Source of the DNA: an uncultured SAR86 cluster bacterium
GTDB lineage: Bacteria; Pseudomonadota; Gammaproteobacteria; Magnimaribacterales; AG-339-G14
NCBI GenBank assembly: GCA_902587545.1
Contig: CACILL010000001.1
Coordinates: 396,022 to 460,021 of the forward strand
Direction of reading: 5' to 3'
Length of the DNA stretch: 64,000 bases
How positions within the stretch are numbered: the stretch's first letter is position 1; each line of letters begins with the position of its first letter. The notes below the pieces were generated by a model. That model made no database searches, had not been told where the DNA came from, and saw nothing but the letters and a program-made list of their open reading frames with translations. Positions 1 to 64,000 of the stretch are shown piece by piece. A program made the translations under genes and the position numbers.

Positions 1-1
1 T

Positions 2-1036
2 GGGGAGAGTTTGAATGGTTTTGAACTAATTTATGAAACTTATGGAGAGTTAAATAAAGAAAAATCAAATGCCATTTTGATATGTCATGCTCTAAGTGGT
101 AATCATCATGCCGCTGGTGTTTATTCAAAGGAAGACAAGAAACCTGGATGGTGGGATGAACTTATTGGCCCAGAAAAAGCCTTTGACACGAACAAATACT
201 TTATTGTTTCTTTGAATAACCTTGGCGGATGTCATGGCTCTACCGGACCAGGTTCAATTGACGATCAAACCGGTAAAGAATTTGGTGCTAATTTTCCAAT
301 CGTTACTGTTTCCGATTGGGTTAACAGCCAAAATCTTTTAAGAGAAGAGCTCAATATTGAAAAATGGCTTAGTGTTGCTGGAGGTAGTCTTGGAGGGATG
401 CAAGCCTTGCAATGGGCGATTGAATTTCCTAACAAATTATCAAAGGCTATCATCATTGCAGCTGCTCCAAAGTTAAGTACTCAAAATATCGCTTTCAACG
501 AAGTTGCAAGACAATCAATTATTTCAGATCCTGATTTTACAAAAGGAGATGCGCACCCTGAAAAGGGATTGGGACTTGCAAGAATGTTAGGACATATTAC
601 ATATCTTTCTGAAGAATCAATGAAAAATAAATTTGGCAGAGAGTTGAAGAAGGAAAAAATTGCATACGGCTATGATGTTGAATTTGAAATAGAAAGTTAT
701 TTAAGATATCAAGGAGCAAATTTTTCAAAAAGTTTTAATGCACATACGTACTTACTGATGACGAAAGCTTTAGATTATTTCGATCCTGCAAAAAAGGACG
801 ACGGGAATCTATCTAAAACCCTTTCAAAGGCATCATGTCAGTTCTTGGTTGTGTCTTTTAAATCTGATTGGAGATTTCCCTCAGAAAGATCTAAAGAAAT
901 CGTAGATGCCTTAATTCATGCAGAAAAAAAAGTAAGTTACTTGGATATTGATTCCATTCAAGGCCATGATAGTTTTTTAATGAAAAACGATAGATATGAA
1001 AATGCTATTAATAGTTTTTTAGAGGCAGATGTTTAA
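2..1036 (+). CDS. metX: Homoserine O-acyltransferase MetX, 5' end cut by window edge
   Basis: The reading frame is open to the window start. It is an alpha/beta hydrolase with the nucleophile elbow GGSLGGMQ and a C-terminal QGHDSFL motif. Its stop overlaps the metW start by 8 nt. Confidence 0.9.
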
Positions 1037-1613
1037 GATAAATGATTGGATTTCTCGAGACTCCAAAGTTCTAGATCTTGGTTGTGGAGATGGGTCTCTT
1101 CTTAACGATTTAAGGAAAGAAAAGTCTGCTTCCGGTTTAGGTATTGAAATAGATGCCGAGAAAATAAAAAGCTGCTTAAAAAAAGGAATCTCAGTTATCG
1201 AACAAGATATCGATAGTGGTTTGGAAAATTTTGGCAACCAATCTTTTGATTATGTTGTGATGAGTCAATCTATCCAGGCTCTTAAAAAACCGGAAGTAGC
1301 TTTAGAAGAGATTGTTCGAATTGGAAAAGAATGTATTGTTTCTATTCCAAATTTTGCAAATATCAAATGCAGGCTTCAACTTTTTTTTAAGGGACAAATG
1401 CCAGTTTCAAGTGCTTTGCCTTACGATTGGTACTCAACGCCAAATTTACATCTTTGCTCTTTGGAGGATTTCGAGGAACTTTGTAAGAAATCTAATATCA
1501 AAATTGTTGAGAGAAAACTTTCAAAAATAAATGGTGAAGAAAGCATTCTAATGAAACTGTTACCAAATCTATTTTCAGAAGTGGCTCTTTATAAGCTTGT
1601 CAAAGAAAATTGA
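1029..1613 (+). CDS. metW: Methionine biosynthesis protein MetW
   Basis: It has the SAM-binding motif [12 protein letters not shown] and the MSQSIQA...SIPNF block typical of MetW. It is coupled to metX. Confidence 0.85.
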
Positions 1614-2197
1614 AGATAGTTATTGCAACTTTTAACAAAGGTAAATTCAAAGAATTCAAAGACTTATTTAGCAACTCCAGTTTTGAGATTCTTTCGTTAA
1701 AAGACTTCACAACTGAAGACATTGATGAGACAGGAAGCTCTTATGAAGAAAATGCGATGTTAAAAGCTAAAAAAGCGAGTGAGCTTAGTAATCATCCCTC
1801 GCTTGGAGATGACTCAGGCCTTGAAGTTAAATTACTAAATAACGATCCCGGGCTTTTTTCTGCTAGATATTCAGGAAAACATGCAACTGATGAGACAAAT
1901 ATAAAAAAATTACTCAAAGCAGTTAAAAATTTAGAAAATACTAAAGCAAAATTTGTTTCCACATTAGCGTTTTACGATCCACAAAAAAATCTTGAGCTTT
2001 TTTCTTTTGGCGAATTAGAAGGAGAAATCATCAAAGAAAAAAAGGGCGATAAAGGATTTGGTTATGACCCAATTTTTAAAATTAAAAATTCTTGTCAAAC
2101 TTTGGCAGAGGTCTCATTTGAAGAGAGAATGAAAATAAGTCACAGAGCAAAATCTACTCAAGAAATGCTTAAGCATTTAAATCAGTTATATAAGTAA
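1610..2197 (+). CDS. rdgB: dITP/XTP pyrophosphatase (RdgB/Ham1 family)
   Basis: The TTG start overlaps the metW stop (TTGA). The Ham1 pattern IATFNKGKFKEF, DDSGLEV and GFGYDPIF is present. Confidence 0.85.
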   Translation: MKIVIATFNKGKFKEFKDLFSNSSFEILSLKDFTTEDIDETGSSYEENAMLKAKKASELSNHPSLGDDSGLEVKLLNNDPGLFSARYSGKHATDETNIKKLLKAVKNLENTKAKFVSTLAFYDPQKNLELFSFGELEGEIIKEKKGDKGFGYDPIFKIKNSCQTLAEVSFEERMKISHRAKSTQEMLKHLNQLYK

Positions 2198-2822
2198 AAA
2201 CTTCTCTACCCTCTTCTATCGCTTTCCCCTCATATTTTGTTTGTATGGGTTTGAGTGACTGCAAAACATTTGAATCATGCAATACTTTGAATTCTGCAAA
2301 GTCTTTTTTTATATCATCGGCATAATCTTGCCAGTCTGTCTTGACGATTAAGCGTCCCTTTTCTTTTAGATTTTGTTTTATGAGATTTAGAAAATTTTGG
2401 TCTATCAACCTTCTTTTCCAATGTTTTTTTTTCGGCCAAGGATCTGGAAATAAAATAAAAATAAAATCAAAAAAAGATTTTTCAATTTTTTCTAAAAAAT
2501 CTTTTGCATCGCCATAAAACAAACATATGTTTTTTAAGTCATGAATTTGCACCTGTTTCAAAACGGAGGCAATACCAGACTTAAAAACTTCGATCCCATA
2601 AAAGTTCATATTAGAGTTGGCCATTGCCTTTTCAATTAAGTTGTTACCATCTCCAAAGCCTATTTCAAGTATATTAATTTTTTTTTCCGGAAGTAATTTT
2701 GATATATGGCTAACTTCTTTTGATTCAAAAAAATTCTTATTTTTAAATTTCTCGAAAATTTCTAGATCCTTTTTGGATGTTCTGCTGCGAACATGCACAA
2801 AAGATTTAACCTCTCTTTTCAA
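2169..2822 (-). CDS. trmB: tRNA (guanine-N7)-methyltransferase
   Basis: It has the SAM motif ILEIGFGDGNNL and the TrmB signature FPDPWPKKKHWKRR. Confidence 0.9.
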   Translation of the reverse strand: MKREVKSFVHVRSRTSKKDLEIFEKFKNKNFFESKEVSHISKLLPEKKINILEIGFGDGNNLIEKAMANSNMNFYGIEVFKSGIASVLKQVQIHDLKNICLFYGDAKDFLEKIEKSFFDFIFILFPDPWPKKKHWKRRLIDQNFLNLIKQNLKEKGRLIVKTDWQDYADDIKKDFAEFKVLHDSNVLQSLKPIQTKYEGKAIEEGREVFTYITDLNA

Positions 2823-3598
2823 GACTCAATGATGCCTTTTTCTGGAGAGCTAGGACTTGGTTGGGATTTAGGAATTCTTCCTGATTTGTGGGCAAACCTT
2901 CCTGATTCAACTGCTAATTTCATTGCTAAGGCCATCTGAGTAGGATTTTCAGATTTTGCAATGGCGGTGTTTAATAAAACTGCGTCAGCTCCCATTTCCA
3001 TTGCTATTGAAGCATCTGAAGCAGTACCAATACCAGCATCAATAATGACTGGCACGGAAACTGAATCAATAATTTTTTGAATTTTTTGAGGCTCTACAAT
3101 ACCCTGACCAGAACCAATGGGTGCAGCTAATGGCATTATGGAAACACATCCAATATCTTCAAGTTTCATGCAACTTTCATAATCAGCTGTGCAATAAACC
3201 ATTACCTCAAAACCGTCTCTTACTAAAATTTCTGCTGCCTCTATGGTCGAATCCATATTTGGTAGTAACGTTTTTGGATCATCAAGTACTTCTAACTTTA
3301 GTAAGTTTTTACCGCCCAAAATCTCTCTACCTAATTTTGCCATCCGCACTGCATCTTTTGTTGAATAGGCACCAGCAGTATTAGGAAGAATTGTGTATTT
3401 ATCCGGAGATATATAATCAAGAATTGAAGAATCTTTATCGTTTTGAAGGTCTATTCTTCTAACAGCAACGGTAACAATTTCTGCTCCCGAAGCTTCAATA
3501 GAGGCGATTGCTTCAGCTTCATCTTTATATTTACCTGTACCTACTAGAAGTCTTGATGAGTAGTTTTTTCCCGCAACGACTAAGCTGTCCTGAGTCAA
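2819..3598 (-). CDS. thiG: Thiazole synthase
   Basis: ThiG blocks are present: LLVGTGKY, ILPNTAG, IMPLAAPIGSGQG and DAGIGTASDA. Its stop overlaps the trmB start by 4 nt. Confidence 0.9.
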   Translation of the reverse strand: MTQDSLVVAGKNYSSRLLVGTGKYKDEAEAIASIEASGAEIVTVAVRRIDLQNDKDSSILDYISPDKYTILPNTAGAYSTKDAVRMAKLGREILGGKNLLKLEVLDDPKTLLPNMDSTIEAAEILVRDGFEVMVYCTADYESCMKLEDIGCVSIMPLAAPIGSGQGIVEPQKIQKIIDSVSVPVIIDAGIGTASDASIAMEMGADAVLLNTAIAKSENPTQMALAMKLAVESGRFAHKSGRIPKSQPSPSSPEKGIIES

Positions 3599-3814
3599 TT
3601 AACCACCACCTATCGCTTTTACAATTTCTACTTTATCTCCATCTTTAAGATTGGTTTCCTGCCAATCCGATCTAAAAACTAAATTTTCATTTATTTCAAT
3701 TGCAATGTGTTTGGAAGATATATTTAGTGACTCTAAGACAGAGACGATATTTGTTTCTTGAGGAAATTTTTTTAAATCGCCGTTTATGAAGATTTTTATT
3801 GGAGAGCTTACCAA
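3599..3814 (-). CDS. thiS: Sulfur carrier protein ThiS
   Basis: This is a 71-aa ubiquitin-like protein ending in GGG, immediately upstream of thiG. It has a TTG start 3 nt after the rpoH stop. Confidence 0.8.
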   Translation of the reverse strand: MVSSPIKIFINGDLKKFPQETNIVSVLESLNISSKHIAIEINENLVFRSDWQETNLKDGDKVEIVKAIGGG

Positions 3815-3817
3815 AAT

Positions 3818-4669
3818 TTAGCTCAATTTTTCCTTTATCACGTCCATGGCAGATTTTTCAATTTGCCTTATTCGTTCTGCGCTAACTCCATATTTATCAG
3901 ATAGTTCGTGAAGAGTGGGTTTTATGTCACTAAGCCAACGATCCATTAAAATTTCTTTGCTTCTTTGATCTAATTCAGAAATAGCAGAAAGAAGTTCGCT
4001 ATTGTTGTGTTTTTCTAAATCATTTTTTTCAATGAGCTCTGCTGGATCCATGCTTGAATCAGAAATGTAATTAGCGGGGCTGTAAGATGCCTGATCGTCA
4101 TTGGCTTCTGCAGGTGGGTCAAAAGAAACATCTGAAGAATTCATTCTGGATTCCATTTCTTTTACAGATTTTTCATCTACACCTAATTCGGAGGAAATCA
4201 TTTTTACTTCATCAGAAGAGAGCCAATTTAACTCTTTTCTTTTACTTCTAAGATTAAAGAAAAGCTTTCTTTGAGCTTTGGTAGTTGCTACTTTGACGAT
4301 TTTCCAATTTTTTAAAATGTATTCATGAATTTCAGATTTTATCCAATGAATCGCAAAGGATATGAGCCTGACGCCAACTTCTGGATTGAATTTCCTTACA
4401 GCTTTCATAAGGCCAACGTTTCCTTCTTGAATAAGATCTGCTTGAGGAAGGCCATATCCGGAATAGCCTCTGGCCACATGAGCGACAAACCTCAAATGTG
4501 CCATTACAAGCTTTCTAGCCGCTTCCAAGTCATTATTATAATAAAGCTCTTCGGCAAGTTTTTTCTCCTCTTCGGGAGTCAAAATAGAGATATTTTGAAT
4601 AGAATTAAGATAGGACTCCAGGTTTTGTCCTGGAGAAGAAATATCCATAGGTTGTAGTTCTTTACCCAT
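3818..4669 (-). CDS. rpoH: RNA polymerase sigma-32 heat-shock factor
   Basis: Sigma-70 family regions 2-4 are present, together with the RpoH box QRKLFFNLR. Confidence 0.9.
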   Translation of the reverse strand: MGKELQPMDISSPGQNLESYLNSIQNISILTPEEEKKLAEELYYNNDLEAARKLVMAHLRFVAHVARGYSGYGLPQADLIQEGNVGLMKAVRKFNPEVGVRLISFAIHWIKSEIHEYILKNWKIVKVATTKAQRKLFFNLRSKRKELNWLSSDEVKMISSELGVDEKSVKEMESRMNSSDVSFDPPAEANDDQASYSPANYISDSSMDPAELIEKNDLEKHNNSELLSAISELDQRSKEILMDRWLSDIKPTLHELSDKYGVSAERIRQIEKSAMDVIKEKLS

Positions 4670-4737
4670 AATTGCGAATTTTATACCTTTTTTTCATCTT
4701 TTTAGAAATGATTTACTAAAAAAGTTATAAAAATAGT

Positions 4738-5541
4738 TTAAGAATCTATTTGTCTCAGAAAATCTAACCTTTTTTTATTTGAAAAAGCAAAAAATCCCTT
4801 AATTAACTGTTTTTCGTTCATATCATAAGAAATCTCTTGAAGGTCTGTATCCAATACATCTCCTCCAAAAGCTTTTAAAATAGCGTGTCCAGCTGCGATA
4901 TCCCAGGAGTAAATATCTCCAAATCTAGGATAAAGGTCTGCTATTCCTTCACAAATCCTACAAAACTTTATAGAACTTCCCATTCTAATAACTTTAGATC
5001 CCTTAAATTTAGACATTACTTTTGCACAAAAATCCATTTCTTCTTCACTGCTGTGAGATTTACTAATTAAAACATTGCAGATTTTATTGTTCTTATTAGA
5101 AAGAGACACCATTTTTTCATCAATAATTTTTTTTGGTGGTAAATCAGTACCGCCTAAAAAGATGCTATCTTTCATGGGTTGATAGATAGCGCCAAGTATT
5201 GGTTTTTGTTTGTTAATTAGGGCAATGTTTAAAGTAAATTCATCACTGCCATTTATTAATTCTTTTGTACCATCTATAGGATCTATGATCCAAGCGTATT
5301 CAGAATTTGCTTGTTCTTGGCTAGTCTCTTCAGAGATGAGTGCAAAATCTTGATTAATTTTTTTTAGCTCTTTTCTTATGAATTGGTCTACCTCGGTATC
5401 TAAGATTGTCAGTGGAGAGTTATCTTTTTTATAACTTATCTTAAGATCTATTGAGTCAAAATTAACAAAAAACTTTTTCGCGCTTTTGAATATTTTAATT
5501 AACTTTTCTGAGATATAAGTTTGATTCACTTTATTCATCAT
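4738..5541 (-). CDS. cysQ: 3'(2'),5'-bisphosphate nucleotidase / inositol monophosphatase family
   Basis: Family motifs LISEE, WIIDPIDGTKELI and WDIAAGHAIL are present. Confidence 0.7.
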   Translation of the reverse strand: MMNKVNQTYISEKLIKIFKSAKKFFVNFDSIDLKISYKKDNSPLTILDTEVDQFIRKELKKINQDFALISEETSQEQANSEYAWIIDPIDGTKELINGSDEFTLNIALINKQKPILGAIYQPMKDSIFLGGTDLPPKKIIDEKMVSLSNKNNKICNVLISKSHSSEEEMDFCAKVMSKFKGSKVIRMGSSIKFCRICEGIADLYPRFGDIYSWDIAAGHAILKAFGGDVLDTDLQEISYDMNEKQLIKGFFAFSNKKRLDFLRQIDS

Positions 5542-5597
5542 TATTTTTATAAATACTATTTATAAACTACAATAACACTCTAGTTAGAGAACATATT

Positions 5598-5765
5598 ATG
5601 GTTGATAAAGAAGATTTATTGAAACAAGCTGAAGACATTCATTCTGGTCTAAAGAGACTTAGTCTGAAAAATAGAAAGGTTGTAATGCCTCATCATAAAG
5701 AGTTTGAGTTAATTGAGGAACTTGAAGAGCTTTCAATAGATTTGATTGAAAAACTTAAAAAGTAA
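5598..5765 (+). CDS. Candidate 55-aa small protein (MVDKEDLLKQAEDIHSGLKRLSLKNRKVVMPHHKEFELIEELEELSIDLIEKLKK)
   Basis: I translated this by hand; it falls below the ORF-track length cutoff. It fills most of the largest intergenic gap in the window, ends 12 nt before the next gene and is predicted to be helical. The ribosome-binding site is weak. Confidence 0.3.
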   Translation: MVDKEDLLKQAEDIHSGLKRLSLKNRKVVMPHHKEFELIEELEELSIDLIEKLKK

Positions 5766-5777
5766 AAAGGAGTTGAA

Positions 5778-6656
5778 ATGACAAATAAATATACTTGTTT
5801 TGATTTAGAAATAAAAAACAAAGTGGCGTATGTAACCATGTGTCGACCAGATGAATACAACACGATGAATAAAGCATTTTGGTCAGAATTGCCTCATCTT
5901 GTTGAAAAAATATCTGATGATGCCAGTGCAAGGGTAATAGTCCTATCTTCTACAGGAAAGCATTTTTGTGCCGGAATGGATTTAGCTAACTTTTCATTGA
6001 GCGACAATCCCACTGAGCCAAAATCTTCTAATACCCATAATGGAATGAAAAAGGAAGCAGGTTTTAGAATCACTCTAGACCTTCAACATACAATCACTTC
6101 TCTTGAAAAAGCAAGAATTCCAGTTATTTCGGCTATTCAAGGAGGTTGTATAGGTGGTGGTTTAGACCTGGCAACAGCAACAGATATTAGATTCTGTACT
6201 AAAGAAGCTTTCTTTTGTATCCAAGAAATTAATATTGGGATGGCAGCAGATGTTGGAACTTTGCAAAGAATTCCAAGATTGATTCCAGAAGGAGTAGTAA
6301 GAGAATTAGCCTACACAGGCAGAAGGTTTTTTGCTGACGAAGCAAAAGCTCATGGCTTGGTAAACAAAGTCTTTGATTCCCATGAAGAAATGATGTCAGC
6401 GGTGAAAATTATTGCAGAAGAAATTGCTTCCAAAGGTCCTTTGGCAGTTGCGGGAACAAAAGAAATTCTTAATTATGGGCGAGATCATACAATTGAAGAG
6501 TCTCTAAATCATGTTGCTTTGTGGAATGCTGCAATGGGAATAAGTGATGAGATGTCTGTAGCCTTTGAAGCAAAAGCAAATAATAAAGATCCAGAGTTTG
6601 ATGATTTAATTCCAAGAACTGGAAAAAAATATCTTGATGGTGGATATCAAGGGTAG
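5778..6656 (+). CDS. Enoyl-CoA hydratase/isomerase (crotonase) family protein
   Basis: It has crotonase fold motifs HFCAGMDL and GGCIGGGLDLATA. An AAGGAG ribosome-binding site lies upstream. Confidence 0.85.
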   Translation: MTNKYTCFDLEIKNKVAYVTMCRPDEYNTMNKAFWSELPHLVEKISDDASARVIVLSSTGKHFCAGMDLANFSLSDNPTEPKSSNTHNGMKKEAGFRITLDLQHTITSLEKARIPVISAIQGGCIGGGLDLATATDIRFCTKEAFFCIQEINIGMAADVGTLQRIPRLIPEGVVRELAYTGRRFFADEAKAHGLVNKVFDSHEEMMSAVKIIAEEIASKGPLAVAGTKEILNYGRDHTIEESLNHVALWNAAMGISDEMSVAFEAKANNKDPEFDDLIPRTGKKYLDGGYQG

Positions 6657-6657
6657 A

Positions 6658-7422
6658 TTATTTTCTTAGAAAAACTGGGCTATCTTCAGTCGAATCTTTT
6701 TTGGAAAATTTATAGCCATCTAGATTGAATTTTTGAAGATCTTCAGAAGTTTTAGCTCGATTTTCAATCAAATACTTGGCCATTAATCCTCTAGCCTTTT
6801 TCGCGTAAAAGCTAATTATCTTAAATTGGCCATTTTTAAAATCTTTGAAGACCGGACTGATGACTCGGCTTTTTAACTTTTCAGTATCAACAGATGAAAA
6901 ATATTCAATAGAAGCAAGATTCACCAAAATAGAAGTTGCTTTGAGATCTTTGTTTAAATGATTGGTAATTTCTTCTTTCCAAAACTCATACAAGTCCTTG
7001 TTTTTTGCAACAGAAATTTTAGTACCCATCTCAAGACGGTAAGGCGAAATAATATCTAATGGTTTTAAAACTCCATAAAGTCCGGAAAGGATCCTGAGGT
7101 GTTTTTGTGCAAAATTTATGTCTTGTTTTGAAAGTTTTTCAAACTCCAGTCCTTGATAGACATCTCCTTTAAAAACAAATCCAGCTTGTTTCGCATGAGC
7201 TGAAGGTTTGGTTGCTTGAGACCAATTCTGGAATCTATCATGGTTTAAAGCAGAAATTTTTTCACTGACTCCCATTAAAGAAGACAACTCAGATTTATTG
7301 AATTTCTTCATAGTAGACACTAAATTTTTAGATTGAGGCAAAAAAGGCGGTACTGAGAAATCCAGTCCCTTTTCTGAAAAAGAATAATCTAACGTCTTAG
7401 CTGGAGATAGAACTATAATCAT
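6658..7422 (-). CDS. yaaA: Peroxide stress protein YaaA (UPF0246/DUF328)
   Basis: The N-terminus MIIVLSPAKTLD and the overall length are typical of YaaA. Confidence 0.85.
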   Translation of the reverse strand: MIIVLSPAKTLDYSFSEKGLDFSVPPFLPQSKNLVSTMKKFNKSELSSLMGVSEKISALNHDRFQNWSQATKPSAHAKQAGFVFKGDVYQGLEFEKLSKQDINFAQKHLRILSGLYGVLKPLDIISPYRLEMGTKISVAKNKDLYEFWKEEITNHLNKDLKATSILVNLASIEYFSSVDTEKLKSRVISPVFKDFKNGQFKIISFYAKKARGLMAKYLIENRAKTSEDLQKFNLDGYKFSKKDSTEDSPVFLRK

Positions 7423-7447
7423 TACAGTATTATTAAATCATATTTCA

Positions 7448-7954
7448 ATGCTCAAAAAAATTACCAAAACCATTGAGAATATACTTAATTTATTTCCTTT
7501 CTTTTTCGGAAATATTTCTTCTTGGCTCATTTTATTAATGATTTTTCTAAGCTCGATGATTGTCATCTTAAGATACGTTTTTGAAATCGGAGTGGTTGCA
7601 ATGCAAGAACTGCTCGTCTATTCACATGGGATGCTTTTTCTATTTTATGCCGCATTAGCTCTTAAAGATGATGCGCATGTCAGAGTAGACATTTTCTACA
7701 GAGAATTGTCGGCTAAAAGAAAAAGAATGGTAAATATTTTTGGGAATTTGTTTTTTTTACAACCCTTTGCTTGGGTAATTTTAATATTTTCATTTGAATA
7801 CGTTTACTTCGCTTGGTCTATCAATGAAATTTCTCCAGAACCTGGCGGTCTTCCTTTTGTGTATCTTTTCAAAACAAGCTTAATTATTTTTCCTGTTCTT
7901 TTGATCCTTCAGAGCTTTTCAGAGCTGATTAAATTGGTTTTCAAACATGATTGA
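7448..7954 (+). CDS. TRAP transporter small permease (DctQ-type)
   Basis: It is a 4-TM protein of 168 aa that overlaps the large permease gene by 8 nt. Confidence 0.75.
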   Translation: MLKKITKTIENILNLFPFFFGNISSWLILLMIFLSSMIVILRYVFEIGVVAMQELLVYSHGMLFLFYAALALKDDAHVRVDIFYRELSAKRKRMVNIFGNLFFLQPFAWVILIFSFEYVYFAWSINEISPEPGGLPFVYLFKTSLIIFPVLLILQSFSELIKLVFKHD

Positions 7955-9305
7955 TTTTCTGCCACTAATTCTTTTTGCCTTGGTTTGTATCTTTTTACTT
8001 TTTGGTTTCCCTGTTGCTTTTACTTTGGCTGGGGTTTCAATAATTTTTGCATTGATAACAAGTTTTTTTGGCGTTTTTGATTTGTTTCTTCTAGAAACTC
8101 TGCCTAATCGGATCTTTGGCGTGATGACGAACTCTACTTTAATAGCAGTTCCTTTGTTTATTTTTATGGGGGTATTGTTGGAAAAATCGAAAGTTGCTGA
8201 AGAACTCCTACTTAAAATGTCTGACTTTTTTTCTGGCTTTAGAGGTGGACTAGGTCTTTCGGTAATTTTTGTTGGAGCTTTGCTTGCAGCCAGTACAGGC
8301 ATTGTTGGAGCTACAGTTATTGCAATGGGTTTGATTTCTTTACCAGCATTTTTAAAACAGGGATATCCTCATAATCTTTCAACTGGATTAATTTCTGCTA
8401 CCGGCACTTTGGGACAAATCATCCCTCCTTCTATTGCCCTGGTTATTTTAGGAGATGTATTGTCTTCAGCTTATCAACAATCGCAACTTAGTCAGGGTAT
8501 TTTTACAGCCAAAACAATTTCAGTAGGGGATCTTTTCTTAGCAGCTATAGTTCCTGGATTAATGTTGCTGTGTTTTTATGCAATTTACTTTCTTTTCAAA
8601 TCAAGAAACTTGGAACTTGTCTCAAATGGTAGGCAAAGCTCAATAAAAGCTGTTGATTTGGTGAAAGTAATTGCTCCACCCTTTATATTGATCATCACAG
8701 TTTTGGGCAGCATTATTTTTGGAATTGCTTCTCCTACAGAGGCATCCGGTTTAGGTGCTTTGGGAGCAATTCTAATTGCAATGCTAAATAATAAATTAAA
8801 TTTTCAAACTTTAGCTGAGACTGTAAAACAATCAGCCGCCATAACCTCAATGGTTTTTGTCATTTTAATTGGTGCTTCTGTTTTTTCTTTGGTTTTTAGA
8901 GGCTTAGGAGGAGAAGAACTCATCGAGCAAATATTTAATTCAATTCCTGGAGGTCTTTTCGGTTCAATGATTTTAGTTATGGTTTTAATTTTTTTGTTGG
9001 GTTTTATCTTAGATTTCATCGAAATAAGTTTTGTCATAGTTCCTATTGTTGGGCCGGTATTGATGGCAATGGGAGCAGATCCGATTTGGCTTGGTATTAT
9101 GATTGCAATAAATTTACAAACTTCTTTCTTAACGCCGCCATTTGGTTTTGCTTTGTTTTATCTGAGAGGTGTTGCGCCTGAAAGCATAAAAACAATTTCT
9201 TTATATAAAGGTGTGATTCCTTTTATAGTAATCCAACTAGGTCTTTTGATTTTATTAGCCATTTTTCCAACAATCGTAACTTTTTTACCAAGTTTTTTAT
9301 ATTAA
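7947..9305 (+). CDS. TRAP transporter large permease (DctM-type)
   Basis: It is a 452-aa polytopic membrane protein with the DctM-like blocks GTLGQIIPPSIALVILG and FLTPPFGFALFY. Confidence 0.85.
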   Translation: MIDFLPLILFALVCIFLLFGFPVAFTLAGVSIIFALITSFFGVFDLFLLETLPNRIFGVMTNSTLIAVPLFIFMGVLLEKSKVAEELLLKMSDFFSGFRGGLGLSVIFVGALLAASTGIVGATVIAMGLISLPAFLKQGYPHNLSTGLISATGTLGQIIPPSIALVILGDVLSSAYQQSQLSQGIFTAKTISVGDLFLAAIVPGLMLLCFYAIYFLFKSRNLELVSNGRQSSIKAVDLVKVIAPPFILIITVLGSIIFGIASPTEASGLGALGAILIAMLNNKLNFQTLAETVKQSAAITSMVFVILIGASVFSLVFRGLGGEELIEQIFNSIPGGLFGSMILVMVLIFLLGFILDFIEISFVIVPIVGPVLMAMGADPIWLGIMIAINLQTSFLTPPFGFALFYLRGVAPESIKTISLYKGVIPFIVIQLGLLILLAIFPTIVTFLPSFLY

Positions 9306-9593
9306 ATGAATAACAAACGTCTGGTTAACTTGGGATATTTCTTCATATGGGGGGATTTTTTGTTAGTTATATTTTTTATTCATTCTTTGTTTGTAAGTCC
9401 AATCACCGTTGAGATGTATTTTTCTGAATATCTGCAAATAGCCTTATATTTATTTAATTGGATTAAAACTTGGGGTGGATTTTTTGAATGGTGGGTGGGA
9501 ATTATTTATACCTTGCCAGCAGCACTAATTTTTTTTATTAGATATTTTATTTCAACCTCGATAGGTATTTGGTTGGTAAAAAAATACAGTTAG
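9306..9593 (+). CDS. Small hydrophobic protein of 95 aa, about 3 TM, unknown function
   Basis: Its ATG directly abuts the TAA stop of the DctM-type gene. It is aromatic- and Trp-rich. I recognise no homology. Confidence 0.4.
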   Translation: MNNKRLVNLGYFFIWGDFLLVIFFIHSLFVSPITVEMYFSEYLQIALYLFNWIKTWGGFFEWWVGIIYTLPAALIFFIRYFISTSIGIWLVKKYS

Positions 9594-10699
9594 TTTAGTT
9601 CCCTCATTTCATAAACTGCTTTTTCTGAAATTTTATGATACTTGGAAACATTCTTTTTGAAATTTTCTTGAGACTCAAATATCCTACTGGATAACGAATC
9701 TTCAGCAATCAGCTCTTTTAAAAGTTCAGAAGTAATTTCTTTAAATTTTTTCAAAACATCGTCAGGAAGTCTTTTTAGTATCACCCCATGAGTATTTACC
9801 AATGTTTCCAAGGCTTGATTATTTCTTGCAGTGTATTCATCCAACATATCCTGATTCACTGCTCTGCTTGCAGTTCTGACTATTTCTTGAAGATCCAAAG
9901 GTAAAGAAGCAAAAGCTTCTTTATTGATAATTACTTCTAAAGTGGGACCGGGTTCATGCCAGCCTGGATAGTAATAATATTTTGCTGCTTGGTGTAATCC
10001 AAAGGTCTGATCATTGTATGGCCCAATCCATTCTGCAGCATCTATAACTCCTGTTTGGAGATTCGTGAAGATTTCGCTGCCAGGCATTAAGACTGCCTCC
10101 CCACCAGCTTCAGTCCAAACTTTTCCAGCCAAGCCTGGAATTCTCATTCTAGTTCCTTTGATATCCTCAAGAGAATTTATTTCTTTATTAAACCAACCTG
10201 CCATTTGCACGCCAGTATTACCACCTGCCAGAGGAATCAAATTGAATTTAGCATAAGCTTCCTCCCAAAGTTCTAATCCACCTCCATAATGGAGCCAAGC
10301 ATTCATCTCTTGAGCGTTTAAGCCAAAGGGCAAAGCAGTAAAAAATTGTGCCGAAGGAGCTTTGCCAATCCAGTAATAAGATGCTCCATGACCTATCTCA
10401 ACTGTACCGCGAGAAACCGCATCAAAAACCTCTAAAGCTGGAACGAGCTCTCCACTGCCATAAACTTTTATTTGCAATCTGCCTGCTGACATTTTGTTTA
10501 CTAATTTGGAAAGATTTTCAGCTCCCAAACCAACCCCAGGATAATTTTTTGGCCAAGTGGTTACCATTCTCCAAGTGAATGTCTTTTCGGATTCTTTAAA
10601 TGCAGTATTTGCTTCTTCTTGCTCACATGCGATGAAGAAAGTTAATACAGAAATTAAAACTAAACCTTTTTTAAATTTGCGAAACTTAAAACCAGCCAT
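9590..10699 (-). CDS. TRAP transporter periplasmic substrate-binding protein (DctP family)
   Basis: It has a signal peptide with a possible lipobox (FFIAC). The block WRMVTTWPKNYPG...GHGASYYW is typical of the mannitol/chloroaromatic-type TRAP binding proteins. Confidence 0.8.
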   Translation of the reverse strand: MAGFKFRKFKKGLVLISVLTFFIACEQEEANTAFKESEKTFTWRMVTTWPKNYPGVGLGAENLSKLVNKMSAGRLQIKVYGSGELVPALEVFDAVSRGTVEIGHGASYYWIGKAPSAQFFTALPFGLNAQEMNAWLHYGGGLELWEEAYAKFNLIPLAGGNTGVQMAGWFNKEINSLEDIKGTRMRIPGLAGKVWTEAGGEAVLMPGSEIFTNLQTGVIDAAEWIGPYNDQTFGLHQAAKYYYYPGWHEPGPTLEVIINKEAFASLPLDLQEIVRTASRAVNQDMLDEYTARNNQALETLVNTHGVILKRLPDDVLKKFKEITSELLKELIAEDSLSSRIFESQENFKKNVSKYHKISEKAVYEMRELN

Positions 10700-12825
10700 T
10701 TTATTCCTTCTTTGGTGAAATTAACTTCAACTCTAGCATTGGCACCCTCTCCTTCATAGTTAAGAATGGTTCCTTCACCAAATACATCATGCGTTACCAA
10801 GTCGCCCAAAGAAAACTCTTCGCCTTTAAACTCAGTACCGCCAACAATTTTGGGGACGAACCCTTTTGAGCTTGGTGTTTCTGATGACATTCTAATCTCA
10901 TACTTCAACTCGTCAGGAATTTCTTTTAAAAATCTAGATATCGGACTAAAACTTTCCATCCCATACATATTTCTTACTTCTGCATATGTTAAATAGAGTC
11001 TTTCCATTGCTCTAGTGATACCAACGTAACAGAGTCTTCGTTCTTCTGCCAACTGCCTTGGATCTTCTAAAGATCTTTTGTGAGGGAATAAACCTTCTTC
11101 GCATCCAGCCATAAAAACAAGAGGGAATTCTAAACCTTTCGCTGAATGAAGAGTCATCATTTGTATTGCATCTTCGTCAATATCTGCCTGATTTTCGCCA
11201 GCATCTAAAGAAGCTTGATCGAGAAATATCTCCAATTCGTTTCTATCATCATCAGCATCTTCGCCTATAGGATTGAAACCAGAAGCAGCAGAGACAAGTT
11301 CCTCTAAATTCTCTTTTCTTGATCTGCCTTTTTCTCCAGGTTCTTTTGCGTGAAAATCTTTCAAACCGGTTGTGTTGATAATTTCATCGAAAATTTCTCC
11401 AAGACATTTGTTTTCAGTATCGATTTTTAGCTGAGAAACTGTTTCGATGAAATGAGATAAGGCTCTTGAAGATTTCTTTAAATCATCTTTAGAAATAGAT
11501 TCTGCTGCTTTCCATAAGGATATGTTTTCAGCTCTGGCGTGCTCCCGCACGCTGTCTAAGGTTTTTGCACCAATGCCCCTTGAAGGTACATTTACTATTC
11601 GTTCAAAGGCTGCGTCATTATCAAAATCTACGAGTAATTTTGAGTAGCTCAGAGCATTTTTAATCTCCATTCTTTCATAGAACCTTACGCCGCCATAAAT
11701 TCTATAAGGCAACTCGGCCCGCAAAATACTATCCTCCAAAACACGGGATTGGGCATTTGATCTGTACAAAATTGCTACATCATTAAGAGACCTTCCCTCA
11801 TCGATCCAGTTTTTTATAATATCGACAATAAAACTTGCCTCATCTCTTTCGTTGAATGCGCGGTAAATTTTTAAAGGCTCGCCTTCTTTGTTCTCCGACC
11901 AAAGTTTTTTGCCTAATCTTTCTGGATTATTTGCAATAACTGCATTAGCAGAGGAAAGAATATTTTTTGTGGATCTATAGTTTTGCTCAAGCTTAATAGT
12001 TTTCACTTTCTTAAAATCTTTTTGAAACCTTTTAATATTTGCGCTTTTTGCTCCTCTCCAGCTGTAAATTGATTGATCATCATCTCCAACAACTGTCATA
12101 AAACTTTTTTTACCTAAGAGTTTTTTTAATAAAAGATATTGAATTTCATTAGTATCTTGAAATTCATCAACCAAAATATGTTCAAACCTATTCTGATAGT
12201 GCTCTAAAATTGCTTTGTTATTGGATAGCAATTCAAAAGACCGCAAGAGGATTTCGGCGAAATCAACCAGTCCTTCTTGGTCACAAACTTTTTGGTACTC
12301 ATTCATGATGTCGACCATTTTTTCTTCAACAAAAGAAGCGCTGGACTTTATTTTGGCTTTTCTTCTGCCTTCTTCTTTTTGATTGTTAATAAACCATTGT
12401 GCTTGTGAGGGCTGCCAGGTTGCATCATCTAGTTCTAGAGATTTTATGACTCTCTTTATCACCCTATTCTGATCTTCCGAATCTAAAATAGAAAAACTTT
12501 TTGGTAAGCCAGCTTCTTCCCAATGTCTTCTTAACATCCTATGAAATAGAGAGTGAAAAGTGCCACACCACATCTGATTAAGTTGTTCGCCAAGAATGTT
12601 TTCTATTCGGCCTCTCATTTCTTTTGCTGCTTTATTGGTGAAGGTAACAGTTAGTAAAGACATAGGATTTAGGTTGTGAACCTTACACAACCAAGCAACC
12701 TTATGAGTGATAACTCGGGTTTTTCCTGAGCCGGCTCCTGCTAGAATCAAAGAGAACTGAGATTCGTCTGAGACGGCTTCTCTTTGAGGAGAATTAAGAT
12801 CATCCAATATATAAGATACATCCAT
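10660..12825 (-). CDS. uvrD: DNA helicase II (UvrD/Rep superfamily 1)
   Basis: It has Walker A AGAGSGKT, DEFQDT and TLHSAKGLEF, and a 721-aa length typical of UvrD. Confidence 0.85.
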   Translation of the reverse strand: MDVSYILDDLNSPQREAVSDESQFSLILAGAGSGKTRVITHKVAWLCKVHNLNPMSLLTVTFTNKAAKEMRGRIENILGEQLNQMWCGTFHSLFHRMLRRHWEEAGLPKSFSILDSEDQNRVIKRVIKSLELDDATWQPSQAQWFINNQKEEGRRKAKIKSSASFVEEKMVDIMNEYQKVCDQEGLVDFAEILLRSFELLSNNKAILEHYQNRFEHILVDEFQDTNEIQYLLLKKLLGKKSFMTVVGDDDQSIYSWRGAKSANIKRFQKDFKKVKTIKLEQNYRSTKNILSSANAVIANNPERLGKKLWSENKEGEPLKIYRAFNERDEASFIVDIIKNWIDEGRSLNDVAILYRSNAQSRVLEDSILRAELPYRIYGGVRFYERMEIKNALSYSKLLVDFDNDAAFERIVNVPSRGIGAKTLDSVREHARAENISLWKAAESISKDDLKKSSRALSHFIETVSQLKIDTENKCLGEIFDEIINTTGLKDFHAKEPGEKGRSRKENLEELVSAASGFNPIGEDADDDRNELEIFLDQASLDAGENQADIDEDAIQMMTLHSAKGLEFPLVFMAGCEEGLFPHKRSLEDPRQLAEERRLCYVGITRAMERLYLTYAEVRNMYGMESFSPISRFLKEIPDELKYEIRMSSETPSSKGFVPKIVGGTEFKGEEFSLGDLVTHDVFGEGTILNYEGEGANARVEVNFTKEGIKWLVLSFANLKKV

Positions 12826-12872
12826 ATATTTTTATTTTAAGCTAAAGTAGATTCTTTATATTAATAACATTT

Positions 12873-13457
12873 ATGAAAGATTTTGAAAATTCTTTGGATA
12901 CGATGCTTGAAAAAGCTTTTTTGACTATATCTAACGGAGTTGATGATGCTAAAAGTTACTTCCATACGCCAACAGTGTGTACTTTTGAAGGTCAAGATAT
13001 ATCAGCAAGAACTGTTGTGCTAAGGGATTTTGATGAACAAGAAAGAGTTTTAAGGTTTCATACCGATCAAAGATCGCCAAAAATTTCTCAAATTAAAGAA
13101 AATAACACTGCTACGGTTCATGCTTATGATCAAGAGGAAAAAATTCAGATTAGATTAAAAGGGAGTATTGAAGTTCATCATCAAGATTCCATAACTGAAA
13201 AGGCATGGGAAAATACTAGAGAAATGTCCAAAGAATGTTACTCAGTGAAAGACTCTCCTAGTAAAAAGATAGATGATCCCATTGAGTTTGATATTGATAA
13301 AAACCAAATTGATAGGGAAATGGGTTATGAAAATTTTGCAGTAAATCTTTTTACCTTTCAAAGCCTAGAAATCTTATATTTAAAAAGAGCAGGTCACAGA
13401 AGAGCAATCTTCGAATGGCTTAATAATGATTTGAAAAAAAACTGGTTGGTACCTTAA
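12873..13457 (+). CDS. Pyridoxamine 5'-phosphate oxidase-like FMN-binding protein
   Basis: The pattern ARTVVLRDF...RFHTDQRSPK resembles the PNPOx split-barrel family. Confidence 0.6.
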   Translation: MKDFENSLDTMLEKAFLTISNGVDDAKSYFHTPTVCTFEGQDISARTVVLRDFDEQERVLRFHTDQRSPKISQIKENNTATVHAYDQEEKIQIRLKGSIEVHHQDSITEKAWENTREMSKECYSVKDSPSKKIDDPIEFDIDKNQIDREMGYENFAVNLFTFQSLEILYLKRAGHRRAIFEWLNNDLKKNWLVP

Positions 13458-13780
13458 TTTACGGTATTGGCTAAAACTAAAATAACGCCAGTTACGATTA
13501 AAAGAATTCCAAAAGAAACAAGCAAAGACGGAAATTCTTGATATTTGATTGCTCCCAAAATTGCTATTAAGACAATTCCTACTCCCGACCAAATTGCGTA
13601 TGCAACTGAAACCGATATATGTTGAAAAGTTAAAGACAAAAAATAGAAACTGACAGCGTAGCTAAAGACAACAATAAGGTTGGGAATCATTTTTGTGAAG
13701 CCTTCTGTATCTCTTAAAAAAAGAGTGCCAACAACTTCTAAAATGATTGCTAAAAAGAGAAAGGTGTAAGGTAATACCAT
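13454..13780 (-). CDS. Small multidrug resistance (SMR) family transporter
   Basis: It is 108 aa with 4 TM and has the conserved membrane Glu in ILEVVGT, as in EmrE. Confidence 0.8.
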   Translation of the reverse strand: MVLPYTFLFLAIILEVVGTLFLRDTEGFTKMIPNLIVVFSYAVSFYFLSLTFQHISVSVAYAIWSGVGIVLIAILGAIKYQEFPSLLVSFGILLIVTGVILVLANTVN

Positions 13781-13871
13781 AATTCTTTTATACGATTGTA
13801 ATCAAAAATTTAAAAACTATCTCGGAAAGTTAAGCTATTCAATTATTTAAATTTCAAGTTAAAATTAACTA

Positions 13872-14630
13872 ATGAGTAAACATAAGGCTTTAGACATGTT
13901 CGGCAGATCTGGGAATCCTACTTTGAGTGATGCAACTTTTGCTGATTTTGAAAACGTAAATCAAAAAACCATGACCTTACAGGGAACTGTAAATAAGGTT
14001 GGTATTCTTTTAGCTCTTGTAGTATTAAGTGCTGCCTACACTTGGAATGTTTATTTTGTAACAGGCAGTCCTGGAGCATTGATGCCAATCGGACTTTTTG
14101 GAGGTATGATTTTTGCTCTCATTACCATCTTCAAAAAAAACTGGGCTATGTACACTGCGCCCATTTATGCCATATTAGAAGGTCTCTTTTTAGGTGGAAT
14201 TTCGGCCATTTTTGAAAGTCAATATCCAGGAATTGTAATTCAAGCGACTGGATTGACTTTTGGTACTTTGGCTTCTTTATTGGTACTTTATAAAACAGGG
14301 GTTATAAAGCCTACAGAGAATTTCAGACTGATGGTGGTATCAGCCACTATGGGGATTGCTCTGCTATATGTAGTTAGCTTCATTATGAGTATGTTTGGTA
14401 CAGGCATCGGTTTTATTCATGACAACGGAATTTTTGGTATTGGATTTAGCCTTTTTGTTGTGGGTATTGCGGCTTTGAATTTGGTTCTAGACTTTGACTT
14501 CATTGAGGAAGGATCTGAGAAAAATGCTCCAAAATATATGGAGTGGTTTGGTGCTTTTGCCTTAATGGTCACCTTGATTTGGCTTTACTTGGAAATGCTT
14601 AGACTGCTTGCAAAGCTCAGAAGCAGATAG
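13872..14630 (+). CDS. Bax inhibitor-1/YccA-like membrane protein
   Basis: It has an N-terminal SGNPTL motif followed by about 7 TM helices. Confidence 0.7.
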   Translation: MSKHKALDMFGRSGNPTLSDATFADFENVNQKTMTLQGTVNKVGILLALVVLSAAYTWNVYFVTGSPGALMPIGLFGGMIFALITIFKKNWAMYTAPIYAILEGLFLGGISAIFESQYPGIVIQATGLTFGTLASLLVLYKTGVIKPTENFRLMVVSATMGIALLYVVSFIMSMFGTGIGFIHDNGIFGIGFSLFVVGIAALNLVLDFDFIEEGSEKNAPKYMEWFGAFALMVTLIWLYLEMLRLLAKLRSR

Positions 14631-14841
14631 CGTGTCGCTGACAAATATCTTTTTTTTACTCCTAACGATTGTCTCCCTTGCAGTATTCTTTTTTTTTGGT
14701 CGCTTTAGAGCATCAGAAAAACAACTAAATAGAGAAGATCGGATTGATTGGTCCAACAGAAGATATGATTTTCTAAAATATTTTCTACTTATTCTTTTTT
14801 TGGCGATAGGTATAGCATTTTTGATCAGAACTTTCGCCTAG
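14608..14841 (+). CDS. Candidate small 2-TM membrane protein
   Basis: The ORF overlaps the end of the preceding gene. An in-frame GTG at 14632 would start 2 nt after that stop. Two clear hydrophobic helices flank a charged loop. Confidence 0.3.
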   Translation: MQSSEADSVSLTNIFFLLLTIVSLAVFFFFGRFRASEKQLNREDRIDWSNRRYDFLKYFLLILFLAIGIAFLIRTFA

Positions 14842-14851
14842 AATAATTCTA

Positions 14852-16420
14852 ATGATTGATACCGAAGTTTTAATAATTGGTGGTGGTGCTGCTGGATTAA
14901 CTGCAGCGATTGAACTTAGTAAGAAGCACAAGGTATCTGTTATTTCTAAAGAAACCATTGTTGATAGCTCTACTTGGTATGCCCAAGGAGGGATAGCCGC
15001 AGTGATGGGAGAAAAAGATACGGTTGAAGAGCATATTGCTGATACCTTGGAGGTTGGAGATGGAATTTGTGATAAGGATGCTGTCGCCCACTGCGTAAAA
15101 AATAGTAAATCAGCAATTGATTGGCTTATTGAGATGGGCGTCAACTTTACAATGACGCAAGATGGAGAAAAATTACATCTTACACAAGAGGGCGGACATT
15201 CAAAAAGGCGTGTTGCGCATTCTAAAGATACTACTGGGAAAGAAGTATCAAATTCTTTAATTGCGAGAGTAAGAAAGATAGAAAACATAACAATTTATGA
15301 AAATCATCTTGCGGTTGATTTGATAACAAGCAATCGGTCGTGTCTAGGAGCTTACGTATTCGACAAAAAAAAAGAAGAAGTCGTGACTTTTAAATCAAAT
15401 GCAACAATTCTGGCATCTGGAGGAGCGAGTAAGGTTTATTTATATACTAGCAATCCAGACGGAACTAGTGGCGATGGTATGGCACTGGCTTGGCGAGCAG
15501 GCTGTGAATTATCCAATATGGAATTTAATCAGTTTCACCCAACTTGTCTTTATCATCCAGAAGCAAAATCTTTTTTAATTAGTGAAGCTCTAAGAGGCGA
15601 AGGTGCTTATTTACTTAATCATGAAAACGAAAGATTCATGAAAAAGTATCACAAAAAAAATGAGTTAGCTCCAAGAGACGTGGTGGCTAGATCCATAGAC
15701 GAAGAAATGAAAAAAACAGGTAAAGACTTTATGTTTCTTGATATTAGCCATAAACCAAAAAATATGATTTTAAAATCATTTCCGGCAATTCATAAAAAAT
15801 GTTTGAGTTATGGATTTGATATCACAAAGGACAAAATACCCATTGTTCCTGCAGCTCACTACTCATGTGGCGGGGTTAAGACGGGCTTGTCAGGTGAGAC
15901 AAATATAAAGAATCTCTATGCTATTGGAGAAACAGCGTGTACTGGATTGCATGGTGCCAACAGAATGGCAAGCAACTCTCTTTTGGAATGTGTTGTTTTT
16001 GCAAAGTCCGCAGCTTTGCACATCGAAAAGAATTTTGATGTTAACAAAAAAAAGCTCAAGGATTGGGACTCCTCAAAAGTCATCAGATCAGGTGAGAATG
16101 TTCTGATCTCTCATAATTGGGATGAAACCAGAAGATTGATGTGGGACTACGTTGGCGTTGTTAGATCAAATGATCGGTTGTTAAAAGCAAAAGAAAAAAT
16201 AAAAATAATCCAAAATGAAGTAGAGAGTTTTTACAAAAATTTTGAGTTAAATTCAGACTTTATTGAGTTGAGAAATTTGGTTCTAGTTGCGAGGTTGATT
16301 ATCGAAAGTGCAATTTTGAGAAAGGAAAGCAGAGGTCTTCACTACAATATAGATTTCCCAAAAAAAATCAGAAGCGGAACTTCTTCAGTAATTTCAAAGA
16401 AAGAACTTAAAGTTGCTTGA
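14852..16420 (+). CDS. nadB: L-aspartate oxidase
   Basis: It has the FAD motif VLIIGGGAAGLTAA, plus HYSCGG and GLHGANRMASNSLLE. Confidence 0.9.
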   Translation: MIDTEVLIIGGGAAGLTAAIELSKKHKVSVISKETIVDSSTWYAQGGIAAVMGEKDTVEEHIADTLEVGDGICDKDAVAHCVKNSKSAIDWLIEMGVNFTMTQDGEKLHLTQEGGHSKRRVAHSKDTTGKEVSNSLIARVRKIENITIYENHLAVDLITSNRSCLGAYVFDKKKEEVVTFKSNATILASGGASKVYLYTSNPDGTSGDGMALAWRAGCELSNMEFNQFHPTCLYHPEAKSFLISEALRGEGAYLLNHENERFMKKYHKKNELAPRDVVARSIDEEMKKTGKDFMFLDISHKPKNMILKSFPAIHKKCLSYGFDITKDKIPIVPAAHYSCGGVKTGLSGETNIKNLYAIGETACTGLHGANRMASNSLLECVVFAKSAALHIEKNFDVNKKKLKDWDSSKVIRSGENVLISHNWDETRRLMWDYVGVVRSNDRLLKAKEKIKIIQNEVESFYKNFELNSDFIELRNLVLVARLIIESAILRKESRGLHYNIDFPKKIRSGTSSVISKKELKVA

Positions 16421-16805
16421 TTAAGTCTCGCATGGAAAGAACTCCAACAAGCTTTCCTTCATCCATTACCGCAAGGTGGCGAATCTGATTTTCCATCATT
16501 AGGTCAAGAGCCTCTAGCTTTGTACATTGGGGTGTAACACTAATGATATTTTTAGACATTATTTCTTTTACCTCGTTATTTAAGGCTTCTTTTCCTTTTC
16601 TGGAGATTAGTTCGATTACATCTCTTTCTGTAACGATACCCTCAAGGTCTTGAGGATCATTTGTGTCGGAACAGTATACCAATAGAGCTCCAATTCTATT
16701 TTTATCCATTATTCTGCATGCCTCATCAATGGAAGAGTTTCTAGCAACAGCAAATATGTCCCAATATCTTTGGTTTAAAAGCAATGATTCTATGTTTTCA
16801 GACAT
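16407..16805 (-). CDS. CBS domain-pair protein
   Basis: It is 132 aa with two CBS repeats (IGALLV... and HLAVMDEGKLVGVLSMRDL). Confidence 0.8.
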   Translation of the reverse strand: MSENIESLLLNQRYWDIFAVARNSSIDEACRIMDKNRIGALLVYCSDTNDPQDLEGIVTERDVIELISRKGKEALNNEVKEIMSKNIISVTPQCTKLEALDLMMENQIRHLAVMDEGKLVGVLSMRDLIKQL

Positions 16806-16866
16806 TAAGTGAGATGATTTATGGAGTTTTTTGTTTATAATACTTCAAATCTTAGGAGATTTAAAA

Positions 16867-17250
16867 ATGATATTTAAAAAAGGAATTAAATTATTGTCTC
16901 TATCTATTCTTTTCTTGGGATTAAGTTCCCTAGTGCATGCTGATAAGGGCTTTATTACTGTCGATGGAAAAAACATCGAAATGGATGTTGAAAGACAATA
17001 TCAAGCACCCGCAAGCTATCCAAGAAAAGCTTTGAGACTTGCTAAAGAAGGTTACGTAATTGTTGAATTCGACGTCAGCGCTGATGGTGATGTCATAGAT
17101 CCTTTTGTTTTAGAAGGAGAACCTGCAGGACTTTTTGATAGAGCAGCAATGAAATCTATTAGAAAGTGGATTTACCAGCCGCCAATATATGAAGGCGTGC
17201 CTGTCCAAGTAAATGATGTGCAAGTTAAATTATCTTTTCGAGTTCAATAA
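16867..17250 (+). CDS. Secreted TonB C-terminal-domain protein
   Basis: I placed the start at the internal ATG, 8 nt downstream of an AGGAG site. It has a cleavable signal peptide (LVHA-DK) followed by the TonB_C pattern YPRKALRLAKEGYVIVEFDVSADG...FDRAAMKSIRKWIYQP. Confidence 0.7.
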   Translation: MIFKKGIKLLSLSILFLGLSSLVHADKGFITVDGKNIEMDVERQYQAPASYPRKALRLAKEGYVIVEFDVSADGDVIDPFVLEGEPAGLFDRAAMKSIRKWIYQPPIYEGVPVQVNDVQVKLSFRVQ

Positions 17251-17272
17251 GATCTTAAATCTTTGCGCGTAA

Positions 17273-20266
17273 ATGCGTATCAGAACAGTATTAATTGGGA
17301 TTGGCCTAGCAGGAAACTTGCTGCTGGCCCTTTCCCTATTTTTTTTGTTTAACTATAGAGATACCACCCAAAAAAGTTTCGCAAATGAGTCTCTGGTTTC
17401 AACATATGAGGCTGCATGGTTTCAGACCCTCGAAACTTCAATTGACGCGATTTCTGCCTGGCTTCCAGTAACTGGAGAAAGAGGCAATTTTTGGGATCCC
17501 GAAAATCCTATATATCCTGAAGAGGAACTTTCCTCGCCTGAAGACGCTTATGCCAATCCATTAATCCAATTCATCACGGATAAAAACATTGGGGAAGCGG
17601 GATATCTCCTGGATCTAATGTTTGAATTTGATTTGGATGAAGGGAATTTAAGTTTTATTAAAGCTTATTATCCAAATGGGCAGAGGTTTTATTGTTCTAG
17701 CGCACTGGACTTATCTGGAATCGATGCATGTAGTCCTCAAGCGAAAAATGAATACGATAATAATCTTGAAGAATTTCTTGTTGATGCAGGCAAGAGACCA
17801 AGAAGATTTTTACAAAAAATCATAGACTCATCTGGAGAAAAAATTTCTACCTTAAACCAAATGATGGCCTTCCCGATAAAGGCTTTTAGCAGAAATGCTG
17901 AAGCAATTATTGTCATGGGAATAGATGTAAGAAAGTCGATGGAGACCTTTGGTGATGAATTTGAACTTGTTACGGCAGTGCAAACTGAAGAAGGAATCAT
18001 TTCGTTGGGCGATGATTATGCTAGATATGAATCTGGCTTGGAGTTGGACGAAACTTCTAATTTTGGAATTACCAACATTAAAGGTCATGTTGATAAGGCA
18101 AATTCAAACTTGGAAGAATTTGGCAACAGGACGTCAACCAGGGATTCTGATTTAGGCTCACTAATAACTCTACTGCCTTTGAGTTCATACCTTTCCTCAG
18201 ATAAAGCACAATTATTTATTTTTAGAGATGAAAGCGAAAGTATCGCTCAGGAAAATGCGATCTTAAATACAATTTACATAATAATTACAATTGTAATTTT
18301 CTTAGTGATTGCCTTAACTTCAGGAATTCTTGCTAGTGTCTTTGGGTCGGTAAATAAAGCAATTGAAGTTTTACAGGCTCTCACCAGTGGAGACTTATCT
18401 AAAACCATGCCGCAAAGAAGAGGTCTTTTGAGGTCAGAAAATGATGAGGTTGGTGAGCTTGCAAAAGCCCTGGAAATTTATAGAGGCCATCTAAATGAGA
18501 TGGAAAATATCAGAACTGAACAGGCACGCAGAAGAAAAGAAAGGGATACTGCGATCATAGAAAAAATGAGTATTCTTGCAGATGAGCTTGAAGGAGATTC
18601 AAGAACGTTAATTCTTAACGATATTAATAAAATGCAAAATCTAGCTCAAGAAAGCTCCCAGGATAAAGGAGAAGAAGCTTCAGTTGAATTAATGACAGTT
18701 GCATTCACAAGAATGGCAGATGAAGTACAAGTTCTTATAGACACAAGGACTAAAGAGATGGAGGAGTCTCGAGATGAAGCGCTTGAAGCAAATGAACAAA
18801 GGAGTAAATTTTTTGCCAATATGAGTCACGAACTCAGAACGCCATTGAATGCAATTTTAGGATACGGCGAGATGCTTTATGAAGAGTGCGAAGATTTAGG
18901 TTATGAAGATTTAATGCCTGATCTAAAGAAGATTACTACTTCTGGAACACATCTGTTATCTCTAATTAATAATATTTTGGATCTTTCAAAAATAGAGTCT
19001 GGAAAAATGGAGCTTTTCATCACCAGCTTCGAGATTGAAAAAATGGTTGAAACTCTTAGAGATATAAACGCACCTTTGGCAGCTAAAAACGACAATGGCT
19101 TCAAGATAAATATTCAAGAAGCTATAGGATCAATGTCCCAAGACGAAACGAAGCTCAGACAGTGTGTTACAAATTTCTTAAGCAATGCCTTCAAATTTAC
19201 AAATAGCGGCTTAGTAACCTTAGATGTTAATTCTTTCATGAAGGATGAAGTAGAAATGATTGAATTCAAGGTGACAGACGATGGAGAAGGCATGAGCGAA
19301 GAAGGTGTAGCGAAAGTCTTCGAAGAATATGAACAAGCTGAAAGATCAACCTCTGCAACTCATGGTGGAACAGGCCTAGGCCTGCCTATCAGTAAAAGAT
19401 TTGCTGAATTAATGGGTGGTGGCGTAACAGTATCCAGTGAAAAAGGAGCTGGATCTGTATTTTCAATTTTTATTCCTAGAATCTGTGATGAATCTGAAGA
19501 ACTCGAAAATGAAGAAATTTCTTCCTTAGAGGGAGAAAACTTATGTGTGCTAATTGATGATGATATAGCAATGCATGACTTAATAAAAAGGACAGTAAAA
19601 AAAGCAGGTATGACGTTAATTGGAGCAACCAATGGCGAACAAGGCCTGAATATGATTAGGGAGTCAAAACCAAAGCTCATTTTATTAGATGTTTTGATGC
19701 CAGGAAGAGATGGCTGGTCCATCCTAAAAGAATGCAAATCTGACGAATCTATAAAAGATATTCCAGTGATAATGGTTTCCCAAATGTCGCAGGAGACTTT
19801 AGCATTTTCCTTGGGAGCAGATGATTATCTCACCAAGCCAATAGACCGGGATAAATTCCTTAAAGTGGTAACAAACCTTTTAAGCAGCTCAACAAACAAA
19901 AGAATCTTAGTTGTCGATGATGATTCAAATACAAGAGACATTTTGGGAAGAGCTTTAAATGATGCTGGTTTTGAAGCCTTTTTAGCTAGAGATGGAAAAG
20001 AAGGGCTTGAGAATTTAGATAAAAATCCAGCACTTATTGTCCTAGACCTAGAAATGCCACGCATGGACGGTTTTGAATTTTTAGAAAACTTTGTTGAGAT
20101 GGATTTTGAAGATAAACCTAATATTCTTGTTTATTCAGGAAAAGATTTGTCAGAGGTACAAGAAGAACTTCTAAGAAAGAACGTTGCTGGTCTGGTTAAA
20201 AAGGACGAAGTATCCATTAATCAACTTCCAGGGATGGTCACTAAATTACTAGGGGCTAAGAGCTAA
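17273..20266 (+). CDS. Hybrid sensor histidine kinase: periplasmic sensor, HAMP-like linker, HisKA, HATPase and two REC domains
   Basis: Two TM helices flank a roughly 310-aa extracytoplasmic region. The H-box is MSHELRTPLNAILGY and the ATPase G-boxes are DDGEGM and GGTGLGL. The receiver Asp motifs are LILLDVLMP and LIVLDLEMP. Confidence 0.9.
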   Translation: MRIRTVLIGIGLAGNLLLALSLFFLFNYRDTTQKSFANESLVSTYEAAWFQTLETSIDAISAWLPVTGERGNFWDPENPIYPEEELSSPEDAYANPLIQFITDKNIGEAGYLLDLMFEFDLDEGNLSFIKAYYPNGQRFYCSSALDLSGIDACSPQAKNEYDNNLEEFLVDAGKRPRRFLQKIIDSSGEKISTLNQMMAFPIKAFSRNAEAIIVMGIDVRKSMETFGDEFELVTAVQTEEGIISLGDDYARYESGLELDETSNFGITNIKGHVDKANSNLEEFGNRTSTRDSDLGSLITLLPLSSYLSSDKAQLFIFRDESESIAQENAILNTIYIIITIVIFLVIALTSGILASVFGSVNKAIEVLQALTSGDLSKTMPQRRGLLRSENDEVGELAKALEIYRGHLNEMENIRTEQARRRKERDTAIIEKMSILADELEGDSRTLILNDINKMQNLAQESSQDKGEEASVELMTVAFTRMADEVQVLIDTRTKEMEESRDEALEANEQRSKFFANMSHELRTPLNAILGYGEMLYEECEDLGYEDLMPDLKKITTSGTHLLSLINNILDLSKIESGKMELFITSFEIEKMVETLRDINAPLAAKNDNGFKINIQEAIGSMSQDETKLRQCVTNFLSNAFKFTNSGLVTLDVNSFMKDEVEMIEFKVTDDGEGMSEEGVAKVFEEYEQAERSTSATHGGTGLGLPISKRFAELMGGGVTVSSEKGAGSVFSIFIPRICDESEELENEEISSLEGENLCVLIDDDIAMHDLIKRTVKKAGMTLIGATNGEQGLNMIRESKPKLILLDVLMPGRDGWSILKECKSDESIKDIPVIMVSQMSQETLAFSLGADDYLTKPIDRDKFLKVVTNLLSSSTNKRILVVDDDSNTRDILGRALNDAGFEAFLARDGKEGLENLDKNPALIVLDLEMPRMDGFEFLENFVEMDFEDKPNILVYSGKDLSEVQEELLRKNVAGLVKKDEVSINQLPGMVTKLLGAKS

Positions 20267-20628
20267 GTGCTTAAGTTTGACTCGATTTTTTCTAAAAGCC
20301 TCTTAAAATCAACTGGCTTTGTATCGAAGTCGTCTGCGCCACACTCTAAGGCCTTTTGCCTATCATGCTCCATTGCGTGAGCAGTTAAAGCAATGATTGG
20401 AATATTTGATATCTCAGGATCTGCTTTTGCCTGAGTGGTAGCTTCCCAACCATCTAGAACAGGAAGACCCATATCCATTAAAACTAAGTCTGGGTTTTCC
20501 GATTTCATTTTATCAAGCCCTTCCTGACCATCGAAAGCAAAGATGACATCATATTCTCTTCTTGTCAGTCTTCTGCCTAACATGTCACGATTCATTTCAT
20601 TATCTTCAACGTAAAGAATCTTTTTCAT
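20263..20628 (-). CDS. Stand-alone response regulator receiver protein
   Basis: It is a 121-aa REC domain with VEDNEMN, LVLMDMGLP and TKP. Confidence 0.9.
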   Translation of the reverse strand: MKKILYVEDNEMNRDMLGRRLTRREYDVIFAFDGQEGLDKMKSENPDLVLMDMGLPVLDGWEATTQAKADPEISNIPIIALTAHAMEHDRQKALECGADDFDTKPVDFKRLLEKIESNLST

Positions 20629-20639
20629 AACTCTCTCCT

Positions 20640-22094
20640 TCAGCTATAAATAAACTGATTTCTTCCCCCCTCTTTTGCTTTGTAGAGTCTTTCATCTGCA
20701 AGGTTAACAAGTTCTTCTTGATCCTTAACCTCAGATGAATTAATTACTCCTCCACTTATAGTAATATTTATTTCAACATCTTGGAAGGGAATTGATAAGT
20801 CAACTACAGCCTTTCTAATATTCTCACAGTAGTCGTTTAAGCTCATTCCTTCTTTATTCTCTAAAACTGCAATAAATTCCTCTCCACCTACTCTGCCAAT
20901 AACGTTTTCACCGCAGGCATCTCTTAAGCCATTAGCAACTGCTTTCAGGACCTCGTCACCTCCAGGATGTCCATAAGTGTCATTTATGGATTTAAAAAAA
21001 TCTATATCCATAGAGAGCAAAGAAAATTCATAATCTTTTTCTTGACTCATTTTCTCGAAACATTCCTCAATTTTGTCAAAAACAACCTGTCTATTGTAAA
21101 TTCCGGTTAATGGGCAAGTAGTTGCCCTGAGATTCAATTCTTTCAAAAGTTCTTGTTCTCTTGTTCTGAAATATTTTGCTTCTAAGCTGGCAATTGATTT
21201 CGCCATTAAAATTGTTCCATTCAATGGTTTGGGAAGATAGTCTGAGGCGCCCAACTTTATACATTTAGCTGTACTATCAACATCATTGAATGCCGAAACC
21301 ATGATGATTGGTAGTTCATCTCTATCATGGTTCTTCCTAAATCTTTTTAGAAGCTCCAATCCATTTATATCCGGCAACATGACATCAAGTAAAATTAAAT
21401 CTGGCGTCTTGGCATCCACTTCTTCAATTGCAGTTGTCCCATCTAGAGCTACTCTGCAAGAAAGCCCATTTTGAGTTAATCTCCTTTCCAAAACTTCACA
21501 GTTAGTCTTGTTATCATCAACGATTAGCACATCGGATCCCTTGAGATAATCATCAATATCTAAACTGTAATCTATGTCTCCTAGGGATCTAAAGAGAGAT
21601 TCAGCATTTTGAATTTGGCCTTGTTCGGAATCTTCAGCTGCCTTTTCATTGAGATCACCTTTAATAAAATCCACAAATCTTTCTATAGCAGTTTCAGTTT
21701 CTCTTGATAAAGAAAGAATTGTATTTAAATCTTTAATGCATTCTTCCGATAAATCGTCCTCAAAATCTTCCATGAGTATCTCGCTATAACCAATAATTGC
21801 ATTTAAAGGTGTTCGAAGATTATGTCTAAGCTCTGAGTATTCTTGTGATGTTTTGGCTTGTTTGTCTGCGGCTGTATTTTCTCTAAAGGCATCTTCGTAC
21901 TGACTTAAAAGCTTATCTTCAGCCTCTTTGATTTGGTTAATCTCTGAACTGATATCAAGATTATTTTTTACGCCAAACTCTTCTACCAAATCAATGTATT
22001 GTTCGATAGCTTCAGCTGGAGCAGCGAACTCTTGTTTGATTTGAGCCAGTAATATTTTTTCGGCGCCTTTAGAAGGTTTTTCCGAAGCAGCCAT
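20640..22094 (-). CDS. H-box (DHp-like) - REC - GGDEF protein, a probable response-regulator diguanylate cyclase
   Basis: The N-terminal helical region carries the H-box SELRHNLRTPLNAIIGYSEIL but is followed by no ATPase region. Next come REC (LILLDVMLP, PKP) and GGDEF (GGEEF, DERLYKAKEGGRN). Confidence 0.85.
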   Translation of the reverse strand: MAASEKPSKGAEKILLAQIKQEFAAPAEAIEQYIDLVEEFGVKNNLDISSEINQIKEAEDKLLSQYEDAFRENTAADKQAKTSQEYSELRHNLRTPLNAIIGYSEILMEDFEDDLSEECIKDLNTILSLSRETETAIERFVDFIKGDLNEKAAEDSEQGQIQNAESLFRSLGDIDYSLDIDDYLKGSDVLIVDDNKTNCEVLERRLTQNGLSCRVALDGTTAIEEVDAKTPDLILLDVMLPDINGLELLKRFRKNHDRDELPIIMVSAFNDVDSTAKCIKLGASDYLPKPLNGTILMAKSIASLEAKYFRTREQELLKELNLRATTCPLTGIYNRQVVFDKIEECFEKMSQEKDYEFSLLSMDIDFFKSINDTYGHPGGDEVLKAVANGLRDACGENVIGRVGGEEFIAVLENKEGMSLNDYCENIRKAVVDLSIPFQDVEINITISGGVINSSEVKDQEELVNLADERLYKAKEGGRNQFIYS

Positions 22095-23188
22095 TAGAAT
22101 TCCTCCTCGAAATCTTTCAAAAACTGGGGTCTATGATGAAAATATCCTTGTCCTTTATGGCATCCAAGCTCTAAAAATGTTTTCTCTTGTTCCTCGGTTT
22201 CAATCCCTTCAGCTAGCATACCTAATTCCATGTTGTTACAAATTGTCACAACAAATCTAACAAGCTCTTGAGTGTCTTCTTCAGACACAGTTCTAGAAAA
22301 ATCCTTATCAAGCTTTACAAGAGTAATCGGCAAGTCTCTTAAATAACTCAATGAAGAGTAACCTGCTCCAAAATCATCCAGCGCGAGGGGTATTCCATGT
22401 TTTTTCAGTTTTTCAAAATACTCTGAAGCTCTAGACCTATCTTCAAGCTCTGCAGTTTCGGTTATTTCTAATCCTAAGTCACCTGGATTAAGATCATTCT
22501 CTTTTACAAAATCTAAAATCAAGTTGCAAAAGTTTTCTTGCATAACGGTATAAGCAGAAACATTTAAAAAAACTGTGAAATCTAATTTTTTGTCTTTCTT
22601 GAATGCAAAGATTTCCTTTAATTTCTGCATTGATGCAAGGACTACAAGAGAGAATAAGCTTTCTCCTTCAACTAAAGGAATTAATTGATCGTTTGGAATG
22701 ATGTCTCCGTTTTCGTCTTTAAGCCTTAGAAGAGTTTCTACGCTAACCAAGTCTCCCGTAGCGAGGTCATATTGTTTTTGGTAAGCCATATCTATTCGAT
22801 CATTTTCTAGACAAGAAATAGTATTTTTTAAAGCGTCTAAAGCCGCCTCAGACTGTGCTAATACCTCTATTAAAAAGAAGGATTCATCTTTGTCTAAAGG
22901 GATTTCATGGATTCTTGATCTTAAGAAAAATTTTATTTCTCTTAAGGAAAGTTCTAGGTCCGATTGAAATGACGAGCCGATGGCTTCTATTTTCTTAGAC
23001 GTACCGTGAGACAATATTGGAGCGATGCCAATATCATTTATTTCAGACGTATCAAAAACATATTGAGCGGATTGATTCATCCACTCTACTCCAACATCTT
23101 TACAAAAAATCAGATATGGACTGGGATGATGTTGCAGAGATTTAATTAAGTATTTAGCTTGTTGGTCTTCAATTATTGTCATCTTCAA
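22094..23188 (-). CDS. EAL-domain c-di-GMP phosphodiesterase with an unassigned roughly 120-aa N-terminal domain
   Basis: EAL catalytic blocks are present: VETLLRL, FLNVS, EITE, DDFGAGYSSLSYL, KLDKDF, AEGIETEEQ and GQGYFHHRP. Confidence 0.85.
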   Translation of the reverse strand: MKMTIIEDQQAKYLIKSLQHHPSPYLIFCKDVGVEWMNQSAQYVFDTSEINDIGIAPILSHGTSKKIEAIGSSFQSDLELSLREIKFFLRSRIHEIPLDKDESFFLIEVLAQSEAALDALKNTISCLENDRIDMAYQKQYDLATGDLVSVETLLRLKDENGDIIPNDQLIPLVEGESLFSLVVLASMQKLKEIFAFKKDKKLDFTVFLNVSAYTVMQENFCNLILDFVKENDLNPGDLGLEITETAELEDRSRASEYFEKLKKHGIPLALDDFGAGYSSLSYLRDLPITLVKLDKDFSRTVSEEDTQELVRFVVTICNNMELGMLAEGIETEEQEKTFLELGCHKGQGYFHHRPQFLKDFEEEF

Positions 23189-23648
23189 TTAGTTCCTCTA
23201 CAACTTCAACGAAGCTGTCATTAAATGTATTTTTCATGAAAGACCATAGTTTCAAATGATATTTTGATTTAAAAAGTGTTTTGAAAGATCTTTTGTAATT
23301 GTCCCATTCTCCTTTGTCGATCATTCCAATTGTATATTGATAGTGTTGGTTTTCTCTAGACCGTAACATTATGCTGAAATACGACATGTATTTAGCGTCT
23401 TCTTCAGGAGTAAGTTCCTCATCGTTTCGCAGTTTTAACTTAATCTTAACCATGCTTTTTTTCATGCCTTCTAAAGCAATTTCTTGATGACTATCAGCGA
23501 CATTCTGCCTAGCATTTGCTCTCGCTACTCTGTTTTGCTCTCTCATTTCTTGTATTAAATAGTAAATTGAAGCTACTGCTCCAATTGCTGCCAATGCTCC
23601 AACAATGCTATTAAAGTACTCAATAAAAAAATTCATGTTTTGTTCCAA
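23169..23648 (-). CDS. Hypothetical single-TM protein of 159 aa
   Basis: It has an N-terminal TM helix followed by a charged helical region. It overlaps the EAL gene start by 20 nt. I recognise no family. Confidence 0.5.
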   Translation of the reverse strand: MEQNMNFFIEYFNSIVGALAAIGAVASIYYLIQEMREQNRVARANARQNVADSHQEIALEGMKKSMVKIKLKLRNDEELTPEEDAKYMSYFSIMLRSRENQHYQYTIGMIDKGEWDNYKRSFKTLFKSKYHLKLWSFMKNTFNDSFVEVVEELIEDDNN

Positions 23649-23699
23649 AAATTGAGAATGATAAGCTTAATTGTTTTGCTCGTTTATTTAAACGATTTT

Positions 23700-24383
23700 T
23701 TAAAATAAATAAGGGATGAGTCTTGCTTTAACTTTTTTACAATAATCTTCATAACCTTCTAAATCGTTAAGAAGAGTTTTTTCTTCAACGTTTATTCTCG
23801 ATCTCAAAGCTATTGCTAAAAAAATCAGACTTAGAAAAAGTGATAGATAAGTACCTAACCAAACATTTACTCCAATTATAAAAAAAATAAAACCCGTATA
23901 CATTGGATGTCTCACCATGGAATAAATGCCTGTATCTATAACTTTCTGACCTCTTTCTTCTTGAATGGTGACAGTAGTTTCCGCAAACTCATTTGCATTC
24001 ATTGACGCCATAACAAAAAGCATGCCAAGGATATAAATAGCCAAGCCAATATTTTTTATATTGCCTTCAAAACTAGAAGAGAGGTTTAAATGAAAAATAT
24101 CTATCGGCGCCAAAGATAGTCCCACAACAATTGCAGATAACATCAAGACTGTTGCTAGTCTGTCTTCTTTTGGCTGAGTCTTTGAATCGTAATTCATTCG
24201 AGCTTCAATACTTGCTGGCTTAACAATGAGCAAGTATGCAGAAGCTAGAATTGTTATCAGAAAGTGAATGGTAAGAAACAAAAGTGCATCTGGCCAATTT
24301 AGTGTTAAAGCAGGTAAATATAAAAAAATACCCAACAATGCGGTTTGAAAAAGTAGCCCAAAGAAAGTTTTTACCCATAACAT
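23700..24383 (-). CDS. Isoprenylcysteine carboxyl / phospholipid methyltransferase-family membrane protein
   Basis: It is polytopic and carries the family motif RHPMYTG. Confidence 0.7.
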   Translation of the reverse strand: MLWVKTFFGLLFQTALLGIFLYLPALTLNWPDALLFLTIHFLITILASAYLLIVKPASIEARMNYDSKTQPKEDRLATVLMLSAIVVGLSLAPIDIFHLNLSSSFEGNIKNIGLAIYILGMLFVMASMNANEFAETTVTIQEERGQKVIDTGIYSMVRHPMYTGFIFFIIGVNVWLGTYLSLFLSLIFLAIALRSRINVEEKTLLNDLEGYEDYCKKVKARLIPYLF

Positions 24384-24420
24384 GTTTGTTCTCCAAAGTT
24401 ATGTTATCAAATATCCTTAA

Positions 24421-25257
24421 TTAGTTGTTTTTTACTAAAAACTTTTCAACTGCCTTTGAAAAAATATCGTTTTTATCGCCTGCTACCATGTGCGCTGCAT
24501 TGCTAATTTCTTCAAATTCTGCGTGAGAAACTATTTTTAAGAAATAATCTTTATCTTCCTCTGTTAAAACGTCACTAAGTCCTCCTCTTATTAATAATGT
24601 AGGAATATTTAAAAAATTAGCAGCTTTTTCCAAATGGCCAAAATATTCTTTTATATCTTGGCCTTGCCTGCCTTGGAGGAACTTAGGATCCCAATGCCAG
24701 TAAAACCTGTCATCCTTTTTTCTTAGGTTTTTATGCAATCCACTTAAGTCTTTTGGTTTTTCTCTGTGGGGTAAAAAATCAGATATATAAGCTGCAGCTT
24801 CCTCTAAAGATGAAAATCCATTTTCGGCAGATCTCATAAATTCTACAATTCTGTCCGAACCATCTTGATTGGGATAAATGCCTATATCTACCATCGTGAG
24901 CGTTTTGCATAAACCTGAATAATCCGGATCTCCAGCCAAAGACAAAGATGTCATTCCTCCAAGGGAAGCTCCAACCAAATTTGCAGGCTTTTCATATTGT
25001 TTAATTATCGAGATTAAATCTTTTTTATGATCATGAATCTTGTAGTCTCCTGTTTCTGACCAAAAACTATCTCCATGTCCTCTAAGATCATAAGTAATAA
25101 CGTGAAAGCCTTTTTTTGAAATATTTTCTGCGGCATTGTCCCAAGCGAATCTAGTCTGACCACCGCCATGTAAGAAAATTACTAGAGGATCAGATTCTTC
25201 ACCATAGATGGAGCCGGCAATATCATTACCCTCAAAATTTTTGAAAACTTTTAACAT
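24421..25257 (-). CDS. Alpha/beta hydrolase (putative esterase)
   Basis: It has the oxyanion-type HGGG motif, the nucleophile elbow GASLGG and a C-terminal His region (AAHMV). Confidence 0.8.
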   Translation of the reverse strand: MLKVFKNFEGNDIAGSIYGEESDPLVIFLHGGGQTRFAWDNAAENISKKGFHVITYDLRGHGDSFWSETGDYKIHDHKKDLISIIKQYEKPANLVGASLGGMTSLSLAGDPDYSGLCKTLTMVDIGIYPNQDGSDRIVEFMRSAENGFSSLEEAAAYISDFLPHREKPKDLSGLHKNLRKKDDRFYWHWDPKFLQGRQGQDIKEYFGHLEKAANFLNIPTLLIRGGLSDVLTEEDKDYFLKIVSHAEFEEISNAAHMVAGDKNDIFSKAVEKFLVKNN

Positions 25258-25264
25258 CTATGAG

Positions 25265-25825
25265 TTAGATCCACTGAGTTACAAATTCAGAGGTGTCCAT
25301 TTCAGGAATCTTTTTTTGTTTTCCAGAAGCTGTGCCTACGTAAAGATATCCGATTACTTTTTGATTTTCTTTTAATTCGAGATACTTGGAAATTTTTTCA
25401 TTAAGAGCAAAAACTCCGGTTCTCCACATGCCAGCATAATTTAGAGCATTTAATGCAAGTAATATATTTTCCGCAGCAGCCGCTGTAGAGAGCATTTGCT
25501 CTATTTCAGGAACTTTTGGATGCGTCTTGATTTCAGAAATTAAAATGACAATCATTGGTGCACGAAAAGGTGCCTCTCTATATTTTTGCAATGTCTCATC
25601 GGTAACATCCTCAATGTTGTCCTTAGCAAAATCTACAAAAATGGATGAAAGTTTTTCTAAGCCCTTGCCCGTTACTTGAATAAATCTTGAGGGTCTTTGC
25701 CAAGCATGATCGGGCGCTCTTAGAGCAGCCTGATAAATTAGCTCCATTTCTTTTTCAGAAGGATAAGGTTCAGACAATTCTCTGGGAGAGTTTCTATTGA
25801 GAATATTATTTAGTGCTTCATTCAT
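25265..25825 (-). CDS. NAD(P)H nitroreductase family protein
   Basis: The nitroreductase-like pattern RAPDHAWQRPSRF is present, and the length is 186 aa. Confidence 0.75.
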   Translation of the reverse strand: MNEALNNILNRNSPRELSEPYPSEKEMELIYQAALRAPDHAWQRPSRFIQVTGKGLEKLSSIFVDFAKDNIEDVTDETLQKYREAPFRAPMIVILISEIKTHPKVPEIEQMLSTAAAAENILLALNALNYAGMWRTGVFALNEKISKYLELKENQKVIGYLYVGTASGKQKKIPEMDTSEFVTQWI

Positions 25826-25831
25826 TGTTAC

Positions 25832-26431
25832 TTAATTTTCCTTATGTCCTGACATCTTATCCCAAGCTTTGACTTTATTTTCTGAAATACCAGCTTCGAT
25901 TACATCTGCACGAAATCTTTTATAAGTATAGGGAATAATAAGTTTTCTTGTTTTGAAGATAAAAACTGCTATTCCCCAGACGTTAAATAAAATACAAATG
26001 ATAAAAATTTCTACTCTGATTAGATCGGAAAACAATAAAAACATGGTAATTGAAAGATATGTCTCAGGCTTAGTTAAGAACATAGCTATTCCCACTTTTC
26101 CTGGGGGCATAATCATCCACAAAAGCATCATTACCAGTGCCAGACCGATAAATAGGAGTTCAATTTCAAATCTAGTGACTGCACCCTCTATGATGCCGTT
26201 TAAAGCAATGAAACCTAGAAAAAAACAAACAATGGCATGAAATTTATGTTGCATTTTATCTTCCATGAATAAATACGCATTTAATTTTCCATTGAGGTTT
26301 GTCCAAGAAGGTAGTTTTCTAAAGAAATCATCAAAGATTTCAAAGATACCTAGGCCTAAATAAACTATTGCTTCAACCCAAAGAACTATTTTTAGAGCTA
26401 GTGTTAATTCAAAAAGCTCTGTTGAAGTCAC
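25832..26431 (-). CDS. Hypothetical polytopic membrane protein of 199 aa
   Basis: It has about 5 hydrophobic helices. I recognise no family. Confidence 0.5.
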   Translation of the reverse strand: MTSTELFELTLALKIVLWVEAIVYLGLGIFEIFDDFFRKLPSWTNLNGKLNAYLFMEDKMQHKFHAIVCFFLGFIALNGIIEGAVTRFEIELLFIGLALVMMLLWMIMPPGKVGIAMFLTKPETYLSITMFLLFSDLIRVEIFIICILFNVWGIAVFIFKTRKLIIPYTYKRFRADVIEAGISENKVKAWDKMSGHKEN

Positions 26432-26450
26432 TTATTCTGGAATAAAAGTT

Positions 26451-26855
26451 TTAACCAAATACAGTGGTGACCAAGACAGGTCCTGAAATGATCATTGCCC
26501 ATATTGCTTGAATCAATATCACTAGCCAAGAGAAAAGAATCCCCATTTGTCTAAAAATGACATGTCCACCACCAGTTAATGCATAAGCATGCAAAACTCT
26601 AGAAAAGACGAATAAATCCCCAAATATGATAATTGCTAAGTCTGGGATCTCGGCAATAATTTCGAGTGCAAACGATAAAGCAAGAAAAATAAGAGCATAT
26701 TCAATAAAGTTCCCATGTGCTCTTTGAGCAGCCAATAATTCTTCACTATCCCCAGTACCCAGGCTAATTTCAGTTTTAAGTCTTTGTCTTACAGTAAGAA
26801 AAGATAGAATAATTGCAAAAAGACCGAGAACCCCTGCATAGAATAAACTTATCAT
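26451..26855 (-). CDS. MAPEG family membrane protein
   Basis: It is 134 aa with 4 TM and carries the RAHGNFIEY motif typical of MAPEG/MGST-like proteins. Confidence 0.65.
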   Translation of the reverse strand: MISLFYAGVLGLFAIILSFLTVRQRLKTEISLGTGDSEELLAAQRAHGNFIEYALIFLALSFALEIIAEIPDLAIIIFGDLFVFSRVLHAYALTGGGHVIFRQMGILFSWLVILIQAIWAMIISGPVLVTTVFG

Positions 26856-26861
26856 TTAAAA

Positions 26862-28769
26862 TTAATTGTAGTTATTGCTGCTGAGCTCAAGACCTTTGAG
26901 ATCCCCTTTATCACGCCATTTTTTCATAAGTTTGAAAAAATTCAGAGCTCCTCCGCCGTAAGGATTATTTTGTGGAGCTTGCATAGGCTTACCTTCATTA
27001 TTGTAATAACCTGGGGTGCAACTTTCTTGAAAACTCAACATATCTCGTGAGTTATCTATGATAGTTTTTACCCAATTTTCCTCACCTTCTTTTGAAGCCT
27101 CAACTAAAGACATATTCTTTTCTCTCATGGCTTTTAAAATATATGCAAGGTGGATACTTTGTTCATCTAGAGAATGCGTATAGTTTGCTGTGAAGCCAGC
27201 TTGTTGAGGGCCAAAGAAAAAACTATTTGGGAATCCGCGACTATGCATGCCATGCATAGTAGATAGACCATCTTTCCACTTATCCATTATTGAAAGACCT
27301 TTTCTGCCATAAATTTCATAACCACTTCTTCTGGTGTAGTCAGTTCCCACCTCAAAGCCTGTAGCAAATATGATGCAGTCAACTTCATATTCTTTGCCAT
27401 CGAAGAAAATGCCTTTTTCAGTAATTTTATCTAGACCTTTGCCTTGCGTATCGACCAAAGTCACATTTTCGCGATTGTAAGTATCTAGGTATTCATCGTG
27501 AAAACATGGGCGTTTGCAAAATTGTCGGTAATAAGGCTTTAAAGATTCAGCTACGTTTGGATCTTTTACTATCTCTTCAGCTCTAGCTCTGATTTGCTCC
27601 ATTTTGGCAAAATCTACCATTTCAACTTTATTCGAGATATTTTCTTTCCCAACAAAGTTCATGAATTTATCGGCCATATATGGCTTGAGGCCTTTTTTAT
27701 AAAAATCTTTATTGAATGGTGCAAGTAATGCCCACAAAGCCATTCTGAGTTTAGATGGTCCTGATGCCCTGAAAGCTGACAATATAGTTCTGAAAATTTC
27801 AGTCCAACCATCATTTACTAAATCTTCTCCACTGAATTCTCCTGCTAGAAATCCTTCAAAGTTAGCTCTTCTTTTTTCATGCCATCCAGGCTTCATAGAA
27901 TTAAACCAGGCTTCATCGGTTTCTCTATTTGCTCTTACATCTATCGACGAGGGTGTTCTTTGAAAAACATAAAGCTCTTTTGCAGATGCTCCCAAATGCG
28001 GAATACATTGCACAGCAGTTGCTCCTGTACCAATGATGGCTACTTTTTTATCGGAAAGATTTTTCAGGTCTCCGTGAGACGATCCTCCGGTATATTCGTA
28101 GTCCCATCGACTAGTATGAAAAGTATGTCCTTTGTAGTCATTGATTCCATCTATTGCAGGCAGCTTTGGTCTGTTCAAAGGCCCATTTGAGTGAACCACA
28201 AAATTTGCAGTAATTTCATCGCCTTTGTTGGTTTTAATGGTCCATAATCCAGATTCATCTGACCACTTCGTCTCAGTGACTTCTGTTTGCAAAATTGAGT
28301 TTTCGTAAAGCTTAAACTTTTCAGCTATAACTCCACAGTACTCTAAAGTCTCAGGAGCATTGGTGTATTTTCTTTTGGGGACAAAGCCAGTTTCTTCAAG
28401 CAACGGAAAATAAATATAAGATTCAATGTCACACGAGGCTCCAGGATATCTATTCCAATACCAAGTCCCTCCAAAGTCTCCCCCTTTTTCAATTATTTTA
28501 AAATCATTAAATCCTGCTTCTCTTATTCTTGCAGCAGCCAGCATTCCGCCAAAACCACCGCCGATAATTGCGATTTCAGTATGTATTTTTAAAGATGCCC
28601 TTTCTGCTTTTTTTTCAACATATGGATCTTCTACAAAATACGAGAAATCACCTTTTACTTCCTGATATTGGTCGTTGCCATCAGAGCGAAGACGTTTATC
28701 TCTTTCCTCTCTGTACTTTTGACGAAGTTTTTCCGGATCAAAATCAAATTTTTCTATATTTGCTGCCAT
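26862..28769 (-). CDS. Baeyer-Villiger-type flavin monooxygenase
   Basis: It has the FAD motif IIGGGFGG, a BVMO fingerprint variant YKGHTFHTSRWD, a second dinucleotide motif IIGTGATAVQ and FATGFE. Confidence 0.85.
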   Translation of the reverse strand: MAANIEKFDFDPEKLRQKYREERDKRLRSDGNDQYQEVKGDFSYFVEDPYVEKKAERASLKIHTEIAIIGGGFGGMLAAARIREAGFNDFKIIEKGGDFGGTWYWNRYPGASCDIESYIYFPLLEETGFVPKRKYTNAPETLEYCGVIAEKFKLYENSILQTEVTETKWSDESGLWTIKTNKGDEITANFVVHSNGPLNRPKLPAIDGINDYKGHTFHTSRWDYEYTGGSSHGDLKNLSDKKVAIIGTGATAVQCIPHLGASAKELYVFQRTPSSIDVRANRETDEAWFNSMKPGWHEKRRANFEGFLAGEFSGEDLVNDGWTEIFRTILSAFRASGPSKLRMALWALLAPFNKDFYKKGLKPYMADKFMNFVGKENISNKVEMVDFAKMEQIRARAEEIVKDPNVAESLKPYYRQFCKRPCFHDEYLDTYNRENVTLVDTQGKGLDKITEKGIFFDGKEYEVDCIIFATGFEVGTDYTRRSGYEIYGRKGLSIMDKWKDGLSTMHGMHSRGFPNSFFFGPQQAGFTANYTHSLDEQSIHLAYILKAMREKNMSLVEASKEGEENWVKTIIDNSRDMLSFQESCTPGYYNNEGKPMQAPQNNPYGGGALNFFKLMKKWRDKGDLKGLELSSNNYN

Positions 28770-28806
28770 ATTGAATTACCTTAATAAATTTAAAAAAAAA
28801 TATAAC

Positions 28807-30045
28807 TTATGACATTTGTCGTGTCAAAAGATTGTTTTTTCGAAAAGAATTGTATAAGAAAAATAGAAATAGTAGGTTTATAGACAAGTATCCGGCCAAT
28901 GGCAGAGTGTATTTGTTTGCTTCGGGAAGGAAAAAAGAAGTTAAGAAAACTCCTATTAAAAAAACTATTCTGAAAGCGTCTGCCAGCAAAGCCTTTTTGC
29001 TGTCCAACCACAAAGAAACACAGTATGCGGTTGAAACCATTGCAATAGCAACAACAATACCTTGCAGCAGGTTCAGTTCGCCCAATTCAATAAAGACTGT
29101 GCTGATTAGAGACACGAATATCAGCTGAAAAAAAGCGTAACTTTTGGATGCCAAAGAGGAATTAGGATTGTATTTTTCAAAATTCTGAACATCGAAATCT
29201 GTTTTTGGAGATAAATGACCTGAATCGGTTGGAATCCACCTGGTTGGTGCAACCAAGACATAAAGCTTATCTTTAAGATTTTTTGTATGAAATATTTCTC
29301 TTAGCATCTTCACATAAATATGAAGATTTGCCCAAACAGGATTAAAAGTTTTTAAAGGACCCCTAATGCCATAAACAGGAGAAAGATTGTCTTCCTCCTC
29401 CTTGAAAGTTCCAAACAGTCTATCCCAAATAATAAATACCCCGCCATAATTCTTATCTATGTATTCCTCATTTTGAGCATGATGAACTCTGTGATTAGAA
29501 GGAGAAACGAAAAATAACTCGAACCATCCCAATTTAGGAACATGTTCTGTGTGAACCCAAAATTGATAAATCAAATTAATGGAAGCTACTGAAACAAAAA
29601 CATAAGAAGGCACGCCGATAATAAAAAGCGGAATATAAAATACCCAAGTCAAAAAGAAACCTGTACCAGTCTGTCTTAATGCCGTAGATAAATTGTAATC
29701 CTCGCTTTGGTGATGAGCCACATGCGATGCCCAAAAAATTTGTCTCTCGTGACTAATTCTGTGAAACCAATAATAAAAGAAGTCATAGGCAATAAAGGCA
29801 ACGATCCAAGTAAGAATTGAACTTGAATCCCATCTTGGCAATGAAAAATGTGTTTCCACAAAGAAGAAAACTGCTCCTCCTAGGCCTATTTTCAATGCCA
29901 AACTAGTAGACCGAAGAGCTCCCATAAACATACTAGACAAAGCATCATTGGCTCGGTAAGTATTATTATTTTTTAACCAACCATAAGATAGTTCTATTAG
30001 GATGGCTAATAAGAAAAACGGAACTGCATACGGAACATAATCCAT
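28807..30045 (-). CDS. Fatty acid hydroxylase / sterol desaturase family protein with a C-terminal multi-TM extension
   Basis: His boxes are HRISHE, HVAHHQSEDYN and HRVHHAQN. A further roughly 130 aa of hydrophobic sequence follows the catalytic domain. Confidence 0.8.
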   Translation of the reverse strand: MDYVPYAVPFFLLAILIELSYGWLKNNNTYRANDALSSMFMGALRSTSLALKIGLGGAVFFFVETHFSLPRWDSSSILTWIVAFIAYDFFYYWFHRISHERQIFWASHVAHHQSEDYNLSTALRQTGTGFFLTWVFYIPLFIIGVPSYVFVSVASINLIYQFWVHTEHVPKLGWFELFFVSPSNHRVHHAQNEEYIDKNYGGVFIIWDRLFGTFKEEEDNLSPVYGIRGPLKTFNPVWANLHIYVKMLREIFHTKNLKDKLYVLVAPTRWIPTDSGHLSPKTDFDVQNFEKYNPNSSLASKSYAFFQLIFVSLISTVFIELGELNLLQGIVVAIAMVSTAYCVSLWLDSKKALLADAFRIVFLIGVFLTSFFLPEANKYTLPLAGYLSINLLFLFFLYNSFRKNNLLTRQMS

Positions 30046-30050
30046 AAATT

Positions 30051-30440
30051 CTATAGTTGTTTAATTGCACAAAGCTTGTTGCCAGAGGGATCTCTCAAAT
30101 AGGCTAAGTACATTTTCATGCCTTCAAATTCTCTAACACCAGGCGCATCTTCAATGGAAACTCCACCAGATTCAAGGCCTGCTGCATGCCATTTATCTCC
30201 CTGAGCTTCATCTTCTATGTTGAATCCTATAGTTGAACCATTTCCTGCAGAAGCTGGCTCCCCATCGATAGGCTCTGAAATACAAAAAGTCATTCCCTCT
30301 AAAAAATAAAAGTAACGAGTTTGACCAGTAAGATTTGGAACCATGAGTCCTGGTTTTGCACCTAAAACTCCTAGAAGATTGTCGTAAAAAGTTTTAGATT
30401 CCTCAATGTTGTTTGCTCCAACCATAATATGACTAAACAT
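30051..30440 (-). CDS. VOC (glyoxalase/bleomycin-resistance/dioxygenase) family protein
   Basis: It is 129 aa and the N-terminal pattern FSHIMVGANNIEESKTFY is typical of the VOC fold. Confidence 0.7.
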   Translation of the reverse strand: MFSHIMVGANNIEESKTFYDNLLGVLGAKPGLMVPNLTGQTRYFYFLEGMTFCISEPIDGEPASAGNGSTIGFNIEDEAQGDKWHAAGLESGGVSIEDAPGVREFEGMKMYLAYLRDPSGNKLCAIKQL

Positions 30441-30468
30441 AATTTCCCCTGTAATTTGTTTTTAATTT

Positions 30469-31335
30469 TTAGTAGGGTCTGTCGCCTACGACTGTAACCC
30501 TTTCAACTTTTCTTACTTGCGGCCAATAATCTGACACGGCATAGTGTTGGCACGCTCTATTATCCCAAAACGCAATCGAATCCTTTTCCCAGATAAATCG
30601 ACACTGATACTCAGGTATTGCCGCTTGAGCATATAAAAAATCTAGCATAATGGAAGATTCTGTAGCATCCCAGTCTTTTATATATTGTGTAAAAGCTTTG
30701 TTTACGTATATAACTTTTTGTTTTGTATCCGGATGCGTGCGAATCACAGGATGTTCAGGGCTTGGATACTTTTGATTAAAAGCCCCTATTTCAGCTTCAC
30801 TTTTGCCTTGTTTGATTAATCTTTGTCTAAAACCAGCAAAATCATGAACAGCAATTGCTCCTTCTAACTTTTTCTTCACTTCCTCAGACAGCCCTTCATA
30901 GGCCATGCACATGTCAGAAAATAAGGTATCGCCTCCAACCTGAGGACCCTCAATCATGCGCAGAATAGATCCCAAGGAAGGTTCTTCCCTCCAAGTAACA
31001 TCAGAGTGCCAAGTGTTTTCTCTACCTTTGCTCTTTTCGTTATGAGTTATGCTGAGAACTTCTGGGTATCCTTCTTTGTGCGGCGCAAAAGGATGAACTT
31101 CTAGCTCACCAAATTGTTTTGCAAACCTTAAATGATCCTCGGTACTGAGATTCTGCTTGCGAAAAAAAATAACTTTGTAAATGAGTAGAGCTTGGTAAAT
31201 CAATTCATAAGTTTTCTTATTGAAATCTTCTCTTAAATCAATTTCCAGAAGCTCTGCTCCAATATTTGGAGACAATCGATTAACTTTGAAAGGTAAATCC
31301 AATTTTTCAAAGTTTTCAAAATTCAAATTTTTCAT
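30469..31335 (-). CDS. TauD/TfdA family Fe(II)/2-oxoglutarate dioxygenase
   Basis: The HxD iron motif lies in NTWHSDVTW, with a distal His in ACQHYAV. Confidence 0.8.
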   Translation of the reverse strand: MKNLNFENFEKLDLPFKVNRLSPNIGAELLEIDLREDFNKKTYELIYQALLIYKVIFFRKQNLSTEDHLRFAKQFGELEVHPFAPHKEGYPEVLSITHNEKSKGRENTWHSDVTWREEPSLGSILRMIEGPQVGGDTLFSDMCMAYEGLSEEVKKKLEGAIAVHDFAGFRQRLIKQGKSEAEIGAFNQKYPSPEHPVIRTHPDTKQKVIYVNKAFTQYIKDWDATESSIMLDFLYAQAAIPEYQCRFIWEKDSIAFWDNRACQHYAVSDYWPQVRKVERVTVVGDRPY

Positions 31336-31355
31336 TTAAATATAGATTAAAAAAT

Positions 31356-32261
31356 TTAAAGTTTATTTACAACCTCATCGTAGGATGGCATTGATTTAGC
31401 AGCACCTTTTTTGGTCACTGATAATGATGCTGCACAATTTGCAAATTTAGCGGCAGAAAACATATCTGGATTTTCCGAAAGAGAAAATCCCAAGGCCCCT
31501 ACGAAACAATCTCCTGCACCAACTGTATCAATAGCTTCAACTTTTCTTGATTTGAAATATTTTCTTTTTCCTTTTGCATATGCAATTACTCCTAAATCTC
31601 CCAAGGTAATAACAACATTTACATGCAAGGGAATATTTAATGAGGAAAAATTTTTATCAATGAAATCTATATCAACTGATTGAGGAGCCTTATTAAGAAG
31701 GCCTAAAAATTCAGTCTCATTAACCACTAAAATGTCTGTTTGCTCCAATAATAACTTTGATGGTTTTTTGTACGGAGCTAAATTGAGTATCGTTAAACAA
31801 TTTTTTTGTTTCGCGCGCTTAAACAAATCTGAGGTCTCATCTTCTTTCAGCTCCATCGTACCAATTACAATTGAGCAAGCTTCTAATTCTTTATTACTTA
31901 CTTGTTTGCTTTTGGAATTCTTATTTATGCCTGGAAAAGCCACGACTTCATTTCTGCCATCTTCTAATACATTTATCAATGCAACACCTGATTGTCCTTT
32001 CTTCCTTCTCAAGTTCTTTATATTTACTTTTTCTCTTTCGATTAAAGACACTAGATCCTGACCAAACAAATCTTTGCCAACGGTTCCAACAAAACTTACC
32101 TTTGCGCCCAGTCTCGCCAAAGCTACTGCTTGATTCGCACCTTTTCCTCCCAAAAAGAATTCTATTGAGTTTGCTTCAATTGTTTCGCCTTCTTCAGGAG
32201 ATCTTGGAAGATAAGCAAAAAGATCCATATTAATGCCGCCAAAAACAATAAAGTCAGACAT
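31356..32261 (-). CDS. PfkB-family sugar kinase, ribokinase-like
   Basis: It has ribokinase signature 1, GGKGANQAVALARLG, and signature 2, DTVGAGDCFVGAL. Confidence 0.8.
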   Translation of the reverse strand: MSDFIVFGGINMDLFAYLPRSPEEGETIEANSIEFFLGGKGANQAVALARLGAKVSFVGTVGKDLFGQDLVSLIEREKVNIKNLRRKKGQSGVALINVLEDGRNEVVAFPGINKNSKSKQVSNKELEACSIVIGTMELKEDETSDLFKRAKQKNCLTILNLAPYKKPSKLLLEQTDILVVNETEFLGLLNKAPQSVDIDFIDKNFSSLNIPLHVNVVITLGDLGVIAYAKGKRKYFKSRKVEAIDTVGAGDCFVGALGFSLSENPDMFSAAKFANCAASLSVTKKGAAKSMPSYDEVVNKL

Positions 32262-32264
32262 CTT

Positions 32265-33326
32265 TTATGATTTTTTTAATTGTGAACTTATATTTTCTCG
32301 GAGATTCTCTGTTCTTTGAATAAGATTTTCTAAACTTAATTCTCCTATGCCGGAAATGGTAGTGTTAACTTTACCTTTCCAAGGATCGGTCCACTTTGAT
32401 GGAATCTCACCATTAGCAAGACCAAACAAACCGCCAACAGTTGCTCCATTGCAATCGGTATCCCATCCCGCTGAAACTGCTTCACCTACTGCTTTATCAA
32501 AAGAATCCTGAAAACTTAAAAAAGCCCAAACAACTATGGCTAAATTATTAAGGCTATGGACTGGGGAAAGATCTTTATATTTGTCTACAATTTTATTGCA
32601 AGCTTTACCGATATTTTTTTTCCCTACTTCCACTGCTTTATAGGCATCTGAAGTTTTGTCTATATATTTTAAGGCTTCTTCAACTGCATCTATTCTCTTT
32701 TCTTTAACTGGTATTAGAGCTGCAAGAGCAGCAATATATGCAGAACATTCTACGGCACACCCTCTATGAGATAGGCGCGCATCTTTCCTTGCCAAATCTG
32801 CAGCTATTGCTGGGTTGCCAGGCAGAACCCAACCATACATATCGATTCTTATTTGTGCTCCAATCCAATCATTAAACTCATTATCGCTCAGAGTATCGAT
32901 ATCAAATTTTCTTTCCCCGCCCCACTGGTAATCAAAGTTCATATTTTCTAATAACTTGATGTACGCCTCTCTTTCTGCCGTAAAAGTAGCACCAGCTGGC
33001 AGTTTATTAATCCATGTTCTTGCAATGTCATCTGTATCAAGTTTTAAACCATGTTCTTCGAGCATCATTAAAGCTAAAACTGTGTAAGTGATGTCGTCAT
33101 CTTGTTCAGCTCTACTAATTTTTCCCTTGCAACAATTAATTGATAAGCCTTTTATTAATGGATGCTCGACGTGATTTATATAATCCCTCAACGGGAAAGA
33201 CTTTGCTTCTTTAAGGTAGTTTTCTAAAGAATCTTTTCCTTCTCGCATTGATAAAATTTCTATGGGTTTGCCAAGCAAACAACCCGAAATCCTTCCTTCC
33301 CAAGCTGCTTTTATTCTGTTCATCAT
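32265..33326 (-). CDS. ADP-ribosylglycohydrolase (ARH/DraG) family protein
   Basis: It has the acidic motif QDDDITYT near the N-terminus and the C-terminal metal motif GWDTDCNGATVGGL. Confidence 0.75.
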   Translation of the reverse strand: MMNRIKAAWEGRISGCLLGKPIEILSMREGKDSLENYLKEAKSFPLRDYINHVEHPLIKGLSINCCKGKISRAEQDDDITYTVLALMMLEEHGLKLDTDDIARTWINKLPAGATFTAEREAYIKLLENMNFDYQWGGERKFDIDTLSDNEFNDWIGAQIRIDMYGWVLPGNPAIAADLARKDARLSHRGCAVECSAYIAALAALIPVKEKRIDAVEEALKYIDKTSDAYKAVEVGKKNIGKACNKIVDKYKDLSPVHSLNNLAIVVWAFLSFQDSFDKAVGEAVSAGWDTDCNGATVGGLFGLANGEIPSKWTDPWKGKVNTTISGIGELSLENLIQRTENLRENISSQLKKS

Positions 33327-33368
33327 TTTTTTATTTTTTAAAGCTTTGAGAAAAAGCTTATAAGAATT

Positions 33369-33995
33369 TTATTTTCCTCTGATTCTTTCAATTATTAGGC
33401 CGATTAGTAACAAAAATACAAATAAGGCAAATCTTAAATCGGTAATGAAAGGAGTTTCTACAGGGATGGCTATCGTCTTATCTAAGGCCTCAACTTTGTA
33501 TTCATGCCTTTCATCAAAAACAGGATTCAGACCGATTTCAAACAAATCTCTTCTGCTTCTGTATCTAAATATTGCAACAATGTCCCAGTCCTCCATTCCT
33601 TGGGCAGCAACGATATCCAGAGCAGGATTTAAAACAAAAGCAAAGAATACGGGATGTGAAGCTCTTTTAAACTGTTGTGGCCACATGTATTCCATGTAGT
33701 GCATCTGCAAATCTAATGAAGTTGCTCCTTCTCCAGTAGCTTCCATGGTTCGCGGTGATTCGTTTCTATCAAGAAAGTTCACCATATAAAAGTCTTTGCC
33801 ATCATCTTCACTCATGAACTTGAACGCGATTTCCCATTGCTCAGAATCTCTTCTATCAGAATTACTTTCCTCGAAGATTTTTTTGTAGGTTTCAATCTCT
33901 TGATCTGTAAGAGGACCGGATAAGTTCGTGTACCAGAGAAAAAAAACTGTATAAACAACTACGATAGGAAGCCAAAGCTTAATATTGAATTTCAT
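33369..33995 (-). CDS. Hypothetical protein with TM helices at both the N- and C-termini
   Basis: It is 208 aa. I recognise no family. Confidence 0.5.
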   Translation of the reverse strand: MKFNIKLWLPIVVVYTVFFLWYTNLSGPLTDQEIETYKKIFEESNSDRRDSEQWEIAFKFMSEDDGKDFYMVNFLDRNESPRTMEATGEGATSLDLQMHYMEYMWPQQFKRASHPVFFAFVLNPALDIVAAQGMEDWDIVAIFRYRSRRDLFEIGLNPVFDERHEYKVEALDKTIAIPVETPFITDLRFALFVFLLLIGLIIERIRGK

Positions 33996-34005
33996 TAAAT
34001 CCCTC

Positions 34006-34794
34006 TTAGTCTTTTAAAAACATTACCATTTTATGTCTTTTAGGTCTTCGATTTTTAAATTCTGCAATCGAAGTTTCTTTGAAGTTTGAATTTCTACCTC
34101 CAGAAAAGCTTCTGCCTAAAATATACGCTTTGCTATAACCAGAATCTTGCAAAATTTGTATTGAAGACATGCAGTTCTTTAAATTTCTTGTCATCTCCAT
34201 TTCCAAAGAAACTACTGGAGAATCAGAAAGAAGAATGTCTTTAGCTCCTCTTAAGGCAGCTTCTTCATGCCCTTCTATATCTATTTTTAAGTAAGATATT
34301 TTCCCTAAATTATTTTCGGATTTAAAATTATCAAGTTTCTCAACCTGAAAGATCTCATTTGATTCCAAATCTTCAACAATTTTGCCTGAGCTAAGATTTC
34401 CTTTATCAACAAAAGCTTTTAAAGCCTCTTTTTTGTCGGATAGACCTAAATTAAGTGGCGTAATATTGCTTACTGATGAAGCATTGATCTCTAGAAGCTT
34501 AAAAACTTCTTTATTTGGTTCAAAAGAAAAAACTCTTTCAAAGATTCTTGAAAAGAATAATGAATGATTACCAATGTTAGCTCCCGCGTCTATGCAAATC
34601 TTTTTGTCGAGTTGCATTGACGAAAAAAACTTTTCTACGGCATAAAGCTCTCGTTTCTCAAACCACCCATCTAAAATGATTTTATGGGTAATGTAATCAT
34701 TTGCATAAGTAGCAATAGGTAAATTGATTAAAGAACTTTTTTTTGCAGCACGTTTTATTGCTCTTGAGAGAATAAATCTAGTAAGTAGATTCAT
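34006..34794 (-). CDS. FkbM-family methyltransferase
   Basis: It has CIDAGANIGNHSLFFS and LKIDIEGHEEAAL, both typical of FkbM. Confidence 0.7.
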   Translation of the reverse strand: MNLLTRFILSRAIKRAAKKSSLINLPIATYANDYITHKIILDGWFEKRELYAVEKFFSSMQLDKKICIDAGANIGNHSLFFSRIFERVFSFEPNKEVFKLLEINASSVSNITPLNLGLSDKKEALKAFVDKGNLSSGKIVEDLESNEIFQVEKLDNFKSENNLGKISYLKIDIEGHEEAALRGAKDILLSDSPVVSLEMEMTRNLKNCMSSIQILQDSGYSKAYILGRSFSGGRNSNFKETSIAEFKNRRPKRHKMVMFLKD

Positions 34795-34817
34795 GATGAT
34801 TTCTGAGTTTCTTTTTC

Positions 34818-35363
34818 TTATTGTGCATTAGTTTTTGTTTGCCAAAATTTAAGCATCTTTAAAGTTGTATCGTCTTTTGCAAAAAAATGATGATAAAGAG
34901 CTGCGCCAATGTGGATGATAATTAATAGTATGATTGCATTTGTACAAAACTCATGAAAACCTCTAATCAGATGAAAGGTGCTTTGATTGTGAAGTGCAAA
35001 AGCCAAATCGATGCCAAAAACTATTATTGGGTCTGAAGCAAAGCTCGCCATTGATATTCCGGTAATTATGAGCCCTGCCATAAGAAAATATAAAGAATAA
35101 TGTCCTAATTTTGCAGAAGCTACCTGCCAGGCAGGCATCGTTGATGGTAGTTTTGGGGCTCCATAAAAATATCGTAATATTATTCTTAATATAAATAAGA
35201 AAGTTACGATCATACCGGCTGTTGCATGATCAGATCGTGACTCAAGTCTGTCCCATAGTTCCATATTGCCGCCAAACTTTTGGGCGACATTAAGATCCAA
35301 CATGATAATAATTGCCATAAGCCAATGGATTATTTTCTGTGTCTTTAAGTAATCAATAGTCAT
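34818..35363 (-). CDS. Cytochrome b561 family protein
   Basis: It has 4 TM helices with conserved His residues (IHWLMA, and HxxxxxxH near the C-terminus). Confidence 0.75.
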   Translation of the reverse strand: MTIDYLKTQKIIHWLMAIIIMLDLNVAQKFGGNMELWDRLESRSDHATAGMIVTFLFILRIILRYFYGAPKLPSTMPAWQVASAKLGHYSLYFLMAGLIITGISMASFASDPIIVFGIDLAFALHNQSTFHLIRGFHEFCTNAIILLIIIHIGAALYHHFFAKDDTTLKMLKFWQTKTNAQ

Positions 35364-35416
35364 AAATTATCAAGAAAAAAACTTCTTATATTCATATTAG
35401 AATGCGTTGAGATCAT

Positions 35417-36850
35417 TTGAAGTATTCTAGTCCAGTGAATATTGTTTTGCTTCATAAAAATTTAAGAATTTCTGATAATTCTGCTTTGTATCATGGCTGT
35501 AATACTGACAAATCTTTGATCATATACGCATACGATAAAGACTATTGGAGTAACAATGGAAAATCAGAAAGACAATTTCAATTTTGTCTCGACTCTTTAG
35601 GAGAGTTAGATGAAAAACTCAATAAACTTAATAGAGATTTGTTCATCTTTGAGGGCGATCTTGATGAACTTGCTTTGTGGATAGACAAAAGCTTTCCTGA
35701 GTCTAAAATTTTTTTGAATCAATCAACCGACATTCATTATCACAGAAATCTTAAAGCGAAGTTCATTAGCAAGTTTGAAGACTCTGGAAGATTGTATGAA
35801 TTTGCAGATTTTGGAATTCAAACAAAAAATCACAACAGAGATGACTGGTCTTCAAATTGGCATAGGATAATGACTCAGAAAATATTACCACCTCCACAAA
35901 TTAACTATTCCTCAAAAATTAAGCCCAAAGATTTATTAGATTTTAAAGCATTTAAAAAAAAGCTATCTCTTGTAGATCCAAAAAATAATAGTTTTCAGCT
36001 TGGTGGCGAAGATAAAGCAAAAAAACTTCTTTCATCTTTTTTAGAAAAGCGGATGGATGGATATTCAATAAAAATGTCCAGTCCCGTTGAAGCTGAACAT
36101 TCTTGTTCTAGATTATCCCCACACATATCGTTTGGAACAATATCATTAAGAACTATTTTTCAAGAAGTTCAGAAAAGTATGAATAGCTCCCTTTTCAGAA
36201 AAGACCTTTACTCATTTAAAAAAAGGCTTCACTGGCATTGTCATTTTATTCAAAAGCTTGAAACCGAGCCTGAATTAGAATTCAAATCCATGCATCCAAT
36301 GTGTGATTCTTTGAGAGAGGAAGAGAATGATGAACTTATAGAGAAATGGATTGCAGGAGAAACAGGTTTTCCGTTCTTGGACGCTTGCATGGTTTTCTTG
36401 AAAGAAAAAGGTTGGATTAATTTTAGAATGCGAGCAATGATCATGTCTTTTGCCTCTTATAACTTGTGGCAGCCTTGGCAAAAAACTTCACCTCGTCTTG
36501 CTGAACTTTTTGTTGATTACGAACCAGGCATTCACATATGCCAAGTGCAAATGCAAAGTGGCGTAACGGGTATCAATCTCCCAAGAATATACTCAGTCTT
36601 AAAACAAAGTAGCGACCAAGATCCATCTGCAAAGTGGATTAAAGGCCAAATTAATTCTTTAAAAAATATAGAGCCAAAAAACATTCACGAAGCAGAATTA
36701 AATGAGATCTATCTTGAAAAAATAGTAGACCTGAAAGCTTCGGCAAAAAAAGCTCGAGAAACAATTTGGTCGGTAAGAAAAGGTTCTGACTTCAAGAAAA
36801 TTGCTAAAGACGTTTACCTGAAACACGGCAGCAGACTCAGAAGAGCTTAG
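35417..36850 (+). CDS. Cryptochrome/photolyase family (CPF) protein
   Basis: It has a TTG start. The N-terminal block LHKNLRISDNSAL matches the photolyase alpha/beta domain. The FAD-domain blocks are GETGFPFLDACMVFLKEKGWINFRMRAM and HWHCHFIQKLE. Confidence 0.8.
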   Translation: MKYSSPVNIVLLHKNLRISDNSALYHGCNTDKSLIIYAYDKDYWSNNGKSERQFQFCLDSLGELDEKLNKLNRDLFIFEGDLDELALWIDKSFPESKIFLNQSTDIHYHRNLKAKFISKFEDSGRLYEFADFGIQTKNHNRDDWSSNWHRIMTQKILPPPQINYSSKIKPKDLLDFKAFKKKLSLVDPKNNSFQLGGEDKAKKLLSSFLEKRMDGYSIKMSSPVEAEHSCSRLSPHISFGTISLRTIFQEVQKSMNSSLFRKDLYSFKKRLHWHCHFIQKLETEPELEFKSMHPMCDSLREEENDELIEKWIAGETGFPFLDACMVFLKEKGWINFRMRAMIMSFASYNLWQPWQKTSPRLAELFVDYEPGIHICQVQMQSGVTGINLPRIYSVLKQSSDQDPSAKWIKGQINSLKNIEPKNIHEAELNEIYLEKIVDLKASAKKARETIWSVRKGSDFKKIAKDVYLKHGSRLRRA

Positions 36851-36853
36851 CCT

Positions 36854-37225
36854 TTAGTCTAAGTCAATTGCATATTTCTTAAGAATCTCTAAATCAATAA
36901 TTTTTACAGACTTTCTATTTGTTCTTCTTAAAAAGATTTTAGGGGCCTTATCGTTCTCATAAGCTTCTTTCCAACGTTCTGCACAAACGCACCAGTGATC
37001 ACCCTCCTTTAGACCTGGAAAATTAAATTCTTCTCTTGGCGTAGAAAGATCGTTACCTCTTGATTTAGAAAATTCTAGAAAATCATCTGTTATGTATGCA
37101 CAAACAACATGCAAGCCCTGATCCAAATTATCGGTGTGACAAAATCCATCTCGAAAGAAACCAGTAATAGGATTTGAACAACATTCCTCTATTTCTTCTT
37201 CGAAAACATTGAATTGTTTTTCCAT
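36854..37225 (-). CDS. DUF2237 family protein
   Basis: It is 123 aa. The Cys/His pattern CCSNPITGFFRDGFCHT...GDHWCVCAERW matches my recollection of DUF2237. Confidence 0.7.
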   Translation of the reverse strand: MEKQFNVFEEEIEECCSNPITGFFRDGFCHTDNLDQGLHVVCAYITDDFLEFSKSRGNDLSTPREEFNFPGLKEGDHWCVCAERWKEAYENDKAPKIFLRRTNRKSVKIIDLEILKKYAIDLD

Positions 37226-37226
37226 T

Positions 37227-37613
37227 TTAGGTGACCACCAAAATTATGAGGCAGAGTATTAAAGTTAATAGAGTAAGTATTACACTCAACAAGTGCAGAT
37301 ACTTAAAACTTTTATCTCTGCCTTCATCCCTTGCTTTGTTTGTTGCCGGAACGATCAGATACGAAATACTCATAAATAAAAAAGAAATAAAAAAAAGTAT
37401 TTGAAGCGAAAGACGATCACCAATTACTGATAAGACAACTCCTATGAGACTGAGAACTGCTACATTTAAAAATAATTTTGGAAAAATAGCTCTTAGAAAG
37501 GGTCCGGCTTGTTCTTCAGAGTACACTTTAAAAATAGTAGGAGCATTTAAAGCAGCCTGAAATAAAATCATTCCAGCCATTAGGCCCGCAAGAAAAAGAT
37601 ATAAATTGTTCAT
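37227..37613 (-). CDS. 4-TM membrane protein, DUF4149/TMEM205-like
   Basis: It is 128 aa with four helices. The family assignment is from memory only. Confidence 0.5.
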   Translation of the reverse strand: MNNLYLFLAGLMAGMILFQAALNAPTIFKVYSEEQAGPFLRAIFPKLFLNVAVLSLIGVVLSVIGDRLSLQILFFISFLFMSISYLIVPATNKARDEGRDKSFKYLHLLSVILTLLTLILCLIILVVT

Positions 37614-37617
37614 AAAA

Positions 37618-38388
37618 TTACTCTTCTGTTAGTGATTTTGCCCATAAAGAAATATCTGGTACTTCTTGGGCGTCGAAAATAAATTCTTGGCCAGGGCCAA
37701 TATTTGTATCGACTAATAATTTTCTATTGTCTTTCCATTTTAGACGGTTTAAAAAAATATTACTCTTCTTCTTAGCAGCACTAGCAAAATATTTTTGGGG
37801 AAACTGCCACATAGATTTCTTGTGGTTAGGAGCGCTAAGCACTAGTTTTTTAGAAAATTTTTTGAATAAGCCAAAATTTTTTCTTGATACATAAATTGTA
37901 TTGTTTTTATATTTTCGATATTTTGGATCGTGTGGATGTGAAAGATTGTGTTTTTTTAAAAAATTAGAAATCTGTTTGTCACCTTCCAAGATTTCTTCAA
38001 TTTGTAACCAACCAAAAATTTTATGGATATCAATTTTTGGATTTTCTGTCTTTTTAAACCAGCCAAAAAATAAAAAAAGATCTCCTATACCTACATCATT
38101 ATTTTTAAGCTCAGATTGTGCACTACCCGCCTGTCCAAAAAGTCCAATTTTGTCGTTAAGGGCGGGATCATAATGGCAAAAGTCTTCTGAAGTTACCTGC
38201 GTGGCTGAAACTTCCTTCAAAGCTTGAGTTCCATTGATACCGTTGAATTTAAGCTCATGATATTTTTTTGGAGATTTTCCATTTTGAGGAATAGGAAGAG
38301 AGAAAATATCATCATTCTTAAATATGGGTGAAGGTCTACCTCCATATTTTGAATCAAATCCTTTTCTGCTTAAAATAACTCTTTTCAT
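37618..38388 (-). CDS. Conserved hypothetical protein, Nmad3-like (nucleotide-modification-associated domain 3) by N-terminal motif
   Basis: I placed the start at the internal Met (MKRVILSRKGFDS...), because the longer ORF to 38412 would overlap the divergent arsC-family start. The motif ILSRKGFDSKYGGRPSPIF...SLPIP matches the family N-terminus as I recall it. Confidence 0.5.
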   Translation of the reverse strand: MKRVILSRKGFDSKYGGRPSPIFKNDDIFSLPIPQNGKSPKKYHELKFNGINGTQALKEVSATQVTSEDFCHYDPALNDKIGLFGQAGSAQSELKNNDVGIGDLFLFFGWFKKTENPKIDIHKIFGWLQIEEILEGDKQISNFLKKHNLSHPHDPKYRKYKNNTIYVSRKNFGLFKKFSKKLVLSAPNHKKSMWQFPQKYFASAAKKKSNIFLNRLKWKDNRKLLVDTNIGPGQEFIFDAQEVPDISLWAKSLTEE

Positions 38389-38404
38389 AAAATGATTTGT
38401 AACT

Positions 38405-38755
38405 ATGGCCAAAGCTTTTCTTTTTCACAACCCTAGGTGCAGCAAGTCTAGACAAGCCCTAAATCTCCTTGAGCAAGAAAAAGAAAATTTTGAGGTTTTC
38501 ATGTATCTCGATGAGAAACTCGAAAAAGACTTTTTGAAAGAAATAATTCAAAAACTTGGTATCAGCCCAAGAGATCTTTTGAGGAGAGGAGAATCTGCAT
38601 ATAAAGAGAATAACTTAAAAGATTCTAATATTTCAGAAGAAGAAATCATTAATTTAATGATTGAATATCCCAAGCTGATTGAAAGACCAATTTATGTAAA
38701 AGGGTCTAAAGCTATAGTTGGCAGGCCGCCAGAGAATGTTTTGAAGATTATCTAA
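38405..38755 (+). CDS. ArsC-family (arsenate reductase/Spx-like fold) protein
   Basis: It has the active-site region HNPRCSKSRQAL, a C-terminal LIERPI motif, and a length of 116 aa. Confidence 0.8.
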   Translation: MAKAFLFHNPRCSKSRQALNLLEQEKENFEVFMYLDEKLEKDFLKEIIQKLGISPRDLLRRGESAYKENNLKDSNISEEEIINLMIEYPKLIERPIYVKGSKAIVGRPPENVLKII

Positions 38756-39634
38756 TTAATCTCTCAAAAGTTTTCTAGGTTTAAAAATATTTGTTAGTCC
38801 TATACCAATTAAAATACACAAAGAGCCAAGTATCACCTTCTGATCTATATTCTCATTTAAAAATATTGCCCCCCAGAAAATTCCTGTTATGGGTACCAAG
38901 AAAATTATCGAAGAGGCTTGAACTGGAGAGGATCTTTGTAACAAAACAACGTAAGCGATAAATGAGATGCCCGTTGAAACCAGGCCAAGGAATAAGGTTG
39001 CTAAATAAGTTTTTAGTGACAGATCAAATGAAAAAGATTGTGGCTCGGACAGAAATAAAGGAATTGAAAAAACAAAACCTGACAGCATAGTTGCAGAAGC
39101 AAGAGCTGATGAATTTATATGGTTCAATTTAAATAAGACATTGTTTGAATATGCATAACAAAAAGCGCCAATTAGACATAAAGTTACTGGGAAAAATACT
39201 ACTCTAATCTCATCAAGTCCTATAAAAATTAAAAGACCAATAAAGCCTGCTAGAAGACCAATTACTTGGAGGAAGGTGGTATTTTGTCTAAAAAGTAAGA
39301 TTGCAATAATTAGTGCAAATAAAGGTGAAGTTCCATTTAATATAGAAAGCATGCCAGCAGTAAGCTCTTGAGCAGACCAAGCAAAAAGAAAGAAAGGCAA
39401 GGCGGCATTTATTATTCCAAGCAAAATCAAAGAAGGGATCACTCTAGACATTTTTAATAATTCTTCCTTATTAACGAACAAAGGTCCTAATAGAAGAGAA
39501 GCCAATAAGAGCCTTATTGATACTAAGTGAGACGGAGAAATTTCTTCTACTACTAAGCGTGTAAACATAAAAGAAGCTCCCCAGCTAAGACTCACAAATA
39601 AAACCAGCAGCCAATTGATAATTGTTGTCTTCAT
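38756..39634 (-). CDS. EamA/DMT superfamily transporter
   Basis: It has 10 TM helices arranged as two EamA-like halves. Confidence 0.8.
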   Translation of the reverse strand: MKTTIINWLLVLFVSLSWGASFMFTRLVVEEISPSHLVSIRLLLASLLLGPLFVNKEELLKMSRVIPSLILLGIINAALPFFLFAWSAQELTAGMLSILNGTSPLFALIIAILLFRQNTTFLQVIGLLAGFIGLLIFIGLDEIRVVFFPVTLCLIGAFCYAYSNNVLFKLNHINSSALASATMLSGFVFSIPLFLSEPQSFSFDLSLKTYLATLFLGLVSTGISFIAYVVLLQRSSPVQASSIIFLVPITGIFWGAIFLNENIDQKVILGSLCILIGIGLTNIFKPRKLLRD

Positions 39635-39655
39635 GATTGCCTAAGCTTTTCCGAA

Positions 39656-40516
39656 CTAATTCAAAGCTTCTTTTTCGTGAGTGGTTGGTGGGCCAAAAAA
39701 ATGGTCTATAGCTTGTCTCAAGCTTGAAGCTTTTTTCATATCAAAAAATATTTTATTCCAGCCCATAAATGTTATTTTAATTGGGTTAAAGGTATTTACA
39801 TTATTCACAAGACCATAATTCACAGGACTTTCTTCAGGCTGAAAAGTACCAAACAAGCGATCCCAGATAATAAGTAAGTTTCCATAATTTTTATCTATGT
39901 ATTCTGGGTTTGAGCCATGATGAACTCTATGGTGGGAAGGAGTATTGAAAAGCCATTCTAAGGGGCCTAACTTGCCAATAATTTGAGTATGTCCCACTAC
40001 TCCCCATAAGGTACTTATGACTCCTGCTACTGCAATCATTAAAGGGTCTAAACCTAAAATTGGTAACACCATAAAAAAAGGTACTTTTGAAATTGGGCCA
40101 AACCAAGCTTGTCTGAAGGAAACTGCAAAATTCATTTCTTCGCTGGAATGATGACTCATATGAATTGCCCAAAGAAATCTAACCCGATGAGAAAGCCTAT
40201 GGTAAATATAAAATACTAAGTCTATTAAAACGAAAGTTAAGATCCATAAAACCCAATTTGGCAAGATAGTTACTAAATCAACAATTCGAAACTGATATAA
40301 AAAGAAATGAAACCCAACAACGGATCCTTTGATAGCAAATCCCATTAAGATATTTCCAAAGAGAAGCCCTGAGGTACACCAAGTATCGCCAGAGTTGTAG
40401 TAATTCTTGTTTTGCCAGTTTGAAATCAAGACCTCAAATAAAATAAGGGCCAATATAATTGGAACGCCAAAGGCATAAACATCTGTGATGGTGAGTTCTG
40501 TCATTTTTCGAAACAT
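39656..40516 (-). CDS. Fatty acid hydroxylase / sterol desaturase family protein (short paralog)
   Basis: His boxes are HRLSHR, HMSHHSSEEMN and HRVHHGSN. Confidence 0.8.
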   Translation of the reverse strand: MFRKMTELTITDVYAFGVPIILALILFEVLISNWQNKNYYNSGDTWCTSGLLFGNILMGFAIKGSVVGFHFFLYQFRIVDLVTILPNWVLWILTFVLIDLVFYIYHRLSHRVRFLWAIHMSHHSSEEMNFAVSFRQAWFGPISKVPFFMVLPILGLDPLMIAVAGVISTLWGVVGHTQIIGKLGPLEWLFNTPSHHRVHHGSNPEYIDKNYGNLLIIWDRLFGTFQPEESPVNYGLVNNVNTFNPIKITFMGWNKIFFDMKKASSLRQAIDHFFGPPTTHEKEALN

Positions 40517-40594
40517 TATATAGTCAGTTAAATCAATATTCTTGTTTTCTAAAAACTTCTGGTTTAAATTGCCCCATCTAAAAAAAAGAAGTCA

Positions 40595-41569
40595 ATGAAA
40601 ATAGTAGTCGATAGCCTGATAAGCAAACTTTATGAGTCGGAAATTCTAGAGCTTGATCCTAATATGGAAATTATTGTGCTGAACCCTGAGGATCATACAA
40701 ATCCTGCTTGGGGAGATGTTCCGGAGGTCGATGCCTTGTTTTTGTCTTATCAATTTCTTTTTGCGGTGCGAGACCACAAACATCTTTTCGAGCCTATGAT
40801 GGACGTTGCGAAAAAAGCTAAATTCATCCAAAGCGGATATTCAGGAATGGATGATCCTTTTTTGCAAGCAGTCTTGAAAGAAACGAGCGCAATTGTTGCA
40901 AATGCAAGCAGCATATATGGCAAACCTATGGCCAATTATGTTTTAGCGCAAATGTTGAGATGGAACAAAAGAATTGATCTTCATATTGAACTTCAAAAGG
41001 AAAAAAAATGGATGCCAAATGGAGGAGACGGGGAATTAACGAATAAGAATTTAGTCATTTATGGATATGGCGGTATAGGAAAAGAAATTGCTCGAATTGC
41101 GAAGTCATTTGAAATGAACGTTACTGGCATTAGAAGATCGGCTGTTGCTTGTGAATTTGCTGACGAAGTCAAAACCCCAGAAGACTTAATGGATATGTTG
41201 CCTTTTGCAGATTTTCTTGTAACGGTATTACCGGATAGCGAACTTACTAGGAATGTAATCGACAAAAAAGTTTTCAAACAAATGAATCCGCAAAGTATGT
41301 TCATTAATGTCGGTCGAGGCAGCGCTGTAAATGAAGCAGATCTTGCAGAAGCATTAAATACAGGTGAAATTGCTGCTGCAGCTTTGGATACCACAAGAAA
41401 AGAACCTCTAGAGGAAGAGTCCCCCCTATGGGAGGCAAAAAATTGTTACATTACTCCTCACGATTCTGCTCATTCTTTAATGTCTCTGCCGAGATCTTTT
41501 AATCTTTTCCTTGAGAATGTCGCTAATTTAAAAGATGGCAAACCGATAAAAAATCTATTTGAGCTGTAA
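40595..41569 (+). CDS. D-isomer-specific 2-hydroxyacid dehydrogenase family protein
   Basis: It has the NAD motif YGYGGIGKEIA, plus NVGRGSAV and the catalytic region ITPHDS. Confidence 0.8.
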   Translation: MKIVVDSLISKLYESEILELDPNMEIIVLNPEDHTNPAWGDVPEVDALFLSYQFLFAVRDHKHLFEPMMDVAKKAKFIQSGYSGMDDPFLQAVLKETSAIVANASSIYGKPMANYVLAQMLRWNKRIDLHIELQKEKKWMPNGGDGELTNKNLVIYGYGGIGKEIARIAKSFEMNVTGIRRSAVACEFADEVKTPEDLMDMLPFADFLVTVLPDSELTRNVIDKKVFKQMNPQSMFINVGRGSAVNEADLAEALNTGEIAAAALDTTRKEPLEEESPLWEAKNCYITPHDSAHSLMSLPRSFNLFLENVANLKDGKPIKNLFEL

Positions 41570-41572
41570 AAA

Positions 41573-42685
41573 ATGAAAATAAATCTTCTTGGCATGTCTT
41601 TAGATGCCATGGAAAAATTTTTCGTATCCTTAGGAGAAAAGCCTTATCGAGCAAGGCAAGTTTTTCAATGGATTCATCAAAAAGGAATCTCAAACTATGA
41701 TGGGATGAGCAATCTATCAAAGAACCTTAAAAGTATTTTAGAGGAAAAAACAGAAATTAAGCCTCCAGAAATTGTTTATGAGAAAGATTCCAAAGATGGC
41801 ACTCGTAAATGGGTTTTAAGCGTTGGAGAAGGTGATTTAGTTGAGATGGTTTTAATTCCAGAGGGTAAAAGAGCAACTTTATGTGTTTCCTCTCAAGTGG
41901 GCTGCGCTGTTGACTGTAGTTTTTGTGCAACCGGCAAACAAGGTTTTTCAAGAAACTTATCGACAGCAGAAATCATAGGGCAAGTTTGGGTAGCAGAAAA
42001 TTCTTTTGGAATTCCCAGGGATCATGGCTCAAAGAACGTAACAAATGTTGTGATGATGGGTATGGGAGAGCCTTTGCTGAATTTCGAACCAGTAACTGAG
42101 GCTATGAACTTGATGATGCATGATAAAGCATATGGACTATCCAAAAGAAAGGTTACTTTAAGTACCTCTGGATTGGTGCCGATGATAGATAAGCTTTCTG
42201 AGGTAACCGATGCAGCATTGACCATTTCCCTTCATGCTCCCAATGACAAATTACGTAATGATCTGGTGCCCTTAAATAAAAAATATCCAATTAAAAAGCT
42301 ATTAGAGGCTGTAATGCGTTATGTTGAAAAATGTGGCGATCAAAGAAAAACTACTATGGAATATATTTTAATTAATAAAGTTAACGACTCTATTGATGAC
42401 GCAAAAGAATTGGCAAAAATATTAAGAGATGTCCCAAGCAAGATTAATTTGATTCCCTTCAATCCATTTCCGGGAACAGAATACAAAAGACCTTCCAACA
42501 TGCGAGTGGAAACTTTCAAAAAAATTCTTCAAAAAGAAGGTTATATCACAACTGTTAGAACCACTAGAGGAGAAGACATCATGGCAGCATGTGGTCAACT
42601 GGTTGGAAAAGTAAATGATAAAACCAGACGTAAAGAGAGATCTCAAAACAAAGGAAAGCGAATTGCTACTAGGCTAATTAGTTAG
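41573..42685 (+). CDS. rlmN: 23S rRNA/tRNA adenine-C2 methyltransferase (radical SAM)
   Basis: It has the radical-SAM cluster motif CAVDCSFCATG, N-terminal RARQVFQWIH and C-terminal DIMAACGQL. Confidence 0.9.
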   Translation: MKINLLGMSLDAMEKFFVSLGEKPYRARQVFQWIHQKGISNYDGMSNLSKNLKSILEEKTEIKPPEIVYEKDSKDGTRKWVLSVGEGDLVEMVLIPEGKRATLCVSSQVGCAVDCSFCATGKQGFSRNLSTAEIIGQVWVAENSFGIPRDHGSKNVTNVVMMGMGEPLLNFEPVTEAMNLMMHDKAYGLSKRKVTLSTSGLVPMIDKLSEVTDAALTISLHAPNDKLRNDLVPLNKKYPIKKLLEAVMRYVEKCGDQRKTTMEYILINKVNDSIDDAKELAKILRDVPSKINLIPFNPFPGTEYKRPSNMRVETFKKILQKEGYITTVRTTRGEDIMAACGQLVGKVNDKTRRKERSQNKGKRIATRLIS

Positions 42686-43426
42686 ATTGTCTGAAGGTTT
42701 TTTTTGACGATTTTTACGAAAGATAAAAAATGCTACTGGTATGCCAATAATATAAAAGATCCCAACCACAGAGAGAAACTGCCATAAAAAATTTATCATA
42801 AGTAAAACTAAAACTACGAAACCGACAAAAAACCTCAAAAAAAACTTCCTATTAACAGTGATGTTTAACTCTTTTAGTGAAAATGTTGGAATTTTGCTGA
42901 CCATCAGTAAGCCAACTAGGCTAGTGTATATTGCAACCACCTCAGGATTTTCTATACCCCAATTGAAACCAAGAAAAGAATGAATCAAGGGCAGCAAAAT
43001 CAGCCCTGCACCTGATGGCGTGGGAACTCCCAAAAAATAACCTTGTTTTTGGGCATCCTCTGTTGGCGGTAAGTTTAAGTTGAATATTGCAAGCCTTAAA
43101 CAAGCAAAAACAATAAAGGCAGTAACGGCAAGATATCCCCAAATAGCCAATTCTTCGAGAATTCCAAAATAAACTAAAATTCCAGGTGCCACACCAAAAC
43201 TCAAAAAATCAGCCAAAGAATCAAGTTCAGCTCCTAAGTCTGATTGAGTTTTTAAGAGCCTAGAAAATAATCCATCTAAGACATCGCAGATTGCTGCAAT
43301 AAGAATGCATACAACTGCAGCTTTAAAATCCTCTAAAACTGCAAACCTTATAGAACTTAGACCAAAACAAAGTCCGGTTAAAGTTATTAGGTTTGGAATA
43401 AAATTCTTGATACTTCTTTCAGACAT
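42674..43426 (-). CDS. pssA: CDP-diacylglycerol--serine O-phosphatidyltransferase
   Basis: It has the CDP-alcohol phosphatidyltransferase motif DGLFSRLLKTQSDLGAELDSLAD and lies upstream of psd. Confidence 0.85.
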   Translation of the reverse strand: MSERSIKNFIPNLITLTGLCFGLSSIRFAVLEDFKAAVVCILIAAICDVLDGLFSRLLKTQSDLGAELDSLADFLSFGVAPGILVYFGILEELAIWGYLAVTAFIVFACLRLAIFNLNLPPTEDAQKQGYFLGVPTPSGAGLILLPLIHSFLGFNWGIENPEVVAIYTSLVGLLMVSKIPTFSLKELNITVNRKFFLRFFVGFVVLVLLMINFLWQFLSVVGIFYIIGIPVAFFIFRKNRQKKPSDNLTN

Positions 43427-43431
43427 AATTA

Positions 43432-44220
43432 TTAACTCGCAATGATGCTCTCTCCAGCAATGACCTTTTGTCCCAGTTCTACTTTTGGATCGTAATTGGA
43501 AGGTAGATAGACATCAACTCGCGATCCAAACCTTATGAGGCCAAATCTTTCGCCAATCTTCAGAGAATCAAAAAGGTTTACAAAAGAAAGGATTCTTCTC
43601 GCAATGAGCCCTGCTATTTGGACGACAATAATTTCTTCATTTTTATTATTTTCTAGCACAAGAATATTACGCTCATTGTGTTCGCTTGCTTTATCTAAGC
43701 TGGCGTTTATAAATTTTCCAGGAACATAAATTATGTCTTTAATGTTGCCTGCAACAGGAGCTCTGTTTACATGGACATTGAAAACGTTCATGAAAACCGA
43801 GATTTTTAATAATTCTTCAGAGCTTTTTAACTCTTTAGGCGGGAGGGTTTTTTCTATCTTGCAGATAACGCCATCTGCTGGAGAAATAATACCTGCTTCG
43901 GATAAAGGAACCGCTCTTTCTGGATCTCTAAAAAACCATAAAACGAAGATCGTTAAAAGGAAGCCTAGAATCCCCAAAGGAAAGTAAAAAAAGCCCAACA
44001 AAGAAGAAAGTGCAATGAATATCAAAAAAAATTTATAACCTTCAGGATGAACGCGCTCAAGAGACAACCAAAAAATAACTACTCCCATACAAGAAATCAA
44101 AAGGTTTTGTAAACTAGAAAAAGCGACAAATCCAGTCAGCTCGCCTATAAAGCTTGAGATCGCTCCAGCAGCAATAAAAAGCAGTCCAAAAACCATCAAT
44201 AGTTTTCTTAAAATTCTCAT
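43432..44220 (-). CDS. psd: Phosphatidylserine decarboxylase proenzyme (short, membrane-anchored type)
   Basis: N-terminal TM helices are followed by the self-cleavage region LIRFGSRVDVYLP. Confidence 0.8.
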   Translation of the reverse strand: MRILRKLLMVFGLLFIAAGAISSFIGELTGFVAFSSLQNLLISCMGVVIFWLSLERVHPEGYKFFLIFIALSSLLGFFYFPLGILGFLLTIFVLWFFRDPERAVPLSEAGIISPADGVICKIEKTLPPKELKSSEELLKISVFMNVFNVHVNRAPVAGNIKDIIYVPGKFINASLDKASEHNERNILVLENNKNEEIIVVQIAGLIARRILSFVNLFDSLKIGERFGLIRFGSRVDVYLPSNYDPKVELGQKVIAGESIIAS

Positions 44221-44321
44221 CGGAGGGAGAATTATACATATCTAAAATGTTTTAAATAAATTTCTCTATGTTTTAGATTCAATAAGATTACAATATCGCT
44301 TCAAAATGCAAACTAATTTCC

Positions 44322-45302
44322 ATGCAAAAAAAATTAATATTTCTTATCTTGTTTTCCAGTCTTCTAATGTCTGACGAGAGATTTAAAAATACCAACAACA
44401 TGCCAAATTTAAAAAGTTTTGGAGATTTTTTGAAGTGGAGCTTCAATAGAAAAAGACCAACCCCAATAAAAATAGAGTCATCAGATGAATGGAAAAACTT
44501 TTCTGATTATAAAGAAAACTATTTAATTTGGATCGGGCACTCCACTTTTTTAATCAATATAGAAGGGACGATTATCTTAACTGATCCAGTTTTCTCTGAT
44601 CGGGCTTCTCCAGTGAAGATAGCTGGCCCAAAAAGAATTATCCCTCCAGCCATGCAAATTACAGACTTGCCTGAAATAGACGTAGTTACGGTAAGTCATA
44701 ATCATTACGATCACTTGGATATCCCTTCATTAAAAAAACTTTCAAAAAAAAATCCAAAAACTTTGTTTCTAGTTCCGAAAGGAGACCAAAAATTATTAAA
44801 TCGAAAGGGTATTAAAAATACTAGAGAATTTTTGTGGTGGGAAAATATTGAAATTAAAGGAACTAAATTTACCTTCACTCCTACTCAACATTGGTCGGCT
44901 AGAGGTTTAGCAGATAGAAACAAAAGCCTCTGGGGCGGATGGTTCATGTCCTTTCCAAATTTTAAAAGCTTTCATGCAGGAGATTCGGGTTACTCTAAAG
45001 ATTTCCAAGATACACAAGCAAAACTGGGCAAACCCGATCTGTCTTTAATACCAATAGGAGCGTATGCGCCTAGGTGGTTCATGAAAGCAAATCATGTAAA
45101 CCCTGAAGAAGCTTTGCAGGTTGCCCTAGATTTAGGGTCTAAAAAAAATTACGCCATGCACTGGGGTACCTTCTCATTAACTGATGAAGAAACTTTGGAG
45201 CCACCAACTTTATTGCAAAAAGCCTTGACAAAAAAAGGACTTCCCAACTCCTTTTTTGAAATTTTAAAACCTGGACAAATAAAAAAAGTTACACTCAATT
45301 AG
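44322..45302 (+). CDS. MBL-fold metallo-hydrolase (NAPE-PLD-like) with signal peptide
   Basis: It has the canonical HxHxDH motif in VSHNHYDHLD and a downstream GDSGY block. Confidence 0.75.
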   Translation: MQKKLIFLILFSSLLMSDERFKNTNNMPNLKSFGDFLKWSFNRKRPTPIKIESSDEWKNFSDYKENYLIWIGHSTFLINIEGTIILTDPVFSDRASPVKIAGPKRIIPPAMQITDLPEIDVVTVSHNHYDHLDIPSLKKLSKKNPKTLFLVPKGDQKLLNRKGIKNTREFLWWENIEIKGTKFTFTPTQHWSARGLADRNKSLWGGWFMSFPNFKSFHAGDSGYSKDFQDTQAKLGKPDLSLIPIGAYAPRWFMKANHVNPEEALQVALDLGSKKNYAMHWGTFSLTDEETLEPPTLLQKALTKKGLPNSFFEILKPGQIKKVTLN

Positions 45303-45312
45303 GAGATGAAAT

Positions 45313-45426
45313 ATGGATTGTGGCTGTGGAAGAAGTCCAACGGGCAAATGTATTGGTTGGCATAAACTTTCAGAAGAAGAATACGCAGAAGCTTTAAAAA
45401 AATATAAAGCTAAAGAAGCCGATTAA
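45313..45426 (+). CDS. Candidate 37-aa Cys-rich small protein (MDCGCGRSPTGKCIGWHKLSEEEYAEALKKYKAKEAD)
   Basis: I translated this by hand; it is below the ORF-track cutoff. An AGGAG site at 45301-45305 lies 7 nt upstream of the ATG and overlaps the preceding TAG stop. The CxC-x7-C-x3-H arrangement suggests metal binding. Confidence 0.45.
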   Translation: MDCGCGRSPTGKCIGWHKLSEEEYAEALKKYKAKEAD

Positions 45427-45709
45427 GTTTTAAGTTCTTCTTTTAATAATCTGCGCTTGGCAGCTGTGCCTCCAGGGGCACTGTATCCTCCTAATTTACC
45501 GTCAGACCTTATTACCCTGTGACAAGGAATTTTTATTGGATTAGGATTTTTCCCGCAAGCGTTTGCAACTGCTCTAACTGCCAAGGGGTGGCCAATAGCA
45601 TTGGCAATTTCCTTGTAAGTTTTGGTTTCTCCTTTTGGAATTTTCGAAAGTTCTCGCCATACCTTTTTTTGAAAACCGTTCCAGAACTCAAAACCAGTGG
45701 TTTTGTCAT
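45423..45709 (-). pseudogene. Methylated-DNA--protein-cysteine methyltransferase (Ogt/MGMT C-terminal domain) with start and catalytic domain in different frames
   Basis: Minus-strand hand translation gives FQKKVWRELSKIPKGETKTYKEIANAIGHPLAVRAVANACGKNPNPIKIPCHRVIRSDGKLGGYS..., open from 45719 to 45423, with no ATG/GTG/TTG near its 5' end. An ATG at 45709-45707 forms an ATGA overlap with the upstream gene's stop, but that frame terminates at 45533. The span is 287 nt, which is not a multiple of 3. Confidence 0.7.
45664..45670 (-). other. A7 homopolymer (minus-strand sense) at the frame junction of the MGMT-like gene
   Basis: The plus strand reads ACCTTTTTTTG. One extra A, or a -1 slip here, would join the ATG frame (MTKPLVLSSGTVFKK) to the KVWRELSKIP... 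catalytic frame. Confidence 0.6.
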
Positions 45710-45969
45710 CCAGACTTATCTAGTTTTTCAATGATTTCTATAACTTCATGCGCCCAATTTCCAATGATGGGAATAAACTCAAATTGAGCAAGTATTTGAA
45801 TAAAGATAGTTACTAGCACTGTGGCACCAACAACAGATCCAAGGCCAATCGCCAAACCTCTTAACAGGTTGTAGTACATAAACTTCCATGCAGATTCGTG
45901 AATTTTCATGAAGTTGTGTTCTTTTAACTCTTCCAGAGCATCGGCTAGTCTTTTTTGGTCTTCTTCCAT
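45706..45969 (-). CDS. Small membrane protein of 87 aa, DUF5665-like as I recall
   Basis: An N-terminal charged helix is followed by the hydrophobic block RGLAIGLGSVVGATVLVTIFIQIL. It is coupled by an ATGA overlap to the MGMT-like gene. Confidence 0.6.
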   Translation of the reverse strand: MEEDQKRLADALEELKEHNFMKIHESAWKFMYYNLLRGLAIGLGSVVGATVLVTIFIQILAQFEFIPIIGNWAHEVIEIIEKLDKSG

Positions 45970-46047
45970 TTTCCCCCCTAAAGTGAGCAGCTTGAATCCT
46001 TAAGAGGTAAGATTATAAAGTATTAATAAACAAAAATTAGATCGAAG

Positions 46048-46644
46048 ATGAAAAAAATTGAGTATTACCTAGATTGTAGCAGTCCTTGGACCTACCTTTC
46101 GTTTAGGGGAATTTTAGAACTTAGAAAAAATAAAGAATTTGAAATTATTTGGAAGCCCATATTGGTTGGGGGAATATTCAATTCAACAAACCCTAGCGTC
46201 TATGAAAGTAGAAAAAATCCAGTTAAAGAAAAATTGGAATATTCTCAAAAAGATATGGACGATTGGGCAAAACAAAGGGACATTGTTTTCAACTGGCCAA
46301 AAATCTTTCCAATCAATAGCGTAAAGTCTATGCGCGGTGCTTTTTACTTTATTGATAGAAACAAAGATATAGAGGAATACTTAGAAAAAGTTTTTAAAGC
46401 TTATTGGACAGAAGGTAAGGACATTTCAAGTGATGTTTGTTTGAATGAAATTGTCACTTCTCTATCGATAAAAGCTGATGATTTCTTAGAATTTATTGCA
46501 TTACCAGAAACCAAAGAAAGACTTGTAAAAAACACACAAGAATTAATGGATCGTAAAGGTTTTGGTTCGCCAACTTTCTTTTTAGAAAAAGAAGACATGT
46601 ATTTCGGTAACGATAGAATTCAGCTTATCGAAAAAAAATTATAA
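46048..46644 (+). CDS. DsbA-like 2-hydroxychromene-2-carboxylate isomerase family protein
   Basis: It has the N-terminal block IEYYLDCSSPWTYLSF and a C-terminal GSPTFFL, both typical of the HCCA isomerase/DsbA fold. Confidence 0.75.
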   Translation: MKKIEYYLDCSSPWTYLSFRGILELRKNKEFEIIWKPILVGGIFNSTNPSVYESRKNPVKEKLEYSQKDMDDWAKQRDIVFNWPKIFPINSVKSMRGAFYFIDRNKDIEEYLEKVFKAYWTEGKDISSDVCLNEIVTSLSIKADDFLEFIALPETKERLVKNTQELMDRKGFGSPTFFLEKEDMYFGNDRIQLIEKKL

Positions 46645-46647
46645 GAT

Positions 46648-47382
46648 TTATTCTTTCTCTTTTTTCTTCGCCATTTCAGCAATGCTTTTGGCATCTTGTT
46701 TAAACATGGTCTTTAAACTTTCTTTAGAAATGCCTTCACCAAAATTTCTTGCCTCCTTACCCACATCAATTCCTCTGCGAACAGCAGGCCTGGCTTTAAT
46801 TGCATCAAACCATCTACGGACGTTCTCGAATAAATCCAAATTTACTTCATATCTTTTATAGGCAGTTACCCAGGGAAAAGATGCCATGTCGGCAATGGAA
46901 TAATCACCTGCTAGATACTCTCGCTCATTCAGAATTCTATCCATTACACCAAGCAATCTATCGTATTCATTTTTGTATCTTTCTTCTGAGTACGAATGAT
47001 CTCCAGGAAAATTTGGTGCGTAGTTAACGAAATGACTTACTTGGCCGGCCATAGGTCCTAAACCACCCACTTGCCAAAACAACCACTCTAAAACCTTTTC
47101 TCTCTCTGGAGTTTTTTGGGGAAAAAATTTTCCAGCTTTTTCTCCCAGATACATCAATATGGCTCCGGACTCGAAAATGCTCATTGGCTCTCCATTAATA
47201 ATATTTTCGTGATCTACAATCACAGGCATTCTGTTGTTTGGACTAATTTTTAAAAATTCTGGGGTAAATTGATCGCCTTTGCCAAGATTTACTGGTACGA
47301 CCTGATAATCCATTTCACATTCTTCAAGCATGATGGATATTTTCCAGCCATTTGGGGTCGGAGCATAATATAAATCGATCAT
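46648..47382 (-). CDS. Glutathione S-transferase, YfcG-like (Nu class)
   Basis: The N-terminus MIDLYYAPTPNGWKISIMLEE...LGKGDQFTPEFLKISPNNRMPVIVDH closely parallels E. coli YfcG as I remember it. Confidence 0.8.
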   Translation of the reverse strand: MIDLYYAPTPNGWKISIMLEECEMDYQVVPVNLGKGDQFTPEFLKISPNNRMPVIVDHENIINGEPMSIFESGAILMYLGEKAGKFFPQKTPEREKVLEWLFWQVGGLGPMAGQVSHFVNYAPNFPGDHSYSEERYKNEYDRLLGVMDRILNEREYLAGDYSIADMASFPWVTAYKRYEVNLDLFENVRRWFDAIKARPAVRRGIDVGKEARNFGEGISKESLKTMFKQDAKSIAEMAKKKEKE

Positions 47383-47383
47383 C

Positions 47384-48583
47384 TTAAGATTCGATTATTG
47401 GGAGTTTTTGAAGACCTAAAGCCTCTCTGTACGTATTGTGATAATGATGTAATGCCGGCTCATTCCTGCCAAAAGTTAAAAAGTTTAAGTTTCCTGATTG
47501 CAATCCTTTATGTGAGGATGCCGCCGCTACATAATCTTCATCTCTGATAACGCTGCCGAAAGCGCTATAAAGTTCTTCTAAAGGATTTTGGCCTGTTTCG
47601 GGTGAAACACCCATTTTCTCTGCAGCTTCGAGGGCCTCGGGATAGAAGTAAAAGGAAATTTTTGAAACACTTTTATGTGGAGAATTTTCAAGAGGATATT
47701 CTCTTACTAGAAAAGCACCTTCCGGTGTTGGCATAAATATTATGTTTGGAAATAAATAATAGACTGGCAACGTACCGGTACAGATGTTCCAATCTTGCTC
47801 AGGCAATTTTCTCATTTCATCAATATCTCTTTTGCATAAGATCAACCTTCCATTTCTTTCAAAGCTATCAAACATCTGACAATTACCATGAAAAGACTGG
47901 AAGAGAGAATCTTTGTGTAAAACTGAAAAATGATAAGTTTCTCCAAAAGTATCAATTGCAAGTTTCCAATTCATATCAGTTTCATAGGCTTCTTCATTAG
48001 AAAGAATTAATCTGTCAAAACTCCAAGCCTTAAATTCTTTTTCTAATTTTTCACCAAGCAATTTTGACAAGTCTATTTTTCCTTCTTTATTAGGATGTAC
48101 CCATAGAAAACCATATTTTTCTATACTTGGAAGCTCAGCTAATCCGTAACAAGATTTATCGATTTTTCCAAAATGTTCGCTTTTAGGATAGCCAACGAGA
48201 GAGCCTTTGTTGTCAAAAGTCCAGCCATGAAATGGGCAGGAGAATTTTGACTTATTACCTCTTTTTTCATTTTCAATTTGAACTCCTCTGTGTGTGCAAA
48301 CATTTGCATATGCCCTAAATACTCCATTTTCATCTCGTGTGGCAATAATTGAAGAGCCAAAATCATCTGTGGTCAAAAAACTATTTGGTTCTGCCAAGTC
48401 TCCTGACATACCAATTATTTGAGGATAATCTTGAAAAAAAGATTGCCATTCAAGGTCAAACCTTTCTTTGCTGGTATAAGTATCTGATGGCGTTTGCATA
48501 ATACCGCCTGCATCTACATTGGTTTTTGCATCCAGGTGATTCAGCAAGCCTTTTAAGAGTCGTAGTTGTTCGTTCTTAAGCAT
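47384..48583 (-). CDS. Rieske [2Fe-2S] non-heme-iron oxygenase, alpha-subunit type
   Basis: It has the Rieske motif CTHRGVQ...CPFHGW followed by a catalytic-domain-sized C-terminus. Confidence 0.85.
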   Translation of the reverse strand: MLKNEQLRLLKGLLNHLDAKTNVDAGGIMQTPSDTYTSKERFDLEWQSFFQDYPQIIGMSGDLAEPNSFLTTDDFGSSIIATRDENGVFRAYANVCTHRGVQIENEKRGNKSKFSCPFHGWTFDNKGSLVGYPKSEHFGKIDKSCYGLAELPSIEKYGFLWVHPNKEGKIDLSKLLGEKLEKEFKAWSFDRLILSNEEAYETDMNWKLAIDTFGETYHFSVLHKDSLFQSFHGNCQMFDSFERNGRLILCKRDIDEMRKLPEQDWNICTGTLPVYYLFPNIIFMPTPEGAFLVREYPLENSPHKSVSKISFYFYPEALEAAEKMGVSPETGQNPLEELYSAFGSVIRDEDYVAAASSHKGLQSGNLNFLTFGRNEPALHHYHNTYREALGLQKLPIIES

Positions 48584-48638
48584 TCCAAAATGATAAATAT
48601 TTTTTTTGATTTTTCCAATTCATAGCTTATAAAAAAAC

Positions 48639-49409
48639 TTAGGGTTTTTTAAACAACAAAGTCATGCGGTCGCTTTCTCCGATAGCTAAATATTTGCCTT
48701 TATTTTTTTCTTTTAATCTTAACGACGGAGGTAAGGTCCACACCCCTTTTTCATAATTTTTTAAATCTTTAGGATTTGAATTTATTTCAGACTTCGAAAC
48801 TAAAACAAAGCCATGTTTTTTTGCCACCTCAATGGCATGTTCTTCGGTCACATATCCGCTCTTCTTCATATTTTGGATTGAAGTGCCAACTTCAGCTCTA
48901 TGCTCGACTACTCCAAAAATTCCTCCTGATTTGAGAGCTTTGAAACTATTAGCAAAAATTGTATCCATGGTGGAGCCAAGCCAATTATGTAAATTTCTAA
49001 ATGTCAAAACAGCATCCGCTGACCTAGGCTCTGTTAGCCCTGAAGTTAAGTCAACAATTTTCACACCTTCATATATTGAATTTGAATCCATTTTTTTTTC
49101 AAAATTTTTTCTGATTTTTTTTAAATAATTATTATTAGAATTCTCATCAAAATGAGCTGCTATGAGCTCTCCCGAGTTATTTAGGTAGTTAGCTAGAATT
49201 TCTGTATACCAACCTCCTCCTGGAGAAAGCTCAACCACTTTCATTGAGGGCTCTATCCCAAAAAAAGTTAAAGTTTCATAAGGATTACGAAATTCGTCTC
49301 TTATGATATTTTCAGGATTACGAAATTCGCTCTTGATGGCTGCCATGAGCTCGTCAGCAGACAAGCAGGATCCAAAGGAAAGAAGAAGCATCAGAAAAAA
49401 TTTTGCCAT
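48639..49409 (-). CDS. Class I SAM-dependent methyltransferase with an N-terminal signal peptide
   Basis: The signal sequence MAKFFLMLLLSFGSCLSA is followed by the SAM motif VVELSPGGGWYT. Confidence 0.7.
   Translation of the reverse strand: MAKFFLMLLLSFGSCLSADELMAAIKSEFRNPENIIRDEFRNPYETLTFFGIEPSMKVVELSPGGGWYTEILANYLNNSGELIAAHFDENSNNNYLKKIRKNFEKKMDSNSIYEGVKIVDLTSGLTEPRSADAVLTFRNLHNWLGSTMDTIFANSFKALKSGGIFGVVEHRAEVGTSIQNMKKSGYVTEEHAIEVAKKHGFVLVSKSEINSNPKDLKNYEKGVWTLPPSLRLKEKNKGKYLAIGESDRMTLLFKKP
49281..49329. repeat. Perfect 16-nt direct repeat (AGGATTACGAAATTCG) with 33-nt period inside the methyltransferase gene
   Basis: The copies lie at 49281-49296 and 49314-49329. They encode the duplicated peptide EFRNP, 11 codons apart. 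Confidence 0.9.
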
Positions 49410-49420
49410 GCTGGATATTA

Positions 49421-49867
49421 TTATTCTATAGGGAAGACTTTAAAACTAAGGGTACCTGCAAATAGGTCGACCTTGCCTTTAGCGTAATTCATCACGCCGT
49501 TGGTTACGCCATCCAAAGTATACATAGTCACAATGGTTCCTTCTCTTTCCCAAATACCTTGTAAGGACGCAAATCTCATCTCTCCGTCTTTATTTATCGT
49601 CCTTGCTTGACCGACAAAATCGCCAGAAGACCCTTCTGGGTTATTGGAACTAAAAGTGTGAGTCAAATAAACTTTTCCATAGCCTTCACCGACTATGCCT
49701 TCCGAGGTTATTACGCTTCCGCTTTTAGTAGCTGTCCAAGACGAAATTTTGAAATTTGCGTCGAAACTTTCGCCGCTTACTTGAAAGCCAAAAATAGATG
49801 AAATACCAAAGAGCAATATTCCAAAAGTTAAAGCTCCAATTGACTTGATTTTATTAAAAATAGACAT
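49421..49867 (-). CDS. Hypothetical secreted protein of 148 aa
   Basis: An N-terminal hydrophobic signal/anchor is followed by Gly/Ser/Thr-rich, beta-like sequence. I recognise no family. Confidence 0.5.
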   Translation of the reverse strand: MSIFNKIKSIGALTFGILLFGISSIFGFQVSGESFDANFKISSWTATKSGSVITSEGIVGEGYGKVYLTHTFSSNNPEGSSGDFVGQARTINKDGEMRFASLQGIWEREGTIVTMYTLDGVTNGVMNYAKGKVDLFAGTLSFKVFPIE

Positions 49868-49906
49868 ACTTTCTCCTATGAAAAACTAAAAATTATTAGA
49901 AGAAAA

Positions 49907-50323
49907 TTAAGAACTTTCTAAATTGTGACAATCACAATTTAATTCTTTACAAACTTTATGGTTTTTATAGTGGGCGTATATAACAAATAATGAGCCCAAT
50001 ACGGTCAAAGACTTTTCTCCTATTTCTCCAATAATACTCGCAGTGAGCACAGCAAAAGATAATAGAAGTAGGCCAAAAGAACCACAAACAAAATAAGACA
50101 GTTTATTATGGTTTTTATACCCTCTAACTAAGGCAAAAGCACTCACAGGAATAGCAACAATTAAAATTGCGTAATGAATGAACTCATTATTGATCGAAAA
50201 GGCAATAAACCAAGAAGATAAAATGAGAAAGGAAGGCATGAAAAGACAGTGCAATACACAAATTGCCGACAAGGAAATTGCCAGTTTGTCCGTAAAGAGT
50301 TGCGTGTTCATAAATTTTCCCAA
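49907..50323 (-). CDS. MerC-domain-like membrane protein
   Basis: It has 4 TM helices. The first carries CVLHCLFMP (compare CxxxCxxP in MerC-domain proteins). The C-terminal tail is Cys/His-rich (HKVCKELNCDCH). Confidence 0.55.
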   Translation of the reverse strand: MGKFMNTQLFTDKLAISLSAICVLHCLFMPSFLILSSWFIAFSINNEFIHYAILIVAIPVSAFALVRGYKNHNKLSYFVCGSFGLLLLSFAVLTASIIGEIGEKSLTVLGSLFVIYAHYKNHKVCKELNCDCHNLESS

Positions 50324-50394
50324 GAGTTGCAGTCTAAAGAAAAAACACTGTTGTTACAATTTTTTTGTACTTTGTAAATGAAAATTACAATTTA

Positions 50395-50916
50395 TTAAAC
50401 CAAACTGCTGTCGATAAGTACTGCAATCAACAAAGCGGGCTCGTTACCATGATTTACCCAAGCATGATTGGTCCTTCTTTGTACAACAACATCATGAGGC
50501 TTTAACTTAACTTCTTCTTCATCAAGAATCAGACTTACATCGCCTTTTAAAAGAATGATGTAATCAATCGTATCGGTTTCATGCATGGCAGCATTTCTGG
50601 AGGTATCCACTCTGTGATGGGCGGCGCCAATTTTTTCGAAAGCTTCTGCAGTAGCTGCTTCAATCGCTTCTTGAGGAACTCCCTCTGGAATAGGATTTAT
50701 CTGGAAATATCTAAACTTGGTTCCACTTTTAACAGGGGAAAGAAGAATATCGATATCCGCTCGATCCGTTTTTGATTTTGTATCAAAGCCAGATCCATCA
50801 GTATTCCAAATCTCAAACAGACCTCCTGCTTCTTCGCCAATTGATCTTGCTGGAGGGCCGTCTATTGAAATTACCGATTTTCCCTCTTCATTGTGGCCGG
50901 TGATAATTCTTCTCAT
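50395..50916 (-). CDS. Cupin domain protein
   Basis: It is 173 aa. The C-terminal beta-barrel-like segment has H...H residues (HETDTIDYIILLKG...NHAWVNHG). Confidence 0.6.
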   Translation of the reverse strand: MRRIITGHNEEGKSVISIDGPPARSIGEEAGGLFEIWNTDGSGFDTKSKTDRADIDILLSPVKSGTKFRYFQINPIPEGVPQEAIEAATAEAFEKIGAAHHRVDTSRNAAMHETDTIDYIILLKGDVSLILDEEEVKLKPHDVVVQRRTNHAWVNHGNEPALLIAVLIDSSLV

Positions 50917-50920
50917 TTTT

Positions 50921-52552
50921 TCAAGATGCAGAAGCTTGGTTGATTAAATCAGCAGCTTTTTCAGCAATCATAATCGATGGCGCATTGGTATTGCCTCCAA
51001 TTAAGGTTGGCATGATGGAAGCATCTACAACTCTCAGATTATCAATTCCTTTAACCCTCAAGCTGTCATCCACAACCGCCATATCATCATCGCCCATTTT
51101 GCAGGTGCCGACGGGGTGATACAAAGTCTCGCCAGTATTTCTAACCCATTCGTCAACTTCGTCATCGTTATCAACATTTAAATCAGGGCCTGGCTTAGAT
51201 TGTTCGCCACGATATTCATCAAACGCGGGCTGCAAGAATACTCTTCTGGACTCCCTAAAAGCATTTCTAGTATCAATAACATCTTGCTCTTCGGATAAAT
51301 AGTTAGGATACATGAGAGGTGCTTCACTTGGATCAGAGCTTTTGAGCTCCAAATGTCCTCTGCTTTGCGGTCTTAAAATACAAATTACCGCACTAAACCC
51401 ATGATTTTCATCAATGCCTTCCCTGCCGTGAAGATCTGGCGAATGGAAAGAGGCATAATGAATTTGCGTATCAGGTATGTCCTTTTCTGGACTTGACTTA
51501 ATGAAGGCTCCAGCGCTTGTTGGTGGGAAGGCGGCGTCTCCAGTTCCAAAGAGTAAATATTTCAAACCCGATAACTGAGTTTTTATAAAGCTAGCTGATC
51601 TATGCAAGGTCACAGGCTTTGTGCAATTGAATGAATTTACGACAGCATAGTGATCTTGTAAGTTTTTTCCGACACCTTTAAGTTCGTGGACCGTGGTTAT
51701 GCCGTGTTTTGATAAATCTACAGAATCTCCGATACCGCTGTTCATCAAAATTTGAGGTGAGTTTATTGCACCTGCGGAAAGAATGACTTCTTTATTCGCT
51801 TTTGCCGATAAAGTTTTACCTTTATGAAGGTACTCTACGCCAGTGGCCTTTTTACCCTCAAACAAAACTTTATTCACTTGAACATTCGTTTCGGCAGTTA
51901 GATTTTTTCTATTCAAGGCAGGATGCAAATAAGCTCGAGCAGAGCTCCATCTTCTAGGGCCCCATTTAGTGTCACTCATAGTATGTTCGTATCTAGAAAA
52001 TCCCTCTTGATTCTCGCCATTAAAATCGTTTGTATAAGGAAAACCTGCCTGTTGTCCCGCTTCGACAAAAACGTCTAATAATTCATCATCGGTCCTTTCA
52101 GACTTTTTTACATGCAGAGGCCCATTAAATCCATGAAAATCTTTATCTCCTTCTCCATTGAAAGATTCTGCTTTTTTGAAATATGGAAGGACATCATCAT
52201 AAGCCCAACCACTATTACCCATTTGTCTCCATAAGTCATAGTCATGTGAATGTCCTCTGATGTAGACCATGGCGTTTATTGAAGAAGAGCCACCCCAGCC
52301 TCTTCCTCTGGGCCAATAAAGCTGTCTGTTGTTGGTTGTTGGTTCTGGTTCCGTTTCAAAACCATAATTCAAATTGCTTTTAGTTGGAACAATCTGGGAA
52401 TAACCTGAAGGCATGTGAATAAAGAGATTTCTATCTTTTCCTCCTGCCTCTAAGATTAATACTGAATTCTTGCCATTTTCTGAAAGCCTGTTGGCCATCA
52501 CACATCCAGAGCTTCCAGCTCCAACAATTACATAATCAAAAGTCTTTTCCAT
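50921..52552 (-). CDS. GMC family oxidoreductase (choline/alcohol dehydrogenase-like)
   Basis: It has the FAD motif YVIVGAGSSGCVMANRL, plus GGSSSINAMVYIRG and HPVGTCKMG. Confidence 0.9.
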   Translation of the reverse strand: MEKTFDYVIVGAGSSGCVMANRLSENGKNSVLILEAGGKDRNLFIHMPSGYSQIVPTKSNLNYGFETEPEPTTNNRQLYWPRGRGWGGSSSINAMVYIRGHSHDYDLWRQMGNSGWAYDDVLPYFKKAESFNGEGDKDFHGFNGPLHVKKSERTDDELLDVFVEAGQQAGFPYTNDFNGENQEGFSRYEHTMSDTKWGPRRWSSARAYLHPALNRKNLTAETNVQVNKVLFEGKKATGVEYLHKGKTLSAKANKEVILSAGAINSPQILMNSGIGDSVDLSKHGITTVHELKGVGKNLQDHYAVVNSFNCTKPVTLHRSASFIKTQLSGLKYLLFGTGDAAFPPTSAGAFIKSSPEKDIPDTQIHYASFHSPDLHGREGIDENHGFSAVICILRPQSRGHLELKSSDPSEAPLMYPNYLSEEQDVIDTRNAFRESRRVFLQPAFDEYRGEQSKPGPDLNVDNDDEVDEWVRNTGETLYHPVGTCKMGDDDMAVVDDSLRVKGIDNLRVVDASIMPTLIGGNTNAPSIMIAEKAADLINQASAS

Positions 52553-52618
52553 AGTTTCTCTCCTTCAAAGAGATTATCAATAGGAAAAAATATGTGCAAT
52601 AGATTAATTCAGAACTTT

Positions 52619-53266
52619 TTATATGAAGTCTTTGTAATCAAAATAATTGATGCCTGCTTTTGCTTGCAGAGAATTTTTAACAACTGCGACAGAGAGTTTT
52701 TCTGCGGAAATGCTTCTAAATTTTTTTAAAGGGCCAAATAAGAAAGGATCAAATATTAAAGATACTGCATCGGCCAAAAGTATATCCAACCTGAACTTAT
52801 TTCCTGTGAGATGGCCTGGTTGAAAAATATTGGTACTTTCAAAACCAAGTTTGATTATTTCTTCTTCAAGCATACCCTTAGTTTTAAGATAGAAATTCCA
52901 AGAATTTGAATCTGCTGCTACTGCCGAAATAAGAGAAATATTTTTCGCACCTGCTTCTCTGGCTTTTTTGGCTAGTTCTAACTGATAAGTAAAATCTACC
53001 AAGAAAAAATCTTTTTTCAGGCTTGCGCTCATTAGCCCCATCACATTGAAGTAAATCAAAGGATACCCCATGGATAGGTAGACATGGTCAATATCCGGAA
53101 ACCTCAATCCTTCAAGATTATCAAAATCAATTATTAACTCTTCTGCATCATCTGGCAGATTAGAAACGGGTCTTCTGCCTAGAGCTATAGTTGGGCTTTT
53201 GTTAAAACCTAGTTCTTTGAGAATGTTATTTCCAAGGAATCCTGTTGAGCCTGCAAGTAAATTCAT
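52619..53266 (-). CDS. NAD(P)H-binding (atypical SDR-like) protein
   Basis: It has the N-terminal dinucleotide motif AGSTGFLGNNI and is 215 aa long. Confidence 0.6.
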   Translation of the reverse strand: MNLLAGSTGFLGNNILKELGFNKSPTIALGRRPVSNLPDDAEELIIDFDNLEGLRFPDIDHVYLSMGYPLIYFNVMGLMSASLKKDFFLVDFTYQLELAKKAREAGAKNISLISAVAADSNSWNFYLKTKGMLEEEIIKLGFESTNIFQPGHLTGNKFRLDILLADAVSLIFDPFLFGPLKKFRSISAEKLSVAVVKNSLQAKAGINYFDYKDFI

Positions 53267-53273
53267 TTTTGAT

Positions 53274-53672
53274 TTAAAAAAATATAATCCCTAAGGCTGG
53301 AACAATTAATCCAAGAAAACCAACAAAAGTTAATGACATGCCGCCAATCCTTAAGAATCCATTTTTCTTCATAAATGAAAATGCTATGCCATGCATCAGT
53401 CTGCCCAAAGTAAAAATAATCCCACATGCGTAAAGTAATGTTGTCGATGCATCGCTTAATTCAAGTGCCAACATTAATATCAAAAACAAAGGGGCATACT
53501 CAATCAAATTTCCATGCCCCCGAATAGCTCTTTCTAAGTCTTTTGGATCGATTTGTCTGTCAGGTTTATGAAAAGACTTCGTTACTGGGCTGCCTCTTAA
53601 GTCAAGAACCCTTACTGCAAGAACTATCATGAAAGCAGATAGGATTACGGTAAACAGAAGAGTTACTTCCAC
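53274..53672 (-). CDS. MAPEG family membrane protein (second paralog)
   Basis: It is 132 aa with 4 TM and carries the RGHGNLIEY motif. Confidence 0.65.
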   Translation of the reverse strand: MEVTLLFTVILSAFMIVLAVRVLDLRGSPVTKSFHKPDRQIDPKDLERAIRGHGNLIEYAPLFLILMLALELSDASTTLLYACGIIFTLGRLMHGIAFSFMKKNGFLRIGGMSLTFVGFLGLIVPALGIIFF

Positions 53673-53698
53673 GATACTTTACTCAATAACATTTGTAT

Positions 53699-54733
53699 TT
53701 ATTTGACAACTTTACCGTCTCGGTCGACCTTTTGTCCTAAATTTTTCCTGTCTTTCAACTGAGGCGCAGAAGTTTTTACTTGCTTATAAGAGTTCAACAC
53801 ATTCCATTTATGAAAGCCTGCCATCAGCTCTTTAATGTCATCCTCGATAAGATACTCGGGAGGAATATTTAACGTTTTTACATATTCTTCTATTGAAATA
53901 TTTTCTTTTTTCAGAGATCTTGAAAATTCCAATACATAATCCAAATAAGAAATATATTTCTCTACTATGTCGCCATCAGAGATTTTTCCATGCCCGGCTA
54001 CAATAATTTTAGGATCGATTTTTCTTTGAAAATTTTTCATGGACTTCAAATAGTCTGAAACGATTTCAGATCTAGCCCATGGAATACTTCCCTTTCCAAA
54101 AATTAAATTTCCTGTCCAAGCCGCTCTGGCATCTGGGACATACACAACCGTATCACTTGGCGACATGCCAGGTCCAAAGTAATACAATTCAACGATTTTA
54201 TTTCCTAGATTTAATTTTTTCTTCTTCTTAAAAGACTCAGTCGGGAGTCTGTCTACAACATCTCTGAATAATTCAGTACTGCCGCCAACTGTAACCGAAA
54301 TTATTTCTTTCCTTTTTTGCAATGAATTTTTCTTGAGAAAATCTATGGTCTTTTCATGCGCGATAATTTCAGTAGATTCAGGAAAAACATAGTTACCAAA
54401 AACATGATCGCCAAATGCGTTTAGATTTACCAAATACTTTATTGGCAAGTCTGTGATCTTTTTTACAGCGTCAATAATTTGCTTTCCCATATTTCCAGTA
54501 AAATGAGCATCAACTACCAAAACGGCATCGTCGCCTACAACAAACCCTGAATTGTCTGCAAAAGGAGTATTGGACATTAAAGCAAAAACTCCATCATGTA
54601 ATTTAACCGTCTCCAGTTCTACTCCGGAAGGGTCTAAGGGCGGAGGAACAAACCATTCTGGCCTAGCATTTGCGTAAAAGGTGCTGCAAAACAGAAATGT
54701 GCTTATCAGGCATAAAGTTTTTAGATTAAACAT
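53699..54733 (-). CDS. Periplasmic MBL-fold protein with degenerate metal-binding motifs
   Basis: It has a signal peptide. The block YLVNLNAFGDHVFGN aligns by eye to the usual VNTHxHxDHxGGN. PGMSPSD replaces PGHTxGD, and GNL replaces GDL. A terminal GHG is retained. Confidence 0.6.
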   Translation of the reverse strand: MFNLKTLCLISTFLFCSTFYANARPEWFVPPPLDPSGVELETVKLHDGVFALMSNTPFADNSGFVVGDDAVLVVDAHFTGNMGKQIIDAVKKITDLPIKYLVNLNAFGDHVFGNYVFPESTEIIAHEKTIDFLKKNSLQKRKEIISVTVGGSTELFRDVVDRLPTESFKKKKKLNLGNKIVELYYFGPGMSPSDTVVYVPDARAAWTGNLIFGKGSIPWARSEIVSDYLKSMKNFQRKIDPKIIVAGHGKISDGDIVEKYISYLDYVLEFSRSLKKENISIEEYVKTLNIPPEYLIEDDIKELMAGFHKWNVLNSYKQVKTSAPQLKDRKNLGQKVDRDGKVVK

Positions 54734-54807
54734 TTGGATTTAATATAATTCCTCAAACGGAGCATCCATTATATTAAAGTATAATTGATTCAATACTAGG
54801 GAGAATA

Positions 54808-56220
54808 ATGGATTCAAATGAAGTAGTTAATGCTTTTCAAAACGACTCGCTTGGGAGTGATGATGCCGTTGGCATTGCAGAAAAAATTAAAAAAGGCGAG
54901 TTGAGTGTAAGCCTTGTGACTCGAGATGCAATAGAGCGCGCTAAGGCAGTTAATCCAAAACTGAATGCAATTACAGTAGAAAATTTTGATTTAGCTCAAA
55001 CAAATTCAGAAAAGCCTTTTACAGGATTCTTCCAGGGTGTTCCAACTTTTATAAAAGATACGGATGAGGTTCCTGATCTTCCATTATATTTGGGCAGCAG
55101 AAGTCTTCCGGGTGAGCCTTCGGATAAATATTCAAAAGCAGCAAAACAAATTATAGATACCGGCCTGAATTGTTTGGGTACCACAACTACTCCTGAGTTT
55201 GGCTTGACTGGGACTACAGAGAGCTTGCGGTTTGGGGCAACTTGTAATCCATGGAATACAGCTTACTCGACTGGGGGCTCGTCCGGAGGAAGCTCTGCAC
55301 TAGTTGCCTCTGGAGTAATTCCCATAGCTCATGCAAATGATGGAGCAGGTTCTATTCGAATACCGGCATCATGCTGTGGATTGGTCGGGCTCAAAGCATC
55401 TAGGGGTCGGATCAAAGACAAAGAAGTTCCAAGTTATTTACCTGCAAATATCTTACACGATGGTGTGGTTACGAGATCTGTTAGAGATACTTGGGCTTTC
55501 CATGCAGAAATTGAAAAAAACATTCCTGCTACAGAATTTCCACCAATTGGCGACATATCGGAATCTTTTCCTAAAAATTTAAAGATAGCTGTATTGACAG
55601 AAAATTGTCTTGGCGAAGATAGTTCCGCTGAGTTGGTTCAGGCAACTCATGATGTGGCTAGGCTATGCGCGTCGCTTGGCCATGAAGTCGAAATGATATC
55701 GAATCCTTTTTACAAAAAATTCGATGAAGATTTTTGGTTATTGTGGGCACACTTTGGCTTCTTGATTAGATATTCGGTAGGTAAAGAGCTAAGCTCAAAA
55801 TTTGATCACACGCAATTAGAGCAATGGCCGAAGTATCTTATCTCTCGTCATTGGAGAAATATTCACAAAGTTCCTGTAGCGTTTTGGCGCCTAAGACGCT
55901 TTGTATCTCAATATGAAACTTTTATGCAAAACTTCGACATCCTTCTAACTCCGACTCTTGGTACAACTGTTCCTAAGCTTGGTTTTTTCGGTCCAGAGGT
56001 AAGCGGACAAGAACATTGGGAAAGGATTAACGATTTTCTCCCATTTACTAAGTATCAGAATATATCGGGTGCGCCTGCCATTACTTTGCCTTGTGGCACT
56101 GACTTAAAAGGTTTACCAATAGGCATTCAGCTTTCAAGTCGTCTGGGAGATGATCGGCTTCTGCTTAAACTGAGCCTTCAGCTTGAACAAAATTCAAACT
56201 GGAAAAGCTTGAACAAGTAA
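54808..56220 (+). CDS. Amidase (amidase-signature family)
   Basis: It has the amidase signature GGSSGGSSALVASG and a catalytic Lys region (PTFIKD). Confidence 0.85.
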   Translation: MDSNEVVNAFQNDSLGSDDAVGIAEKIKKGELSVSLVTRDAIERAKAVNPKLNAITVENFDLAQTNSEKPFTGFFQGVPTFIKDTDEVPDLPLYLGSRSLPGEPSDKYSKAAKQIIDTGLNCLGTTTTPEFGLTGTTESLRFGATCNPWNTAYSTGGSSGGSSALVASGVIPIAHANDGAGSIRIPASCCGLVGLKASRGRIKDKEVPSYLPANILHDGVVTRSVRDTWAFHAEIEKNIPATEFPPIGDISESFPKNLKIAVLTENCLGEDSSAELVQATHDVARLCASLGHEVEMISNPFYKKFDEDFWLLWAHFGFLIRYSVGKELSSKFDHTQLEQWPKYLISRHWRNIHKVPVAFWRLRRFVSQYETFMQNFDILLTPTLGTTVPKLGFFGPEVSGQEHWERINDFLPFTKYQNISGAPAITLPCGTDLKGLPIGIQLSSRLGDDRLLLKLSLQLEQNSNWKSLNK

Positions 56221-56242
56221 AATTTTATCAGCCCTTCTTTGC

Positions 56243-56662
56243 TTAGGAATTAGGAAAAATTCTCCATTGGTTAACTTTATGAGTTGCGCTCAGTACCAAT
56301 AGACCAGCAAAGATTCCTAGGTTTTTAACGAAATTCTGAGTTTCATGTCCTGCATCTGTATTTGGATAATCATTCCAAAAATCATGTACACCGATATTAA
56401 TGAAAATAGTTAGTGCGGCCAGAATCAAAGCAGACTCTTTTATGCGATAACCCAAGATAAGAGTGGTTCCTAAAATCAATTGCAAAGCTATTGTGACGGG
56501 TAAGAGAATGCTCACCCAGGGTATAGAATGCAATGCCATGTATTCAGCTGTGAGTTCATAGGTTGGAATTTTAGAAATCCCTGGTAGAAAAAAATAAAGT
56601 CCAAGCAGCACTCTGCCGAATGTGATGCAGGTTTTTTCGAGAAGTTTCCAGTTATTGTCCAT
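56243..56662 (-). CDS. DoxX family membrane protein
   Basis: It is 139 aa with 4 TM, and the FGRVLLGLYFFLPG start is typical of DoxX. Confidence 0.7.
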   Translation of the reverse strand: MDNNWKLLEKTCITFGRVLLGLYFFLPGISKIPTYELTAEYMALHSIPWVSILLPVTIALQLILGTTLILGYRIKESALILAALTIFINIGVHDFWNDYPNTDAGHETQNFVKNLGIFAGLLVLSATHKVNQWRIFPNS

Positions 56663-56665
56663 TCT

Positions 56666-58183
56666 TTATTTAGTTTTTGATTCTTCTATAAGCTTGATAA
56701 GATTTTCATGAATTACAAGCGCTGTATTTGGACCCAGAGACACTACCTCGCCATAAGTTTCTTCATTCTCTCCATAAATCCAAGGGGCGTCTTCATCCCA
56801 TTCACTTTTTGGAATGATATAACCAATAGCATCGTTTGCTAAATTCACCATCAAATTAAGTTTGTCTGGAAATTGACTTCGTAAATGAGGAACTTCTTGA
56901 GGCGCTATTACGTAATCTGCGCCGATAGGATTTTCTATGCCTCCAACAGCAATTTCTGGATAGAGTTCTCCTGGAACGCCGGTAATTGATGCGTCTCCAA
57001 TTTGGATAAATGCTACTTCACTCAGATATCGCATGAACGGTGGCATTAGGCTAAGTTTAGGATCGGTATCAATGACGCCAAGCAAAGTACCTAATGAGAG
57101 CATGAAATTTTCTATGCCTAATTCTATTTCTGTCGAGTGGACAGTTATCGATGGCTTTAGAGACTGCTTGAAATCTCCTGCCTGAAAAGCCTCTATAACA
57201 CTGTTTGCTAAGCTATATCCATAAGTACGTGCTTTAGCATGACTTGGTTTGGTAAGCGTTTTTTTTAAAACAGGATCATAAATTGGATCGGTTGGTCCTG
57301 AAGTCATTAAGCCTCCTATATTTCCTGTTAGCCATAACGTGGTTCCACCGAGTCCGGCTCTAATTAGCTGATCGTTATAGTAAATACCCTCGCTGATGCC
57401 TTTTCTTAAGTAGCCTGCAACGTCAGCAGTTAATTCTAGATTTTTATCCCATACAAGTTCGACATGTATTCCAAAGTTAATTAATGAGCCAATAATTGAG
57501 CCATCGGGGCGATTAAACAAAATTGCTCTTATGTCGTCGTCTATCACGATGGGTTTGCGTTTGTCTTTGATAGGCGTAAGAGGATTTGTCGGAATTAAAG
57601 CCAGGCTCATTTCTGCGGGTTCCAAGTTATCTATAGCTATTTTTAATGAGTTAATGAAAGTTGTTTTGAGCTGCTCCATATAAACATCATCTACGCCGCT
57701 TTTTAAAAAACCTGGCCCCCAAAGACCTTGAGTATCTGGACCTTCATGATTATGTGTTGCATGCACCATGATGTAATCCAAACCCCACTCTGCAGGAACG
57801 TCCTCACGGACGTTAAGAACAAATTTTCGCATCAGCCCAATAGTGTCAGCGCTAATAATTCCTATCCGAGTCTGACCATCATCAATCACGGTAGTTACCG
57901 CCATGAGATCATCCTTAACTCCTTGCGCGGCTCGTTTATTTTGAAACCCCGCCATCCACACGGCATCGAATTGATTATTACCGTTTACATCGGTCCACTC
58001 GTCAATATCAGGATCAAATTGAGCGTCGTTATTTATATCTTCCCATTCATCAATTAATTCGGGGGTAATGGGAAGCTCAGCAAACCCGACTTTAAATTCG
58101 TTTGCATAGATTTGAGAAGTCAAAACAATGCTAAACATGATAAACATGTAAAGTCTGTTTTTTGGAAAACTAAAGAAAATCAA
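56666..58183 (-). CDS. Secreted hydrolase resembling the neutral/alkaline ceramidase N-terminal family
   Basis: It has a TTG start and a signal peptide. The pattern GFAELPITP...MAGF...AAQGVKDDLMA...ISADTIGL...HATHNHEGPD resembles bacterial ceramidase_alk-like proteins. The assignment is tentative. Confidence 0.5.
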   Translation of the reverse strand: MIFFSFPKNRLYMFIMFSIVLTSQIYANEFKVGFAELPITPELIDEWEDINNDAQFDPDIDEWTDVNGNNQFDAVWMAGFQNKRAAQGVKDDLMAVTTVIDDGQTRIGIISADTIGLMRKFVLNVREDVPAEWGLDYIMVHATHNHEGPDTQGLWGPGFLKSGVDDVYMEQLKTTFINSLKIAIDNLEPAEMSLALIPTNPLTPIKDKRKPIVIDDDIRAILFNRPDGSIIGSLINFGIHVELVWDKNLELTADVAGYLRKGISEGIYYNDQLIRAGLGGTTLWLTGNIGGLMTSGPTDPIYDPVLKKTLTKPSHAKARTYGYSLANSVIEAFQAGDFKQSLKPSITVHSTEIELGIENFMLSLGTLLGVIDTDPKLSLMPPFMRYLSEVAFIQIGDASITGVPGELYPEIAVGGIENPIGADYVIAPQEVPHLRSQFPDKLNLMVNLANDAIGYIIPKSEWDEDAPWIYGENEETYGEVVSLGPNTALVIHENLIKLIEESKTK

Positions 58184-58190
58184 AAATTAC

Positions 58191-58207
58191 TCTACCGTTA
58201 CGGAATT
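58191..58207 (-). promoter_or_regulatory. Leader motif copy 1 (plus strand TCTACCGTTACGGAATT)
   Basis: It lies 8-24 nt upstream (minus sense) of the ORF start at 58183. It matches the copy at 58679-58695 at 16 of 17 positions. The minus-strand reading TTCCGTAACGGTA is a near-palindrome. Confidence 0.4.
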
Positions 58208-58249
58208 GATTTGTGTGAGACTGTTTTTTATCTCCCTTGGTCATGATAT

Positions 58250-58651
58250 CTAGCAACTGCCATATTTTTCTGGTTCAAGATAATCACACAAATAATCTTC
58301 GCCAATATATACGTCAAGATTATTATTGTAGAAGTAATTGTTAGAAAAACTATATTCAGGAAATCTATAACCAATGAGAACATGACAAGTTGAGTATGAG
58401 CGACTATCACTTCCATAAAATCTTACATAAAAATACGGTTGTTTGTATTTAACTTTTTCGTATTTTCTGATTTTTCCTCTATTTTGAGGAGTATATTTAT
58501 AGTTTAATCTCATACATTTCTGAACTATCTCTGTTTCGTTGCTTAAGTGAAACTTTCGCCATTCTTTTAGTTCTTTGCTTAATGATATTCTTTCAATCTC
58601 GCCGCATCCCAACAAGGTAAAAATTAAAAGAGTTAAAGACAAATTTTTCAT
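58250..58651 (-). CDS. Small lipoprotein, unknown function
   Basis: I placed the start at the internal ATG, preceded by an AGGAG site. It has the lipobox LLGC. It is Tyr/Asn-rich with 4 further Cys residues. Confidence 0.6.
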   Translation of the reverse strand: MKNLSLTLLIFTLLGCGEIERISLSKELKEWRKFHLSNETEIVQKCMRLNYKYTPQNRGKIRKYEKVKYKQPYFYVRFYGSDSRSYSTCHVLIGYRFPEYSFSNNYFYNNNLDVYIGEDYLCDYLEPEKYGSC

Positions 58652-58678
58652 TAGGTAAACTCCTACCCCCAAAACTAT

Positions 58679-58695
58679 TCTACTGTTACGGAATT
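58679..58695 (-). promoter_or_regulatory. Leader motif copy 2 (plus strand TCTACTGTTACGGAATT)
   Basis: It lies upstream (minus sense) of the lipoprotein gene that starts at 58651/58672. The flanks are also similar between the two copies (CAAAAATTAC versus CAAAACTAT). Confidence 0.4.
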
Positions 58696-58710
58696 AGAAC
58701 GGACGTCGTA

Positions 58711-59127
58711 TTAATTGACCATTTGAGGAATACAAAGATTGTACTCATCAGTTGGTGAGACCATGCACCACCGAATAACCCTTGGTCCAAAACCATCATC
58801 TCTTACAACTCCAGTGAATTGAGTATATCCAGTATAACCGCCGAAACTATTCTTGGCGTTTACATAACCAACAAACCGATAACCATAAGTGATTTTGACT
58901 CCCGCAAGAGGGACGCTACTTTCCCAACCTTGATAGCAATCAACTTCAGAAAATCTCGCTGAAGGAGGGTCTTTTAACCTATTACTAATAAATGATTTTG
59001 CGATGTTTATACATTTGTTAACTGAAACGCCTATTCCATAATCAGCATTATTTATCTCGTCTTGTGACGGACCAGAAGCGCATGAAGTTACAACTAATAA
59101 TAAAATAAAGAAGCATGAGTGTTTCAT
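58711..59127 (-). CDS. Small lipoprotein, unknown function
   Basis: It has a signal peptide with the lipobox VTSC and a VNAKNSFGGYTGY block. Confidence 0.6.
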   Translation of the reverse strand: MKHSCFFILLLVVTSCASGPSQDEINNADYGIGVSVNKCINIAKSFISNRLKDPPSARFSEVDCYQGWESSVPLAGVKITYGYRFVGYVNAKNSFGGYTGYTQFTGVVRDDGFGPRVIRWCMVSPTDEYNLCIPQMVN

Positions 59128-59218
59128 GGATTCAAATTATCATATATTTCTCGCCAAGAAAATAAGACGTTTGATCTTACTCAACTGTGACCGAGTTGAA
59201 TTGTATGTACCCGTTTTT

Positions 59219-59563
59219 TTAGTCATATTTAATTCTACAAGAACCAAAATCTGGTTTGTAGGGTTGAGGAACACCTATCCAATATCTACCTATTTCAAGT
59301 TTGTTCTTTTCAATCATTATTATTGAGGTCATTCTGTTAAGAAGAATGTATCTTTCAGTTTCTCTAATCAATTTAAAGGGTTCTTTCTCTTGGTCATCTT
59401 CAATATTTTTAAAATAGTCTCCGTTTCTTTCAAAAAGGTGAGTTTCATATAGGGTTATGTCTTCACTGTGGGTAGGAGAAACAATAAGTTTACAAAGGTA
59501 TTGTTCAGAAAAAATATTGAAAGAAAGTAGTGTTAAGAAGAATACAAAAGATGTTTTCACCAA
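59219..59563 (-). CDS. Small secreted protein, unknown function
   Basis: It has the signal peptide MVKTSFVFFLTLLSFNIFS, is 114 aa long, and starts 30 nt downstream of the glmS stop. Confidence 0.5.
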   Translation of the reverse strand: MVKTSFVFFLTLLSFNIFSEQYLCKLIVSPTHSEDITLYETHLFERNGDYFKNIEDDQEKEPFKLIRETERYILLNRMTSIIMIEKNKLEIGRYWIGVPQPYKPDFGSCRIKYD

Positions 59564-59593
59564 AATACCTTTAGAGAACTAGTACACACAATT

Positions 59594-61420
59594 CTATTCA
59601 ACAGTGACAGACTTTGCTAAGTTTCGAGGCTGATCAATGTCAGTACCTCTAAGCAGAGCTACCTCGTAAGAAAGAATCTGTAAGGGCACGGTGTAAAGAA
59701 TCGGTGTCAGTAAGAAGTCGCACTCTGGCAGATTGATCAGATTTTTTGCTTTCAATTTCATATTGCCTGCAGCATTTCCAATGACAAACAATTTACCGCC
59801 TCTTGCTTTCACTTCCTCTAAATTAGAGACTAATTTTTCTGCCAATTCATTTTCAGGCGCCAAAGCAATAACAGGCATATTCTTATCAATCAGAGCAAGC
59901 GGTCCGTGTTTGAGCTCTCCAGCAGGATAAGCTTCAGCATGAATATAAGAAATTTCTTTGAGTTTTAGAGAGCCTTCTTGAGCTATCGGATAAAAGATAC
60001 CCCTTCCTAAAAACAAAGCATTGTCTTTTTTAGCTATTTCTTTAGCGATTTTTATAATCTTAGGTTTTAACTTTAGCGACTCAGTTATTTTCTCAGGCAA
60101 AGCTCGTAAAGCGCCAACGACTCTTCCTCTTAATCTTGGATTTAGGTTTCTTGCTTTTGCCAAGGACAAAGTAAGTAACATCAAAGCAGTTAGTTGCGTC
60201 GTAAAGGCTTTGGTGGAGGCAACGCCTATTTCAGGACCAGCGTTGGTCAACAAAACAAAATCAGATTCTCGTGCCAGCGAGCTTGTGGGTACATTGCAAA
60301 TGGTAAGAAAACCCAAATAGCTTCTTTCTTTGGCATATCTTAATGCGCCCAAAGTATCTGCAGTTTCTCCCGATTGAGAAATGGTTAACAAGAGGGTGTT
60401 TTTATCGACGTAGGGATTTTTGTAGCGGTATTCGCTCGCATAATCTATTTGCGTTGGGAGATTTGCGATTGCTGAAAACCAATTGGCTGCTACTCTGCCT
60501 GCATGCAAACTTGTACCTGCTGCAACGATTTGAATTCTTTCTACTTTTGAAAGCAACTCATTAGAACCTTCCCCAAATATATTTTCGAGCACGTCCTCGC
60601 CCCCAATCCTGCCATCTAAAGTATTTAGAATTGCAGTTGGCTGCTCATAAATTTCTTTTTCCATGAAATGGCGGTAGCCGTTTTTGCCCATCGCCTCGCT
60701 TGAAACATCGATAGTGGTAATTTTTCTAATAGCCCTTTTCTGGTTCTTATCTAAAATCTTGTACTCTTTAGCAGATACCTCTGCGACGTCCCCATCTTCT
60801 AAGAAAATAAATTCGTTGGTTAAATCAGCAAGCGCCAAAGGATCCGATGCAGCAAACATGCCTGAATCGGACTGACCCAAAAGCAGTGGCGATTTATTTC
60901 GCATGAGATAAAAATGCGATTCATTCTTCAAATCAATGGCAGCAACTGCGTAAGCTCCTTCTAATTTTTCTTTCAACAAAGACATGGCTTCCAGCATCTC
61001 ACTTCCTTGGTTTAAGAAAAAATCCAGTTGATGCGCTATCAACTCTGAATCAGTTTGGGAATTAAATTGGTAACCTTTTTTAATGAGTTGTTCTTTCAAA
61101 GCAACATAATTTTCAATGATGCCGTTGTGCACGATAAACACCCTGTTATTAGAAACGTGTGGATGAGCGTTCTTTTCTGATGGCTTTCCATGAGTAGCCC
61201 ACCTTGTGTGGGCAATACCAATTTTGCCCTTGGGCTTTTCTTTAACCATTTTGGATTCGAGCTTTTTAACTTTGCCTAAAGATCTAAGGTGTGCAATATC
61301 ATCTATTTGATGTAAAGCCACGCCGGCAGAGTCATAACCTCGATATTCCATCTTGTACAAGCCCTGCACTAAGAGTTTGCCAACGCTTTTTTCAGTAGCT
61401 GCTGCAATTATTCCGCACAT
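59594..61420 (-). CDS. glmS: Glutamine--fructose-6-phosphate aminotransferase
   Basis: The N-terminal MCGI provides the catalytic Cys. Two SIS domains are present, and the protein ends in the canonical LAKSVTVE. Confidence 0.95.
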   Translation of the reverse strand: MCGIIAAATEKSVGKLLVQGLYKMEYRGYDSAGVALHQIDDIAHLRSLGKVKKLESKMVKEKPKGKIGIAHTRWATHGKPSEKNAHPHVSNNRVFIVHNGIIENYVALKEQLIKKGYQFNSQTDSELIAHQLDFFLNQGSEMLEAMSLLKEKLEGAYAVAAIDLKNESHFYLMRNKSPLLLGQSDSGMFAASDPLALADLTNEFIFLEDGDVAEVSAKEYKILDKNQKRAIRKITTIDVSSEAMGKNGYRHFMEKEIYEQPTAILNTLDGRIGGEDVLENIFGEGSNELLSKVERIQIVAAGTSLHAGRVAANWFSAIANLPTQIDYASEYRYKNPYVDKNTLLLTISQSGETADTLGALRYAKERSYLGFLTICNVPTSSLARESDFVLLTNAGPEIGVASTKAFTTQLTALMLLTLSLAKARNLNPRLRGRVVGALRALPEKITESLKLKPKIIKIAKEIAKKDNALFLGRGIFYPIAQEGSLKLKEISYIHAEAYPAGELKHGPLALIDKNMPVIALAPENELAEKLVSNLEEVKARGGKLFVIGNAAGNMKLKAKNLINLPECDFLLTPILYTVPLQILSYEVALLRGTDIDQPRNLAKSVTVE

Positions 61421-62766
61421 TATTTTTTCTTTATATTCCTTTGTCTTGATCTGCCCAGGGCCAGTCTTTCAGCTGGTACGTCGCTCGTAACAACCGAGCC
61501 AGCACCAATCATACTATTTTGTCCGATTTTTATAGGAGCAATCAAAGAGCTGTTGGAGCCAATAAAAGCGCCTTTACCCACTTTAGTTTTGTTTTTATTT
61601 TTACCGTCGTAATTTACAAAAATAGTCCCCGCTCCAACATTAACATTTTCTGCAACTTGGCCATCGCCAATATAAGCCAAGTGCTTGGCTTTTGTGCCTT
61701 TGCCAATTTTGCTGCGTTTTACTTCAACAAAGTTTCCAATCTCAGAACTTTCTTCAAGGTGAGCATCGGGTCCGATGTGCGCATATGGGCCGGCAGTGAC
61801 GTTTTTTTCTAATATTGCATTTTCAATGAAAGTGTAAGGTTCAATTCTTGAGCCGTCGCCTATCTTGGAATTTCGTATAATCACGCCTGGGCCAATGATG
61901 ACGTTTTTTCCAATTTCGACCTTTCCTTCAAATACACAATTGATATCTATACTGCTGCCTTTTTGAATTTTGACCTCGCCTCTAAAATCCACTCTGGCCG
62001 GATCAAAGATAATCACTCCTTTTTTTGAAAACTCCTTGGCTTTCAACAGTTGATAGTTTCGCTCGAGCTGATTGAGCTCTTCTAAATTGTTTGCTCCCAA
62101 AACTTCCTCCTTGCTATCTAGTTTGACAGCTTTTACAGGTATTTTGTTCTCATTTGCTAAGCTTACAATATCGGTTAAATAATATTCTTTTGCTGCATTT
62201 TTATTTTTCAAGCCCTTAAGAAGCTCTTCAAGCTTATTTGAAGCAACTGCCATAATTCCAGAATTTACTTCAGTGATTTTCTTTTGTTCTGTTGTTGCGT
62301 CTTTCTCTTCAACAATTCCAACTACCTTGCCTCTGGGACTTCTGATAATTCTGCCATAGCCTTTTGGTGTTTCTTGCTCAAATGAAAGGAGGGCGAGACT
62401 GCTTTTTCCAGCTGCCTTTACTAAGTTGTTCATCGTAGAGCTTTTCACTAATGGAACATCGCCATAAAGAATAAGCGCTATCGATCCAGCTCTTAAGCCT
62501 CTTAAAGATTGTTTTACCGCGTGTCCTGTGCCCAATTGTTTTGCTTGTTTGGACCATTTGCTGTTTTTAGGAGCAGATACAGAAGCTTTTACCAAAGAGG
62601 CCTGATCGCCAACAACAATGTGAAGTTGACAACTTTTTAATTCGAGAGAAGTATCTAAAACATGCTGCAGCAAAGCTTTTCTGGCAACTTGTTGCAATAC
62701 TTTTGGCGAGTCGGATTGCATTCTCTTGCCTTTGCCAGCAGCTAAAATAATTGCGTCGATTTTCAT
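61420..62766 (-). CDS. glmU: Bifunctional UDP-N-acetylglucosamine pyrophosphorylase / glucosamine-1-phosphate N-acetyltransferase
   Basis: It has the N-terminal LAAGKGKRM motif and a C-terminal left-handed beta-helix of hexapeptide repeats. Its TAATG junction overlaps glmS. Confidence 0.95.
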   Translation of the reverse strand: MKIDAIILAAGKGKRMQSDSPKVLQQVARKALLQHVLDTSLELKSCQLHIVVGDQASLVKASVSAPKNSKWSKQAKQLGTGHAVKQSLRGLRAGSIALILYGDVPLVKSSTMNNLVKAAGKSSLALLSFEQETPKGYGRIIRSPRGKVVGIVEEKDATTEQKKITEVNSGIMAVASNKLEELLKGLKNKNAAKEYYLTDIVSLANENKIPVKAVKLDSKEEVLGANNLEELNQLERNYQLLKAKEFSKKGVIIFDPARVDFRGEVKIQKGSSIDINCVFEGKVEIGKNVIIGPGVIIRNSKIGDGSRIEPYTFIENAILEKNVTAGPYAHIGPDAHLEESSEIGNFVEVKRSKIGKGTKAKHLAYIGDGQVAENVNVGAGTIFVNYDGKNKNKTKVGKGAFIGSNSSLIAPIKIGQNSMIGAGSVVTSDVPAERLALGRSRQRNIKKK

Positions 62767-62813
62767 GAACAGCCCAGATTAGAGCGTATTCTAGATTTTT
62801 AAGGAGCTTTTGA

Positions 62814-63227
62814 CTATTTCTTTCGCATTTTGCGAAGCGTTTGCAATCTTGCAGCAACTTCTGCAAGTTCAGCTTTGGCTTTGGAAAAATCTACATCCGA
62901 ACTGGCATTATCTCTTGCCCTTTCTGCTAACTCTCTAGCTCTCTCAGCTTCTGCCTCATCAATATCTTCGGCTCTTTCTGCAACATCTGAAAGCAAGGTA
63001 ACTGCATCTGGCTGAACTTCGATGAACCCACCAGACAGAAAAAATACTTTTTCTTCGCCGCCCTCTAAAATTACCTTCACCGGACCTGCTTTGATACCTG
63101 TGAGAAGTTGCGAGTGTCCTGGTGTTATGCCGAGTTCTCCTAAGGTTCCAGTTGCAACCACCATTTCAACTTGGCCAGAAAAAATTTCCGACTCAGCGCT
63201 TACGATGTTGCAAAGAATTGTCGACAT
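62814..63227 (-). CDS. atpC: F0F1 ATP synthase epsilon subunit
   Basis: It is 137 aa, has the GELGITPGH motif, and lies directly downstream of atpD. Confidence 0.9.
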   Translation of the reverse strand: MSTILCNIVSAESEIFSGQVEMVVATGTLGELGITPGHSQLLTGIKAGPVKVILEGGEEKVFFLSGGFIEVQPDAVTLLSDVAERAEDIDEAEAERARELAERARDNASSDVDFSKAKAELAEVAARLQTLRKMRKK

Positions 63228-63229
63228 GC

Positions 63230-64000
<771 letters not shown>

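Follow-up and report, generated by a model that had tools for sequence, protein, structure and literature searches.

The Nmad3, DUF4149 and DUF2237 genes of this SAR86 chromosome, together with the convergent photolyase/cryptochrome family (CPF) gene that they abut, most probably represent an ordinary gene-dense stretch in which three real genes are functionally independent or only loosely related and form no dedicated module. Only the DUF4149-DUF2237 pair travels together in relatives, and a light- or DNA-damage-linked module around Nmad3, as put forward in the original prediction, therefore fails. Taken together, the arrangement amounts to ordinary synteny between families that are known but uncharacterised; the juxtaposition of the trio is specific to one lineage, in a genome whose genes nearly all touch their neighbours, and as first framed it matters little. 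The window, i.e. the whole 64,000-nucleotide stretch of DNA analysed here, is SAR86-like and 97% coding; the corresponding locus of the SAR86 single-cell genome AG-325-B03 (L001) shares 94% identity with it in Nmad3 and 92% nucleotide identity in the flanks. The features concerned are:

34818..35363, minus strand: cytochrome b561 gene (PF01292, E 9e-23)
35364..35416, no strand assigned: divergent intergenic region between the cytochrome b561 and CPF genes, with the motif CTTCTTATATTCATAT at 35382-35397
35417..36850, plus strand: CPF gene (NewCRY-like, atypical), 477 aa, PF00875 and PF03441
36854..37225, minus strand: DUF2237 gene (PF09996 / COG3651), 123 aa, Pfam E 7e-51, 171 bits against a cutoff of 25
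37227..37613, minus strand: DUF4149 gene (PF13664), 128 aa, Pfam E 1e-10, 42 bits against a cutoff of 24.6
37618..38388, minus strand: Nmad3 gene (PF18754), 256 aa from the ATG at 38388, Pfam E 4e-54
38405..38755, plus strand: arsC, glutaredoxin-type arsenate reductase gene (TIGR00014, 129.5 bits against a cutoff of 106)

The coordinates on which the original prediction was built are confirmed: all three genes lie on the minus strand, separated by 1 nt (DUF2237/DUF4149) and 4 nt (DUF4149/Nmad3), and the stop codons of DUF2237 and of the convergent, plus-strand CPF gene are 3 nt apart (36851-36853). The accompanying caution that spacing is weak evidence for an operon in so compact a genome was well founded, as 20 of the 52 same-strand junctions in the window measure 4 nt or less (median 8.5 nt), and the spacing of the trio is therefore uninformative; convergent junctions in the window range from -29 to +22 nt. 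Head to tail as they are, the three genes have no space between them for promoters or terminators and are therefore likely to be co-transcribed; this applies equally to most neighbouring genes here. Promoter-like sites in a consensus scan were found at shuffle level (16 against 17.3 expected), and the one “terminator” that such a scan placed inside the Nmad3 gene was discarded as coding sequence of the conserved GPGQ motif. Judged by homologue counts (2017 for Nmad3, 2695 for DUF2237 and 7978 for CPF), the trio genes and CPF are real genes. The four family names hold as well, with strong support in an HMM check, and the same is true of the protein descriptions, namely the N-terminal motif of Nmad3, the four segments of DUF4149 and the Cys/His-rich character of DUF2237.

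Physical neighbourhood was surveyed at 80 Nmad3 loci in species-representative genomes and at 80 DUF2237 loci from metagenomes, many of the latter being short. At only four of the Nmad3 loci (L001, L002, L003 and L019), all from the window's own SAR86 sublineage, does Nmad3 adjoin DUF4149, with DUF2237 next in line. At the other 76, which include about 15 further SAR86 loci, neither DUF2237 nor CPF was found within 6 kb (0/76), and a single one (L031) had DUF4149, about 2 kb off and non-adjacent. The DUF2237 survey recovered the trio once (L081, 92% identity), with no DUF4149, CPF or Nmad3 nearby at the remaining 79 loci (0/79), of which 58 extended at least 500 nt upstream and 47 at least 1500 nt downstream. 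With two additional loci (L171/L172), the trio is thus neighbourly only within the window's own sublineage, contrary to the expectation that the three families would co-occur as neighbours.

A dedicated Nmad3-DUF4149-DUF2237 operon, linked through CPF to light or DNA damage and with Nmad3 as a nucleotide or DNA modifier, is very unlikely against this background. The lack of space for internal signals is compatible with it, as is the persistence of the trio in the window's sublineage down to 66% identity in Nmad3 (L003) and 75% in CPF (L171/L172), and a few NUDIX or UvrD genes do occur among the otherwise heterogeneous 109 immediate neighbours of Nmad3 identified by Pfam annotation. Nevertheless, the spacing is at background level, Nmad3 is unlinked at the 76 other loci, and the same holds within a single genome: in the SAR86 single-cell genome AG-892-C21, DUF4149-DUF2237-CPF lies on one contig (L175) and Nmad3 on another (L018). 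CPF, for its part, is absent from four close relatives (L001, L003, L019 and L081) and is an accessory gene at the window site. The pairing of Nmad3 with CPF in a dedicated module is hence largely refuted by the neighbourhood data.

Comparison of the window's sublineage (group A) with a second SAR86 sublineage (group B: L164, L165, L170 and L175) shows how the juxtaposition arose. Group B loci have the order FAH…ECH-(ABM)-DUF4149-DUF2237-(GFA)-[CPF]-cytochrome b561; none of the four contains Nmad3, and ECH or ABM genes occupy the place upstream of DUF4149, which also counts against an operon headed by Nmad3. The arsC, EamA and Nmad3 genes are present in group A loci and missing at the corresponding position in group B; on gene order, they are an insert in group A. 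Nmad3, arsC and the EamA transporter gene accordingly arrived upstream of an older DUF4149-DUF2237 pair in one SAR86 sublineage only. DUF4149 lies upstream of DUF2237 in both groups (46-66% identity), and the block formed by this pair, the convergent CPF gene and cytochrome b561, the last of which keeps its position and orientation in L164, L170, L175, L171 and L172, persists across the two sublineages. It is a small block inherited by both and found elsewhere in pieces, with CPF lost or replaced in close relatives.

It is tempting to see in this block a SAR86-specific light or redox module of DUF4149, DUF2237, a NewCRY-type flavoprotein and cytochrome b561, serving for example in blue-light sensing or in a photo-oxidative-stress response, with Nmad3 as a bystander, but we consider this unlikely. 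Order and orientation are kept between groups A and B despite rearranged flanks, at identities of 46% for DUF4149, 68% for DUF2237, 60% for CPF and 70% for cytochrome b561, and the gap between DUF4149 and DUF2237 is always 1-4 nt. The motif in the intergenic region between cytochrome b561 and CPF is also kept between the groups although the proteins are only about 60-70% identical, and the region is probably promoter sequence; further copies of the motif in the window are at chance level (2 matches against 1.5 expected), which gives no sign of a regulon. Against such a module, a recurrence test found the four genes together in one further SAR86 sublineage only, and at none of the 79 DUF2237 loci outside SAR86. 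The block dissolves in L176, where DUF4149 adjoins cytochrome b561, CPF is 5 kb away and no DUF2237 lies within 21 kb, and in L178 and L179, where CPF is found in other contexts. A GFA gene intervenes between DUF2237 and CPF in L164 and L170, and the close relatives that lack CPF still have DUF4149-DUF2237-cytochrome b561 intact. A 260-aa gene beside CPF in L176 was checked as a possible diverged Nmad3, which it is not.

The survival of the four-gene block amid reshuffled flanks, which could reflect selection for linkage, and the conserved motif upstream of CPF are counterpoints to the view of ordinary synteny. Taken as proof of functional linkage, the block was rejected, since synteny in the flanks has decayed in the ordinary way and the survival of three junctions is not improbable, a rough estimate of the chance that 3 consecutive junctions of about 13 survive being about 0.3.

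Membership of the trio in a mobile, phage-derived or anti-phage defence island was also weighed, the first Nmad domains having been described from phages and conflict systems. Two points would fit such an origin: the segment is a mosaic produced by recombination, with CPF and FkbM genes present in some loci and missing in others, and the predicted defence domains in PMC13092281 include an “NMAD” domain whose type is not specified. Yet none of the three proteins had matches in PHROGs or PADLOC (0/3), and the phage or defence reading is therefore rejected as highly improbable. GC content stays at about 34% throughout, neither Rfam nor tRNA scans of the window returned any feature, no integrase, transposase or other mobility gene was seen among the annotated neighbours over about 6 kb, and Nmad3 occurs across SAR86 sublineages in chromosomal contexts.

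The preferred reading, an ordinary gene-dense chromosome, leaves each protein to be considered on its own. The longest open reading frame of Nmad3 (37618-38412, 264 aa) begins with a TTG at 38412. Translation almost certainly starts at the ATG at 38388 instead, judging from close homologues, which are 256-259 aa long with the N-terminus MKR(V/I)ILSRKGFD; with this start, Nmad3 and arsC do not overlap, and their divergent start codons are 16 nt apart. The match to the PF18754 model is full-length (184.4 bits against a cutoff of 27, model positions 1-245 of 247). In an alignment of 78 sequences of roughly 30-100% identity, about 30 positions are at least 95% conserved. Residues D74, D103, H122, H151, H153, Q234 and E235 are strictly invariant, S7, R8, K9, D12 and H72 are found in 77 of the 78 sequences, and the N-terminal S-R-K-G-F-D is near-invariant (76-77/78, with F11 in 72/78). 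The window protein carries all residues of the family motifs, each at least 90% conserved among these sequences: S-R-K-G-F-D, P-I-P, H-x-D-P, G-Q and D-x-F-L-F-F-G, as well as H…G-W, H-P-H, N…Y and G-Q-E. Its (near-)invariant polar residues (S/R/K/D, HxD, HPH, QE) might form a metal site, and from its sequence Nmad3 is probably a stand-alone enzyme.

An AlphaFold2 model of Nmad3 (pLDDT 91.5) gave, in Foldseek searches of two libraries, weak matches to PUA-like folds of the EVE/ASCH/YTH type (E 0.02-0.5), with TM-scores of 0.3-0.47 when normalised to the target and with part of the 256-aa protein covered. The matching group comprises THYN1 (5j3e), PH1033 (1wmm), MJECL36 (2p5d), ZmASCH and YTH domains, and viral ASCH/EVE/DUF3850 proteins are also among the fold matches. 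PUA-like domains bind modified bases, a property in keeping with the operon considered above and its proposed modifier; the conserved His and Asp set of Nmad3 may be its own. A sequence-profile search of the PDB with the Nmad3 alignment returned nothing meaningful (best E 0.089). The source paper for the family is probably Iyer et al. 2013, NAR, and our literature search on Nmad3 found no relevant paper. The family is rare, accounting for about 2,350 of 1.84 billion clusters at 50% identity. Relative to PF18754 as a whole, the protein here has the typical stand-alone size of about 260-300 aa, and it falls into a compact marine clade (SAR86, SAR116 and few others) with 46-94% identity.

The sole recurrent partner found for Nmad3 is Nmad2 (PF18753), which adjoins it in 12-13 distant loci and is fused to it in L051 and P0445. 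This partnership provides a starting point for functional work on Nmad3. No Nmad2 occurs near Nmad3 loci of the marine clade, tblastn of Nmad2 against the 64-kb window gave no match below E 0.8, and there are no nucleotide-modification genes near Nmad3 in the window; the absence of Nmad2 is a further point against the Nmad3 operon.

DUF4149 matches its HMM over model positions 2-99 of 102 and is a predicted four-helix membrane protein, with four hydrophobic segments read off the sequence and the conserved motifs GPFLRxIFPKLF and VPxTNxARD. The DUF2237 protein is small, soluble and rich in Cys and His, with a single domain. The claim that none of the three proteins has an experimentally defined function was nearly right, the exception being DUF2237, with three solved structures and a knockout phenotype. 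The window protein matches PDB entries 2LQ3, 4IOH and 3USH with E-values of 1.5e-41, 2.5e-40 and 1.5e-38, is 50-53% identical to these structures and has their Cys and His residues in common; an alignment of 16 sequences, the three PDB sequences among them, shows C15, H39, C42, C79 and C81 to be invariant and C16 and C29 at least 90% conserved. DUF2237 would have a conserved pocket and, in SAR86, may act together with the DUF4149 membrane protein. Named members of COG3651 are 4IOH Tll1086, Synechocystis slr1628, SAR11_1247 and Synechococcus unk14. The window protein differs from other members in that its gene stands behind a DUF4149 gene, a pairing confined to SAR86 groups A and B; in other marine lineages, an unannotated 64-aa ORF unrelated to DUF4149 stands in its place, in translational coupling with DUF2237, and so speaks against the light or redox module.

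The association of DUF2237 with light is already published, and the literature connects the family with light-exposed lifestyles. Knockout in Synechocystis reduces phototaxis (PMC5932025), the family is statistically associated with rhodopsin or photosystem genes (PMC5932025; 2025 bioRxiv preprint), and a paralog sits in a chromatic-acclimation island. All three findings favour the light or redox module, and so do MsrA, glutathione synthetase, DCC1-like thiol oxidoreductase and Y-family polymerase/UmuD genes among the heterogeneous neighbours of DUF2237 elsewhere. The marine clade of the window protein is listed with rhodopsin-bearing bacteria, fitting the published ecological bias; a search for a proteorhodopsin-like motif in the 64-kb window found none. 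Since the literature ties DUF2237 to organisms with rhodopsin or photosystems, it is plausible that DUF2237 and CPF, whose juxtaposition recurs in a second sublineage, have a link to light; the part of the proposed light link that concerned Nmad3 does not stand. DUF2237 is among the most marine-enriched proteins of unknown function, with no universal partner seen, and its place between DUF4149 and a NewCRY-type CPF gene in two SAR86 sublineages is a new context. That the DUF4149-DUF2237 membrane-plus-soluble pair forms with the NewCRY-type flavoprotein and cytochrome b561 a blue-light or photo-oxidative-stress unit, Nmad3 being outside it, is doubtful, somewhat more so than the broader light or redox reading; if true, it would be the first functional context for DUF2237 and NewCRY, orphan families widespread in sunlit-ocean bacteria.

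CPF was correctly assigned to its family (PF00875 and PF03441), whereas its reading as a canonical DNA-repair photolyase is contradicted by the replacement of key residues. In E. coli photolyase (Phr), E274, N341, M345, N378 and W384 serve in substrate binding or catalysis, and W382-W359-W306 form the Trp triad. CPF is 21% identical to Phr, and the pairwise alignment gives the replacements E274→R270, N341→F336, M345→A340, N378→H373 and W306→E301. The W382/W384 segment lacks Trp altogether; W277, W359, R342 and R344 (E. coli Phr numbering) are kept. CPF therefore fails the residue test for a canonical class I CPD photolyase as represented by E. coli Phr, two of the three triad tryptophans being gone, and this lack of canonical repair residues, together with its dispensability in close relatives, weighs against a repair-linked Nmad3 operon. 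It also scores below every NCBIfam subfamily cutoff (at most 95 bits against cutoffs of 317-885), and the segment D[YF]EPGIHIxQVQMQSG is invariant in 120 homologues. CPF may thus be a NewCRY-type flavoprotein without CPD-repair residues, for which a role as a sensor or another non-canonical role would be likelier than that of a standard photolyase. Because the repair residues are missing, the SAR86 “photolyase” at this locus should be excluded from counts of DNA-repair capacity in ecological interpretations.

Among known systems, the best PDB sequence match of CPF is S. tokodaii 2e0i (E 7.5e-29), and CPF shares its two-domain architecture with class I and class III CPD photolyases (E. coli Phr, 2e0i and A. 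tumefaciens PhrA, 4u63). NewCRY proteins are defined as bacterial or haloarchaeal two-domain CPF members without equivalents of E274 and N341 (Emmerich et al. 2020; PMC7736829). CPF is a two-domain protein lacking both equivalents and, by its residues, fits this published class, whose representative is VcCry2 (VC1392). In V. cholerae, blue light strongly raises expression of the operon that contains VcCry2, which lends the light or redox module some further credit. Like NewCRY proteins, CPF is annotated “deoxyribodipyrimidine photo-lyase” by some sources. Its clade goes beyond the NewCRY definition, which covers E274 and N341, in that equivalents of W382, W384 and W306 are also missing and N378 is replaced by His.

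The three minus-strand ORFs and the convergent gene of the photolyase/cryptochrome family (CPF) lie exactly where the original prediction had placed them, and a Pfam HMM check returned the families it had named, with strong scores:

35417-36850, plus strand, CPF gene, DNA_photolyase (Pfam E 9e-13) and FAD_binding_7 (E 1.5e-45)
36854-37225, minus strand, DUF2237 (PF09996), 123 aa, Pfam E 7e-51
37227-37613, minus strand, DUF4149 (PF13664), 128 aa, Pfam E 1e-10
37618-38412, minus strand, Nmad3 (PF18754), 264 aa from TTG, Pfam E 4e-54

By ORF coordinates, 1 nt separates DUF2237 from DUF4149, 4 nt separate DUF4149 from Nmad3, and the stops of CPF and DUF2237 are 3 nt apart. Genes for cytochrome b561, an FkbM methyltransferase, a glutaredoxin-type ArsC, an EamA transporter and a fatty-acid hydroxylase are found nearby. 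The ATG at 38388 is almost certainly the true start of Nmad3, since its close homologs are 256-259 aa long and begin with MKR(V/I)ILSRKGFD. This ATG and the divergent arsC start at 38405 are separated by 16 nt (38389-38404), and each promoter must therefore sit within the coding sequence of the other gene. A 208-aa ORF at 33369-33995, with a hydrophobic N-terminal segment and no Pfam family, keeps its position in SAR86 relatives (e.g. 3770-4396 in the homologous locus L171, likewise without Pfam match).

The caution that spacing is weak evidence for an operon was well placed. The window is 97% coding, 20 of its 52 same-strand junctions measure 4 nt or less (median 8.5 nt), and where genes converge the spacing runs from -29 to +22 nt. 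Spacings of 1, 4 and 3 nt are thus the norm here and are uninformative on function. Promoter and terminator consensus scans gave counts at shuffle expectation, neither tRNA genes nor Rfam families at gathering threshold were detected in the 64 kb, and PHROGs and PADLOC yielded no match for Nmad3, DUF4149 or DUF2237.

Conservation of the neighbourhood was examined by scanning species-representative genomes with an Nmad3 alignment, the best 80 of 553 relatives being taken as loci. The closest are from SAR86 single-cell and metagenome-assembled genomes, such as L001 (AG-325-B03; 94% protein identity, flanks approx. 92% identical to the window in nucleotide sequence) and L002 (MED701; 93%). Among these 80, Nmad3 is followed by adjoining DUF4149 and then DUF2237 only in L001, L002, L003 (Nmad3 66% identical) and L019, all within the window's own SAR86 sublineage, and the proposed three-gene module does not survive this comparison. 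The remaining 76 loci, comprising about 15 other SAR86 (46-52% identity), SAR116 and a soil and freshwater tail (30-37%), feature neither DUF2237 nor CPF within 6 kb of Nmad3, and a single one (L031) has DUF4149, non-adjacent at approx. 2 kb. All-against-all clustering of Nmad3 neighbours disclosed no conserved partner, and the 109 immediate neighbours are heterogeneous by Pfam, the commonest being Nmad2 (5), a Zn-peptidase restricted to one SAR86 group (5) and NUDIX (3). The recurrent partner of Nmad3 is Nmad2: a dedicated search found it directly adjacent in 12-13 distant loci, mostly from soil or freshwater (among them L026, L027, L038, L046, L049, L053, L054, L067, L071, L074 and L076), and the two are fused in L051 (5776-7266) and in protein P0445. 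Nmad2 is absent from the window and from the vicinity of Nmad3 in the marine SAR86/SAR116 clade.

A similar picture emerged from DUF2237. Among 80 metagenome loci retrieved with a DUF2237 alignment (50-92% identity), Nmad3 and DUF4149 lie beside it only in L081 (92%). Neither DUF4149 (custom HMM) nor CPF was detected near DUF2237 in the 79 others, of which 58 extend at least 500 nt upstream and 47 at least 1500 nt downstream. The 114 immediate neighbours are again heterogeneous by Pfam; among them, MsrA and Y-family polymerase occur four times each, glutathione synthetase and DCC1-like thiol oxidoreductase three times each, and in L161 a convergent umuC/umuD-like pair follows DUF2237 (8366-10056), giving a weak UV/oxidative-stress flavour. 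In a further arrangement, group D (L161-163, L166-167 and nine metagenome loci), DUF4149 is replaced by a conserved soluble ORF of 64-70 aa directly upstream of DUF2237 (L161 7820-8014, L166 5865-6059, L083 4496-4693; also in L084, L086, L088, L090, L091, L093, L097 and L106). This ORF overlaps the DUF2237 start in 10 of 14 loci, with a 1-3 nt gap in the rest, and carries the motifs GWNK[IL]FGKEED and NVGTPHDWEDY; the DUF2237 proteins of the marine lineages that have it are 72-80% identical. It has no Pfam family, is absent from the window, and may be a partner of DUF2237 that has escaped annotation and is coupled to it in translation.

The arrangements within SAR86 were resolved by looking up exact proteins together with their annotated neighbours:

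Group A (window, L002, L171/L172 with CPF 75% identical): FAH-EamA-[ArsC]-Nmad3-DUF4149-DUF2237-[CPF]-cyt b561
Group A′ (L001, L003, L019, L081): group A order minus CPF
Group B (L164, L165, L170, L175): FAH-…-ECH-(ABM)-DUF4149-DUF2237-(GFA)-[CPF]-cyt b561-NAGidase, without Nmad3
Group C (L176): DUF4149 abutting cyt b561, CPF 5 kb off with unrelated neighbours, DUF2237 absent over 21 kb
Other (L178, L179): CPF orthologs by peroxiredoxin, or by TPR and 2-hydroxyacid dehydrogenase genes

Group B proteins are 68% (DUF2237), 46% (DUF4149), 60% (CPF) and 70% (cytochrome b561) identical to those of the window. In the SAR86 single-cell genome AG-892-C21, Nmad3 (contig 3, L018) and DUF4149-DUF2237-CPF (contig 2, L175) co-occur unlinked. 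Given these arrangements and the unlinked Nmad3 of AG-892-C21, the stable element excludes Nmad3 and consists at most of DUF4149-DUF2237 with convergent CPF and cytochrome b561, in two SAR86 sublineages; the suggested pairing of Nmad3 with CPF is likewise not conserved, no CPF lying within 6 kb of Nmad3 in the 76 other loci. Nmad3, with ArsC and EamA, is a later juxtaposition beside DUF4149-DUF2237. In L176 (4388-5336), from another lineage, DUF4149 and cytochrome b561 are 1 nt apart, with neither DUF2237 nor CPF between, a hint that the tie of DUF4149 to cytochrome b561 may be no weaker than that to DUF2237.

The CPF gene itself is accessory. L001 is approx. 92% identical to the window on both sides of the locus and lacks CPF, L171 is 92% identical left of 33944 and approx. 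77% from 34832 on, without the FkbM gene, and L081 is missing both CPF and FkbM. The cytochrome b561 segment of these relatives with approx. 92% flanks is only 76-79% identical (76% in L001). Because of these drops in identity and this variable presence of CPF and FkbM, the segment at approx. 33.9-36.9 kb is a recombination mosaic of variable gene content (window 33944-36850; L001 7536-8971; L171 4345-4430; L081 1838-2438). The divergent cytochrome b561/CPF spacer (35364-35416) holds a motif, CTTCTTATATTCATAT (35382-35397), conserved in groups A and B despite proteins only 60-70% identical and without second copy beyond chance in the 64-kb window; it is probably a promoter or operator sequence. 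Conserved gene order in two sublineages would fit a smaller, SAR86-specific unit DUF4149-DUF2237-NewCRY-cyt b561, the main rival worth keeping. The two sublineages are related, however, and the case is weakened by close relatives that have lost CPF; we regard such a unit as rather unlikely. Inherited synteny, in a SAR86 genome that is streamlined, is probably the best account of the locus.

The individual proteins were also analyzed. The family of Nmad3 is small, with 2,350 clusters (50% identity) out of 1.84 billion representatives, and consists mostly of single-domain proteins of 260-300 aa. A PDB sequence search returned no similar chain, and its alignment-based AlphaFold2 model (pLDDT 91.5, pTM 0.91) gave only weak Foldseek matches in PDB and BFVD (E 0.02-0.5), which are consistently PUA-like (EVE/THYN1, PH1033, MJECL36, ASCH, YTH, ATP-sulfurylase N-domain) and include viral ASCH/EVE/DUF3850 proteins. 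Across 78 sequences down to approx. 30% identity, S7, R8, K9, D12, Q86, N163 and Y166 are at least 94% conserved, as are the strictly invariant D74, D103, H122, H151, H153, Q234 and E235, and also H72; this pattern suggests an enzyme, possibly metal-dependent. DUF4149 is a predicted four-helix membrane protein with conserved GPFLRxIFPKLF and VPxTNxARD, on which a literature search produced nothing useful.

The CPF protein is atypical. It scores below every NCBIfam subfamily cutoff, and its top PDB match, the S. tokodaii photolyase, reaches only E 7.5e-29. The roles of residues of E. coli photolyase (Phr) in CPD repair and in the tryptophan triad are well established. Alignment with Phr (L177; literature numbering) shows E274 replaced by R270, N341 by F336, M345 by A340, N378 by H373 and W306 by E301, and no tryptophan in the W382/W384 segment (DYEPGIHICQVQMQSG), with W277, W359, R342 and R344 kept; canonical CPD-repair residues and two of three triad tryptophans are thus missing. 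All 120 CPF homologs listed at 56% identity or more share an invariant motif, D[YF]EPGIHIxQVQMQSG. Beside a 60% identical CPF ortholog, L179 (3070-4474) has two divergently oriented genes, one for a 380-aa protein with FAD_binding_7 as its sole domain, lacking the antenna domain, the other for an MGMT-like protein of 92 aa (DNA_binding_1); they may form a second, different CPF-type cluster.

The initial observation is confirmed, and its interpretation as a light- or DNA damage-linked module is supported in part only: a light connection is plausible for DUF2237 and CPF, for which the literature has it already, and does not extend to a three-gene module of these known yet uncharacterised families. 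DUF2237, 50-53% identical to three solved structures, has been tied to rhodopsin- or photosystem-bearing prokaryotes and is marine-enriched (PMC5932025; 2025 bioRxiv preprint), and its knockout reduces phototaxis in Synechocystis (PMC5932025). Published work also describes a conserved pocket into which nucleotides dock in silico, and, in marine Synechococcus, a paralog (unk14) located in the chromatic-acclimation island CA4-A. Emmerich et al. described NewCRY, a subfamily of approx. 8% of the superfamily represented by VcCry2, whose members were once annotated as CPD photolyases and lack exactly E274 and N341 (PMC7736829). Matched on this description of the class, the window's CPF protein fits NewCRY (VcCry2-type), and in V. 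cholerae the operon with VC1392 (VcCry2) is strongly upregulated under blue light (PMC5241685).
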